A DNA stretch of 64,000 nt from NCBI GenBank assembly GCA_965153355.1, contig OZ231126.1, forward strand, positions 45,322,001 to 45,386,000. Reading direction: 5' to 3'. This document shows positions 1 to 64,000 of the stretch, piece by piece. The notes under the pieces are model-generated. The model searched no databases and was not told the origin of the DNA. It saw only the letters and a program-made list of their open reading frames with translations. Source of the stretch: Flaccisagitta enflata. Its lineage: Eukaryota. Position numbers and translations under genes: made by a program. Position 1 is the first letter of the stretch, and the number at the start of each line of letters is the position of its first letter.

Positions 1-290
1 TCAATCTCAATGAGCTACTTTTTTGGCATGAAAACATTCTGTCTAATGTCCAGCATCTCTGTGTCAGCGTTTTTGCTGTCCATTGTTAGTTCGTATATCC
101 ACCTTTTGTTTTGAACTAAAATGATTTTGGCATTCATGTGGGATAGGGCTCTCTTTTTCTTCTCCATAGGATCTCTTCGCAAATCTTAGTTTGCAGCTTA
201 CTTTTATACTATTGAATAAGTAGTCCATCTAAGCTTCTATCTGCCTATCTATCTATTCATCTATCTATATATCTATCTATCTATCTATCC

Positions 291-362
<72 letters not shown>

Positions 363-524
363 GTCTATCTATCTATCTTTCTATATCAATCTATATCAAT
401 ATCTATGTCTATATCTATATCTATATCTATATCAATCTATAATATTATTTATCTATCCATCTTTCCACACATCTAACTATTTCTCTGTTTTTATTATTCA
501 TTGATCTATCTATAAATTCATCTT

Positions 525-561
<37 letters not shown>

Positions 562-1187
562 CTCCTTTTGCGAGTCTGGAGCCAAAATGGTGTTCTTTTC
601 TAGTTTTCTTTCACTCTTTCACTCCTTTTAGTTTCATTCTCCCCTTCTTCTTTTGCGCGCTAACGAACTTCATCTTATTTCCATATTTCTACTTCTATTC
701 TAATTCCTTTTTTCCTTTATTTTCTCTAATTTTCATTTCCCTGCGCGATGCGTCGACGATGTCTTCACCGCCAAGGCGCTCTTTGACGCCGACCACACCG
801 CCACTAACCGCTAAGTTACCGCCACTGCTCCCGTGAGTGAAACAACCACTAACCACTAAGCTACCACCACTGCTACCGTCATTAGAAAGCCAATAACCGC
901 TGATGCATCGCCAGTGTGGACGTCGAGACACTGCCAACCCCACAATAGTAACTGCTATTTCCACTACTTATGTCGCCACCCATATCGACAGGCCGCTGTA
1001 ACCGTCAAGGCTATTTACCGTTCTCCTTTGCCACTACCCCCACCCTTTCCGCCACCACTCACCGCACATCGCTCTTGCCGGCATCGCTGACGCCACCAGA
1101 AAAGTCATAATTTGGAATTTTAATGATTCCCTAAATTTTCTTTATTTGAATTTTTTTTTCTTTATTACTCGTCTTTCTTTCTGTATC

Positions 1188-1737
1188 TGTCAAATGGTCA
1201 TTACGCGTCCGGATAACTGGACAGAGCCCCAGCGAGAGAGGAAGAAAGACTCGACCAGATATATGGATATATAAGGACGTGTAATCTGAACAGAGAATAT
1301 AAAACGATGATGAGATATACGCAAATAATAATGAACCCGAACCCAACTGCCCCAGCCCCTTTCTCTGCCCCCGCCGTCTCCTCTTCCTCCTCTTCTTCGT
1401 CCCGTCTCCCCAACGTCGCCGTCCCGTCTCCTCCTCCTCCTCCTTCTCCTTCTCCCCTTCCTCCTCCTACTTCTCCCGTCCCGTCCGTTAATAATGACCA
1501 ATCAGTAGTAATACTAATAATAATTACCTAAGAACTCTTTCGCAGTTATTGGGGATATCCAAGTTATCGGAGAAAATAATATTGTTGAAGGTCTTGTTTG
1601 TGGAAAGAAGAAGGAATGTCGCTATGAAAGAGAAATAGGATATGAGGCTGATCTACCATCATGTTTTGATGGTCGATCAGTCTCGCGTCAATTCTCTTTC
1701 ATCGCTTCGCTTCTTGGGGGGGCTCATGTTATTGACA
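1188..1737 (-). repeat. 3' LTR (550 bp)
   Basis: Same length as 12201-12750, no difference seen by eye, and the ORF track gives identical peptides for both copies. Abuts the PPT. Confidence 0.95.
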
Positions 1738-1756
1738 CCCCCGCCTTCCTTCCTCT
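1738..1756 (-). other. Polypurine tract (AGAGGAAGGAAGGCGGGGG on the minus strand)
   Basis: Purine-rich run directly upstream of the 3' LTR in element orientation. Confidence 0.85.
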
Positions 1757-1999
1757 AAGAAGGAACCCGTGGTAACAGGAGTCCTCCAAAGAAGTGGAAG
1801 GTCTGTTTCCGTCCTTCTTTTATGAACTTGGCCAATTGTTTGTTTGTTCTTTTATTTTGTTTTATTATTATTTTTTTTTTTGTACTGATTGATCTTTTAG
1901 CTTATATTAATTGTTTTTTTTTTTTTTTTTTTTTTTTTTTGGGGGGGGGGAAGGTTTATCCCTAGTTTGCTTGTATATTGTTTATTTATATTGTTAATT

Positions 2000-2247
2000 C
2001 AACATATTTTAAATGTTTAAACATTGTTCGTCAACATTGTTCATTCAATGTTGGGTTTTTAACATTGTTTAATTTAACATTGTATTTTAATGTTTTAGCA
2101 TTTATAAACATTTTATATTATATGTTTTGACATTGTTAACCAACATTGTTATTTTAACATAGTTCATATTTACACATTGTTTATTTGACAGTATGCTATC
2201 AATGTTTTAGCATTGTATTTTAGCATTATTTATTTGACCTTGTTTAT

Positions 2248-2287
<40 letters not shown>

Positions 2288-3260
2288 CACTGAATTGTTG
2301 GAGGGTTTATTTCTAATACTTTAAATTTATCCTGTATTGTCTTTTTATTGTGTGAGGGAAGCTGAGTTGTTAGGACATAGCTGATATTTAACTTGTTTAT
2401 TGTCATTGTTTATTCAACATAGTCTATATTTTAACAGTGTTTGTTTCAACATTGTACTTTCAATGTTTTACCATTGTTTATTTTCAGTTTATTCAACATA
2501 GTTTATGTTTTAACATTGTTTGTTTCAACACTGTATTTTCAATGTTTTAACATTGTTTATTGTCAGTTTTTTCAACATAGTTTATGTTTCAACATTGTTT
2601 CGATATTGTACTTTCAAGGTTTTAACATTGTCTATTTTCAGTTTATTCAACTTAGTTTATGTTTTAACATTGTTTGTTTCAACACTGTATTTTCAATGTT
2701 TTAACATTGTTTATTGTCAGTTTTTTTCAACATAGTTTATGTTTCAACATTGTTTCGATATTGTACTTTCAAGGTTTTAACATTGTCTATTTTCAGTTTA
2801 TTCAACTTAGTTTATGTTTTAACATTGTTTGTTTCAACGCTGTACTTTCAATGTTTTAACATTGTTTATTGTCAGTTTTTTCAACATAGTTTATGTTTCA
2901 ACATTGTTTCAATATTGTACTTTCAATGTTTTAACATTGTTTATTGTCAGTTTTTTCAACATAGTTTATGTTTCAACATTGTTTCAATATTGTACTTTCA
3001 ATGTTTTAACATTGTTTTTTTTTTCAGTTTATTCAACATATTTGTTTCAATATTGTACTTTTAGTGTTTTAACATTGTTTATTTTCAGTTTATTCTACAT
3101 AGTTTATGTTTTAACATTGTTTGTTTCAACACTGTACTTTCAATGTTTTAACATTGTTTATTAAACATGGTTTATCTTTAGGCTTTAGTATTTCTATTGA
3201 ATATTGTTTATCGTACTGTTTTATCATTGTTTATTCGACACTGTTTATTTAATGTTGATT
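2000..3260. repeat. AT-rich tandem array in the 3' internal region of the LTR element
   Basis: Recurrent TTTTAACATTGTTT core. About 75-79 bp units build a ~154-bp higher-order period (2520, 2674, 2829). Confidence 0.85.
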
Positions 3261-4392
3261 TTCTCTAAGCATTGTTTTAGTCTGATTTTTGAAATGGCTT
3301 ATTTGCATTTTTCTATAATGTTTATTTTATTGTCTAATACTTAATGTTAAGTGTTCGACACTTTTTTCATTGAATTCAATATTGTTCATTTTAATCCTTT
3401 GACATAAGATCTTTTCCTTTCCAAACATTTTTAATATTTTTATCTCATATAAATATTTTTTTTTTTCTTTTAGCCTAACTTTGAATTTGTATTAAGTGAT
3501 GTTTGTCGACTACTTCTTAAACGTATTAGTTACATTCTAGGGATAATGTTTTCTCTGTTACCATCGCGTGTTGCGGTCTGGGCGTGATACATTTGTTCTT
3601 TTATTTGTCTTCTCCCGGTAGAGGGTTATGATTGGGGCAAATGATCCCGTGTAGGCTGTTCTGTCATCGCTGTTGTCGTCTTCTTTGTATTTTTTTTTGT
3701 TATAGTTGTTTTTTTTTGTTGTCAAGGATGTTGTTGATGATGCTGTTGTCACTGATTGTTGTTGTTACTGTTGTTTATGTATGTAGTTGTTGGCAAGTGA
3801 TTCATTATGGATCTGTTAGTCAAAAAATTGTCACTACCCTTTGGGTCTGCGTACATTTGTCTGATTGCACGGATTGCTGCAACTTGATGTATTCGTTTGA
3901 ATCATCTTGCTTGTGTATATTGTTTGTTTTGAGCTTTATTTTGTTTGGTTTTGTGTTTTTTGTTTTGTTTTTATTTATTTTTTTTTTTTTCGTTTTTTGT
4001 GTTGAGTTGATTTGATGAGGCGATGAACTAACTTGATTTTGTTTGTTGTGTAGATCAGTGTAGACGAATTGTTTCCTAATGTTGTTGTATTGACAACGAG
4101 AGCCATGACTAAATTTGATTGAGTAACGTTATTGTCTTAAATTTGCTGCGGGTGCTTGAATTGTATGAATGTTAACTGTTTCATTTGATTTGCAACAATG
4201 AAGGAAAGAAATGTTGTGAAGTTTTTTTTTTTTTTTTATGAACCCTGGTTTGTAGGAACATCAATGCTTCAAGTCGCTCCAAAATTAAAACATCATAGTT
4301 ATTCTATTAGTTGCTATCTCTATCTCTTTGACGGCTTCGGTCAAAGATGGTGTTCTAATAAAAAAGGTGCATTCCGTTTTATACAGTTTCGA

Positions 4393-5845
4393 TTGCCCCC
4401 GCCGTTCGAGAAGTGAAAATCTGATAGGTAGAGAGTGTTTTACTACCCTGTGGTTTACAAGAATGATGAAAAATGACTTAATTTTGGGTGCATCATTGCC
4501 CCTGCCGTAAGAACAGTGAGAATTTGTTGGGTGTCTGGCGTATTATTGTCTTTTGTTTATCTAGATAGTGAAATGTTTCAGCATGGACGCTTGCTTGCCC
4601 CCGCCGTTAGAACAGTGGTGTACATGGTAATGCAACAGTGGTGTAGTTGTTTGCCAAACGAATGTTGGCGTGTTGACCAACATTGAACCATCACTAGTGT
4701 TGGTGAAATGTCAAGTTTGTAGACGTTTGATAGTGATGAAATGACAGCTTGTTGATGTCTATTTATGCTGTCTGTCGATGGGCACAAGGGTTAACGCCCC
4801 CACCGTCGAGAATGTTGGACAGGGTAAGAACATTATGAAGATTGAAGCATATTGAGCATTTGTTTTCCAACGGGAAACATCTATGAGGATGTTAGTTATG
4901 CGGGGGTTTAAAGCAAGTTTTTGATGTAGGATTTTAGTCAAGCAGCGCCCCCGCCGTCAAGCATGTTGGAAAGGATGACCTAGTTAGTAACGTTCTTACA
5001 TTCAATGGAAATTGATGCGTATGTTGAGCATTTGTTTTTTGACAGTGATCATCAATGATGGACATTTAGCTATGAGGGACAGAGTTTGTTGTTTGACATA
5101 GAAGGATTTGAGTCAAACCAGCGCCCCCGCCATCCAGCGGAATAAACGGTTAGATTATTTTTGTGTGTTTGAGTATGATAAAGACGTAGGAGTAATGTTT
5201 AATCTGCAAATACTCGATAAATTTCGTTACAATAATGTAGCAAAGTGACAATGTGGCAATGTTACAATGTGACCGTGTGGCAATACGTAATGATGCAAGT
5301 ATTTCGTGTATCAGATCGACATAAATGTGATATCTTCGCGGATTTTTTATTCATCTATTTATCTATTTTGGACCGGTTAATTGGTTTTCTGAGAAATTGT
5401 TTGATTTAGTTAATGTGAATTCCATGCATTTATGACCATTGTTCATAATGGAAAACATAAATAACAGACTGAATTACTCTCCTTTGCGCGCTAAGGAGGT
5501 CAAAGTTAAATCTTGTCATGAACTATCCCTCACATTCTCTCGATGGCATATCACATTCACTCACACATTCGCTTAGGATGTTCATTTGTTCTTTTATTTA
5601 CTTTAATGGTCGCATGTTTACTCGACATCTATTTATAATTTTTATTTATTTATTTATTTATTTTTGTTTATTCATTACTTTTCATAATTTCCCCCCACTT
5701 TCAATTAATGTAATTTGATTGATCTGACCACGAATAGACAACAGACAGTAAATGACAATGCAATAAATGACGGTAAATGACAAGGACAATTAATGGTGAA
5801 ATGACAAATGACACACGAGAATGATCATAATTTGCCCCCGCCGTC
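4393..5845. repeat. Dispersed GCCCCCGCCGT motif array (7 copies) in diverged 100-200 bp units
   Basis: Copies near 4393, 4496, 4595, 4795, 4946, 5122 and 5832. The same motif occurs in the LTR at 1366-1378. Confidence 0.8.
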
Positions 5846-5953
5846 AACAAATTGATAACAGTGATCGTTTGGTTATTTACTCATTTTGTTTAGAGTAAAA
5901 GAGAGTTAGTTTGCATTTTGGTGATGTTGGAAGACATTACACTGTTGTGGTTG

Positions 5954-8869
5954 CTAGAACTGTTGATAAGCTGTTGGTAAGCAGGGGGGTGGTGTTGTAC
6001 AGTAGAACTGGGGAGGCAGTGGAGGCGGTATTGAGGGGTCATACGGTACGGGCAGTTGCCACGATGTTTGTGGCGCCATCGTCGAGTTGATGACTGCGAC
6101 GTCAGATGCCTTTTGTTTTTCTTCGGCGCCTTGATCGTCGTCGTATTCATGGAGGAGTGTTGAGGCGCGTATGTTTAGGAGAAGGAAGTCTAGAAATTGT
6201 CGAAACGTTGGGTAGTCATCCGGTAGTCTGCACGCGTACCATGACCATTTTTCTTTGAGGTGAGGGAGCTTCTTGTTAAGGATTCGCTTGTATACTGATT
6301 CTCTGTCGAAGTCTCCTTCTTTGTTTGTTTCGCACGCTAGGGTGTAAGTCCCTTCCACTTTGAAAATGAATTCGCTCATTTCTTCAAATTGGTGTTTTTT
6401 GATGACACTTCCCTCAATTGTGCTTTGCAGCATGTCTTCAGCTGATTGCTTCCGGTTTCCGTATTCAGCCTTGAGACGCTCAACTGCTTCCTCGAATGCT
6501 GCGTCTGTGTCAGTGCGTCGCATGTAACAGTTGATCCGGGCTAATGCCAGTGATTTGAACCAGTGTTGAAACTCTTTCAGCTTGTCTTTGGTGGAGAGAT
6601 CAGGCATGTCAACGGCGCTGAGGAAATTCTTCATGTGTTCATCAAAATCAATGGATTTGTTGATACCATCAAATGCAATTGATGGTCTGCTTCTTTCTGC
6701 AATTTTTAGCGCCTCAAGACTTGACCGCCTGTTGGGGTTTTTGTTGATACCTGCTGCCTCAAGTGTTGCTCGAGCTGTTTCTTCAGCAACAGCGCGAATT
6801 TCTTCTGCTTGAGGGGTTTCATGTACCCGTGATAGGCTGGAATGGTTTGATGACCGGTTTGATGTCGGTGGTATGGTGGTCTGTCTTCGTTCTTTGTTTG
6901 GCTGAGACTGAGCTTGACTGTGTGTGTCTCTCTGTTTCCGAGTCTCTTTTGGGCGCCCGCTGATTTTTTGTTGGTAATGACTTTTGTGCCCATATTTTGT
7001 GGTTGTTGCAGTTTGAGCAACGGTATGGTAAGTTGATGCTTTAGAAGTGCAGCCACTGACCTCACTGACTGACCGATGTCTGTTTGGTGACCCATCCTCC
7101 GTTCTGTTGCTTGGTGCCATAGATCTGTTGCTCGCTGCCACACTGTTTACCTCCGTTCTATCTCCTCTTGTCTTTGTCGTGTAGAATGTTTGTGACCCGC
7201 CGGATGAGTTTGACATTCTTTCAAGGATGTCACTATGCCTTTCTTGTTCTTTTCGGTTGACTTCTCTTACTCTTTCTCTTGCTTGTTTTGAGCTCAGTCT
7301 GATTGCTTCTTGTAAGTTTTCGTTTGTCTGCCATGCAATTCTTTCTGCCTTCTCTCTTGCTTCTTTTGCTATTTCTTCTGCTTCCTCTCTTGCTGCTCGT
7401 TCACATTGTTGAGACTCTTCTCTCATGGTTCTCTCAAGTTCCTCTTGCTGGCTTCGGATCTCTTCTCTTTCTCTTTCTGCCTCCTCACGATTCTGTCTCA
7501 GTTCTGATGCGGCATTTGATGCGTTAGAGATGGTAGACAATGGCTTTGTGAATCTCTTTGATGAGTGTTTTGCTGAGAGGGCCGTTGATCTATTCGTGTT
7601 CTTGCTTAACCGTGTCGAGTGTGTAGATGGCGCTGCATATCGTGACTCAGTTATCCTGGTCAAGTGCGTTGATGGTGCAGTGTAGCACGACTCGTTGACT
7701 CTGGTTGAGTGTGTTGATGGCTCTGTGTAACACGACTTGGTGATGGCTGAGTTTACCTCGCTTTGTCTGGTTGACCTTGAGTTGACCTTGCTGAAGTTTT
7801 GTTTTTTGTTTTGGGTGGTTGAGCTGAAGTCAGACACCAATGAGCCTGGGTGGTTGGTTGGTTGGGTGGGATGGTTGCGAGTTATCTGGGTAGGTGGGTT
7901 GACCATTGAGAGGTTGGTTGTTGCTCTCTGGGTGGACTGCTTGATCATAGATTTACTGGGGTTTCCTTGGTTGGGTTTCTGAGTGGGTTGGTTGATAGGT
8001 CGCTCGTCAATGGGTGGCTTTTGTTTGGTTTTGATGGGTGGTTGGATGGTCAATTGGGTGGTTGACTTCTGAATGGGTTGAATGGTTTTGATAGCTGATT
8101 TGGAGGTTGACTGGCTGGGTGGTCTTTTTGTGCTTCCTGTCGTTGACTGGGTGGTTGACCGGGTGGTTAATTTCTCCAATGGTCGGTTTTGAGACTTTTG
8201 GCTGGGTTGGGTGGGTAGTTGGGTTGTTTGTTCTCCTGATTGCTGAGTTGGTTGGTGAGAGGAGGTGGACGGATCTGGTCCAAAGTTGACAAGATCTTTG
8301 CTTGGTAGGCGTTTGTCACTGAACTCAGACCCTCCAGCTGTCTGTCCTCGGTCTGACGTGGTTGGTTTGGGTTTGAGTTGGTTGGTTGAGCGTTCATTGG
8401 TTGGTGGTGAACAAATCAAAGGGGGCGTTGAGTCATGATGTGGGTTAGCGTCTTCATCTGAGTCAAGCAGTGATTCGTTTTGGTTGTTCGAGCTACCTGA
8501 GCAGTAAGATCTCGTGACCAGAGATTCTGTGTCGTCTTGCGGCATCGCGGCGTCGACGTTATCTTTGTCGACGGAAGTCGCAGTAGTGGATTTTGAATGT
8601 GGGCCCTTGAGGGATGTTTGGGCATGCTTGAGAGCTTCTTTGAGCTCTGTGCATTTGCGACCTTTCTTTTCTGCTGCCTCAATGCAGCACACAGCCTCTT
8701 CTGTCAACTTGACCAACATGCTGCGTCTCCAAGTGGCATCGTCTTTGTCGCCTTCGGTCTGTGACTCATAGGCCCTTTGCGCAACTTCTTGGTAAATTTC
8801 TGCGTCGCTGAAGAGGTCCCTTGAGAGACGCCGCATGTTTTTGGGGCTTGTTTCCTTATTCTTCGGCAT
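5954..8869 (-). CDS. gag: Gag-like protein, 971 aa: long S/T/P/Q-rich region, coiled coil, C-terminal BEL/Pao DUF1759-like capsid domain
   Basis: Uninterrupted ORF inside the LTR element. Segment FDG...FDEHMKNFLSAVD..LSTKDKLKEF...A...I...AFEEAVERLKAEYG fits the remembered BEL/Pao Gag pattern. E/R/A-rich helical stretch precedes it. No CCHC knuckle. Confidence 0.8.
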   Translation of the reverse strand: MPKNKETSPKNMRRLSRDLFSDAEIYQEVAQRAYESQTEGDKDDATWRRSMLVKLTEEAVCCIEAAEKKGRKCTELKEALKHAQTSLKGPHSKSTTATSVDKDNVDAAMPQDDTESLVTRSYCSGSSNNQNESLLDSDEDANPHHDSTPPLICSPPTNERSTNQLKPKPTTSDRGQTAGGSEFSDKRLPSKDLVNFGPDPSTSSHQPTQQSGEQTTQLPTQPSQKSQNRPLEKLTTRSTTQSTTGSTKRPPSQSTSKSAIKTIQPIQKSTTQLTIQPPIKTKQKPPIDERPINQPTQKPNQGNPSKSMIKQSTQRATTNLSMVNPPTQITRNHPTQPTNHPGSLVSDFSSTTQNKKQNFSKVNSRSTRQSEVNSAITKSCYTEPSTHSTRVNESCYTAPSTHLTRITESRYAAPSTHSTRLSKNTNRSTALSAKHSSKRFTKPLSTISNASNAASELRQNREEAEREREEIRSQQEELERTMREESQQCERAAREEAEEIAKEAREKAERIAWQTNENLQEAIRLSSKQARERVREVNRKEQERHSDILERMSNSSGGSQTFYTTKTRGDRTEVNSVAASNRSMAPSNRTEDGSPNRHRSVSEVSGCTSKASTYHTVAQTATTTKYGHKSHYQQKISGRPKETRKQRDTHSQAQSQPNKERRQTTIPPTSNRSSNHSSLSRVHETPQAEEIRAVAEETARATLEAAGINKNPNRRSSLEALKIAERSRPSIAFDGINKSIDFDEHMKNFLSAVDMPDLSTKDKLKEFQHWFKSLALARINCYMRRTDTDAAFEEAVERLKAEYGNRKQSAEDMLQSTIEGSVIKKHQFEEMSEFIFKVEGTYTLACETNKEGDFDRESVYKRILNKKLPHLKEKWSWYACRLPDDYPTFRQFLDFLLLNIRASTLLHEYDDDQGAEEKQKASDVAVINSTMAPQTSWQLPVPYDPSIPPPLPPQFYCTTPPPCLPTAYQQF

Positions 8870-11203
8870 GATAGCGGTTTTGGAAGGTAACGAGTATGAT
8901 TCGGGGATGAATGAGCAAGTAACATGAAATTTGGGGTACTGTTGATAGAAAAGATGGGTTTTATCAACCCTAACTACGCCTGTTGTATGTGATTAACCAT
9001 GAACACTTTGTATTTGTTGTTTTGTTTAATTGGTGTTTCTCCGCTAGATGGCGTTTTGTCGGATGACGTTGATGTTTGCCAGAATTGGGATGATGACAGA
9101 CTGTTTGGGGGTAAGGGCTGTCTGTTGCACTACGACGCTGATTAAGATTCGCGGGGAGCCGGAAGAGAGAAAAAAGTCGATGTTAGCAGGAAATTTATGT
9201 TGATTTATACAGTGAATAGATGAGCTAAGGTCAGTTAAAGGATTGTCGGTTTATATACTTTGGTTTTGTTCCGTTTTGTGTGGCTTTTTTTTTTTTTTTT
9301 GTTTTTTTTTTTTTTTTTTTTGTTTTATAGGTCTGTTTAAATTTTGTTTGTCTTATTTATAGTTGTATTTGTGTTCCGTTCCTGTTTTTTGTTTTGTTTG
9401 ATGTGTTTTGTTTCTCTAGTTTGTTTCTTGTTTTGTCGGTTTATTTATCTTTGTTTTGTTGAGTTTAAACTCTTTTTACTTGTTGTCTTGTCTCGTCATG
9501 TTTTTCTTACTGTGTTGTTTTATTTGTGTTTTTGTTTTGTATCGATCTGTTGTTTTTGTTTCCATTTGTTTGAGGCCGTTTGTTTTGTTTGTTGTTTGTG
9601 TTTATTGTGTTTCGTTTTTATATGTGTCGGTGATGTTTTATTTCGTTTTCTTTTGTCTGTTTTGATTCGTTTTTTGTTTTGATACTTGTTTCTATTTCCT
9701 TGTTTTGTGTGTTTTGTTCGTTTTGTCTTGTTAGTGTTTTGTTTGTTTGTTATACGTTTTATTGTTTCCTTACGTGTTGTTAGTTTGTTTGGTTTGTTTC
9801 TTGTGTTTGTTTTGTTTATGTTTTATTGTTTTGTTTCAGTCAGTTATGTTTGTTTTTCTTTTTAGTCTGATTTTGTCCTTTTTAATTTTCTCTGTAACGT
9901 TTCCTTTTGTTTTGTTTTGGTTTGTTATATTTGGTTTTGATTGGTTTTGTTTTGTTATTTCCTATGTTTAGTTTGTTTTGTTTCTGTTTGTTCACTTAGT
10001 CGTTTTGTTCTCCTACTTTGTTTTGTTTGTAATGATTAGTTGTTTGTTTGTTTGTTTGTTTTTTGTTGTTGTTTTAGTCCTTAGTTTCGTTTTGTTTTGT
10101 CTTTTCAATGTCACACAATGGCGTCGCGTCGTACTCAAAGTTGGTTGACGTTGATAGTTACAGGGAATGATGATTGGCGTTCAGATCGTCTGGTCACGTG
10201 ATTACCGCGTGATTTGAGGAATATGGGAATGGCGACTGAGAAAAAAAGGCTGCGTTAATGTTACCGGCGGTTCTACCGGTTAATTAGTGCTTCGGACGGC
10301 CATTTGTTTGTTTGTTTATGTACGATGACGCAATCTGACCAGAAACTGCCCACCGGGCGTCGTGTTTCCTACAGCCCAGTAGGCTACGAATATAACGTGT
10401 ATGATTTGTGCCTTTGGTAGCGATAGTGACGGAACTACTCTGTGCGCTTGGCAACAACAATCACGAGACTACTATGTACGTTTGGTAAGACAAAGACAAG
10501 ATTTCTGTCTGTACTTGACACGACAATTACGTGATGCGTCTGGCAATAAAGGTTATGTGGTTACGATGTGTGTTTAACAACTATGGTTGTTTGTAATGAA
10601 CGCGCTGATTTGACCAACTAGCTAAAGACGAGTTTGTCCCTGTCTGCGCGTTTTATTAAACTGATAAATGACTCGATGAAAGTTTTATTTGGCAATGAAC
10701 GAATGTTTTATTGTTTTATAAATCAGGCAATAAATGACCGGACTATGGCGGTACTTCTCAATCGGCGGCACGGCACGACGGCGGCAATAAGAAGAACAAC
10801 GTTACGGTCAAGTTGATGAAGGGCTAATTTGACCGAGAAACGTATAAACGATCGAACTTTGACCGATGAAGTTTGTCGGTGACCGAAAGTCGTCAGTTAA
10901 CTGAACCGGGGTTCGAGAATTTTTAACGATGACGACGAGCGCGGTAGCGGTGATCGAATGCGGTGCGGTTATGTCGTACGATAGTGTCGTTGGTTAATTA
11001 TAACGGGGTACGAATTGTCACGTGATTGGGTAGATATGCGCGGAAACCGTATGATTGATACGTGGAGTTTAAAGTCTGTTACGAGTGTACTCGTTTTCCT
11101 GAATTTAATTTTTGTTTATGTTGAACAGACTGTTATAAGTTTCTGAATTGACATCGTTTCTGATCTTAATTTTTTGTAAATAGAAATTCTCAACTGTGTT
11201 GTT

Positions 11204-11393
11204 CTCTCGACCGACAGCGTTAGACGCAAAGAAGGCTCGGAGAGACTTCGCCTCTGCTGACAGCGTTAGACGCAAAGAGAGCAGTGGGGCGGACTTGTTT
11301 GTTTGGCTTCGCCTCTGCTGACAGCGTTAGACGCAAAGAGAGCAGTGGGGCGGACTTGTTTTTGACCGACAGCGTTAGACGCAAAGAAGGTCG
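11204..11393. repeat. Four copies of GACAGCGTTAGACGCAAAGA, each within a stem-loop
   Basis: Cores start at 11213, 11259, 11320 and 11368. Inner stem GCGT-TAG-ACGC; outer stems differ between copies. Confidence 0.85.
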
Positions 11394-12184
11394 TGCTAAA
11401 GGGAGGCAAAGATCGTTAGTACTTGCTCCTGTAGGAAGAAAGGTTAGTATATTGATCTGAGAGAAATTGTCCGTATGTGTGTCCGGGTATTTGTAATTGT
11501 ACGCGTTGAAAAATCCGCCCTCTGAAAAAAAATTTATGAGACGTATCGCGTTTTCTGGAAAGGAAATATTATTAGCGCATTCGTACGAAGATTCTCAGAT
11601 TACTATCAGCGTCCCGTACATCGAGGTTTTCCAATCAATGAGCGTTTATGTTGAACCTGTGCGGAAAGACTCAAAGAAGAGGCGATACGAAATTGTTCAT
11701 ATGTCAATCAATTAAGCATCATAAATCCTGTTTCTGCACTCTGCTCTCTTTTTTTTTCGATTTTCAATGATCAATCAACCTGTCTGTCAACTCCTCAGTC
11801 AATCAATCGACCTATATATGATCTGAAGAGTGAAGCAATGACGGGCTTCGAACCGTAGACGTTTTTTCCGAGATGTAGTGATTTCGTTTCGATGCCTTTT
11901 GATGATTTCTTTTTTCTCCTTCGTTGGCGCGATGTCGATGACGATGATGCGACTCGGTAACGATGATGACGATAAGGAAGAATCGATGGTGGAGGTGCGA
12001 ATTATTTGTTGCTACGTGATCGTACTTGTTCCGTTCGATTCCCGATGCTGACTATCTGATTGAGTCTCAAATACAAATGCTCGATGAGAATAATATTTAC
12101 CCGGGTGGGAGGGTGGGAGAACGAGGGTTAAGGGACCGATCAATGTGCAAGAAAAAAAATGAGACAATACTCACGCTTGCGTAG

Positions 12185-12195
12185 AGAGTTCTTAG
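12185..12195 (-). other. Atypical primer-binding site candidate (CTAAGAACTCT on minus), complementary to LTR 12541-12551
   Basis: Lies 5 nt from the 5' LTR, has no TGG start, and forms a perfect 11-bp inverted repeat with an LTR-internal sequence. Confidence 0.6.
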
Positions 12196-12200
12196 ATTAC

Positions 12201-12750
12201 TGTCAAATGGTCATTACGCGTCCGGATAACTGGACAGAGCCCCAGCGAGAGAGGAAGAAAGACTCGACCAGATATATGGATATATAAGGACGTGTAATCT
12301 GAACAGAGAATATAAAACGATGATGAGATATACGCAAATAATAATGAACCCGAACCCAACTGCCCCAGCCCCTTTCTCTGCCCCCGCCGTCTCCTCTTCC
12401 TCCTCTTCTTCGTCCCGTCTCCCCAACGTCGCCGTCCCGTCTCCTCCTCCTCCTCCTTCTCCTTCTCCCCTTCCTCCTCCTACTTCTCCCGTCCCGTCCG
12501 TTAATAATGACCAATCAGTAGTAATACTAATAATAATTACCTAAGAACTCTTTCGCAGTTATTGGGGATATCCAAGTTATCGGAGAAAATAATATTGTTG
12601 AAGGTCTTGTTTGTGGAAAGAAGAAGGAATGTCGCTATGAAAGAGAAATAGGATATGAGGCTGATCTACCATCATGTTTTGATGGTCGATCAGTCTCGCG
12701 TCAATTCTCTTTCATCGCTTCGCTTCTTGGGGGGGCTCATGTTATTGACA
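12201..12750 (-). repeat. 5' LTR (550 bp)
   Basis: Direct repeat of 1188-1737, followed by TSD GTATC. Confidence 0.95.
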
Positions 12751-13005
12751 GTATCCATTATCCCGTCGATTTTGCGATTTTTCTCCTATTTTATTACTTT
12801 TTTATCTTTATAAATGTCGTTTTGACGTTTTGACATGAAATTTAGACCTATACTTGATTTCAACTCAGCCTTTCCTCTCAACTCAATTCAGTCATTTATG
12901 GTAAAGACTTTATTGAGTCGCTTTCTTTCGTCACACTCAGTCTGGGTCAGGATTACCTCGTGGGGTTCATACACTAGACTCAACTAGAATGAACTGAACT
13001 ATATC

Positions 13006-14390
13006 TTTTTTTGGGCAGCGGCCCCGAAGGGGACAAAGTCCTGTAGAACACAGGGGCTTTCATTCGTCCGTCCGTTTGTTCGTCCGTCCGTGCGTCCCCC
13101 CCCATCAGGCTCCTTAGGCCTCAAATCTGGCCTCTGAGACCTCAAATCTGGCCTCTCAGACTCCAAATCTGGCCTCTCAGGCCTCAAATCAAGCCTCTCA
13201 GGCCTCAAATACAGCCTCTCAGGCCTCAAATCAAGCCTCTCAGGCCTCAAATACAGCCTTTCAGGCCTAAAATCCAACCTCTCAGGCCTCAAACCTGGCC
13301 TCTCAGTCCTCAAATTAGGCTTTTTGGGCAGCGGCCCCGAAGGGGACAAAGTCCTGTAGAACACAGGGGGACTTTTGTTCGTCCGTCCGTCCATTCGTCC
13401 CCCCCATCAGGATCCTCAGGCCTCAAATCTGGCCTCTGAGACCTCAAAATTGGCCTCTCAGACCCCCAATCTGGCCTCTCAGGCCTCAAATCTGGCCTCT
13501 CAAGCCTCAAATCCAACCTCTCAGGCCTAAAACCAGGCCTCTCAGGCCTAAAATTAGGCTTCTTAGGCCTCAAAACCAAATCCTCAGGCCTCAAACCTGG
13601 CCTCTCAGGCCTCAAACCTGGCTTCTCAGGCCTCAAATCAGCTATCTAAGCCTCAGTTCATTGCTCTCAGGCTTCAAATCAGTCCTCTTACCTTTCAAGC
13701 CCTAATCCAGCTCTCTTAAGCCTCAAGTCAGCCCCCCCAAGCTTCCGATTGACATTCTAAGGCCTTTCATCAGCCTTCTTAGACCTCAGTTTACGCTCTT
13801 GAAGCCCTCTATCGCATCTCATCCACTTCTTCAGGCAGGACGAATGAAAGTCCCCCTGTGTTCTACAGGACTTCGTCCCCTTCAGGGCCGCTGCCCTGCT
13901 TCCCCTCACTCCAGTTCACAATCACTCAAAGCAGGGCAACAGGTATAGCTGACCACATATTGCCCTCGGGCGACCTGTTAGGCCTCAAATCCAAATCCTC
14001 AGGCCTCAGACCTGGCCTCACAGGCCTCAAACTTGGCCCCTCAGGCCTCAAATCAGCTATCTAAGCCTCAATTTATTGCTCTCAGGCTTCAAATCAGTCC
14101 TCTTACCTTTCAAGTCTTAATCCAGCTCTCTTACGCCTCAAGTCAGCCCTCCCATCTTCCAATTGGCAGCAGCCTTCTTAGACCTCAGTTAAGGCTCTAG
14201 AAGGCCTTCAGTCAGCCCTCTATCTTATCTCATCCACTTCTGCAGGCAGGACGAACTAAAGTCCCCCTGTGTTCTACAGGACTTCGTCCCCTTTGGGGCC
14301 GCTGCCCAGCTTCCCCTCACTTTAATTCACAATCACTCAAAGCAGGGCAAAGGGTATCGCTGACCACATATTGCCCTTGGGCGACCTGTT
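13006..14390 (+). mobile_element. Two nested copies of a Helentron/HINE-like non-autonomous element (family A) with a 21-bp minisatellite
   Basis: 5' ends TTTTGGGCAGCGGCCCCGAAGGGGAC at ~13010 and ~13321. Inverted subterminal copies at ~13847 and ~14258. 3' stem-loop ends GGGCGACCTGTT at 13979 and 14390. T-rich insertion sites, no TSD. Confidence 0.65.
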
Positions 14391-15184
14391 TTGTCCTATT
14401 TTTTTCAAGTATTGCTATGGTGAGTAAAGCCTACTGTAACATGTTCCATGGGCCCTTTTATCCACTGTCTTATCTCTAAAATCTTGAGGTGACTAATTCA
14501 AATATTATTTCCAGATACTCCTCCTTTAGACTCCTTCACATTTAATAACCATCTTGGAAATAAGTGTGCCCAATTTACATTAAAGAATAATTATCCGAAA
14601 GAATTTAGGTGAGCGCTAATCCTAAAAATTAAACTACTAAGTAGAACTGAGTCAGTACCCACCCTAGCGTGGTCACATTTGAAAAGGTTTGAATAAATCT
14701 TTAGAATGGGACCAATCTGGTTTTTGCTGATTAATTTATTTAGAGGTGATTTCGTTCCAAAGTTGATACTTTTTTTCAGGTGAAGGTATCCTTTTTTCCT
14801 AGATGACACTTTATAACTTCTTCCTTTGACATTCTCTCGTTATTTCTCTCCCTCTTATTTCCCCTAAAGAGGTAAGGATTTTTCTTTTCTTTCTCTTTCT
14901 TAGCTTTTGTTCTCCTTCGAATTTTCCATTTTTGTGCGTCTTTAACCTGCGGCTTGAAGCTTTTCGCTTCTCCTCCTTTCGCCCGCCTCTATCATTAGTC
15001 TGTGCCAGGAGCAAACATTCTCTCTCTGTGACTATGTCTCTCATTGTCTCTATCTCTGTCATTGTCTGTTTCAGTTTGTCTCTGTCTCACTTTATTTTTC
15101 TTTGTTTCTCTATCCTTCAGTCAATCTGTCTGTGTCTTCCTGTGTCTGTATCTCTCGCTGTCTCTGTGTGTGTGCGTGTGTGTG

Positions 15185-15276
<92 letters not shown>

Positions 15277-15280
15277 TGTG

Positions 15281-15324
<44 letters not shown>

Positions 15325-15573
15325 GCACCTGCTGCATCGGTCTGCGTCGCAAGCAGCCACAGCACCCGGTGAAGCCGAACAGCCGCACCTTCCAAAGAAC
15401 ATTAGTTTGTAAAACTTTCCATTTTTCTACCTCAATTTTGAGGATCACCTAAAATGAACGCGGCCGCCGCCACCGACGCTACCGCCTCCTACCACCGCCA
15501 CCAACCGTTAGCGTTGGCAACGAGGGGAGGCAGGGAAACCTGCCAACCAAAATATGCTTTATGATAGAGTGAC

Positions 15574-15657
<84 letters not shown>

Positions 15658-16869
15658 GATTTCTATGGCCATCTGTACCTCACTTTCAAATTTCTGTCCT
15701 GCTTTACAAACGGAAGGTTAGGCACAGCACAGCCTTTTTTGTAATCATCATCAAGCACAAGTTTTGAGACCTGGACATTTTAAGATCACAGTGTCTGTTC
15801 AACTGGTAAAACTGTCAATATAAAAATGGAATTCTTCAGTATGGGTATAGATGAACACAATCAACTAGTTTAACGTGTGATAGAATGAATGGCACCTGTC
15901 AGCTGTCAAAGGAGATGTGCCAAAGAAAGTTCTATAACTTCCCCATACCTGGCATGAAGAGAGTCGTCGTTGTGTCTTCATGCCAACTCATGAATTTGAG
16001 AGAAAATTTTTTTTTCCTATCTGAGTTTTGGAAGGTTTTTTGAAAATCGTATTTTTTCTACCTATTTGAACTTTCTTTTAAGTTGCGGACACGCAACTCT
16101 ATAAGAGGCTTTGTCCGTCCGTCCGTCGGTCCGTCCGTCCGTTGGTCCATAATGATCGAGTCGAAAAGTGTGAAAACGCGCATTTCCGCCCCTGCCCAAC
16201 TGGTGGCCGTGTATCCGGCCTTGTTACTTACTATCTATAATTCTTTCTACACATTGCCACTTATCGTTTTATTTCTTTTCTTTTCTTTGATCATTTTTTT
16301 TTTTTTTTGCTTTTCTTTTCTTATTATTTCTTTTCTTTTCTTTTTTTTCTTTTCTTTTCTTTTCTTTTCTTTTCTTTTCTTTTCTTTTCTTTTCTTTTCT
16401 TTTCTTTTTCTTTTTCTCCCACGTCATCGGTGCTCAGAGTTTAATTCAATTGTGCAAAGGGTGATTTGTCACACCTGAAGGGAAAACGCGTCGCGTCGAG
16501 AGAGATGGAAATGGCAAATGTAGGTAGTGGAATACACGATGGCTCTGTTTGAGATGGACAGAAGAAAGGGTACTAGTCAACGTGACGAGAGAACCTTCCG
16601 CCCCAATCAGAACCCTCTGTAGACGTCGTTTTCTTTGAAATTTGGGGTAGTTTTGATACTGAGATGAAACAAGGTCTGAAACACGGCTACCCAAGTCGCG
16701 TTTGGGTGGTCAGAGAGGAAAAAAAAAAGGTTGACCAAGCTGTGGCAGAGGCAGTAATGCAAAGAGCGCCCGTAAACGCTGAAAAAGCTAAGTGATGCCG
16801 ACAGACCAAGAGACGGACCGACCGACCCACTGACAGACATAGCGGTCTGAATCTAAGAAAGGTAGTCCC

Positions 16870-17541
16870 CCCTATGCTTTCACACAGGAGAAATTTCTCC
16901 TCCTCCTTCTCCTTCTCCTTCTCCTTACCCCCCCCCCCCCACCCCCCGCCTCAAGGCTCAAATCCTGGCCTCGAGGCACAAATCCTAGCCTCGAGGCTCA
17001 AATCCCAGCCTCGAGGCTCAAATCCCTGCCTCAAGGCTCAAATCCCAGCCTAGAGGATCAAATCCTAGCCTCAAGGCTCAAATCCCTGCCTCAAAGCTCA
17101 AATCTCTGCCTCAAAGCTCAAATCCCAGCCTCAAAGCTCAAATCCCGGCCTCAAAGCTCAAATCCCAGCCTCAAAGCTCAAATCCCAGGCTCGAAACTCA
17201 AATCCCAGGCTCGAAACTCAAATCCAAGCCTCAAGGCTCAAATCCAAGCCTCCAGGCTCCAATCCTAGTCTCAAGGCCCAAATCCTAGTCCTGAGGCCCA
17301 AATCCTAGTCTCGTGGCTCAAATCCCAGCCTCAAAGCTCAAATCCGAGCCATGAAGCTCAAATCCCAGCCTTGAGGCTTAAAACCAAGCCTCCAGGCTCA
17401 AATCACAGCCTTGGGACTCAAATAAAACCAGCATAGGTCATCGGCCCCTTCGGGGCCGCTGCCCCACTAACCACCTCACACCCACATACACTCACATAGG
17501 GGCAACGGGTACCGCTGATGATCTAACGCTTTTGCGACTAT
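16870..17541 (+). mobile_element. HINE-like family A variant, 5'-truncated, with 20-bp GGCTCAAATCCCAGCCTCAA minisatellite
   Basis: Reverse-complement homolog of 33537-34377. 3' subTIR ...GGGGCCGCTGCCC and end ...GCGACTATT. Confidence 0.6.
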
Positions 17542-18095
17542 TCTGCTCATTGTACGTAGTGAAATAAATTCAAACGACCCGGGTATGGGCATCGTGAGTT
17601 CCTCCCAGAGGGTCACACCAAAAAAAGATGGTCGGTGAGAAAAGGTCCAAAAGCAGAGGTCAAAAAAAAAGAAAAAAAAAAAGGATCGAGCTTCAGAGGT
17701 CAAGGACGGATAAAAGAAAGAGAAAAAAGCCCCACAAAAATGCGATTAGGGAAATGACTTGATAATCGGCCCTCGACGGGACTTTGTTGAGGTGAAAATT
17801 AGATTCATTTTTACGCTTATGACTTTTCTCTTTCAACCTTGTTAAGACCTGAATATTTGATCTCCACTCTTTTTGCCTTCAAAGTGAGTGTTTTGACTCC
17901 TTAAACGGTAATGTAATGCAACGATAGGCTCGTGGACCATTCTACATTGGCGTATTGGGTGTATTGTTTTCCCTTTTCGAAATCATTGTGATGTCACGCT
18001 GAGAGGGGAATGCCAAGTTTTACCTAATTGGCAGTTTCAGTATTCTTATTTTGATTATGGACATGGAAGCTGAGAATAATGCAGAATGTCATCTA

Positions 18096-19943
18096 CACTC
18101 CTTTTTTTTTTATAAGAACGTCATTATTTGGGCAAGCCTTCAATGTTCTTAAATTTTGAGCAGTTTCAAGGCTTAAACGTTCTTAAATTGTTCTTAATCT
18201 AAACGCACTTTTTAACCTTCAATCAAGAACGTTCTTAATTAGTTTAAGTTTGTCATTAAGGAGAAAATGAAAAAAACTGTTAATGAAACAACAAAGCAGT
18301 AGGTTTAAACATTTTAAGGGAATTAAAATCAATGAAAGTAGTAGAAAGATACACAGTCAGTGGACAAAACAAAATAGGTAGAGAGCTCACTCTGTTGGCT
18401 TTGATCCAACCTACTGTCATCAAACAGCAGGCTGTAAACAACAATTGGTTGTAAAAATTACAGCCGGCTGTCATGCTACAAAGTCGGCAAAAATCCAACT
18501 TCCATAGAATGAGACCTGCAAATTCATAATCCTGGTGAAATTCTGACAAGTTTGATATGTCACATTATATACTTTTACATGAATATTAAGATTTTTTATC
18601 AATGTTTAATAAAGTTATAATCGGGAAAAAAGTCGAAGTCAGTCTTCAACTTTTTGACATATTCGAGAGAAACAGGGTTTTCATTTTCTTATGGGAAAGT
18701 TGAGGGTCTCGACCGACCGATTGGTCCTTCAAATAAAATTGACAGGGTAACTTAATTCAATAATTGTCTTTCATATGGCGCCAAGCAGAATGCTCTACGA
18801 CAAATATTTTTTGCGTTATGATTTTTTAAAGATTTATTTACGAAAAATTCAAATTGAATTTTTTTCGATTTTTTATGATTTTAAGTAGGATCAATAAAGG
18901 AGTGTATTTATGTTTGTTTGAGCATGCAAATACAAGAAAACATGTTTATGAGCATAGCTGCTCATCTGTTAGGGTGTTTTGGAGGATTCTAGCTCATTTA
19001 GCTCATTTAACTCAGTTTTTTTCAAATTTTAGATTTTAAATGTGATAAATGAATAAATATTTTGATACATGTTTAAACAAGCATATACAAAAAAGCATAT
19101 TACTGAGCATAACTGCTCATCTGTGAGGGTGTTTTTAAGCATTCTAGCTCACTTAGCTCATTTAGCTCAGTTTTTTTTTAATGGGATAAATAAATGTTTT
19201 GATGTGAGCATGTAAATACAGGAAAGCATATCAGTGAGCACTGGTTGTCTGGTTGAGTGATTTTAAGCATTTAAGCTCATCTAGCTCATTTGGTTCAGTC
19301 CTATTTTTCTCTGATTTCCAGTGCAATCAATACATACAATTGTTCTAATAGAAAAAAAAAAGTTGCAATGACTGAAGACAAAAGCTTGGTGAAAAGTGAC
19401 CAATGCTTACGACTTTTTTCCTCACGGTGACAGCAGCCATTACTGGTATAATATTAAACGATTATTTCTTATAAAAAATGTTAAGTGTGACATGTCAAAC
19501 TTCTCAGAATTTCATCAGGATTATGAATATGCCAGACACATTCTATTCTATTTAGGTTGGATTTTTGCCGACTTTGTATGATGACAGCCGGCTGTAATTT
19601 TTACAACCAGTTGTTGTTTACAGCCTGCTGTTTGATAACAGTAGGTTGGATCAAAGCCAACAGAGTGAGCTCTCTACCTATTTTGTTTTGTCCACTGACT
19701 GTACATGCTACATAAATTGAGACATAATTTGCTGAACAGAAAAGATAGTCTGTCCATTTACAAAGAATAATTGATTAAAAGAAAGCCCAGAAAAAAAAAT
19801 GTTTTACATTTTTAAGATTTTTAGCCTAATGTTCTTAAATTTGCGAAAAATGAAGCCTTCCAATGTTCTTAGCATGTTCTAAAATTTTTGACGATTTCAA
19901 GCCTAACGTTCTTATAAACTTGGTTCTTATAAAAACAAAAGTG
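18096..19943. mobile_element. Non-autonomous TA-flanked DNA transposon (Tc1/mariner-type) hosting a nested element
   Basis: TA|CACT-T(n)-ATAAGAAC ... GTTCTTAT-A(n)-AGTG|TA termini, with repeated GTTCTTAA subterminal motifs at both ends. Confidence 0.6.
18354..19701. mobile_element. Tc1-like non-autonomous element with long (~290 bp) TIRs
   Basis: CAGTCAGTGGACAAAAC... and its reverse complement ending at 19701, followed by TA. The first ~150 bp are near-perfectly inverted. Confidence 0.8.
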
Positions 19944-20429
19944 TACCGCCTCATTCATTGAAGTTGCGAGACAGCATCCAATGTGCACGGTAACGCCTTT
20001 TTTTTTAGCTATCCACCATTGCCTAGTGCATACCCAACCAAATCCCGTCCATACCTGAGCCCCCCTCCCTAACATTCGAGTTACGTACGTAGAAACGCAG
20101 CTGTGGGGTCACAAAAGCGCGAAAAATGAAGAAAAGTGTGGCGTGGAACGGTTTGCTTTAAAGACGCATCACATCTTTGTCGTAATCCAATTGCCCGACC
20201 GCGGTTCAGACGACAACCACTTTAGCCCACCTTCACTCTATTTTGTCACTTTACGGCTTTCTTTCTATCTTTCTCGCTATCAGTTTCCGAGTCTCACTAT
20301 TTTCTTTTCTCTGTTCCTTTCTCTGTGCGCGTGTCTTTTTTTTTCATTCTTTGGATTTTGACTGTTCCTGTTTTCACCCTGAATTTGACCCTCGGTTTAT
20401 CTGTTTGATAGGCTAACTGATTCTTTTTT

Positions 20430-25545
<5,116 letters not shown>

Positions 25546-26966
25546 AAAAGAAATATGTTTCAAAGATAAAATATTTTTGTCGATATCCGAAATGAAGGGG
25601 GACTGAATACTTTCCTTTTCATACACAACCTCACCTCTGATTTAGGTGAATTCATCTCTCAATTTTGTTTCCTTCGTCACGCAACAAGAGAAGAAACGAG
25701 GACAAACATATCTTCGGGCAATTCATGTGAAAAAAGGAAAAGATTAAAAAAAGACCAAGGCCAACAATGATGTTGCGCATGTTGCATGTGGACCTTTCGG
25801 TCTTTGGTGACCGAACTGACGGACTGATCGGTGAAATGTTTCTCCTGCTCGTGGTGCATGGGCGCAGTCACGGATTCAAGAGTGCGCATTTTTCTAGATG
25901 GCAAGCAAGTAACGCCGTGTTACAATATCGTCGCGGACGGGTCACTCTTTCCTTTTTCTTAAGAAATCACGTAACGGGATCGTTTAAACGTCTTTTTTTC
26001 GTATCGCCATTTTCTATTGCCAATTCAGCCGAACGCTCAATTTAGTCAGTGAATCTTTGCACAAATTTTACAACGAAAGTTCTTGCAAGAGGGTCGCGTC
26101 ATAACGCTGTTGTAGTAGGGAGCCTAAGACAAACGGAGTGTGCCTGAGACAGACTGAGTGTGCCTTAGACAAACCAAGTGTGTATGAGACAAACCGAGTG
26201 TGCCTGAGACAAACCAAGTGCGCCTTAGAGAAAGCAAACTGAACAAGCTTGGGACAAACCATGCGTGCTTGGACGGAACTGAGCGTTTGACACAAACCCA
26301 AGTGTCTAACGGAGTATGACATGAGATTAATGTACATCTGACAAACTCATAATTTCTTTCGGACAACACGAGCGCTAGTTTAACAGGTTCCGAGCTACCA
26401 GCGGCGTAGGAGACCTGGATTTTTTGGGACTTCCACCCTCCAACTAGTGTCCGACAAATTTGGTGTCCCAACAGAAAAATGACATAGTTTTTGCTTTAAA
26501 ATAACAAGAAATAGTTATTACTATGATACTCTTGTTTTGTTTGAGATCTTAGATAAGTGGGATTGAGCCTAATTACACCTGGTAAGGGAGAACATAATTT
26601 TTTTTTTACTTTTAGCTACTCCACAGCTTGATATCTGTTTTTTTTTTTACCCAATTCGCTCCCCTACATCCCTCTTTTTAGGCAATTAAAGCCTGAATTT
26701 TGATTGCTTTATAAATTGCATTTTTATCTTTAGACCTTTTATGATAATTGTTGCATTGACTGAAATATGTAAAAAAGAAGATTGGTTCTTGCACCTTTGA
26801 TTTTGACTGAAGAAGTACAGGTAATCAGAATTTTGAGAATGCAAATACATAACCTTGGTGAGTATTTCATGACATGTCAATTTCTACCATACATGCAAAT
26901 ATTTTATTCAGTATGTCTTCTTTTTTACCTTCTTTCTTTCCACTTTTTTCTGTCTGTCTCAGTCTA

Positions 26967-27277
26967 CAGTCAGTGGACAAAACACTATAGGTATATATAT
27001 CATACCACTGGCTCCGATCCAACATACTGCTCAAAAACAAAATATTGTATGCGACAATCAGTTGCTCAAGTTACAGCCGGCTGTAACAAACCTAATGTTG
27101 TATTCAACAATGGGTTGTTTGAATTACAGCCGGCTGTAATGCTACAATTTTGTAATATTACAGCCGGGTGTTATGTAAACCAATGGTTGTTGCATACAAT
27201 ATTTTGTTTACTATCAGCATGTTGGATCAAAACCAACGGTATGATATATATACCTATTATGTTTTGTCCGCTGACTG
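26967..27277. mobile_element. Short palindromic MITE of the same CAGTCAGTGGACAAAAC family
   Basis: TA|CAGTCAGTGGACAAAAC...GTTTTGTCCGCTGACTG. Shares the internal CAGCCGGCTG motifs with 18354-19701. Confidence 0.75.
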
Positions 27278-27799
27278 TCTATCTGTCTGTTTGTCTGTAT
27301 TTCTTTTTTTTTTATTTTTCTTTTCTTTTTCTTCTTTTCTTCCTTGGTGTCCCGACAACTTTGGTGTCCCGACAACAGGGACTTCCATGGAAGTCCCGGA
27401 AGTCCCTCCTCCTACGCCGCTGCGAGCTACTAACTCAACCTATTTTACCAATAAAGGCGGCTATCGCCGACCGGAAAAAAGTCATAAATGGGAGATTTTT
27501 AGTTGCGTGCACGTGAATCTACACCCCGCGTTGTCCGTCGGTTGTTTGGTCGGTCGGTCCGTTGGTTGGTTGGTCACACTTTACTTTTTTATCAATTTTA
27601 TTTCTTAAGGTCATTTAAGGTCATATAAGAGTATACTAAATCATTCTAAGTCATTCTAAATGTAAGTCTCGCACGCGACTTATAGGTGTTGGCCTTGTTT
27701 AAGTACATGCTCTTCTGTGTATGCATCTTATGCTGTTTGGTTGACTACCTGTTTCTTGTTTTTCAATCTGTCTCTTTTTCCTCTCTGTCTCCCTCTGTC

Positions 27800-27877
<78 letters not shown>

Positions 27878-28132
27878 ATTTTGTAACATGTTGTCTTTCT
27901 TAATTAGAATAAATGTTGTTTTAATTAGATTAAATGTTGTCTCTTTAAATTAGAATTAAAAAAAAATAATAATTATTGCGCAAATGTGAAAAAAAAATAG
28001 AAAAAGATTTGAAATCAAAATGTCAAAAGTATTGATCACACAGACCTCCAGTTGGCGTCATTTGAAAGAAAAAAATTAGCTCTTTCTTAGCTATGAATAT
28101 CAAAAAATGCATAATTGCCCCAAAACAAAAAT

Positions 28133-28318
28133 AAACAAGGCCGGATACACGGCAATCCAGTCGCGTATGGTTGTGCAGGAGCAGTAATGCGAAAACCGCT
28201 CGCAATTTTAGAAATATTTGTGACGGCAGACGGACGGACGGACAGACGGACGGATGGATGGACGGACGGACAGACCGACCGACACGGCAAGGTGGAGTCG
28301 CGTGTCCGCGACTAAAAA
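28133..28318 (-). mobile_element. Short DINE-1/HINE-like element (family B), representative copy
   Basis: Terminal hairpin AGTCGCG..CGCGACT, (GTCC)n tract, other end GTATCCGGCCTTGTT. Related copies at ~16077-16225, 22641-22785, 27497-27699, 33381-33526, 35887-36030 and 58691-58888; partial copies at 16665, 21140, 39255 and 48705. Confidence 0.6.
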
Positions 28319-28932
28319 CTTTATTTATCTCCTATGTTTCCAAAAAGTCAAATTACCTAATTCGACTTTTTTTCCAACAAAAATACAAAAATATTGTTCC
28401 AAACCGGGGGGAAGGGGGAAGAAGTCAAAGTTCATGGAATAATCTGTGGACTCATTTAGGCCATTTCAGAATTCAGTGTACTAGCGCCTTTTCATCACCT
28501 GATATAACAACATTTTGGATTTAACAGGTTTCTTTTGTCCCAAATTTTCACAGGCTTTTGTACACCTGATTTTAACTGATTCGACAACACCTGATTCAAA
28601 GTCACTTTTCCCAGCCTTGTCTATTTTCCCACCACCAAATAAATTTTTAACTGAACTGACAATGAAAAAAATCAAAAACCAGGAGGGGGGAGGGAGAAAT
28701 CAAAGTCGTGCAATTATAGACATCCCTTAAATTTTCTGAAATATACGCAATTTGGCCCTTTATGATTTGTTTTGACCGTGCGTGATTTGTTTTGGCCGCT
28801 TGTGACACTTTACAGCCGCATGTGACTCATTACTGCCACGCAGGACGCATTGTGGTCAGGGGAGATATATTTCGGCCACAGAGGAATCATTCTGACCGCG
28901 CTTTAGCGTTAAAGTCGCGCAAAATGCATTAT

Positions 28933-30303
28933 GACCTAATCCCGGCCTCAACGACCTAATCCCGGCCTCAACGACCTAATCCCGGCCTCAACAACCTAAT
29001 CCTGGCCACAACCACCTAATCCCGGCCACAACCACCTAATCCCGGCCTCAACAACCTAATCCCGGCCTCAACAACATAATCCTGGCCTCAACAACCTAAT
29101 CCTGGCCTCAACAACCTAATCCCGGCCTCAACAACCTTATCCCAGCCTAAACAACCTAATCCCGGCCTCATCAACCTAATCCCGGCCTCAACGACCAGGT
29201 CCCATCCTGAACGACCTAATCCCGGCCTCAACAACCTAATCCCGGCCTCAATGACCTAATCCCGGCCTCAACAACCTAATCCCGGCCTCAGCAACCTAAT
29301 CCCAGCCTCAGCAACCTAATCCCAGCCTCAACGACCTAATCCCGGCCTCAATCACCTAATCCCAGCCTCAACGACCTCATCCCAGCCTCAACAACCTAAT
29401 CCCGACCTCAACGATCTCATCCCAGCCTCAACGACCTCTACCCAGCCTCAACGACCTCATCCCGGCCTCAACGACTTAATCCCAGCCTCAACAACCTTAT
29501 CTTGGTCTCAACGACCTAATCCTGGCCTCAACAACCTTATCTCGGTCTCAACGACGTAATCCCGGCCTCAACAACCTTATCTCGGTCTCAACAACCTAAT
29601 CTCAGCCTCAATGACCTCATCCCAGCCTCAACGACCTCATCCCGGCCTCAACGACTTAATCCCGGCCTCAACAACCTTATCCCGGCCTCAACGACTTAAT
29701 CCCGGCCTCAACGACCTCATCCCGGTCTCAACGACTTAATCCCGGCCTTAACAACCTTATCTCGGTCTCAACAACCTAATCCCGGCCTCAACAACCTTAT
29801 CTCGGTCTCAACAACCTCATCCCGGCCTCAACAACCTTATCTCGGCCTCAACGACGTAATCCCGGCCTCAACAACCTTATCTCGGTCTCAACGACCTAAT
29901 CCCAGCCTCAATGACCTCATCCCAGCCTCAAAAGCTCAACGACCTCATCCCGGCCTCAACGACTTAATCCCGGCCTTAACAACCTTATCCCGGCCTCAAC
30001 GACTTAATCCCGGCCTCAACGACCTCATCCCGGCCTCAACGACTTAATCCCGGCCTCAACAACCTTATCTCGGTCTCAACGACGTAATCCTGGCCTCAAT
30101 GACCTTATCTCGGTCTCAACAACCTCATCCCGGCCTCAACAACCTTATCTCGGCCTCAACGACGTAATCCCGGCCTCAACAACCTTATCTCGGTCTCAAC
30201 GACCTAATCCCGGCCTCAACGACCTCATCCGTGCCTCAATGACCTCATCCCAGCCTCAATGACCTCATCCTGGCCCCAACGACTTAATCCCGGCCTCAAC
30301 AAC
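28933..30303. repeat. 20-bp satellite (GACCTAATCCCGGCCTCAAC), roughly 68 units
   Basis: Clear 20-bp periodicity with variant units. Confidence 0.95.
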
Positions 30304-30741
30304 TAGGGCTTGAACAAGATGGCATGAGGGTTGGAACAGTTATGATTTTGCTCTGAAATCAAACTCAACTGCGTGTAAGATATTGCCTGTACGGCTAAAC
30401 GCCACCTCCTACTACCCTGGGAGTGGCACCAATGCATAGATCTTGTAGTTCTGCTTTGGATTCCAACGGAAAATTTATAGCGCGAAATAATTACAATAGG
30501 TAGTATCTAATTTATTGATGACATATTGGCAAACGATCGCATCCTCGCGCTGAAAAAACACAAGTCTTTTTTTCAATACGGCCCCTCCTTTGAGTTTTGA
30601 TTAAGTTATCCTCATTACGGGCCATTATTGTTAGTAGGTTGTTTTCTGTGCAGCTTAAGATCAATCTGGCCCCAAAATATTTTATGCTCGATCCGGTCCA
30701 GTACTGATAATTGATACACGTGAATCATCATCCCAGGCACT

Positions 30742-30957
30742 GCACACAACGTAATCCTCCCTATTACTTCTGTACTGTTAACGGGTCAGGGATCTTTGAA
30801 GAAAGGGTCAAGGATCTTCTTGATAATTATTGATTTATCTCAGTCAGTTCTTTTATTCTTTTAGATCTTTTCAGATCTTTTCGGATCCAGATCCAGAGCT
30901 ACTTTTAGTTCATCAATCTGATACAATGTATGACACTCAGTATTTAACAGATATTGT

Positions 30958-31037
<80 letters not shown>

Positions 31038-31049
31038 CAGAAAAAAAAA

Positions 31050-31097
<48 letters not shown>

Positions 31098-31787
31098 ATA
31101 TAGGCTAAAAAGCGCCATGTCAAAGCTTCAAAAAATTTTTGCCACAAAAATTTTTTCGCTTTAAAATTTTTTTGCTTCAAAATTTTTTTGCTTCAAAATT
31201 TTTTTTACCTTCAAAATTTTTCTTCCCTTTAAACTTTTTTGCTTAAAATATTTTTTCACTTCAAAAAATTTTTTCGCTTTAAAATTTTTTTTTTCATTTT
31301 GAAAATTTTTTTCCTTTGAAATTTTTTCCGCTTCAAAATTTTTTTTGCTTTTAAATTTTTTCGCTCAAAAATTTTTTCGCTCAAATTTTTTGCTCAATTT
31401 TTTTTGTTTCAAAAATTTTTTGTGCTTAATTTTTTTTGCTCGATGATTGTTTTTGCTTCAGAAATTTTTTCACTTTAAAATTTTTTTTGCTTCAAATTTT
31501 TTTTTTTTTTTAAGGTTTTTTTTACTTTAAATTCTTTCTCTCTCTCTCTTTCTCTCTCTCTCTTTCTCTCTCTTACATAGTATCTCTGAGTGTCATACAT
31601 TGAATCAGATTTTTCTAAAGAAAATTGAGCTTACTTTGATGCACTAGAGGGAGCTCTGGATCCAGATCTGAAAAGATCCCCAGAGATCCAAAAAGATAAG
31701 TGAACAGACTTGGATCAATTGATAATTATCAAGAAGATCCCTACCCGTTACCAGTACAGAAGTAATAGGGAGGATTGCGTTGTGCGC
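30742..31787. mobile_element. Foldback/MITE-like element with ~250-280 bp imperfect inverted arms and an AT-rich repetitive core
   Basis: GCACACAACGTAATCCTCCCTATTACTTCTGTACTG at the left end matches CAGTACAGAAGTAATAGGGAGGATTGCGTTGTGCGC at the right. The arms include mirrored (AG)n/(CT)n tracts. No TSD identified. Confidence 0.75.
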
Positions 31788-32249
31788 TGATGAAACATCT
31801 CTCTCTACTCTTTCTCTCTCTCGGCTCTTCGTCTCTCGCTCTCTCGCCTTCTCGCTCTCTCGCTCTTCTCTCTCTCTCTCTCTCTTTTCTCCCTTCTCTC
31901 CCTTCTCTACTTGGCGAAGGATTCATTTATTTACGCGCACGGCTAAGGTTCACGGCTTGCATTCATTAAGCAGCTTCTTCGCGCGCGGTTTCTTAGCGCT
32001 CATTAAGCAGTTCTTCCACTTAGCAGAGTAAATCAAAAGTCAGTTGGTAGTTGAGTTAGGATTGAAAGCCGTTTTAAAATTGTTTCCTATCGAAGCTGGA
32101 TTTAAACATAGAAAAGATATCATAACTTCTAAACTATTGAAGATATTGACTTGAAATTTGATTTACGCACTCGCGTGACCATCGCGGACATTCAGGCAAA
32201 AATTCGAGGTTGTGACTGAAGAGGAACAGGGTTCATTTTTCGCTATCTA

Positions 32250-32510
32250 CAACAACCTTATCTCGGTTTCAACGACCTAATCCCAGCCTCAACAACCTTA
32301 TCTCGGTCTCAACGACGTAATCCTGGCCTCAACGACCTTATCTCGGTCTCAACAACCTCATCCCAGCCTCAACGACCTCATCCCGGCCTCAACGACTTAA
32401 TCCCGGCCTCAACAACCTTATCTTGGTCTCAACGACGTAATCCCGGCCTCAACAACCTAATTCCGGCCTCGACGACCTTATTCCGGCCATGACGACCTAA
32501 TTCCTACCTC
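32250..32510. repeat. Second block of the same 20-bp satellite
   Basis: Same unit and orientation as 28933-30303. Confidence 0.9.
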
Positions 32511-33536
32511 GTTAAGAGCAATGATCGAACAATGATGAATGATTTGTGGAGATATGATTCATAAAATCAATCTTCTAACATTTGACATCCATTTAAAAGA
32601 AACAGAATTTTTATGATAATTTGAAAAAAAAGAAATTTACTTAAAACAGGCAATTATCAAATTTCATTTGATTTTTTTCCCTATGTTGTTGCATTTGTGG
32701 TTGTTGCTGCGTTTTTTTTTCACTTTTTCTCCATGGTTGTTCTTCTCCTCTATTATCATTGTTCTTCATTGTTCTCAGTCTTTTAAATTTTTGTTCTTCT
32801 CCATTATGGTTGTTGTTTATCTCCTTCATGTTCATTATTCTTCTCCATCATTTCATCGTCATTGATCTTCTATTTTGTGTCTTTCTTTCATTAGCATTGT
32901 TTTTTTTTTCCTTTCATCGTCGTCGTTTGTCTCCTTCATTGTTGTCGTTCTTCACCGTTGGTCATTCTTCTTCATCGTCGTTCTTCTTCAGCATCGCCGT
33001 TCTTCTCCTTTATCGTCTTTTCCTTCTTTGGCAGTCTTTGTCGGTATCCTTCTTTGTCGCCGTGTATACGGGTCACATGACCTCTGGAATGTATCAACAA
33101 TAAAAATACCAGTATCATGCACAATTCTGATATCAAATGACTCACTGATTGTGCAGTATCAAACTACTACTTCAGGATCTTTTTTTCCAAACGCTGGGAG
33201 ACAAAAGTGGGTGGACAGGGCCATTGATAAAAAGGGCTTACAAAACATTTAGGCGGCAGTGATGCGAAATACGCCCGTGAAGGCAACAAAAATAGTGACA
33301 CAGACCAACTGACCAACCGATGGACAGAGCGGGTCATAGAGTAAGCGACAAAAAAAGGGTCATAAGGAATGACAAGAATCAACAAGGCCGGATACACGGC
33401 AATCCGGTCGCGGACGGATGGGCAGGAGCAGTAATGCAAAAACCGCTTAGAATTCAAAACTATTACGGACGGACTGACCTACCGACCGACTTGGCAAGGT
33501 GTAGAGTCGCGAGTCCGCGAATAAAACTAGAAATAC

Positions 33537-34377
33537 AATAGTCGCAAAAGCGTTAGATGGTCAGCGGTACCCATTGCCCCCATGTGAGTTTATGTGGATG
33601 TCTGGTGGTAAGAGGGGCAGCGGCCCCGAAGGGGCCGATGACCTATGCTTAGCAAGTTTGGAGCTTCAAGGCTGGGATTTGAGCCTTAAGGCTGGGATTT
33701 GAGTCTTAAGACTGGGATTTGAGCCTTGAGGTTGGGATTTGAGCCTTGAGGCTGGGATTGAAGCCTTTAGGCTGGGATTGAGCTTTAGGCTGGGATTGAG
33801 CCTCGAGGCTGGGATTGGATTTTGAGGCGGATTGCCCGAGGCTGGGGTTTGAGCCTGAGGTTGGAATTTGAGCCTTGAGGCTGAGATTTGAGGCTTGGAG
33901 GCTGGGGTTTGAGCTTGCAGGCTGGGATCTGAGCATCCAAGCTGGGATTTGAGCATCCAGAATGGGATTGAGCCCTGGCTAGGATTTGAGCCTGATGCTG
34001 GGACGGAGCCTCAAGGCTGGGATTTGAGCTTCGAGGCTGGTATTTGAGCCTCAAGGCTGGGATTTGAGCCTCGAGGCTGGGATTTGGGCCTCAAGGCTGG
34101 GATTTGAGCATCAAGGCTGAGATTTGAGCATCAAGGCTGGGATTTGAGCCTCAAGGCTGGAATTTGAGCTTCCAGGCTGGGATCTAGGCCTCAAGGCTGA
34201 GATTTGAGCATCAAGGCTGGAATTTGAGCCTCAAGGCTGAGATTTGAGCTTCGAGGCTGGGATTTAGGCCTCATAAGGGGGTGGACGGACGGAGGAGAAG
34301 AAGGAGGAGAAGGAGGAGAAATTTCTCCTGTGTGAAAGCATAGGTCATCGGCCCCTTCGGAGCCGCTGCCCAAAAAG
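33537..34377 (-). mobile_element. HINE-like family A variant, complete
   Basis: About 35-bp subterminal inverted repeats (33615-33649 and 34338-34371) around a 20-bp minisatellite, with an asymmetric terminal stem-loop segment. Confidence 0.65.
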
Positions 34378-35103
34378 CATCGGCTATTACCCCCTCATAC
34401 ACCATTAATGCAATGCATTGTTCGATATTTCGACTGTGCTTTAATTCCGTTGAACTTGGTTGCCCTGAATAAAGATATTTACCTCTATATTCTTGTTGAA
34501 CCTTTGTCACATTGACGGACGCGACAGCACGAACGTTACATCCATTAGACTAATGTCGGAAATGTTCTTCGTTTGTTCAGAGAGTTTTATTGTACAAACA
34601 TTTAGATACGCACGTCATTTCAAAAACTAAAATGAAACTATAAATTTCACGACTTTCATGATTCTGTCATTTTCGCAGTACGAAGTGAAACTAGCATTCG
34701 GCTTTTAAGGCAACTACCGCTAAAGAGGCGATCATTTTTATTCCATTACGTCATATGGAAAGGGTGGGGTGCAGGGTACGGCAGAGTGCCTGAGCACGCG
34801 AGTATTGCTCGTAGGCAGCAAGGTATTTCTGTAGGCAGGAAAGAAAAATATATGAAGAATTTTTTTATGGAAATATGAAAAAAAAAAAAGATTGTTTAAT
34901 CTGAACATCAAATTTTTGTTTTTCTTAGTTTCCAATTAGTTGGATTTGAGAGAGATTTCAGATAAATTTGCAATTCTGTACCTAGAATGTATCAAAAATG
35001 TTTGAAAATTTTTCAATTCTATTGTAGGCAGGAAGCCACTGAAGAATCCTGCTTGTAGGCAGCCACAAATTTTGGGTGGACAGGGGCATACAACACCCCA
35101 CAC

Positions 35104-35228
<125 letters not shown>

Positions 35229-36037
35229 TAAGTGATTTCTATTCAAGCAATAAAAAAATATGGCAAAATCCATGACCATTTGAAAGCCCTGTGATCGGAA
35301 CGATATTCCAAATGGGACTTTTTTCTAGGATTGTTCGTTTGGAGATGGCGTTAGGATGAGGACAAGTGGTCAAGAAATCCACTAAAAAAATTCATTACGT
35401 AGCATAGAATTTGAAAATCTTGAATTACAAGTTGGTTGAAGCTCACTCATTTCCTGTTCTTTAATCCTTTGCCATTTCCAAACAACCAATGCATTTACGT
35501 CAATGATTTCTTTCAATGATCACTTTTCAGACGCCCGTGGAATATCTATATTTTCGAAAGCAGAAATCAAAAAAGCTCGTTGTTCGTTTTATTATTGGTA
35601 ATGGCTGATTTAGGCATTGCGTGGTTAACCTGCTTATCGACAGCGGACGCGAGAGAGTAAGTAGTTATGCGATCTTTATTTTCAACAAAATCGTTATGCC
35701 CAATGCCCGTTTACTGACCATCGTCCCCGTTCACGGGCCCTGTCTCGTCTGAAATACAAATTTCTTAGTTCGAATTTGTGGTTCATCCTAGCTCTTCAAA
35801 AGAGGACAAGAGCAGCCTTCTTGTACCTAATTCATCAAGATTTCAGGCATTCTTTTTTGTAAGAAGAAGAGGGCTTTTTTCGACGTTTTTAGTTGCGGAC
35901 ACGCAACTCTATAAGAGGCTTTGTCCGTCCGTTGGTCCGTCGGTCCGTTGGTCCGTTGGTCCGTCGGTTCGTCCGTAAGCACGAGTCAAAAAGTGGGAAA
36001 ACGTGCATATCCGCCCCTGCCCACCCGACTGCAACTG

Positions 36038-36102
<65 letters not shown>

Positions 36103-36224
36103 CCATGCTAAGCCTTCTCAAGCTAGCAAGCGTCAAATGATGAACTTAGGTAAGAGACAAATATGAAAAATGATCCACTTAAGAAGAGACGAGGCCGAAG
36201 CGTAACACCAAAACGGGGAAGGAA

Positions 36225-36437
36225 CGTGATGGGAAGGGGGTGAGGGTGATGATGGGAAGGGGGTGAGGGTGGTGATAGGAAGGGGGTGCTGGTGGTGATG
36301 GGAAGGGGTTGAGGGTGGTGATGGGAAGGGGGTGAGGATGGTGATAGGAAGGGGGTGAGGGTGGTGATAGGAAGGGGGTGAGGGTGGTGATGTGAAGGGG
36401 GTGAGGGTGGTGATGTGAAGGGGGTGATGGTGGGGAT
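36225..36437. repeat. G-rich ~23-bp minisatellite (GGAAGGGGGTGAGGGTGGTGATA)
   Basis: About 9 tandem units. Confidence 0.85.
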
Positions 36438-37143
36438 GAAACAACCCTGCAAGAGTAACTTGAAGTATTTGGAGGTCTTGGGAAGTGAATGCTATACGAG
36501 CGGAAACAGAAAGGCTAACAGAGTACGGGGGGGGGGGGCGGTTGGTGACGAAGATACAGTGGGAAACCAGAGTCCACCTCCGCCTCTACCTTGACGGTGG
36601 TACCTTGAGACGCTGGCAAAGAAAACGACTTGGAATAAAATTTTAGAACGATGGAGCATGAGGCCTTCATGATGAGGGGATGAAGGCAGAAAGCGTTTAT
36701 GGGCGCCAGCAATTAGCAAGCAAATTTAAGAAAATACTCTATTGTATGGGTTGAACCGGGAGTTTGAGCTGGAACTGGACAAAGGCAGGATAAAGGGCGA
36801 ATGTGTTAATCTAAGGAGATAGAGAGACTGGGCAACCTGATGATGGGCGCATGGGCAGATAGTATCCACCGATTAGGTTGAAGAAAATGCAGTAGAATAG
36901 CACGAGCTTCAAAGGCGTAATGGGATAACCTAAAATATACTGTAGCCTGTACAAACATGCATCATGCTGTACTATTGCGATAGTTGGCGCTGAAAGCTTC
37001 GAAAATTCTATACGTGCGCGAATAAGCGTCTAAAAATAGTCTATCGCAGAAAGTAAGACGAAGAAAGAGCAAAAAATCACAAACAAAAAAAAGGCATTAC
37101 TTTCCTTTGAGGGACCTAAGTATCCAGCTGAAGGTGAGCCGCC

Positions 37144-37284
<141 letters not shown>

Positions 37285-37490
37285 AAAAAAAAGCCCAGCA
37301 CTTGGCTTCACTTGGAGAGCCGTAAATCAGAAATTGGAAAGGTGAACCTGAAAATAGACAGAGAACCTTATTTACGGGACGAGTCTGGAACCCTTTCCTG
37401 AGAACCTCATGCATCAAACCAAACGTCAACTTAGAAGCCAAGGTAAGAAACCAACCTACCGTAACTATCGTAAAAGGTTGTGCGAAAGAC

Positions 37491-37530
<40 letters not shown>

Positions 37531-37850
37531 GGCTGTTGCTGCTACAAGGTTGCTTGTTGTTCTTGCTGTCGTGCTGCTGCTGCTGTTGCCGTTGCTGTTG
37601 TTGTTGTTGCTGTTGTTGTTGCTGTTGCTGTTGTTGTTGTTGTGTTGTACTATTGTTATTGTTGTTTTGTTGTTGCTGTTGTTGTTGTTGCTGTCTATTT
37701 CGCAGTCATTGATGTTTGTTGTTATTGTTGAGCTATTGCTGTTGTTGTTGTTCTGTTGTTGCTGTTGTTGCTGTCGCTGTTCGCTGTTGCTGTTGTTGCT
37801 GTTGTTGCTGTTGCTGCTGAAGTTGTTGCTGTTGTTGTTGTGTTGTAATT

Positions 37851-37904
<54 letters not shown>

Positions 37905-39349
37905 GATGCCTTCCCCGTATCTCGTATCTTGTTATTGTCGTTGTTTTTGTTTTTGTTGTTGCTGCTGTTGCTGTTGCTGTTGTTACTGTGCGCGTCTTTG
38001 ATTTCATAGAATCTTTGAATTCAGCATGATGATGCAAGGTCAATTTGCGGTCGTGAGTTCTGTGTTTTGTCTACTGTTTTGTGTACTGTTTTGTGTACGG
38101 ATCTGTGTACTGCTTTTCCTTCGTAATATTCGTTTTTGTTTTGTTTTTTTTTTTTCTTTTTCCTTTTTCTTTTTTCTTTGTTTTTTTTTCTTTTCTTATT
38201 TTGCTTCACCTTATTTTCTCTCATTCCTCTTTCATTTCTGTTGTTGTCGACGTTTCACAAGCCGGGTGGATAGGCCGATGAGTTATGAGTGTTTCCAAGT
38301 CCCTCGAGTCTTGTGAAGGTAAACTTGGGCCACTGATGTCAGGAGAACGTAAAGAGAGTAAAGAGACCTCTGAGCTTTCGCGGTTTCGCCATTTCTCAGT
38401 TTCTCGCCCTTACACAAAACGCGCAGTTTTCTTATACCTTTACTTTCTCCCCTTCTTGTCTACGATGGTCTCTATTTTATGAAATATCGTCATAATCTAA
38501 GATAGTTTCGATAACTTTACAACCTATCTAAGGATAGGCATAGGGCAGGGACAGTTAGTTCCAGTAATGAACACGTGAAACCTATTGCTTTGTATGGAAG
38601 TTGTACCGTTGAGGTTGAGGTTCAATAGATGAATTAGACATGATGAGATCAACACCTGATGAAGAGCAAAGAACTGTTCAAAAATTTTCGGTAAGTAGAT
38701 TTTCATGTGTTGATTTCATCCTGTCTAAGTGTCTAATCCATCTATCAAACCCATTGCTTGTTCAATAATAAATGGAAGGAACGCAAACGCGCGGCTCAAA
38801 GATTCAAGGGCTCGCTACGATAAATGTTAATGCTTTACTTTGTATACATCGTTAGCGTTAACCATGGAAGCGCTGTAAACTAGAATGTGCATTAATACAT
38901 ACAAGCATAAAAACAAACAAACTGTAGAAGTCTAGATGCTTTATGTATAACCAATTATGATATGGTTGTTCTTTGTTTCAGAAATGAAAAAAAAAATAGA
39001 GAAATAGACAAGTTGCTCGTAAATACAGAAAAAAAAACCTATTCTCGAAAGTTGGTGGAAATGAAAATGAGTTGGCAAAACAAATAGGAGCATTTAACGG
39101 CTGCCTTGCCTCAGCCGTGGGCACAATGGCCCCATTTCTGAATAAACGATCCCTGTCCAAACATTGCCAACGCCGCAATACGACCGCTGAGGTAATGAAA
39201 TTTGTCATTCCTCACTCGCTTTTTCGCGCTCCTTCGCCTTATACCGATTCTAGCTTTTTAGTCGCGGAAACGCGACTCTATATAAGTGGCTTTTCGGTTG
39301 GTCGGTCGATCAGTCTCAGCGTCGCTTTTCAGGGATTTCTGCTGTAAGT

Positions 39350-39578
39350 GTAAGCATGTATGAGCGTGTATAAGCATGTAAGCATGGATAAGCATGTAAG
39401 CATGTAAGCATGGATAAGCATGTAAGCATGTAAGCATGTAAGCATGTAAGCATGTAAGCATGTAAGCATTTAAGCATGGATAAGCATGTAAGCATGTAAG
39501 CATGTAAGCATGTAAGCATGGATAAGCATGTAAGCATGTAAGCATGGGTAAGCATGTAAGCATGTAAGCATGTATAAG
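39350..39578. repeat. (TAAGCATG)n / TAAGCATGGA tandem repeat
   Basis: Mixed 8- and 10-bp units downstream of the GT2 stop codon. Confidence 0.9.
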
Positions 39579-39808
39579 TAAAAGTAAAAAAATGGACGAT
39601 GGTAAAAGCAATATCTATTTGGAGTCGCATCTGCAATATTAAGAATTGCTTTAACGTGTCCCATCAACTAATCAATCATGACCACTTAGCACCAATGCAA
39701 TACTCGCATTTTTGAATTCATATCGCACCAAGCATCTACATATATTTATCACATTTAGGATAGGTGGGCATCATTCCTCACAGTTTCATCATGATTATCT
39801 AATGTCTA

Positions 39809-40505
39809 TTACACCAAATCGACCTTTTTACTCGGCCTATGACTACAGACTTTCTTGCCCCTGATTGCCAGCTCGTTGAGGGCGACAAACTCGACCAAAC
39901 TGTAAGCGGCGATGACGAGTGGAGAAAGAACAAAATGATAGCAATTTCGTAACAAAGAAATCTTTTCTTCGGGCCGTGGCTCCAACAATTTCGGCGCTCG
40001 CCAGTCCAACAGAAACATCAACAAAGAGTTGAGATAAACGGCAGCCAAGTTGATCAGAAGAAGATAGAAACTGATATTAGGACTGATTGGTGACAACGAC
40101 GAAGAGGACGAAGAGGACGAAGGTGATGACAAATACGATGATGAAGAAAATGGCAAAGTCGAAGATGGCAATGTCGACGTTGCTAATGACGCTGGCGATG
40201 GTGACGTTGACAGATTTGATGACGTTACTTGATAGTTATCGTAGTAAATGGCGTAGGAGATGGCGCAGGTCACTCCATACAAATGAGAGCAACACAACAA
40301 AACGCCGTAATAGAAGACAAAAGCGGCGCCCCAGGCGACGGCGGCGCGCATCGGGATTCGACCGGCTTTGATGACGAAATAGTGGAAGACTTCTGCGGCG
40401 CCGATCGTCCAACGGCGAGCCTGAATCGCCCACTCGGATAATTCCTCCTCCTCCACACGACCAGAGGTCGGGCCACTCAAAGTAGGTGTCGGCACAAGCA
40501 CCAAC
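39809..40505 (-). CDS. GT2 gene exon 5 (QARRW motif and C-terminal transmembrane segments, stop)
   Basis: AAG| acceptor (phase 2), QARRW at 40409-40423, three hydrophobic segments. The five exons sum to 2337 nt (778 aa plus stop). Confidence 0.88.
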
Positions 40506-42187
40506 CTTGAAGGATGAGATATATTGTATGTAAAAACTATAAAAGCAAGAATGTCATGTGCAGCATGTGCAGCATGTATTTTGCACTCTGGCTAATAATC
40601 GATGTAGTTTCACTGTTCTGTCTTCAGTCATGGCCTGGGACATTGAGAAATTATGACCGCCAACCCCCCCCCCCCCTAGAAGGAAGCCTTTCAATTTTGG
40701 GCGATTCACTTGGTTTCCTTTATAACATATATACGGATTGATAAAAAAACATGCGAGTGGTCTCATAGAGAAGATATTCACTTGGAGAACATGAATCAAT
40801 ATTGAAATGAAGGATGGGACCCTCGTGGGGCTCCCAAAGGATACCTAAGGGGCCCAGAAAAGAGCCAAAATGATCCAATATCGAGATAGTCAGTATTTTT
40901 CAAATTTTGTATCAGTCCCACTGCTGAAATACTGATCTACGGCAGAGAGCGTATCAAAAGTGGTTGAACTGATTGTCGACCCTGACGGGTTCACAGCAGA
41001 ACCCCTAGGGATCTCAAAATACCATAAGCATAAATCTCCAAATAGACTAAAAACACCAAAATAGTCCAAATTGAGATAAATACAAAATTTCGTTGTTCTA
41101 CTCTCTCCTAAAGAAAAACAGTGACAGAGACGGACGGACTGACAGACAGAAATATAAGCAGAAAGACAGACAGAGAGATAGACTGACAGACAGAGAGCCA
41201 GACAAACAGACAGAGAGACAGACAAATAGACAAATGGGCAGGCTGACAAGAAGACGGGTAAACTGACAGACAGACTGACAGACACCTTTCACAAGTTTTC
41301 CAATCAATCCACTTAGAATTTATTAAGGAAACAAGGCGAATTGTTCAAAATTGTGAGGCCACCTGCTTCTAAGTGGGGGGGGGGGAAGAGGGGGGCTGGC
41401 GGTCACGATTTACCGACTCCCCGTCCCCAGTCGATTTTTGGAGACGGAATAGTGACACTTCATCGATATTTTGAGCCAGAGTTCAAAATACATGAGCTAT
41501 TTTCCGACTCAAAACCCCTGGTCTACTAGCTTACTATCTAGGCAGAAAAAATCTTCCGACCTGTTTCAAAAATATATTCATTGACGTTAAAATGAATACA
41601 AATCAGTTACAAATCCATCAATTATTAGTGTAAGTTCCCTTTGACTAAATCAGGGCCGCCATTTGTTGGGGAAGCGATTTGTAGAGCTTCTCGAGGTTCT
41701 TTGGAGCAAGGGCTTACCAGATCTTTCTCGCAATTCTTTTGTTTTACCTCTTCTTTTGCTACATTTAGACTTATACTACGCGAATTTAAAAAAAAGACGC
41801 ACCTTTTTATTTGATGATGAAACTGACTTAAAAATTATTAAGAAAATTTATTAGAGAAAAGGATTTTGAAGATTTTCGAATTATCTTTCATTCTAGACCA
41901 ATCCCAGATCTGTATCATTAACGGTTTAGGAGCTAGAGCTCTCTAAAGTGAGACACTATTTTGGTGAATTGTATCTTTTTCAAAGGAACTGCAAAAACAA
42001 ATTTGGCAACATTTTTACTCAAACTAATGCCATTTCTAAACGAAAAAAGATAGAGATATCAGATTGACGCCAAATGAAAGAGTTTTTCAAGGGCTTTAAA
42101 ATGGTCTGTGATTTTAATTAATTTTTTTGATTGTCAATGGTGCAATCAACCTTTCAAAAGTGCGTCTTTTTAAAAATTTGTATAGTA

Positions 42188-42956
42188 CAGTATGATTGTT
42201 TTCGTTTGTAACATTTCATGACAACATGATTCCAAAAGTGATTCAAATAATTGAATTCTAAAAAAAGTTTCTAAAAGACTATGAAAATGCATTTTATAAC
42301 ATAACAATCAAAGGATCTAATCAGAAACATTTGATTCTCTCATAAAAAAATGAACAACAAGACCAACTTGACAAATTGTCATATTGAAAAATTTGGGAAA
42401 ATTTAACAAATCGACTGTTTACCTTAAAATTGTTTTCATTTCTAGACGGTTTGAGCTACAGATGCCAGATTGGTCTCAAATGAAAGATAATTCGAAGGTT
42501 TCCTGAAAAGTAAGCACTGATTTGATGTTTTAAATACAATATAATAACTATAGGCAGGTACTTTTGTTAAATTTTCAAAAATGATCCTATTTTTTTTATG
42601 TTTTATATGATATGTGTTTCCAAATCGGTTTCTTTCTTTTTATTTTCTAAAACTACTTTAAATTATCTTTCATTTGAGACCAACCTGGTATCTGTAGGTC
42701 AAATCGTTTAGAAATAAGAGCAAGCCAAAGAAAAACAGTTTATCTCAAAACATGAAAAACAGTTCATCTTGGTCAAATATGCCTTACAACTAAAAGTAAG
42801 AAATCTGGATCAAATTTTTGCTGAAAAGGCTTGGAAGTTTGATATCATAAAATGTATTTTCAATATCTTTCACTATCTTTTTCCAGAAAATGATAATCTC
42901 CATAACTTTCAAAATTATGTTGTCATGTGATGTTACAAACGAAAACAATCATACTG
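42188..42956. mobile_element. Tc1/mariner-type MITE in the last GT2 intron
   Basis: TA|CAGTATGATTGTTTTCGTTTGTAACA...TGTTACAAACGAAAACAATCATACTG|TA (~40-bp TIR), plus an inner inverted pair at ~42448-42492 / 42661-42707. Confidence 0.8.
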
Positions 42957-43461
42957 TAGCTTCCAAAAAACTCATCAAATCATATGAAAATTGGTGACTT
43001 AATTGAAGCCCTTCGATTTTGCAAGCAGGCACCGCAAACCGCATCTGTCTAGCTCATTGCATTTAGAAAAAACTAAAAAAAGAGTAAAATGCTATCTTCA
43101 GAAGATTGTGTAGAAAAAGCAAAAGCAAAATTGAAGTATTTCAATCAATGTTGAATACCTTTTTAACGCATAGAGCTAGAGGGTTGTGGTTTGCATAGAT
43201 CTCTTGCAAATTTAAAGGGCTTCAATTGTCTCACCGTATTCTTTAAAAATTGGTTTATTCTAACCTGAGATATGCATGTAAACGTGCCGGAACATTTTTT
43301 CCGCCTAGATCGTATGTCCGCTAACAACATCAATTATGGGGGATAATTTGTCAGTATCTCGATTCAGCTCAATTAGATCAGCTCAGCATAATCTTGATCA
43401 GCAGCTAAAGGAAAAAGGTAACCTCAAGTGTAACTGTACATTTTTTGTCACTGTATCTCAC

Positions 43462-43663
43462 CTCAAGCGGCGCCCAGCGACTCCCATCCAGCGGATAAGG
43501 GCGATGATGTCATCCATTTGATATCCGGGATGTACAAAATCCCCGGCGATGGCAAGACGAGATGAAAATGAAAACACACTCATTCCGTTGATGTTGAAAG
43601 GAATGAGGGCGCCCATCATGAGCGCGCCGCGCACGATCCCCGTCACGCGCGTCACCACGTTTG
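43462..43663 (-). CDS. GT2 gene exon 4 (…HPGYQMDDII…)
   Basis: CAG| acceptor (phase 1) and AG|GTGAGA donor (phase 2). Frame is continuous with both neighbours. Confidence 0.88.
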
Positions 43664-44188
43664 CTGCACGTTGTCGCAATATAAAATTGGTATTTTTGTC
43701 GTTCAAAAGGACATTCAGAATGTGTCTAATGAGCTACCAGTCTGTACGAAAATGGGCAGCAGCTTTGGCTGGATGATTTATCATTATTGAATCCCTACTA
43801 TTGCTCAAACCGGTCAAAAGTACCCTTGAATCTATCAAGAGAAAAGAATTCTAATTTGTCAAATGTTCATCAAAATATAAAAAAAATCAGGGATGTATGA
43901 TTTAGTATAAAGTTGAGTGGCTTTTGATTTCTTACCCCACCCCCCCTCCCTGGCCGGTCGAAGAAGTGTTTGATTTTCTACCTCATAGAGTAGGAATATA
44001 GTTACATTTGAGTCAAAATAGTACTAAATTGTGCTGCAGTAATCAAATATAAACTTCTGGAACTACCAAATGTGCATTTGTTATATCTACTTTTTTTTTC
44101 TTGTTTTCTAGCCTGATTTTTTTGCTCTCGAAACCCTTTGATTTTATTCCCCATATACTTGCAGTGATTCCGTTGAACAATTAAGTAC

Positions 44189-45131
44189 CTTCATCGAGTT
44201 TCCAGTTGTAGAGCAGCGGCGTTTGATAGATGGCGTCATGACGTCGAGACTCCGATTCTGCCATGTAGGATTCCGACAAAGCGCGGATAAAGTCGGGATG
44301 AAACTTCGTGTCGGCGTCACAGGTAGTGATCAGAATGTCTGATGAAAGTCCGATGGCGTCGGCGCTGGTCAGTGAGATGATTGAGGTGGTGTCACCTGTT
44401 ATTGGGCAGGCTCCAAGTTGTCCGTCTTGGGTAGAAGCTGTCGCGTTAGCAAGTACATCTGGGGTACTTTCATGTAGAGTGGGAAGAGGAGCGTTGGTAC
44501 CTTTGAGAATATCTGGTCGAGTACTTCTTCGAACCAGCGAGGCTCCTTCCGCGAGTGCTCCATTCGTTGTCGCATTGTTGGGGCTGCTGGTGGCATCTGG
44601 GATTGGTATTTCGATAGTGTTGGAGGTCATCGTTTCGTTGTTTACATAACTGATATTGTCAACACCCTCCTTATTCTCATTCTTTTCTATTCCTCTTTGT
44701 ATTTGTGGATCTTCCTCTGTTTCCTCGTCTTCATTTCTTTCCTCTTTTAAATATTTAAGCGATTCTCTTATGCCATAATTGGCGTTTGAGCATTTGCCCG
44801 GGATTTCCCCTTCAACTCCATAAGGATGGATCGTGAAGATCAGTCGTTGGAACTTGTCTTCAAATTCTCGACGAAGAAGTCGAATCTTGTCCTCAACTTC
44901 CGGCGTCCGCTCCTCGAAAGACACCGTCAACGTTAAAGGAACTTTTTTTGGTGTAAAAGAGGAGGAAGAGGATGAAGAGAAACAAGTGGTTGTACGCTGA
45001 GCAGCCAATGTAGAAATGGTTTCGATCAAAAGGGAAAGCGGTTCTTTGTAAGCGGAAAGAACCACCAAATGACGCGGCGATGTTTCGTTAATCGTCGATG
45101 CGGTTGGAAGTTGACCAGTTGAAACCAAACC
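44189..45131 (-). CDS. GT2 gene exon 3 (catalytic GT-A domain: HLVVLSAYKEP, EIPGKCSN, TCDAD)
   Basis: TTTTCTCAG| acceptor, G|GTAC phase-1 donor, DxD motif at 44310-44318. Confidence 0.88.
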
Positions 45132-46452
45132 CTGAGAAAATATTGAAAAGAAATGAAGGGGTAAGAGGACGGAGCGAAGTGCAGTTTTAACAAAGGTAGT
45201 CAAGATGAATATTGGGTTGGTCGTGATTGAATTAAGACATCATTTTCACAGTTCCGAACCCCGCAATAACGGATACCCCGCGATAACAAAATCTATCTGT
45301 GTCAGGCGGATTTCCATAATTGCTAACAAAGACAAAAAAATGAAAACAAAATTAATAAAATAAAAGAGCAAAGAGTTCATATCCACTATCAAACGAGATT
45401 AAACTTTTGCAAAATGAAAAGGCATTCAAAGCTAAGTTGAAGTAATATCTGCCGGCCGCCTACTAGTCTATTTGCATTTCATTGTTACGGCTTGTCTTCA
45501 AGTTTTTATTCAAGTTTTTATCCAAGCCCAGGCGGGCAACTAGATGCGTCATCTGCGTGATATCAAAAGAGGCGTAACGGACGGACGGACGGTTGGACGC
45601 ACGGACGGTTGGACGGACGGACGGACGGACGGACGGAAGGACGGAAGGACGGACGGAAGGACGGACGGACGGACGGACGGACGGACGGACCCCAATGGAA
45701 ATAAGTAATAAACTTTTTGGGCTATCCGCGGATATGGCTTTTTTATGTACTCGATGATCTTGTACTGTCCTATCTGAAACACATTACATTACATTACAGA
45801 CGAATTTTTGTTAAACTGTAATTAAATCACCTATTCTCCTACGTCTACAGGGTGAAAACCTCAAGAGGGGGAAAGTAAAAGCTAATTACGCCTAAACAAC
45901 TTAGGATATTCATAATTTGAAAGTTGTTCCTTGTAGAGAACTGCCTGACGTTTGTTCCTCTTGCTTTGGTTGGTCAAAACAGAAAAATTGAAACAGCTAA
46001 AAAGATATGACCAAAAATGTGAAGGTTCCTCTCCAACCTCAGAAAATTGCTCATTGATTTTCAATCTAACTCAAGTTGCAGAGAAGAAAATGGCATGACT
46101 ATACTATATTAAATTGGATAAAAAAAACCTAAAAGTTATTAATGGTGCTTCAGGTGGAAACCAAGAATGCAACATTTGGTTCAATAATTGATGAAAGAAT
46201 GAAACAACATCATTTACTAGTTTCAAAGCACTCAAGTCTGAAAGTCGTTTTTTTAGCTATTCCTAGTTTTGGACATTTCAAAGATTCTGATGTATCCTCT
46301 TTAAGTATTTGAGCTAATGACCTCAGCTTTGGCTTTTATAAAATGTCAGGTAATTTTCTACAACACTGCAAGAGATAAAATGTGATACTCTGGTAGTTTT
46401 GGAATCCTAAGCTTTTACTTTCCCCAACTTGAGCTTGTTCACCGTGTAGTAC

Positions 46453-46820
46453 CTGCAACTGCTCATCGTTTTTCCGTTTCCAACGACGCAGCCTCCAGTA
46501 AGTTCTCCACGCTGAGGTATTGACAACGATCCAGCAGAGGGCGAAAAAGAGTTGGAAGGAGGGCAGCAGATATGATGCCACCAAAGGAGTGACAAGCGGC
46601 AGCCACAACGGCAAAGGAATCACAGCCCAAATCAACAGGTTGAACACCAAATTCCAGCGAAGACGATCATTACTTGGTGATGACCTCAACGTTGTCCGTT
46701 TACCGAATGGGTTTTCTTTTATATCTTCTTTAATGGGAGCAATTCCCATATTTTCATTTTCGTTGGTGGTTTTCTCGCTTTTGTCGCCCTCAATTTCGCT
46801 GCCACGCGTCCTCATCCCAA
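46453..46820 (-). CDS. GT2 gene exon 2 (N-terminal transmembrane segments)
   Basis: Hydrophobic WNLVFNLLIWAVIPLPLWLP...FFALCWIVV. CAG|GTA phase-0 donor matches the next acceptor. Confidence 0.8.
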
Positions 46821-47238
46821 CTAAAAATCGGTTTGTATTTCGGGATAAGAATTAGACCAAAAGACACGGATTTTTCCTAGATTGGTGGGTAACCGGTTTT
46901 GTTCTTTTAATATCTTACTTTACCTTGGACAAACCAGAAGCAAATCGAGACTTTTCATAAAGTTCAAGACACTTCATGCTTCAACAAATTACCTAACCGA
47001 ATGTGATCAATCTTTCAGGTTTCTGCAAAAAACATCCCTTCATCTATCCAAGAAGAAGTAAGTATTCTACACAAGGGCTTTGCTTTACTGTTTGGCTTTT
47101 TTAACTTAGCTTACATAAAATAAAAACACAAAACAAAACACAAAATAAAAGGTAAAATCATTTTCATCATGGAACATCTATGATATTTTTTTGCAATCAC
47201 GGTAGGTCAATTCTTTTCCAATTGGGTTCTGCAATTAC

Positions 47239-47365
47239 CTGATTGTCTAACCGCGTTGAGTTCTTGTTTGACGAGCAAAACGCTTCTTCTTCTTATATTG
47301 GTCATCTTCATTTCCAAATCTTCCTTAAACTCTTTCTTTTGAATGCTCTCGGTTGAGTTTGCCAT
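47239..47365 (-). CDS. GT2 gene, putative first coding exon
   Basis: AAAAATGG start (MANSTES...). The G|GTAATT phase-1 donor joins in frame to the TTTTAG| acceptor at 46820. Confidence 0.6.
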
Positions 47366-49022
47366 TTTTGTATCCGGAAGGGAATTACCCGAAAATCTGA
47401 AGTAGCTGTTAATTTGCCATTCAACGAAAACAATCACGTGCGGGTGGGCAGAGAAAGAGGCGCAAAAAATCCAGATTCGAGCAACCCACGGGACAGAAGA
47501 ACCGACCGACGATAAAACCGTCTTGCAGAATCGAATGTACGCCAAAAAAAAAATGAAATTACAAGAAGGAGAGGATTAAATCATTTTTAATACCAAAAAA
47601 AGTCTAGTTTTGCTAAAATCAAACCTGTTTTTTATCCTGTATCCGTCTTCACCGATTCATCTTTCTTATATTAGTTTTTGGATCCGGGTTGTTGACGACA
47701 TAATTCTTACGTTATATAAATCCAAATAAACTTAGATAGTCGATGACGAAAATGTCCTCTCGTGACTCTGGTGGCGATCACTATTCTAGACGAAGTGCAA
47801 TACTCGAAAGAAAAGAGAGAAAATCCCCGCTTTTATCATGCAAATTAAGACAGGTAGAAACAGGATCGGGATCGGAATTTGAGAGAAAAAAATATATTTT
47901 GATCAATGATCATTGAATGCAGGTGTGTATTCTGTATAACTACATTCAAAGTAAAGAGGTCATTCGTACGAAACAAATCGATGACAGTGCCAATTCTGTG
48001 TCGTAAAAAGGAGCATTTCTAATACTGAGCGAGTCATTAAAAAGCCGCACTTTTAAATGGCTAATTACAGTTAAATCTTGGAAGATGATTGTTTAAAATC
48101 ATAGATCACAAGATCAATTCTATTTGGCTCCAACTTGGTATTTCTATTGGTTAGACATGGTATAAGAAAGGCAACAGGCCAACGATTGGGTGCTCCGTAC
48201 AATTATATACACAACTACAAACATACTTCTTCCTTCCTTATTCTTTCCTTCCTTCCTTCCTTCCTTCCCTCCTTCCTTCCTTCCTTCCTTCCTTCCTTCC
48301 TTCCTTCCTTTCTCCCCTTCCTCCCCTTCCTTCCATGCCTTTCGTCTTTCCTTTCTTCATTCCTTCCTTCATTCCTTTCTTCTTTCCCTCTTTCTTTCCT
48401 TCCTTCCTTCCTTCCTTCCTTCCTTCCTTCCTTCCTCCCTCCCTGCTTCCCTCTCTTTCTTTCTCCCTTCCTTCAATCCTTGTTCTAGAGTCGCGTACAT
48501 GCGACAAAAAACCTTGTCATTATCAATCCTTTTGAAAAAAAAGAGCATCTATGCAAAATAAGAGTTCACTTAGAAGCTGTAAATTCTAAACCGTTTGACG
48601 GTTTGAGATGTATAGAATGACGGAAAATTTAAGAATCTTCAAAAATCGTTTCAACAGGAAAAAAAATCTTATTAATTCTATAAAAAAGTGCGTTATTTTT
48701 TTTTGGGTCGGACGGACGGACGGCACGGCAAGGTGTAGAGTCGCGTGTCCGCGAGCACCGCGACTATAAACAATAACGACATTGACGACAATATCATTAC
48801 ATAACATTAATCAAAACACTTTTAGCAAAAACAAAAACAAAAACAAAATTAAAAACAAAAACAAAAACAAAAACAAAAACAAAAACAAAAACAAAAACAA
48901 AAACAAAAACAAAAACAAAAACAAAAACGTCGATGAGGACAATCATGGATCTGGACAGAAAGTAGCGGTAACCAAAATGTCATGTCCTGTCCTGTTCGTC
49001 TGCCTGTCTTTCTATCTTTTGA

Positions 49023-49121
<99 letters not shown>

Positions 49122-49412
49122 CTATCATTTTCTGATTTTTTCGTGTTTCCCAGTGATGAAGTCTTCTATTCTATCTCATCATAGGGAAAAATAGTGAAAC
49201 AGATAAAAAAAGAAAGAAAATAACGCCATCTCTTGAAATCGTCCTCTTCCTTTTCCTGTAAGAATTAGATTAGAGTTTCTTCCTTGGATGGACAATTGGT
49301 TCACACGTGCTTTTTCTTTTGTTTTCCTTCTCTTTGTTTTCATTTTCTTTCTTTGCTTTTCGCGCAGGAGAAGAAATTGGCTGAAGAAAAGGAGCCGAAG
49401 AGAGGCCGCAAG

Positions 49413-49465
<53 letters not shown>

Positions 49466-51967
49466 AATTTTGATAACTCACAATCAGATATGGATGTTTT
49501 TCTCCAGGAAAGGAAATGGAATTGTTGGGTCTCGCACGATTTTGGATAAGTGGTGACTGGTAAGAGGTGAAGAGGTGAGAGTATCTTGGGGGACAAAGTG
49601 TTGGTGATATGGTGACTGGAAAGGGGTTAAAGAGTCGTGAAGCACTTGATCTTCGTCTTGGCGGAAGGTTGGTGCGTGTGTATTATCATTGGTGTTAACT
49701 TTGTATCTTTTGAAAATTGATGAATCTTCGGATATGGTTGATTACTGTTTATAGGGATAGCTGGTGTAAGGAGGAACTTGTCATCAGTTATGTTATGCCA
49801 TTTTCTGTAACTTGTATTTTGTTTTTACCCTTGCGCATTTTTGTTCGTGCTTTACCTCGTCGTGAATAAATGTAAAAAAGAAACAACACAGGCGACCATG
49901 GATGTATGGACCGCCACATCTACCAAGTCGGTTCTAAAATCCAGTTGATCAGAAAAATGAAGAAATCATTTTGAACATGGCGGGAAACACGAATGAGGAC
50001 TGATTGAAGGTACGATAGTCAGGATGCTGCTTTTTTGGGCAGTAATCTTGCTCTAGGTCTGGTTGAGGCCAATCAAGCTGATTTGAAGCGGCAAATTTTG
50101 GAGCTCCGAAACATCCGTGTGGATGACGGTTTTGTTAACCTCATTTTGAATTCGTAGTGATGGTGAATGTAATCCATCCTTCCATTTCTTCCCGAGGCTG
50201 TTATTTGGGGGCGATTCCTGAAATAAGCAGGCGTGACCGCAAATCTGATATCACGCCATTTTGATTGAAACAACCTGCAACGAAAAAGAATAACCCTTTT
50301 GTCTGGGGGATCAACGGCATTTCTTGAAAGCTGGAAGGTTATCAATCAAACATATCAAACAAGCGGCAGAAATTAAGGTTAAAGGCTAAACCGCAACGGT
50401 TCATTCTGCAACGAACTGTGAGATGGAAATTGAAGAAACTACGCATTACGCCTGTCAGGATGCCCAGAATGATGAAAATGACCCAACGCACTCCTGGTTA
50501 GTTTTTTTTCTCGCCAACAGTCGATCAGAGGAGCCGCTTTACGAACGAAATTAATTGGGTACCATATTTTGGGTCTAATTAACGCTACAAAGAAAATAAA
50601 ACGATCTTCCTAAGTGGATGGTTAAGGGTTTCCCTCACTTTCATTTCTTACTGACGCTAAATATGCTTTTCAACAAATTACGTGCAGCGGCTCATGATCA
50701 TTTAAGAGATATTCTACAACTAGGGTGCATTGGGTCATATTCACAATTCCTAGCCAACAGGCATACTACGCAAAAAGGATGATGTCACACTTGTCCAAAT
50801 TCAGAGGACAGCATTTTTGATTTCCTGATATATAGTAGGATAACGTTATTCGTTCTTCCACTTAGCTTCAGTCAGTGTTTGATCAATAAGTAGGGGCCTT
50901 GATTCAATTTACAATAGTATTGTTGCACATCATGACAATTCAAAAGGCGAATTCTTCTTTACCAACAGACCAACCGAAGAATGATATTGACAAAAGGGTT
51001 GCGAATGACATGCTTCAACTATGGCGAAAATGTCGTTTTGTGCAGAGCTTTGACCTCCTCCTCCCGCTCCTCCTCCTCCACCTCACAAAAAAAAAGAGGT
51101 ATCGAAAAGCCTCAACGCGTTTGCACAACCAAAAGAAAAAAAAACCTCACAGGTCGAGTTTCGGTCGTCGAGAATAATTTCCCCCACGTAGTAGAAACTG
51201 TTTATGCAACATTTTCTTTGTGCTCTTCCGGTTTTCTGGGCACAAAAGCCGGAAACTGCGCCGCGCAAGTTTCGCCGCCACTTCCACCTCGGCCAAGACT
51301 ACCACAACCACCTCGGCAGAGACTACAACCATTAATTACTTCCACTTGCTTAAATGATGCTGGCGCTACCGCCACTGCCACAAGCAGCATAGCCACCAAT
51401 AAGATAAGTAGTTTGATGACGGAAAGCCTAAGATGGGATGGCTGGTTGCGTGTAATCCGCTGGGTGGTAATCATAATCCATTCCAGCCACTGGTGCCATC
51501 ATTTCACCCACTACAACACTCGTCGAATCCACCCCCACAGGCTCCATCGCGACCGCTGCCGCGCCGAGCGGATAGAGTTGAGATAGGTATGAGAGTGTGA
51601 TAGCTGGTGATTTTAGAGTGAATATCAGTTAACGCTACATCATCTTAGCCACCACCATCACTGCTATACCACGTGCGCCGCCACCACCACCACAACCACC
51701 GCCACAACATTCTCCCCCTCGTAAACGTTATGAATTGCCTTTCCGAAGAAAACTCATTCATTTTCTCTTTCACCTCGGCAAAAGCAACGGTGGTTGAGCT
51801 CCATGGTGCCATATATTCATATATACATATACATCTGCGGTGCCATTGTTGGAATTGTTGGCTTGGCCAATCGCTCGCCGCCCCATCAACTCGAGCTTAG
51901 GGTAGGTAAATAGAATTGCCATTACGCCCGATGGCAGACCGTCTGACCGAGAAGAAAGAAAAGGGAA

Positions 51968-52025
<58 letters not shown>

Positions 52026-52384
52026 CAGAGCTGAAAAGAATGAGCACACATTTGCAATTGTGCACTGATAACATTTTTGAACCCGAAACCTCCTGAACCT
52101 TTATTTTGAGTGTATCACGGCTATTTTTGACCCTCGGTCAAGCCAGCCATGAGACGATCATGGTATTTGATTTGGTTTACGAACTTTTGCTATTTCGGCG
52201 ACTTATGCTTCAATAATGCAGCGTCTGCCGGATCGGCAATGCAATGTCTGCCGGGTTGGCAATGCAATGTCTGCTGGATCGACAAAGTCACATTTTCCGC
52301 GTCGGCACGTAACTGTCTTACTGTTTCTCCGGATTTTGTGCCCTTCCCCCTCTTTTTGTCAAAATCTGATTGTCTGTCTGTCCC

Positions 52385-52460
<76 letters not shown>

Positions 52461-52812
52461 ACCGCCTCCGTCTCAATGGATATCTTTCTTTCCTGCCTAC
52501 CTCAAGTTTTCGTTCCTTTTGACAATTACCAATAATGGACCACTGCCCTTGGTATTTACCTTTATTGCCTTTGTTCCGCATTCTAAGATGCTCCCTGCGT
52601 CACTGATCACCCCTGGTGAAATCCATCCGTTGGTTCGTCCCTCCTTTTTGCTCAAGTTGATAATGGTTAAAAGGCATAGTAGAGCTCCGAGAAAACTAGT
52701 TACTTCACCCTTTCATGGCATCTCCTCCCCCCTTTTAAAGCGGGCTTTGGGCTAGGCCATTTTCCAGTGGGCTTTGGGCTACTCTATTTTCCAGCAGGCT
52801 TTGGGCTAGCCC

Positions 52813-54053
52813 TTTTTTGGGCAGCGGCCTCGGAGGGGACAATGTCCTGTAGAACACAGGGGGACTTTCGTTTGTTCGTTCATTTGTTTGTTCGTTTCTC
52901 CGTTCATCCCCCTCTGGCTTTGGGGCTCAAATCCCAGCCTCCAGGCTCAAATCCTAGCCTCCAGGCTCAAATCCCATTCTCAAGGTTTAAACCTCAGCCT
53001 TGGGGCTGAAAATCAGCCCCGAGGCTAAAATCCCAGCCTCAAGGCTCAAATCCCAGACTTGAGGCTCAAATCCCAGCCTTGAGGCTCAAATTCCAGAACA
53101 TAGGGGGACTTTCGTTCGTTTGTTTGTTTGTTCATTCGTTTGTTCGTTCGTTTGTTCATTTGTTTGTTTGTTTGTTTGTTTGTTTGTTTGTTTGTTTGTT
53201 TGTTTGTTCATTCGTTCATTTGTTCATTCGTTCATTCATTCATTCATTCATTCATTCATTCATTCATTCATTCATTCGTTTGTTTGTTTGTTTGTTTGTT
53301 TGTTTGTTCATTTGTTTGTTTGTTTGTTTGTTTGTTCGTTCCTTTGTTCGTGTATTCATTCATTCATTCATTTGTTTGTTTGTTTGTTTGTTTGTTTGTT
53401 TGTTTGTTTGTTTGTTTGTTTGTTCGTTCATTTGTTCGTTCATTTGTTCGTTCATTTGTTCGTTTGTTTGTTCGTTCATTCGTTCCTTCGTTTGTTCCTT
53501 CGTTCGCTCGTTTGTTCGTTCATCTGTTTGTTCATTCATTCGTTCGTTTCTCAATTTGTCCCCCCCCTGGCCTCGGGGCTCAAATCCCAGCCTTCAGGCT
53601 CAAATCCTAGCCTCCAGGCTCAAATCCCATTCTCAAGGCTTAAATCCCAGCCTTGGGGCTCAAATTCCAGCCTCAGACTTAAATCCCAAACTTGACGCTC
53701 AAATTCCAACCTGGCCTTGAGGCTCAAATTCCAGCCTTGAGGCTCAAATTCCAGCCTTGAGGCTTAAATCCCAGCCTCGAGGCTCAATTCCAGCTTCGAG
53801 TCTCAAATCTCAGCTTCGAGGCTGAAGTCCTATCCTCAAGGCTTTAATCCCCACCTCAAGGCTTAAATCCCAGTCTAAAGGCTTAAATCCCAGCCTTGAG
53901 GCTCAAATCCCAGCTTCAACAAACAAACAGATAAATGAAAGTTTCCCCCCCCCCTTTGGGGCCGCTGCCCTGCTAACCATCAATTACAGTCACAAACATA
54001 CTAAGCAGGGCAACGGGTATCGCTGACCACATATTGCCCTTGGGCGACCTGTT
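52813..54053 (+). mobile_element. HINE-like family A element with (TTTG/TTCA)n microsatellite and 20-bp minisatellite
   Basis: Same 5' end and same ...GGGCGACCTGTT 3' end as the 13-kb copies. Inserted into a T-run of a GGCTTTGGGCTAGC repeat. Confidence 0.65.
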
Positions 54054-54779
54054 CTAGTAGGCTTTGGGCTAGCGTGTTCTCCAGTGTGCTGCGAGCTAAC
54101 ACCTGTGCAAGAATTATTGCAACAACTTTGTAAGATAGTCAAACTTTTATGAAAAGAAATAAAGAAATTTGATTTTCACAATTAGTTAGTATTCGAAAAA
54201 TGCTTCATTTTGCTCATGAATAACATCCCAATCACTTAAAACAAAGCCAAGATATAACAAAACCAGTGAAAACATATATCTCTCTTGGCACTGCAAAATT
54301 ACCAGAAAACAGTGTCATCTTGTAAAAGACTGTAAAATTTGATTGAACAAAGACAAAATAATCCGGATTGCGCCACTGGTTAGATCTTGAGCTGTAGTTT
54401 AATAATCTCATGGATTTCAGGTCTAATTTCATAAGCAAAATGGTCAAATCTTGGTGTAAAAGTAACCCAAAAATTGACATTCTGAACACAACTATCTTTT
54501 AGTTGTGTTAAATAAATCTAACTTGTGTCTTCTAAAAGGGATTGAAAATTCAATTTCTGTCTTGTTATAGCTTGTATTATCATAAAAATAACCAAACCTG
54601 ATCAAATATGTGAATACAGTATAGCTCAAGGGGAGAAAAATTGATTAATGGTATGTTTGTAATAATTATTGCACAGATGTTAGCCTATTTTCCAGCAGGC
54701 TTTGGGCTAGCCTGTGAGCCAAAGCATTGGGTAGGCCGTGGGCCCGCAGGTTTTAGGTTAGGCTTTTAGGTTAGGCTTT

Positions 54780-55165
54780 AAGGCCCCATTGGTCAACGGG
54801 GTAGCCAAAGCCCCATTGACCAACGGGGTTGGGGCTAAGCCGTTGGCCAACCTGGTTTGGGCTACCTTGTTGGCAAAAGGGGTTTGGGCTACCTTGTTGG
54901 CCAACAGGGTTCGGGCTACCCCATTGGCCAACAGAGTTCATGCTGTTAGCCAATGGGTTCAGGTTAACTCGTTGACCAACGGGGTTCAGGCCACCCCATT
55001 TGGGATTTGGGGTTTGGGGTACCCCATTGGCCAACGAGGTTTGGTATGGGCTACCCCGTTGGCCAACGGTGTATGGGCTACCCCATTGGCCAACATGGTT
55101 CAGGATACCCTGTTGGCCAATGGGTTCAGGCTACCCCGTTGGCCAACAGGGTTCAGGCTATGCCC
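54780..55165. repeat. ~30-35 bp minisatellite (GGCTACCCCGTTGGCCAACGGGGTT)
   Basis: About 11-12 diverged units, each with a palindromic core around TTGGCCAA. Confidence 0.85.
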
Positions 55166-55238
55166 AGCGGTTTTGATCAATGTGTTCTAGTCCACCTCCC
55201 ACCACCACATTTCACTTTCTTAATTATGAAAATATGTA

Positions 55239-55812
55239 CAGTAGATGTCGTCTAGACTTGGAAATACGGGGGAATTCATTACAGGAAAATAAATAAAGTT
55301 AAGAGAGTGATATTTGGAATTTAAACTAATAATAGGATGCTTTATTGCCCATGGGTGTTGGTTGCCATGGAAACACATTTTTATGTATTTACGCTAAAAT
55401 ATCAATTTTTTGAGAAATTTTTTGAGGGAACATTGTTTAAAATAAAATTTGCTACAACTTTCCCACAGTATGTTCTGTAAGAATATCGCTGGTTTGGCGG
55501 TTGCTAGGGAGCATCACAGGGCTGTCACACATAGTTACGCTCCCTAGCAACGGCTAAACGAGCAATATTCTTACAGAACATACTGTGGGAAAGTTGTGGC
55601 AAATTTTATTTTAAACAATGTTCCCTAAAAAAATTTCTCAAAATATTGATACTTTAGCGTGAATACATGAAAATGTGTTTCCATAGCAACCAACACCCAT
55701 GGGCAACAAAGCATCCTTTTATTAGTCTATATTCCAAATATCAGTCTCTTAAGTGAATTTGTCTTCCTGTAATGAATTCCCCCGTATTTCCAAGTCTAGA
55801 CGACATCTACTG
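55239..55812. mobile_element. Almost fully palindromic Tc1/mariner-type MITE (574 bp)
   Basis: TA|CAGTAGATGTCGTCTAGACTTGG...CCAAGTCTAGACGACATCTACTG|TA, with ~275-bp arms and a ~25-bp spacer. Confidence 0.9.
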
Positions 55813-56064
55813 TATTTGCTGCGAGGCCTTTCATTGGAAAAAAAGTGCCCCCTGTTGTACTACAAATCTATAACTGTGACAGTTGAGCAGTCTGAAATGC
55901 ATTTATTAACGGGGTAGTTCTTGCATGCTTGTAATTTTTTACAGGATTTCTTTAAAGTGTCACCATGAAGTTGATCTTGTTTCTTAGATACAATATTGCC
56001 ATATGCAAGTAGTTTCAAGCTAAAGATACCTGTCATTTTGATGTAGTTATGTCAATAGAATAAT

Positions 56065-56404
56065 CAGGCCTCTCTGGAACCATAGGTCATTGGGCCCCTC
56101 CATGGCCGCTGCCCCATTAACCTAGATAACCTAAGATAAAAAAAATGATAAATGGGGCATCGGGAACCGCTGACCATATGACACTTGAGCGACCTGTTTA
56201 GTCTGAGATCGAGAGGGTTGATTTGACCCCTAAAAGACTTGATTTGAAGCCAGAGAGGCCTGATTTAAACCCTGAGAGGCCTGATTTGAAGCTTGAGAGG
56301 ACGGGGGGAGGGCAGAGAAAGGAAAGAACGAATGGACTAATAAAAGTCCCCCTGTGTTCTACAGGACTTTGTAGTTTGTACCCTTTAGGTCGGCTGCCCA
56401 AAAA
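56065..56404. mobile_element. Fragments of HINE-like family A (a plus-strand 3' end followed by a minus-strand 5' end)
   Basis: ...GAGCGACCTGTT at ~56198, then GTCCCCCTGTGTTCTACAGGAC...GCTGCCCAAAAA at 56345-56404. Confidence 0.5.
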
Positions 56405-56681
56405 GCAATGCCAATTATAGTAGGTCAATAGGTGCACTGTGTGGATCGTCAAACTTTTGCGTGTCCGACCAACAAACCAACCCGCCTGTCAACCAATGCA
56501 CGGATGAATGTGACCGGTTATTGAGGTGCATTGGCGCACCTTGAAAGAAAGAGGGAAAAGGAAATTGATATAATAGAAAGAGGACGTATAAAACGAGGCA
56601 GAATCATGAAGCGAACGTAATCAAGTTAGCGACGACAGGGACGGAAAGGAGAAAAGAGGTGGAAAAGACAAACGTAAACCA

Positions 56682-56768
<87 letters not shown>

Positions 56769-56842
56769 GATGGACAGACAATCAGATAGAAAGCCAGATG
56801 AAGGTGAACAAAAAAACGCATTGCACCAAGAAAAACAAAAAG

Positions 56843-57050
<208 letters not shown>

Positions 57051-57443
57051 AACAAAATAACGAGAAAGGGAAGAAGAAAGAGAAGAGTAAGAAAAAGAGA
57101 CATAGACAAAGATGGAATGAGATGTAATAGAGGCATTTTGTGTGTGGAGCCTAAGAAAGAAATAGGGAGGGAATCCTTTGGGATTTATGGCTGGAATAAA
57201 AGCGGATTACCGCGTTGACCCGTTGTCAGCCCAAAACAAGTAGAATGCCCATCTCAACGACGCGCACACCGACACGTATGCCGACACGAATACCGACGCG
57301 AAAAGTGACGAGTTTGCCGATGTTTCCATCATTGAAGCTTGGAATTCATTCCATGGAGAGTAAACGCAATGTCAACTGAATCCAGCGATCAATGTAACTG
57401 ACTCATAGGCTGGTCTGTGTAGCAATCTCCTCTCTCTCTCTTT

Positions 57444-57498
<55 letters not shown>

Positions 57499-59096
57499 TT
57501 CTTTTGATGAAGATAAGTAATTCCTCGAAATACTTTTTCCAATTTCTCGTTCTAACAAATTAATCCTTCGCGTGATTGCTTATTGGATTCTTCGGGATTT
57601 CCGCTTCTTTTCCTTCTTTTAAAAATGGTAAACAACTTTTATTTCTGCGAGTTTCCATCCCTTCTAATTTCCTCCGCCAGCCAGCCCAGAGCGAGTATAC
57701 GTTCAATAGTGAACTCACATTTTGCTTCCGCAACATCGGATTTGGAGGGACACAAAACTGCATTTGCTCCTTTCAAATATACAGTACGTCGGGAGCAATA
57801 AAGTCAGTACAAAGCGAAAAAAGGGCCTCCTACAGTTTTATTGTTAGATAAAGAAACCTTGTGCATTGGTATTTCTAAAAGGTGATGGTCAAAGGCTTGG
57901 AGTGAATATAAATTCCACACTTATTCATGATTTAGAACGAGACTGACAATATGCTTTCTTGATTTGTATGTGGCATGTTAGATTCTTACAGTCATAGGCT
58001 CGAATCTGGAGAGCCATTTTTCTTTTTTTTTTTTTTGGTTTACTAAAAAAAATTGCAAGGAACCATTTTCATCATGTTACATGCGGATTTATGTAAGGGT
58101 CGCTCTCTGAGGCGGTATTGCGGAGGTAGAAATTAAAATGTTTAATAAATTAAAAAAATAAATAAGCGTTTATGCGATTTAAGCAATCATTCCTTATCAT
58201 TTCTCTTCATGATTAGGAGCGCGTGCAATACATGTGATATACACGATCGTCACTCACCAAGTCGGCAGCCTCTCATTAATTTGTAACCCTAGGTTACAAT
58301 ATCGTTGGGGGAAGGGGCGGAAATGCGTGCTTTTCGCTTACTCATCTTAGGCAGTTGCGTGTCCACAAATAACATCGCGAGATACTAGTCTGTGCAAACT
58401 GTCCCGTGTGTGAACAATTAATAACAGCAGTAAAACTGTTGAACGTCTAAACCGAAAATGGATAATGGATCGAAGGGCGGAGCCATCGGAGTGTAGAGTC
58501 ACGTGCGCGAGAATTTCAAACATCTTTTGTTTTCCTTTCGTGAATCTCGAAGCCAATTTCCCGACGGAAATCGAAATGTTCAATTGTTTGTTTATTCGTG
58601 CTTCACAAAAGCGACGCAACGGCAAGGCGCCGTTGCAGGTATCATAATGCAATTTGCATGGGGAAGTGTGGCTTACTTCGAAATTCGAGAAAACAAGGCC
58701 GGATACACGGCACCCCCAGTCGCGTGCGGGTGGGTAGGGGCCATATTTTAGGTCAGTGGAGCATTTGGGCAGGAGCGGTATAGCCAAAAACCCCATTAAC
58801 GCCAAAAAAGTAAAGTGTGACGGACAAACGGACGGACGGACGGACCGAAAAAGCGGGGTGTAGAGTCGCGTAGCACGCGACTAAAAAACAAGAGAAATAG
58901 ACATGATGCACGAATCTGAAATAATGGCTTCATACTGATACAATACCGGCATGATCCAGGCATGAATCTGAGAGGACTATGTCGTAGACAATGTTGCGTC
59001 TTTATGGGCTGCCCCTCAGTGATTGTGAATAGTGATATCATAATGTGCCTCTCAATAGTCTCTGTCTCTGTCTGTCTCTGTCTGTCTCTCTGTCTG

Positions 59097-59156
<60 letters not shown>

Positions 59157-60033
59157 GTCCTCTCATAATCTCCCGCAATACCTCTGTATATAAATGAGGC
59201 AGGTACGGTGCGTGTGTTCGGGGTTGAATGAACTGAGGAATCGGTTGACAAATGGAAGCTAGACTCGCTCTCTCCCCCGTAAACATGATTTGTCATCATC
59301 CCGCAAATTCCATCCATTTCCATTTTTCTTTCTTTTTGTTTTCTTTTTCTTTTTTAATTCGCCTTCACGTGGCTCTATACTCCACTTCATCTGTTTGTCG
59401 GTCGATTCGTAAAGCTACAAGCGTATCTTGTAGTTACAATTCTTTTTTTCAGAAAGAAGTTTTGAGTCCTTGAGAGATCTCTAATACAAGGAGAAAGATT
59501 ATTGTGGGTAAAAAAATTTAAGTAATGGGTTCGAATTATAAAGTCTGTATTTGAGCGTTTTGGTATACCCATTCTTTTTTTCTTTGAAGATTGGGTTTGC
59601 CAAAATGCTTTTATGAGATTTTCGTGATTAGAGGGATAACCCCCCCACCCCCCCATGACTGGAGTTTTCATTCCACCGTAGAGAAGAATCTCCCGGTCCA
59701 TCTACAGTTCGACACACGACTGATTAACTCAAGTATGTGTCCTTGTTTCTTTTTTTCCTCCCTTCAATCATCCTGTCTGCCACCTGTCTCGCCACTATTC
59801 CTACCCCTCCCCCACCCATCTCTTTCCTTTCTCATCATGAAATTGCTTCCCTTCAATCATCCTGTCTGCCACCTGTCTCGCCACCATTCCTACCCCTCCC
59901 CCATCCATCCCGCCCCATCCTCATCCCGTATTTGCTTCCCTTCTCTTTTCCTCCGTTTCTATTCCAGTTCTCACTTGAAATATAATTGTTTTTCGAGCTC
60001 AGGTAGTTTCTGCTGAATCGTCCATGTGCGCTT

Positions 60034-60099
<66 letters not shown>

Positions 60100-60209
60100 T
60101 GCCGTTGCTCATTCTCTGTTTGTGTGGTTGGAATTACAAGTGGAAGAATTGCAAAATAATGGAGAATTGGATGGATAGCGATTGAGCGGAGGTAGATGTG
60201 AACCGTGAC

Positions 60210-60285
<76 letters not shown>

Positions 60286-60303
60286 GATAGTGATAGTGTT
60301 GAA

Positions 60304-60359
<56 letters not shown>

Positions 60360-60389
60360 GATGATGATGAAGATAGTGATAGTGTTGAA

Positions 60390-60460
<71 letters not shown>

Positions 60461-61722
60461 AATATCGATATAATGGTTACGGTAGTGCTCATGCTAATGG
60501 AAATGATGATGAAAAAACATACGATGATACAGAATTGAGAATGGAATCGAAATGATAATGGGCAATGGTAGAAATGTCGATGATAACTTCAACAAGCCAC
60601 ATGCACCGAATGTTCACCAGATGCTTTGCTTACAGACAAAGGAAGCGGCTTCGCTCATTTAAAGGCAGTCTGCTGCAGATTAATACCCAAAGAAAGGCAG
60701 CAAATGTAGCGAGCACCGGCTGCTCGCGCATCACTGATTTTCTCTATCTCTCTCTCTTTCTCTCCTCACGTAAAATCAACAACTTTCCTTCTCGCTGCCC
60801 ATTTGTCAGGCATTTTCATTTGTTAGGGTGGTATAAGATAACATTTCTGTTGAAAGATAAGTGTTACAAATACTCAGAATTTCCCGTCTTAATTTCAGTA
60901 ATTCGGCAACCAGAAGTCCATCTTTTGGACTCGACTTCATCTTCCTTTGTCTTGAAAAGTGAAGATGGCATCGAGGTCCCTTGACGACGCCGTTAGTTAC
61001 CACTTTGCCGACCTTAGAAACGGCGCTTACGACCTTAGCAACGTCGTTGAAGACCTGACGACCGCGGAAAAATGACCTTAATGACACCTTTTAGGGTGAC
61101 CATTGGGAAAAGTGATTTCTCCCCATGTCTTACAGCGGGAAAGAAAAGATGACGAGAGCGGTTGGTTGCTGTGGTATAACCGATACCTTTTTCTTGTCAA
61201 ACTCAAAGGTGTAATTTACGTTTGTTCCGTTTGTAATTGAGTTGCATCTTTCGTAACCCGATTTCTTCTATCATCTTAAGTCAAGATACCAAATGGAGGT
61301 ACTAACAGGAAGTAGTAGAAGCCAAATATGACACCTAATATTCAATTGAAATGTAGAAATTTACTGCGCTTAACTAAGCTTTTATTGATCTCTCACACAA
61401 AAAAGATTCAAAACGAAACCCGGCAAACCCTTCCGAGCTAACAGGCTTTTTCTAACTTGCAAAGCCATGATTCAGGTTTATAGGAGAAAGCACGGAAGCC
61501 GATGTGAAAAGAGAGGAACAAAAAAGCTGACAAAAAAAAAAGAGTGAGAAAAAATAACAAGAAAAAAGACCAGAAGAAGCAATTTTATGTAAAAGGTTCA
61601 GCAGGCGGAAGGAAAGGTCAAAATTGGTTTCATTACTCTGCCGAGGCAAAGAGGAAAGAAATTGGAGAGAAATCACCTGTTTATGGGGCCAGACTGAGGA
61701 AGAAGCAAGGCAAGAGGATTGT

Positions 61723-61843
<121 letters not shown>

Positions 61844-62204
61844 GACAAAGAGAGAGAGAGAAACAGCCGGACAGCCTAAAAAACAGACCGACAAACATGC
61901 AGACAGACGGACAGGCAGGAAAATGGACTTACAAAGAGGCAGACAAGTGGGGAGCAAATAATCTCAGTCGTCTGAGAGAGACAGACAGAAATACACAGAA
62001 ATACAGACAGACAGTTAGCTAGAATGACAGAATAATAGAATGACAGTCATATAGACAGAAGTAGAGTAAGAAGAAGTCTCCGACCTTTCAGGAAGAGAAA
62101 AGAGAGAAGAAAGAGATGAACGGGTGAGCAGAGAGAAAATCACCTGTTTATGGAGTCCAAAGACTTTTATGGCCCCTTGCGGCGAAAAAAGGGCCACAAG
62201 AGAG

Positions 62205-62397
<193 letters not shown>

Positions 62398-63078
62398 ACT
62401 TATCTGCTAATATGGTCATAAACATATCTGCAAGGTTGAGGTGAAACATGTATGAGTGGGCAAAAAAATGCGAAAATGGGATTTGCAGAAAAAAACGAAG
62501 TATGAATCGACCTTTTGAACTTACTTCATGTCTGGTCGGTCGTTAGCTTGCGCTCAAGTTAGCTCATGCTTGACTTTCTTCGATGAGACTTGATCGAAAA
62601 AGAAAACATTCATAAAGAAGAAAAAAAAGGATGTACAAACATCTGAGTGAAATGCTCGTTATACCATTTGCATTGGCTACCTTGCCGCTAATTTATCATC
62701 AGAAAACGACGATATGGCTTCTTATGATCTAATGAGAATAAACAGCCATCTGCAAATATTATAAAAATCACCAGTCTGATTGTAGTTAGTTTTTTCTCTT
62801 CTCCTTTTGTATTGCGGCGTACCAACTGTACTTGTGCCATGCATGTTGTATGCTCAACGAAATTTCATGTAATGTAAATAAAAGATAAGCGTAAATAAAA
62901 GATAATCATTTCATTCCAAATCTACTCATGTACATTTTTTTGGGACCAAAAATGACCAATATTGAAAGCAGGAGTGAAGAACAAATTAACGACGACCGCA
63001 ATTCATAACATATTCATAACATATTCATAACATATTCTAGATCAGGGTGAAAATCCCTCCGACCACCTGCCAATAGTA

Positions 63079-63687
63079 ATGACGCTTTCAACCAAAGCAA
63101 ATCCACCTCCTCCAACTGAAGGGGAATCCAAGTTCAAAGAATCTTTGAAATGGGAAAAAATTCCTGCTTCCAAGCGAGAACTGTACTCATCGCGGGTAGA
63201 CGAATTACTACGTCACAGACCGCCGCGGAATATGAAATGTCATGTCTCATGTCTCTGTAGTGATGATACGTGTAAAATCGCGATCCAAGAAGAATATGAC
63301 ACGCTATTGTACTGCATGAAGGAGGCTGACAAAATTCTTCCAAGGCACAAGCCCGGTTTAGAGAAGGATTGGTGGACTCACGAGCTTACCTGTCTCAAGA
63401 ATCAATCTATAGACATACAATCTGTCTGGATCGAACAAGGACGTCCTAGTCAAGGCTATGTTCATGATGAAAGATTACGCGTGCGTGCCAACTACAAACG
63501 TTCAATAAGAGCCGCTCAACGTGCTCCACAGCAAGTCGCCTGGGACCGCCTGCACACGTCTTTAGCCTCAAAAGATACAAATTCCTTTTGGAAGTCATGG
63601 AAGTCACTATACAACAAGAATAAGAGTCCTCTTGCTACAGTAGTGAATGGCTGCTCTTCAAAAAATGACATTGCAAATTGTAGTTGA
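63079..63687 (+). pseudogene. Non-LTR retrotransposon (LINE) ORF2 fragment, linker between endonuclease and RT
   Basis: KDWWTHELTCLKNQS...WIEQGRPSQG...RANYKRSIR...SFWKSWK resembles the conserved pre-RT region of CR1/L2/RTE-X-like ORF2. It stops before any RT motif. Confidence 0.7.
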
Positions 63688-64000
63688 TTGAAAGTCATCA
63701 TTACACAGGAAGGTTAAATCGAAAAAAAGTAGACTTTTTTTATGGAGAGTACTGTGTATTTGCATGGAATTTTATGCATGAATTTTCAAACCGATTTTCG
63801 GCTCATCATCAGATGCAAAGAAATGAAAAACAGAGAAAGAGACAAGAGAATTTAAAGGGAAAGGAATGAATAGAAAGGGATTAAGAGACAGACGAGAGGA
63901 TGACCAAGATTGATCACAAGACCCAGAAGGACAAGGGTTTTCTAGTTTAAAAAGAAAAAAATTGGAAGAAAAAACTGAAAAAGAGTTCACAAACGTTTCA

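Follow-up and report, generated by a model that had tools for sequence, protein, structure and literature searches.

A candidate self-priming signature in a young, gag-only LTR retrotransposon of the marine animal Flaccisagitta enflata

A young LTR retrotransposon in the genome of Flaccisagitta enflata carries, directly after its 5′ LTR, a sequence that is complementary to a segment of that same LTR, at the position where the primer for minus-strand cDNA synthesis must bind. Judging from the sequence, the LTR/PBS complementarity is real and probably functional. Self-priming of the kind known from the Tf1 element is the most economical mechanism and the best reading of these features, a well-supported candidate that is as yet unproven; that the element does initiate minus-strand cDNA synthesis in the manner of Tf1 is a serious possibility, which we put forward tentatively. 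The element was analysed within a 64,000-nt stretch of contig OZ231126.1 (assembly GCA_965153355.1, positions 45,322,001 to 45,386,000), referred to here as the window, and all positions below are counted from its first letter.

Anatomy, age and coding capacity of the element

The element is complete, lies on the minus strand, measures 11,563 bp and comprises two LTRs, a TSD and a polypurine tract (PPT) (Table 1). The two LTRs are identical at 550 of 550 positions (100%), and this identity, together with the intact TSD, indicates a recent insertion. Apart from these LTRs, no further copies or fragments of the element were found in the window, and neither viral_contigs nor metagenome_contigs contained a match to a 22-nt LTR/PBS-junction pattern. 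In a DNA run of the same organism (X1), the family is very abundant and reaches a word depth of 10,000-60,000 across the LTR and of 700-3,700 across the leader; it occurs in a marine metagenome run (X2) as well.

Table 1. Positions of the structural, coding and paired features of the element and of family variants within the 11-mer at the PBS position
Feature	Position	Strand	Remarks
TSD GATAC	12755-12751 (upstream copy); 1187-1183 (downstream copy)	minus	5 bp; flanks of the LTRs
5′ LTR	12750-12201 (12201..12750)	minus	550 bp; TGTCA...TGACA
3′ LTR	1737-1188 (1188..1737)	minus	550 bp; TG..CA ends
Polypurine tract AGAGGAAGGAAGGCGGGGG	1756-1738	minus	adjoins the 3′ LTR
Match TTCTTAGA	1754..1761	minus	PPT 5′ edge; complements PBS zone 12196-12189; empirical p about 0.006, post hoc
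Non-coding leader	8993-12184	minus	about 3.3 kb; between PBS zone and gag
Sole long ORF	5954-8992	minus	gag-like; 1012 codons stop to stop; first Met 8869
DUF1759-like region	about 6260-6649	minus	inside the gag-like ORF
Non-coding tail	1738-5953	minus	4.2 kb; gag to PPT; without pol-like coding capacity
Tandem array	2387-3162		154/309-bp; within the 4.2-kb tail
PBS-position 11-mer CTAAGAACTCT	12195-12185	minus	5 nt after the LTR
LTR 11-mer AGAGTTCTTAG	12551-12541	minus	LTR positions 200-210; proposed self-primer and proposed transcript 5′ end
Helix 1	12551-12539 with 12185-12197	minus	13 bp including one G-U; RNAduplex, MFE and centroid
Bulge	LTR strand, between helix 1 and helix 1b		18 nt; RNAduplex
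Helix 1b	12520-12516 (TACTG) with 12198-12202	minus	5 bp; spans the LTR/leader boundary; RNAduplex
Helix 2	12513-12504 (TGGTCATTAT) with 12208-12217	minus	10 bp, one T-G; near the U5 end
Three short helices	out to 12494/12225		RNAduplex
Duplex 3′ strand (U5 end and PBS zone)	12185..12225	minus	33 pairs
C>A in sense (forward strand G>T)	12186		11-mer position 10; X1 2477/5285; X2 27.5/48.9
1-nt deletion	12186		11-mer position 10; X1 1393/6047; X2 21.3/48.9
A>G in sense	12193		X1 327/11,301; X2 18.2/48.9; pair kept as G-U

The product of the only long ORF has a long, low-complexity N-terminal part, and its C-terminal 270 residues constitute the gag-like domain. The DUF1759 match in this product has an E-value of 0.0071 for the whole ORF and of 4.4e-4 for the domain, both below the Pfam cut-off of 25.4 bits, and the nearest protein-atlas cluster of the gag-like protein is DUF1759 (score 0.94). 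An HMMER search of 1.84 billion representatives retrieved 240 relatives at E <= 1e-3, 115 at E <= 1e-10 and 22 at E <= 1e-30; the longest among the 150 listed of the 240 has 993 aa. DUF1759 is detectable at E <= 0.01 in 14 of 25 aligned family members (the query and 24 of the 150 listed matches), the best at 1.3e-6, and is matched by one of the ten long gag relatives scanned, none of which contains a pol domain.

In the three sense frames of 1738-5953 and 8993-12200, translated as whole frames with X at stops, Pfam detected neither a protease nor RT, RNase H or integrase. Of the 11 minus-strand ORF pieces below gag that have at least 50 aa, the 10 scanned yielded no pol families. The search for longer homologues of the gag domain yielded, among 4611 candidates, a single one, a 97% identical paralogue of 923 aa without pol. 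Zinc-knuckle matches in a PDB profile search with the gag alignment were all non-significant (E 0.4-0.8), and one unrelated ATPase was retrieved at E 0.008. A gag-based locus search returned 537 and 306 pattern matches, of which tblastn confirmed none.

Since no sense frame encodes a protease, RT, RNase H or integrase, the element is non-autonomous; it has the LTR pair, TSD and PPT of a non-autonomous LTR retrotransposon and lacks pol. It is, in short, a young, non-autonomous, gag-only LTR retrotransposon of an abundant family. The preliminary description had called it BEL/Pao-like. This assignment is thinly supported, its one basis being the sub-threshold match of the gag to DUF1759, which we take to be a marker of BEL/Pao gag; a BEL/Pao-type pol (PR-RT-RH-IN) is absent from this copy and from the ten relatives scanned. 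The Ty3/gypsy-type pol with a chromodomain integrase that marks the Tf1/sushi clade is likewise missing, Pfam having found no pol domain. The element is best described as a non-autonomous LTR retrotransposon that carries a DUF1759-like gag and may well work like a self-primer.

Absence of a tRNA-type primer site

On the sense (minus) strand, the 5′ LTR is followed by GTAAT and then by CTAAGAACTCT. The TGG that a tRNA-CCA PBS needs is missing, as had been noted from the outset, and the nearest one lies more than 350 nt downstream of the LTR. ARAGORN found no tRNA genes in the 64-kb window, and Rfam, searched at E-values up to 10 in a 901-nt scan and in a laxer 66-nt scan, returned nothing tRNA-like or snRNA-like for the PBS zone. 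The sequence thus supports a PBS position that is devoid of a tRNA-type PBS.

Complementarity between the LTR and the PBS position

The 11-mer at 12185-12195 is the exact reverse complement (11/11) of LTR positions 12541-12551, and both the coordinates and the letters initially given for it are right. The imperfect extension through CGCA that had been described along with it is likewise present, in the form of 4 bp (TGCG 12557-12554 with CGCA 12181-12178) beyond a 2x3 internal loop. An exact match of at least 11 nt between the opening 20-40 nt after the LTR and the LTR itself arose with a probability of 0.004-0.005 when the LTR was dinucleotide-shuffled (20,000 times per setting) and of 0.0065 in real sequence, represented by 12,532 30-nt windows of the 64 kb on both strands. 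The preliminary description had put this chance at about 0.001, which has the right order of magnitude, but the value found here (0.004-0.0065) is somewhat higher. The complementarity is very probably not a product of chance; it sits where a primer must bind, in a just-transposed element without a tRNA-type site. In a full-text search of open-licence papers, the 11-mer turned up only under unrelated titles, apparently as PCR primers.

An extended, interrupted duplex

The 11-mer forms the end of a 33-bp interrupted duplex in which 12551-12494 pairs with 12225-12185 (-40.7 kcal/mol, RNAduplex), and the best of 455 sliding 60-nt LTR windows tried by RNAduplex against the PBS segment 12235-12170 starts at 12552. 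On the PBS strand, pairing is unbroken from 12185 to 12202 and thereby crosses the LTR boundary. With helix 1 held fixed, the observed energy was reached in 0.003 of 3000 trials when the remainder of the LTR strand was shuffled and in 0.002 of 3000 when the U5 strand was shuffled; with real genomic segments swapped in, the corresponding fractions of 2500 were 0.019 for the LTR-strand remainder and 0.0004 for the U5 strand. This predicted extension beyond the 11-mer is nested and collinear, and it is in keeping with a Tf1-like self-primer structure, for which such an extension would be expected.

Folding of longer RNAs depends on where the 3′ end is placed. In RNAs that end at 12150, with 5′ ends from 12549 to 12600, helices 1 and 2 form with pair probabilities of 0.97-0.99; once the RNA reaches 12100 or 11900, their probability in nested folds drops to about 0, and the purine-rich LTR core is instead taken up by pairing with the pyrimidine-rich leader (about 12130-12100). 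It is important to point out that nested-only folding cannot hold both pairings simultaneously, so the result for long RNAs does not amount to a refutation. A 501-nt fold is no more stable than its shuffles (z +1.6). In an unconditional test, the PBS segment pairs with the whole LTR at a duplex energy that is not significant, being equalled by 0.30 of 167 random genomic 66-mers; CT-rich microsatellites are common in this window, and this test was abandoned as a useful null because CT microsatellites that pair with the purine-rich LTR core dominate it.

Variation within the family

The preliminary description had proposed a comparison of related copies for compensatory changes in the two 11-mers. 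In the family, the A>G change at 12193 preserves the pair as G-U. At 12186, by contrast, the reference base is the minority, and the substitution and the deletion (Table 1) break the penultimate pair in most of the depth. Among the variant rows listed there is no change at 12550, the partner of 12186, or elsewhere in 12541-12551, and hence no visible compensatory change in the LTR; the contigs from X1 and X2 are too short to link 12186 with 12550. The outermost pairs of helix 1 are thus not conserved. Since the primer would be copied into the PBS in each cycle, mismatches at 12186 should be erased if 12550-12551 were part of it, and the pattern suggests a constrained core of 12549-12539 with 12187-12197, which again comprises 11 pairs and would be separated from the LTR by a 3-nt spacer.

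One X2 contig retains the LTR end and the PBS zone as far as 12166, beyond which its internal sequence is a different one. The PBS zone is therefore conserved for 19 nt past the 11-mer, and about 35 nt after the LTR are conserved across subfamilies.

Evidence bearing on the transcription start

Other LTRs of the family have 12750-12652 and the sequence from about 12552 downstream in common and differ in the middle. One X1 contig joins 12552 to 12730, X2 depth is zero across 12566-12649, and the same unlike sequence precedes 12652 in X1, in X2 and in a set of metatranscriptome contigs (X9). A variable central U3 that ends at about 12552, where the paired segment begins, fits a U3/R boundary at this place, although this is only suggestive.

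About 12.2 million records of a raw RNA run (X22), or about 6% of it, yielded 0 reads, a result that says nothing about expression. In X9, the RNA contigs are confined to 11852-12019 and 12650-12775, stem from diverged relatives and leave 12188-12649 uncovered. The 550-bp LTR contains neither AATAAA nor ATTAAA, so R cannot be placed. Other motifs of the promoter or poly(A) type are a TATATA at 12286, an AATAAC at 12563 and a weak AT-rich tract at 12596-12586; they do not place the start and were dropped as a basis for it. If the TATATA at 12286 drove transcription, the LTR 11-mer would fall in U3.

A model for self-priming and its alternatives

According to the self-priming model, transcription would start in the 5′ LTR, at 12551 or a few bases upstream, and the 5′ part of the RNA (12551-12494) would fold back and pair with the end of U5 together with the PBS position (12225-12185). 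An RNase H acting in trans would then cut the LTR strand 3′ of helix 1, after 12541 or 12539; it would have to come from an autonomous partner because this copy encodes none, and an RNase H able to cut an RNA duplex is itself hypothetical. The freed 3′-OH would be extended through the 3-5 nt spacer and then through U5, and the primer RNA would be 11-13 nt long and of the AGAGUUCUUAG(GU) type. The self-priming that the preliminary description had proposed thus draws strength from the missing tRNA-type PBS, the LTR-complementary sequence in its place and the nested extension of the pairing, and loses some of it to the uncompensated polymorphism at 12186.

The same complementarity could serve as a functional long-range RNA structure that is not a primer, the real primer being some host RNA. 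Taken together with the forms that it could assume, namely a stem occluding U5 and the PBS, a packaging or dimerisation domain, or a 5′-3′ cyclisation in which the PBS zone could pair with a motif copy in the 3′ LTR or beside the PPT, this explanation is unlikely. The CYC5/CYC3 pairing of Ty1 and the bipartite PBS of Ty3 are comparable long-range pairings. A structural role would agree with the significance of the extended duplex given helix 1, with the continued conservation of the PBS zone to 12166 and with the polymorphism at 12186, which would be more tolerable in a structural helix; a start after the TATATA at 12286 would moreover leave the LTR 11-mer at the 3′ end of the RNA only. A third copy of the core TTCTTAG at the 5′ edge of the PPT (1761-1755) also favours it, as TTCTTAGA there complements the PBS zone, but this match is only 8 nt long and was noticed post hoc. 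Against a structural role, no candidate site for another primer is present, TGG being missing from the first 350 nt and nothing tRNA-like having been matched, and the paired stretch coincides exactly with the PBS position and runs across the LTR boundary.

A further option, for which the prospects appear slim, is a primer taken from the host, either a tRNA fragment or some other small RNA, with the match to the LTR incidental or a mimic. Half-tRNA PBSs without TGG are documented, as are internal-tRNA PBSs: passages of PMC6317226 describe half tRNA-Met and half tRNA-Ile PBSs in plant copia lineages, and passages of PMC5445492 one in the fungal element FunCo1 that is complementary to an internal part of tRNA-Lys. 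In the present case, Rfam found not even a partial tRNA-like match in the lax 66-nt scan, and a host primer would account neither for the 11-mer (p about 0.005) nor for its extension (p 0.0004-0.019). In reverse complement, the PBS zone presumably does not form an anticodon or T arm either.

Finally, chance complementarity in an AT-rich, low-complexity LTR, with the element mobilised otherwise or the match without a role, could invoke the 1-in-200 coincidences expected when very many windows are scanned, the non-significant unconditional duplex test, the context dependence of the fold and the lack of covariation among the variant rows listed, but it is very improbable in view of the low joint probability of the 11-mer (0.004-0.0065) and the collinear extension (0.0004-0.019) and of their coincidence with the lack of a canonical PBS in an element whose identical LTRs and TSD clearly show that it has just transposed.

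Comparison with known systems

Self-priming has been demonstrated experimentally for the Tf1 group of fission yeast only and is elsewhere inferred from a like sequence signature: passages of PMC7175516 and PMC4600332 report its demonstration for Tf1, the latter also its proposal for Tj1 on the grounds of a like LTR/PBS complementarity, and passages of PMC6317226 and PMC6934838 its prediction for Tf1/sushi, Tcn1 and the TAR lineage of Ty1/copia (Houba, Osr-1). Like Tf1, Tf2, Tj1 and Tf1/sushi elements in general, the element described here is without a tRNA PBS; with Tf1/sushi it further shares a post-LTR sequence exactly complementary to 11 nt inside the LTR and may share additional flanking RNA structure, which is predicted here in RNAs that end at 12150. 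As for Tj1 and many others, self-priming is proposed from sequence alone. Unlike Tf1/sushi elements, it has neither pol nor a chromodomain, its gag is DUF1759-like and not of the Ty3 type, its proposed R-U5 measures about 350 nt, a spacer of 3-5 nt separates the LTR from the paired stretch, and its 33-bp duplex is bipartite and interrupted by an 18-nt bulge. It would also rely on the RT and RNase H of a partner, and its transcription start is putative. In Tf1, both the spacer and R-U5 are smaller than the 3-5 nt and about 350 nt given for this element.

For the Tcn1 clade and the TAR lineage (Houba, Osr-1), self-priming is known from prediction only, as here, and according to passages of PMC6317226 the signature is therefore not confined to one clade. 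The elements concerned belong to Ty3/gypsy and Ty1/copia, possess pol and come from plants or fungi, whereas the present element resides in a marine animal and has a DUF1759-type gag. With BEL/Pao elements (Belpaoviridae, Semotivirus), it shares a weak DUF1759 gag similarity, a 5-bp TSD and TG..CA LTRs, but it differs from them in having no PR, RT, RNase H or IN, and its DUF1759 match stays below the Pfam gathering score. A full-text search of open-licence papers brought up no report of self-priming in BEL/Pao, passages of PMC6317226, PMC5443660 and PMC3601003 do not assign it to that group, and the terms PBS, tRNA and self-prim are nowhere mentioned in the BEL/Pao survey PMC3118150. The preliminary description had raised the possibility of an independent origin of self-priming; the element is not yet evidence for one, and the matter is not to be judged from a weak DUF1759 gag match, which does not establish the superfamily.

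The broadest claim that could be made, namely that a large, gag-only family of the DUF1759 type (BEL/Pao-related) in a marine animal self-primes with its own 5′ RNA, is doubtful at present and on balance improbable. If it were true, self-priming would be a feature of all three superfamilies of LTR retrotransposons, the structure involved would be a bipartite 33-bp fold-back with a primer core at 12549-12539, and an autonomous BEL/Pao partner would be implied whose RNase H cuts the RNA-RNA duplex. Self-priming in an animal element with a DUF1759 gag would widen the phylogenetic range of the mechanism. Such a case would bear on whether fold-back priming is ancestral or has been invented repeatedly, and one would have to ask how an RNase H that can cut duplex RNA comes to be recruited by a non-autonomous element. 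The great abundance of the family in the host DNA run puts the required work on RNA and cDNA within reach.

In its general build, the element resembles LARD-like and gag-only elements and the repeat-bearing non-autonomous elements of mosquitoes, which, according to passages of PMC3286476, combine LTRs more than 98% identical with a TSD, a PPT, internal tandem repeats and no pol; all of these features recur here. The mosquito elements have sharply defined tRNA PBSs (passages of PMC3286476), whereas the present element has none and keeps a conserved gag ORF.

Competing pairings and motifs around the primer-binding region

The fold-back duplex proposed to enable Tf1-like self-priming (LTR positions 12551-12494 with 12225-12185) has a competitor in nested folds. 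The pyrimidine-rich leader tract at 12100-12130 (CTCGTTCTCCCACCCTCCCACCC) pairs in such folds with the LTR's purine-rich (GGA)n core (12226-12493), and only a pseudoknot could accommodate both pairings. The trinucleotide TGG is entirely absent from the first 350 nt past the 5′ LTR (11850-12200).

TTCTTAGA (1754-1761, minus strand), which lies where the polypurine tract begins on its 5′ side, complements the primer-binding zone at 12189-12196. The heptamer TTCTTAG occurs just three times in the 11.5-kb element, once in each LTR and once at this edge. An 8-mer match to the primer-binding zone within the 40 nt preceding the 3′ LTR has an empirical p of ~0.006, for a match that was spotted post hoc.

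Variation among family LTRs

Other LTRs of the family share both ends and differ in the central U3 (12552-12730). In one contig from the DNA run of the same organism (X1), 12552 is joined directly to 12730, and in the marine metagenome run (X2) depth falls to zero over 12566-12649. The sequence preceding 12652 is replaced by one and the same unlike sequence in X1, X2 and the metatranscriptome contigs (X9).

Coding capacity and internal repeats

The gag-like protein encoded at 5954-8992 belongs to a large family of 240 representative clusters (relatives including P0002-P0152), in many members of which the N-terminal half is long and of low complexity. CCHC zinc knuckles follow the gag domain in the consensus of 25 aligned sequences; the element's own protein and its closest relatives are without them. 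No pol-fused family member was found in 10 scanned relatives or among the 150 matches listed. Internal tandem arrays are typical of repeat-bearing non-autonomous LTR elements, and the element likewise carries one (Table).

Repeats and open frame in the window
Feature	Position	Strand	Details
154/309-bp AT-rich tandem array	2387-3162 (extends ~1977-3277)		element's non-coding tail
61-bp perfect tandem duplication	11246-11361		leader; 1.9 copies, 100% match
Repeat array	15083-15705		
Long 20-nt-period array	16896-17415		
Repeat array	20519-24648		
Open frame, DDHD domain match	24950-25606	+	PF02862, E 9.8e-8, above cut-off
Long 20-nt-period array	28833 to beyond 29472		26 more copies

Host flank and neighbouring sequence

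Directly outside the 5′ LTR, the host flank at 12776-12850 has zero depth in X1, while the element itself is very deep; X2 depth there is 1.5-5.6. The zero X1 depth could reflect an insertion-site polymorphism, or merely an effect of read-record filtering. Much of the region from 15 to 30 kb is occupied by 20-nt-period arrays together with many microsatellite-like arrays of 8-12-nt period, and the DDHD open frame probably belongs, as an exon, to a phospholipase-type gene of the host.
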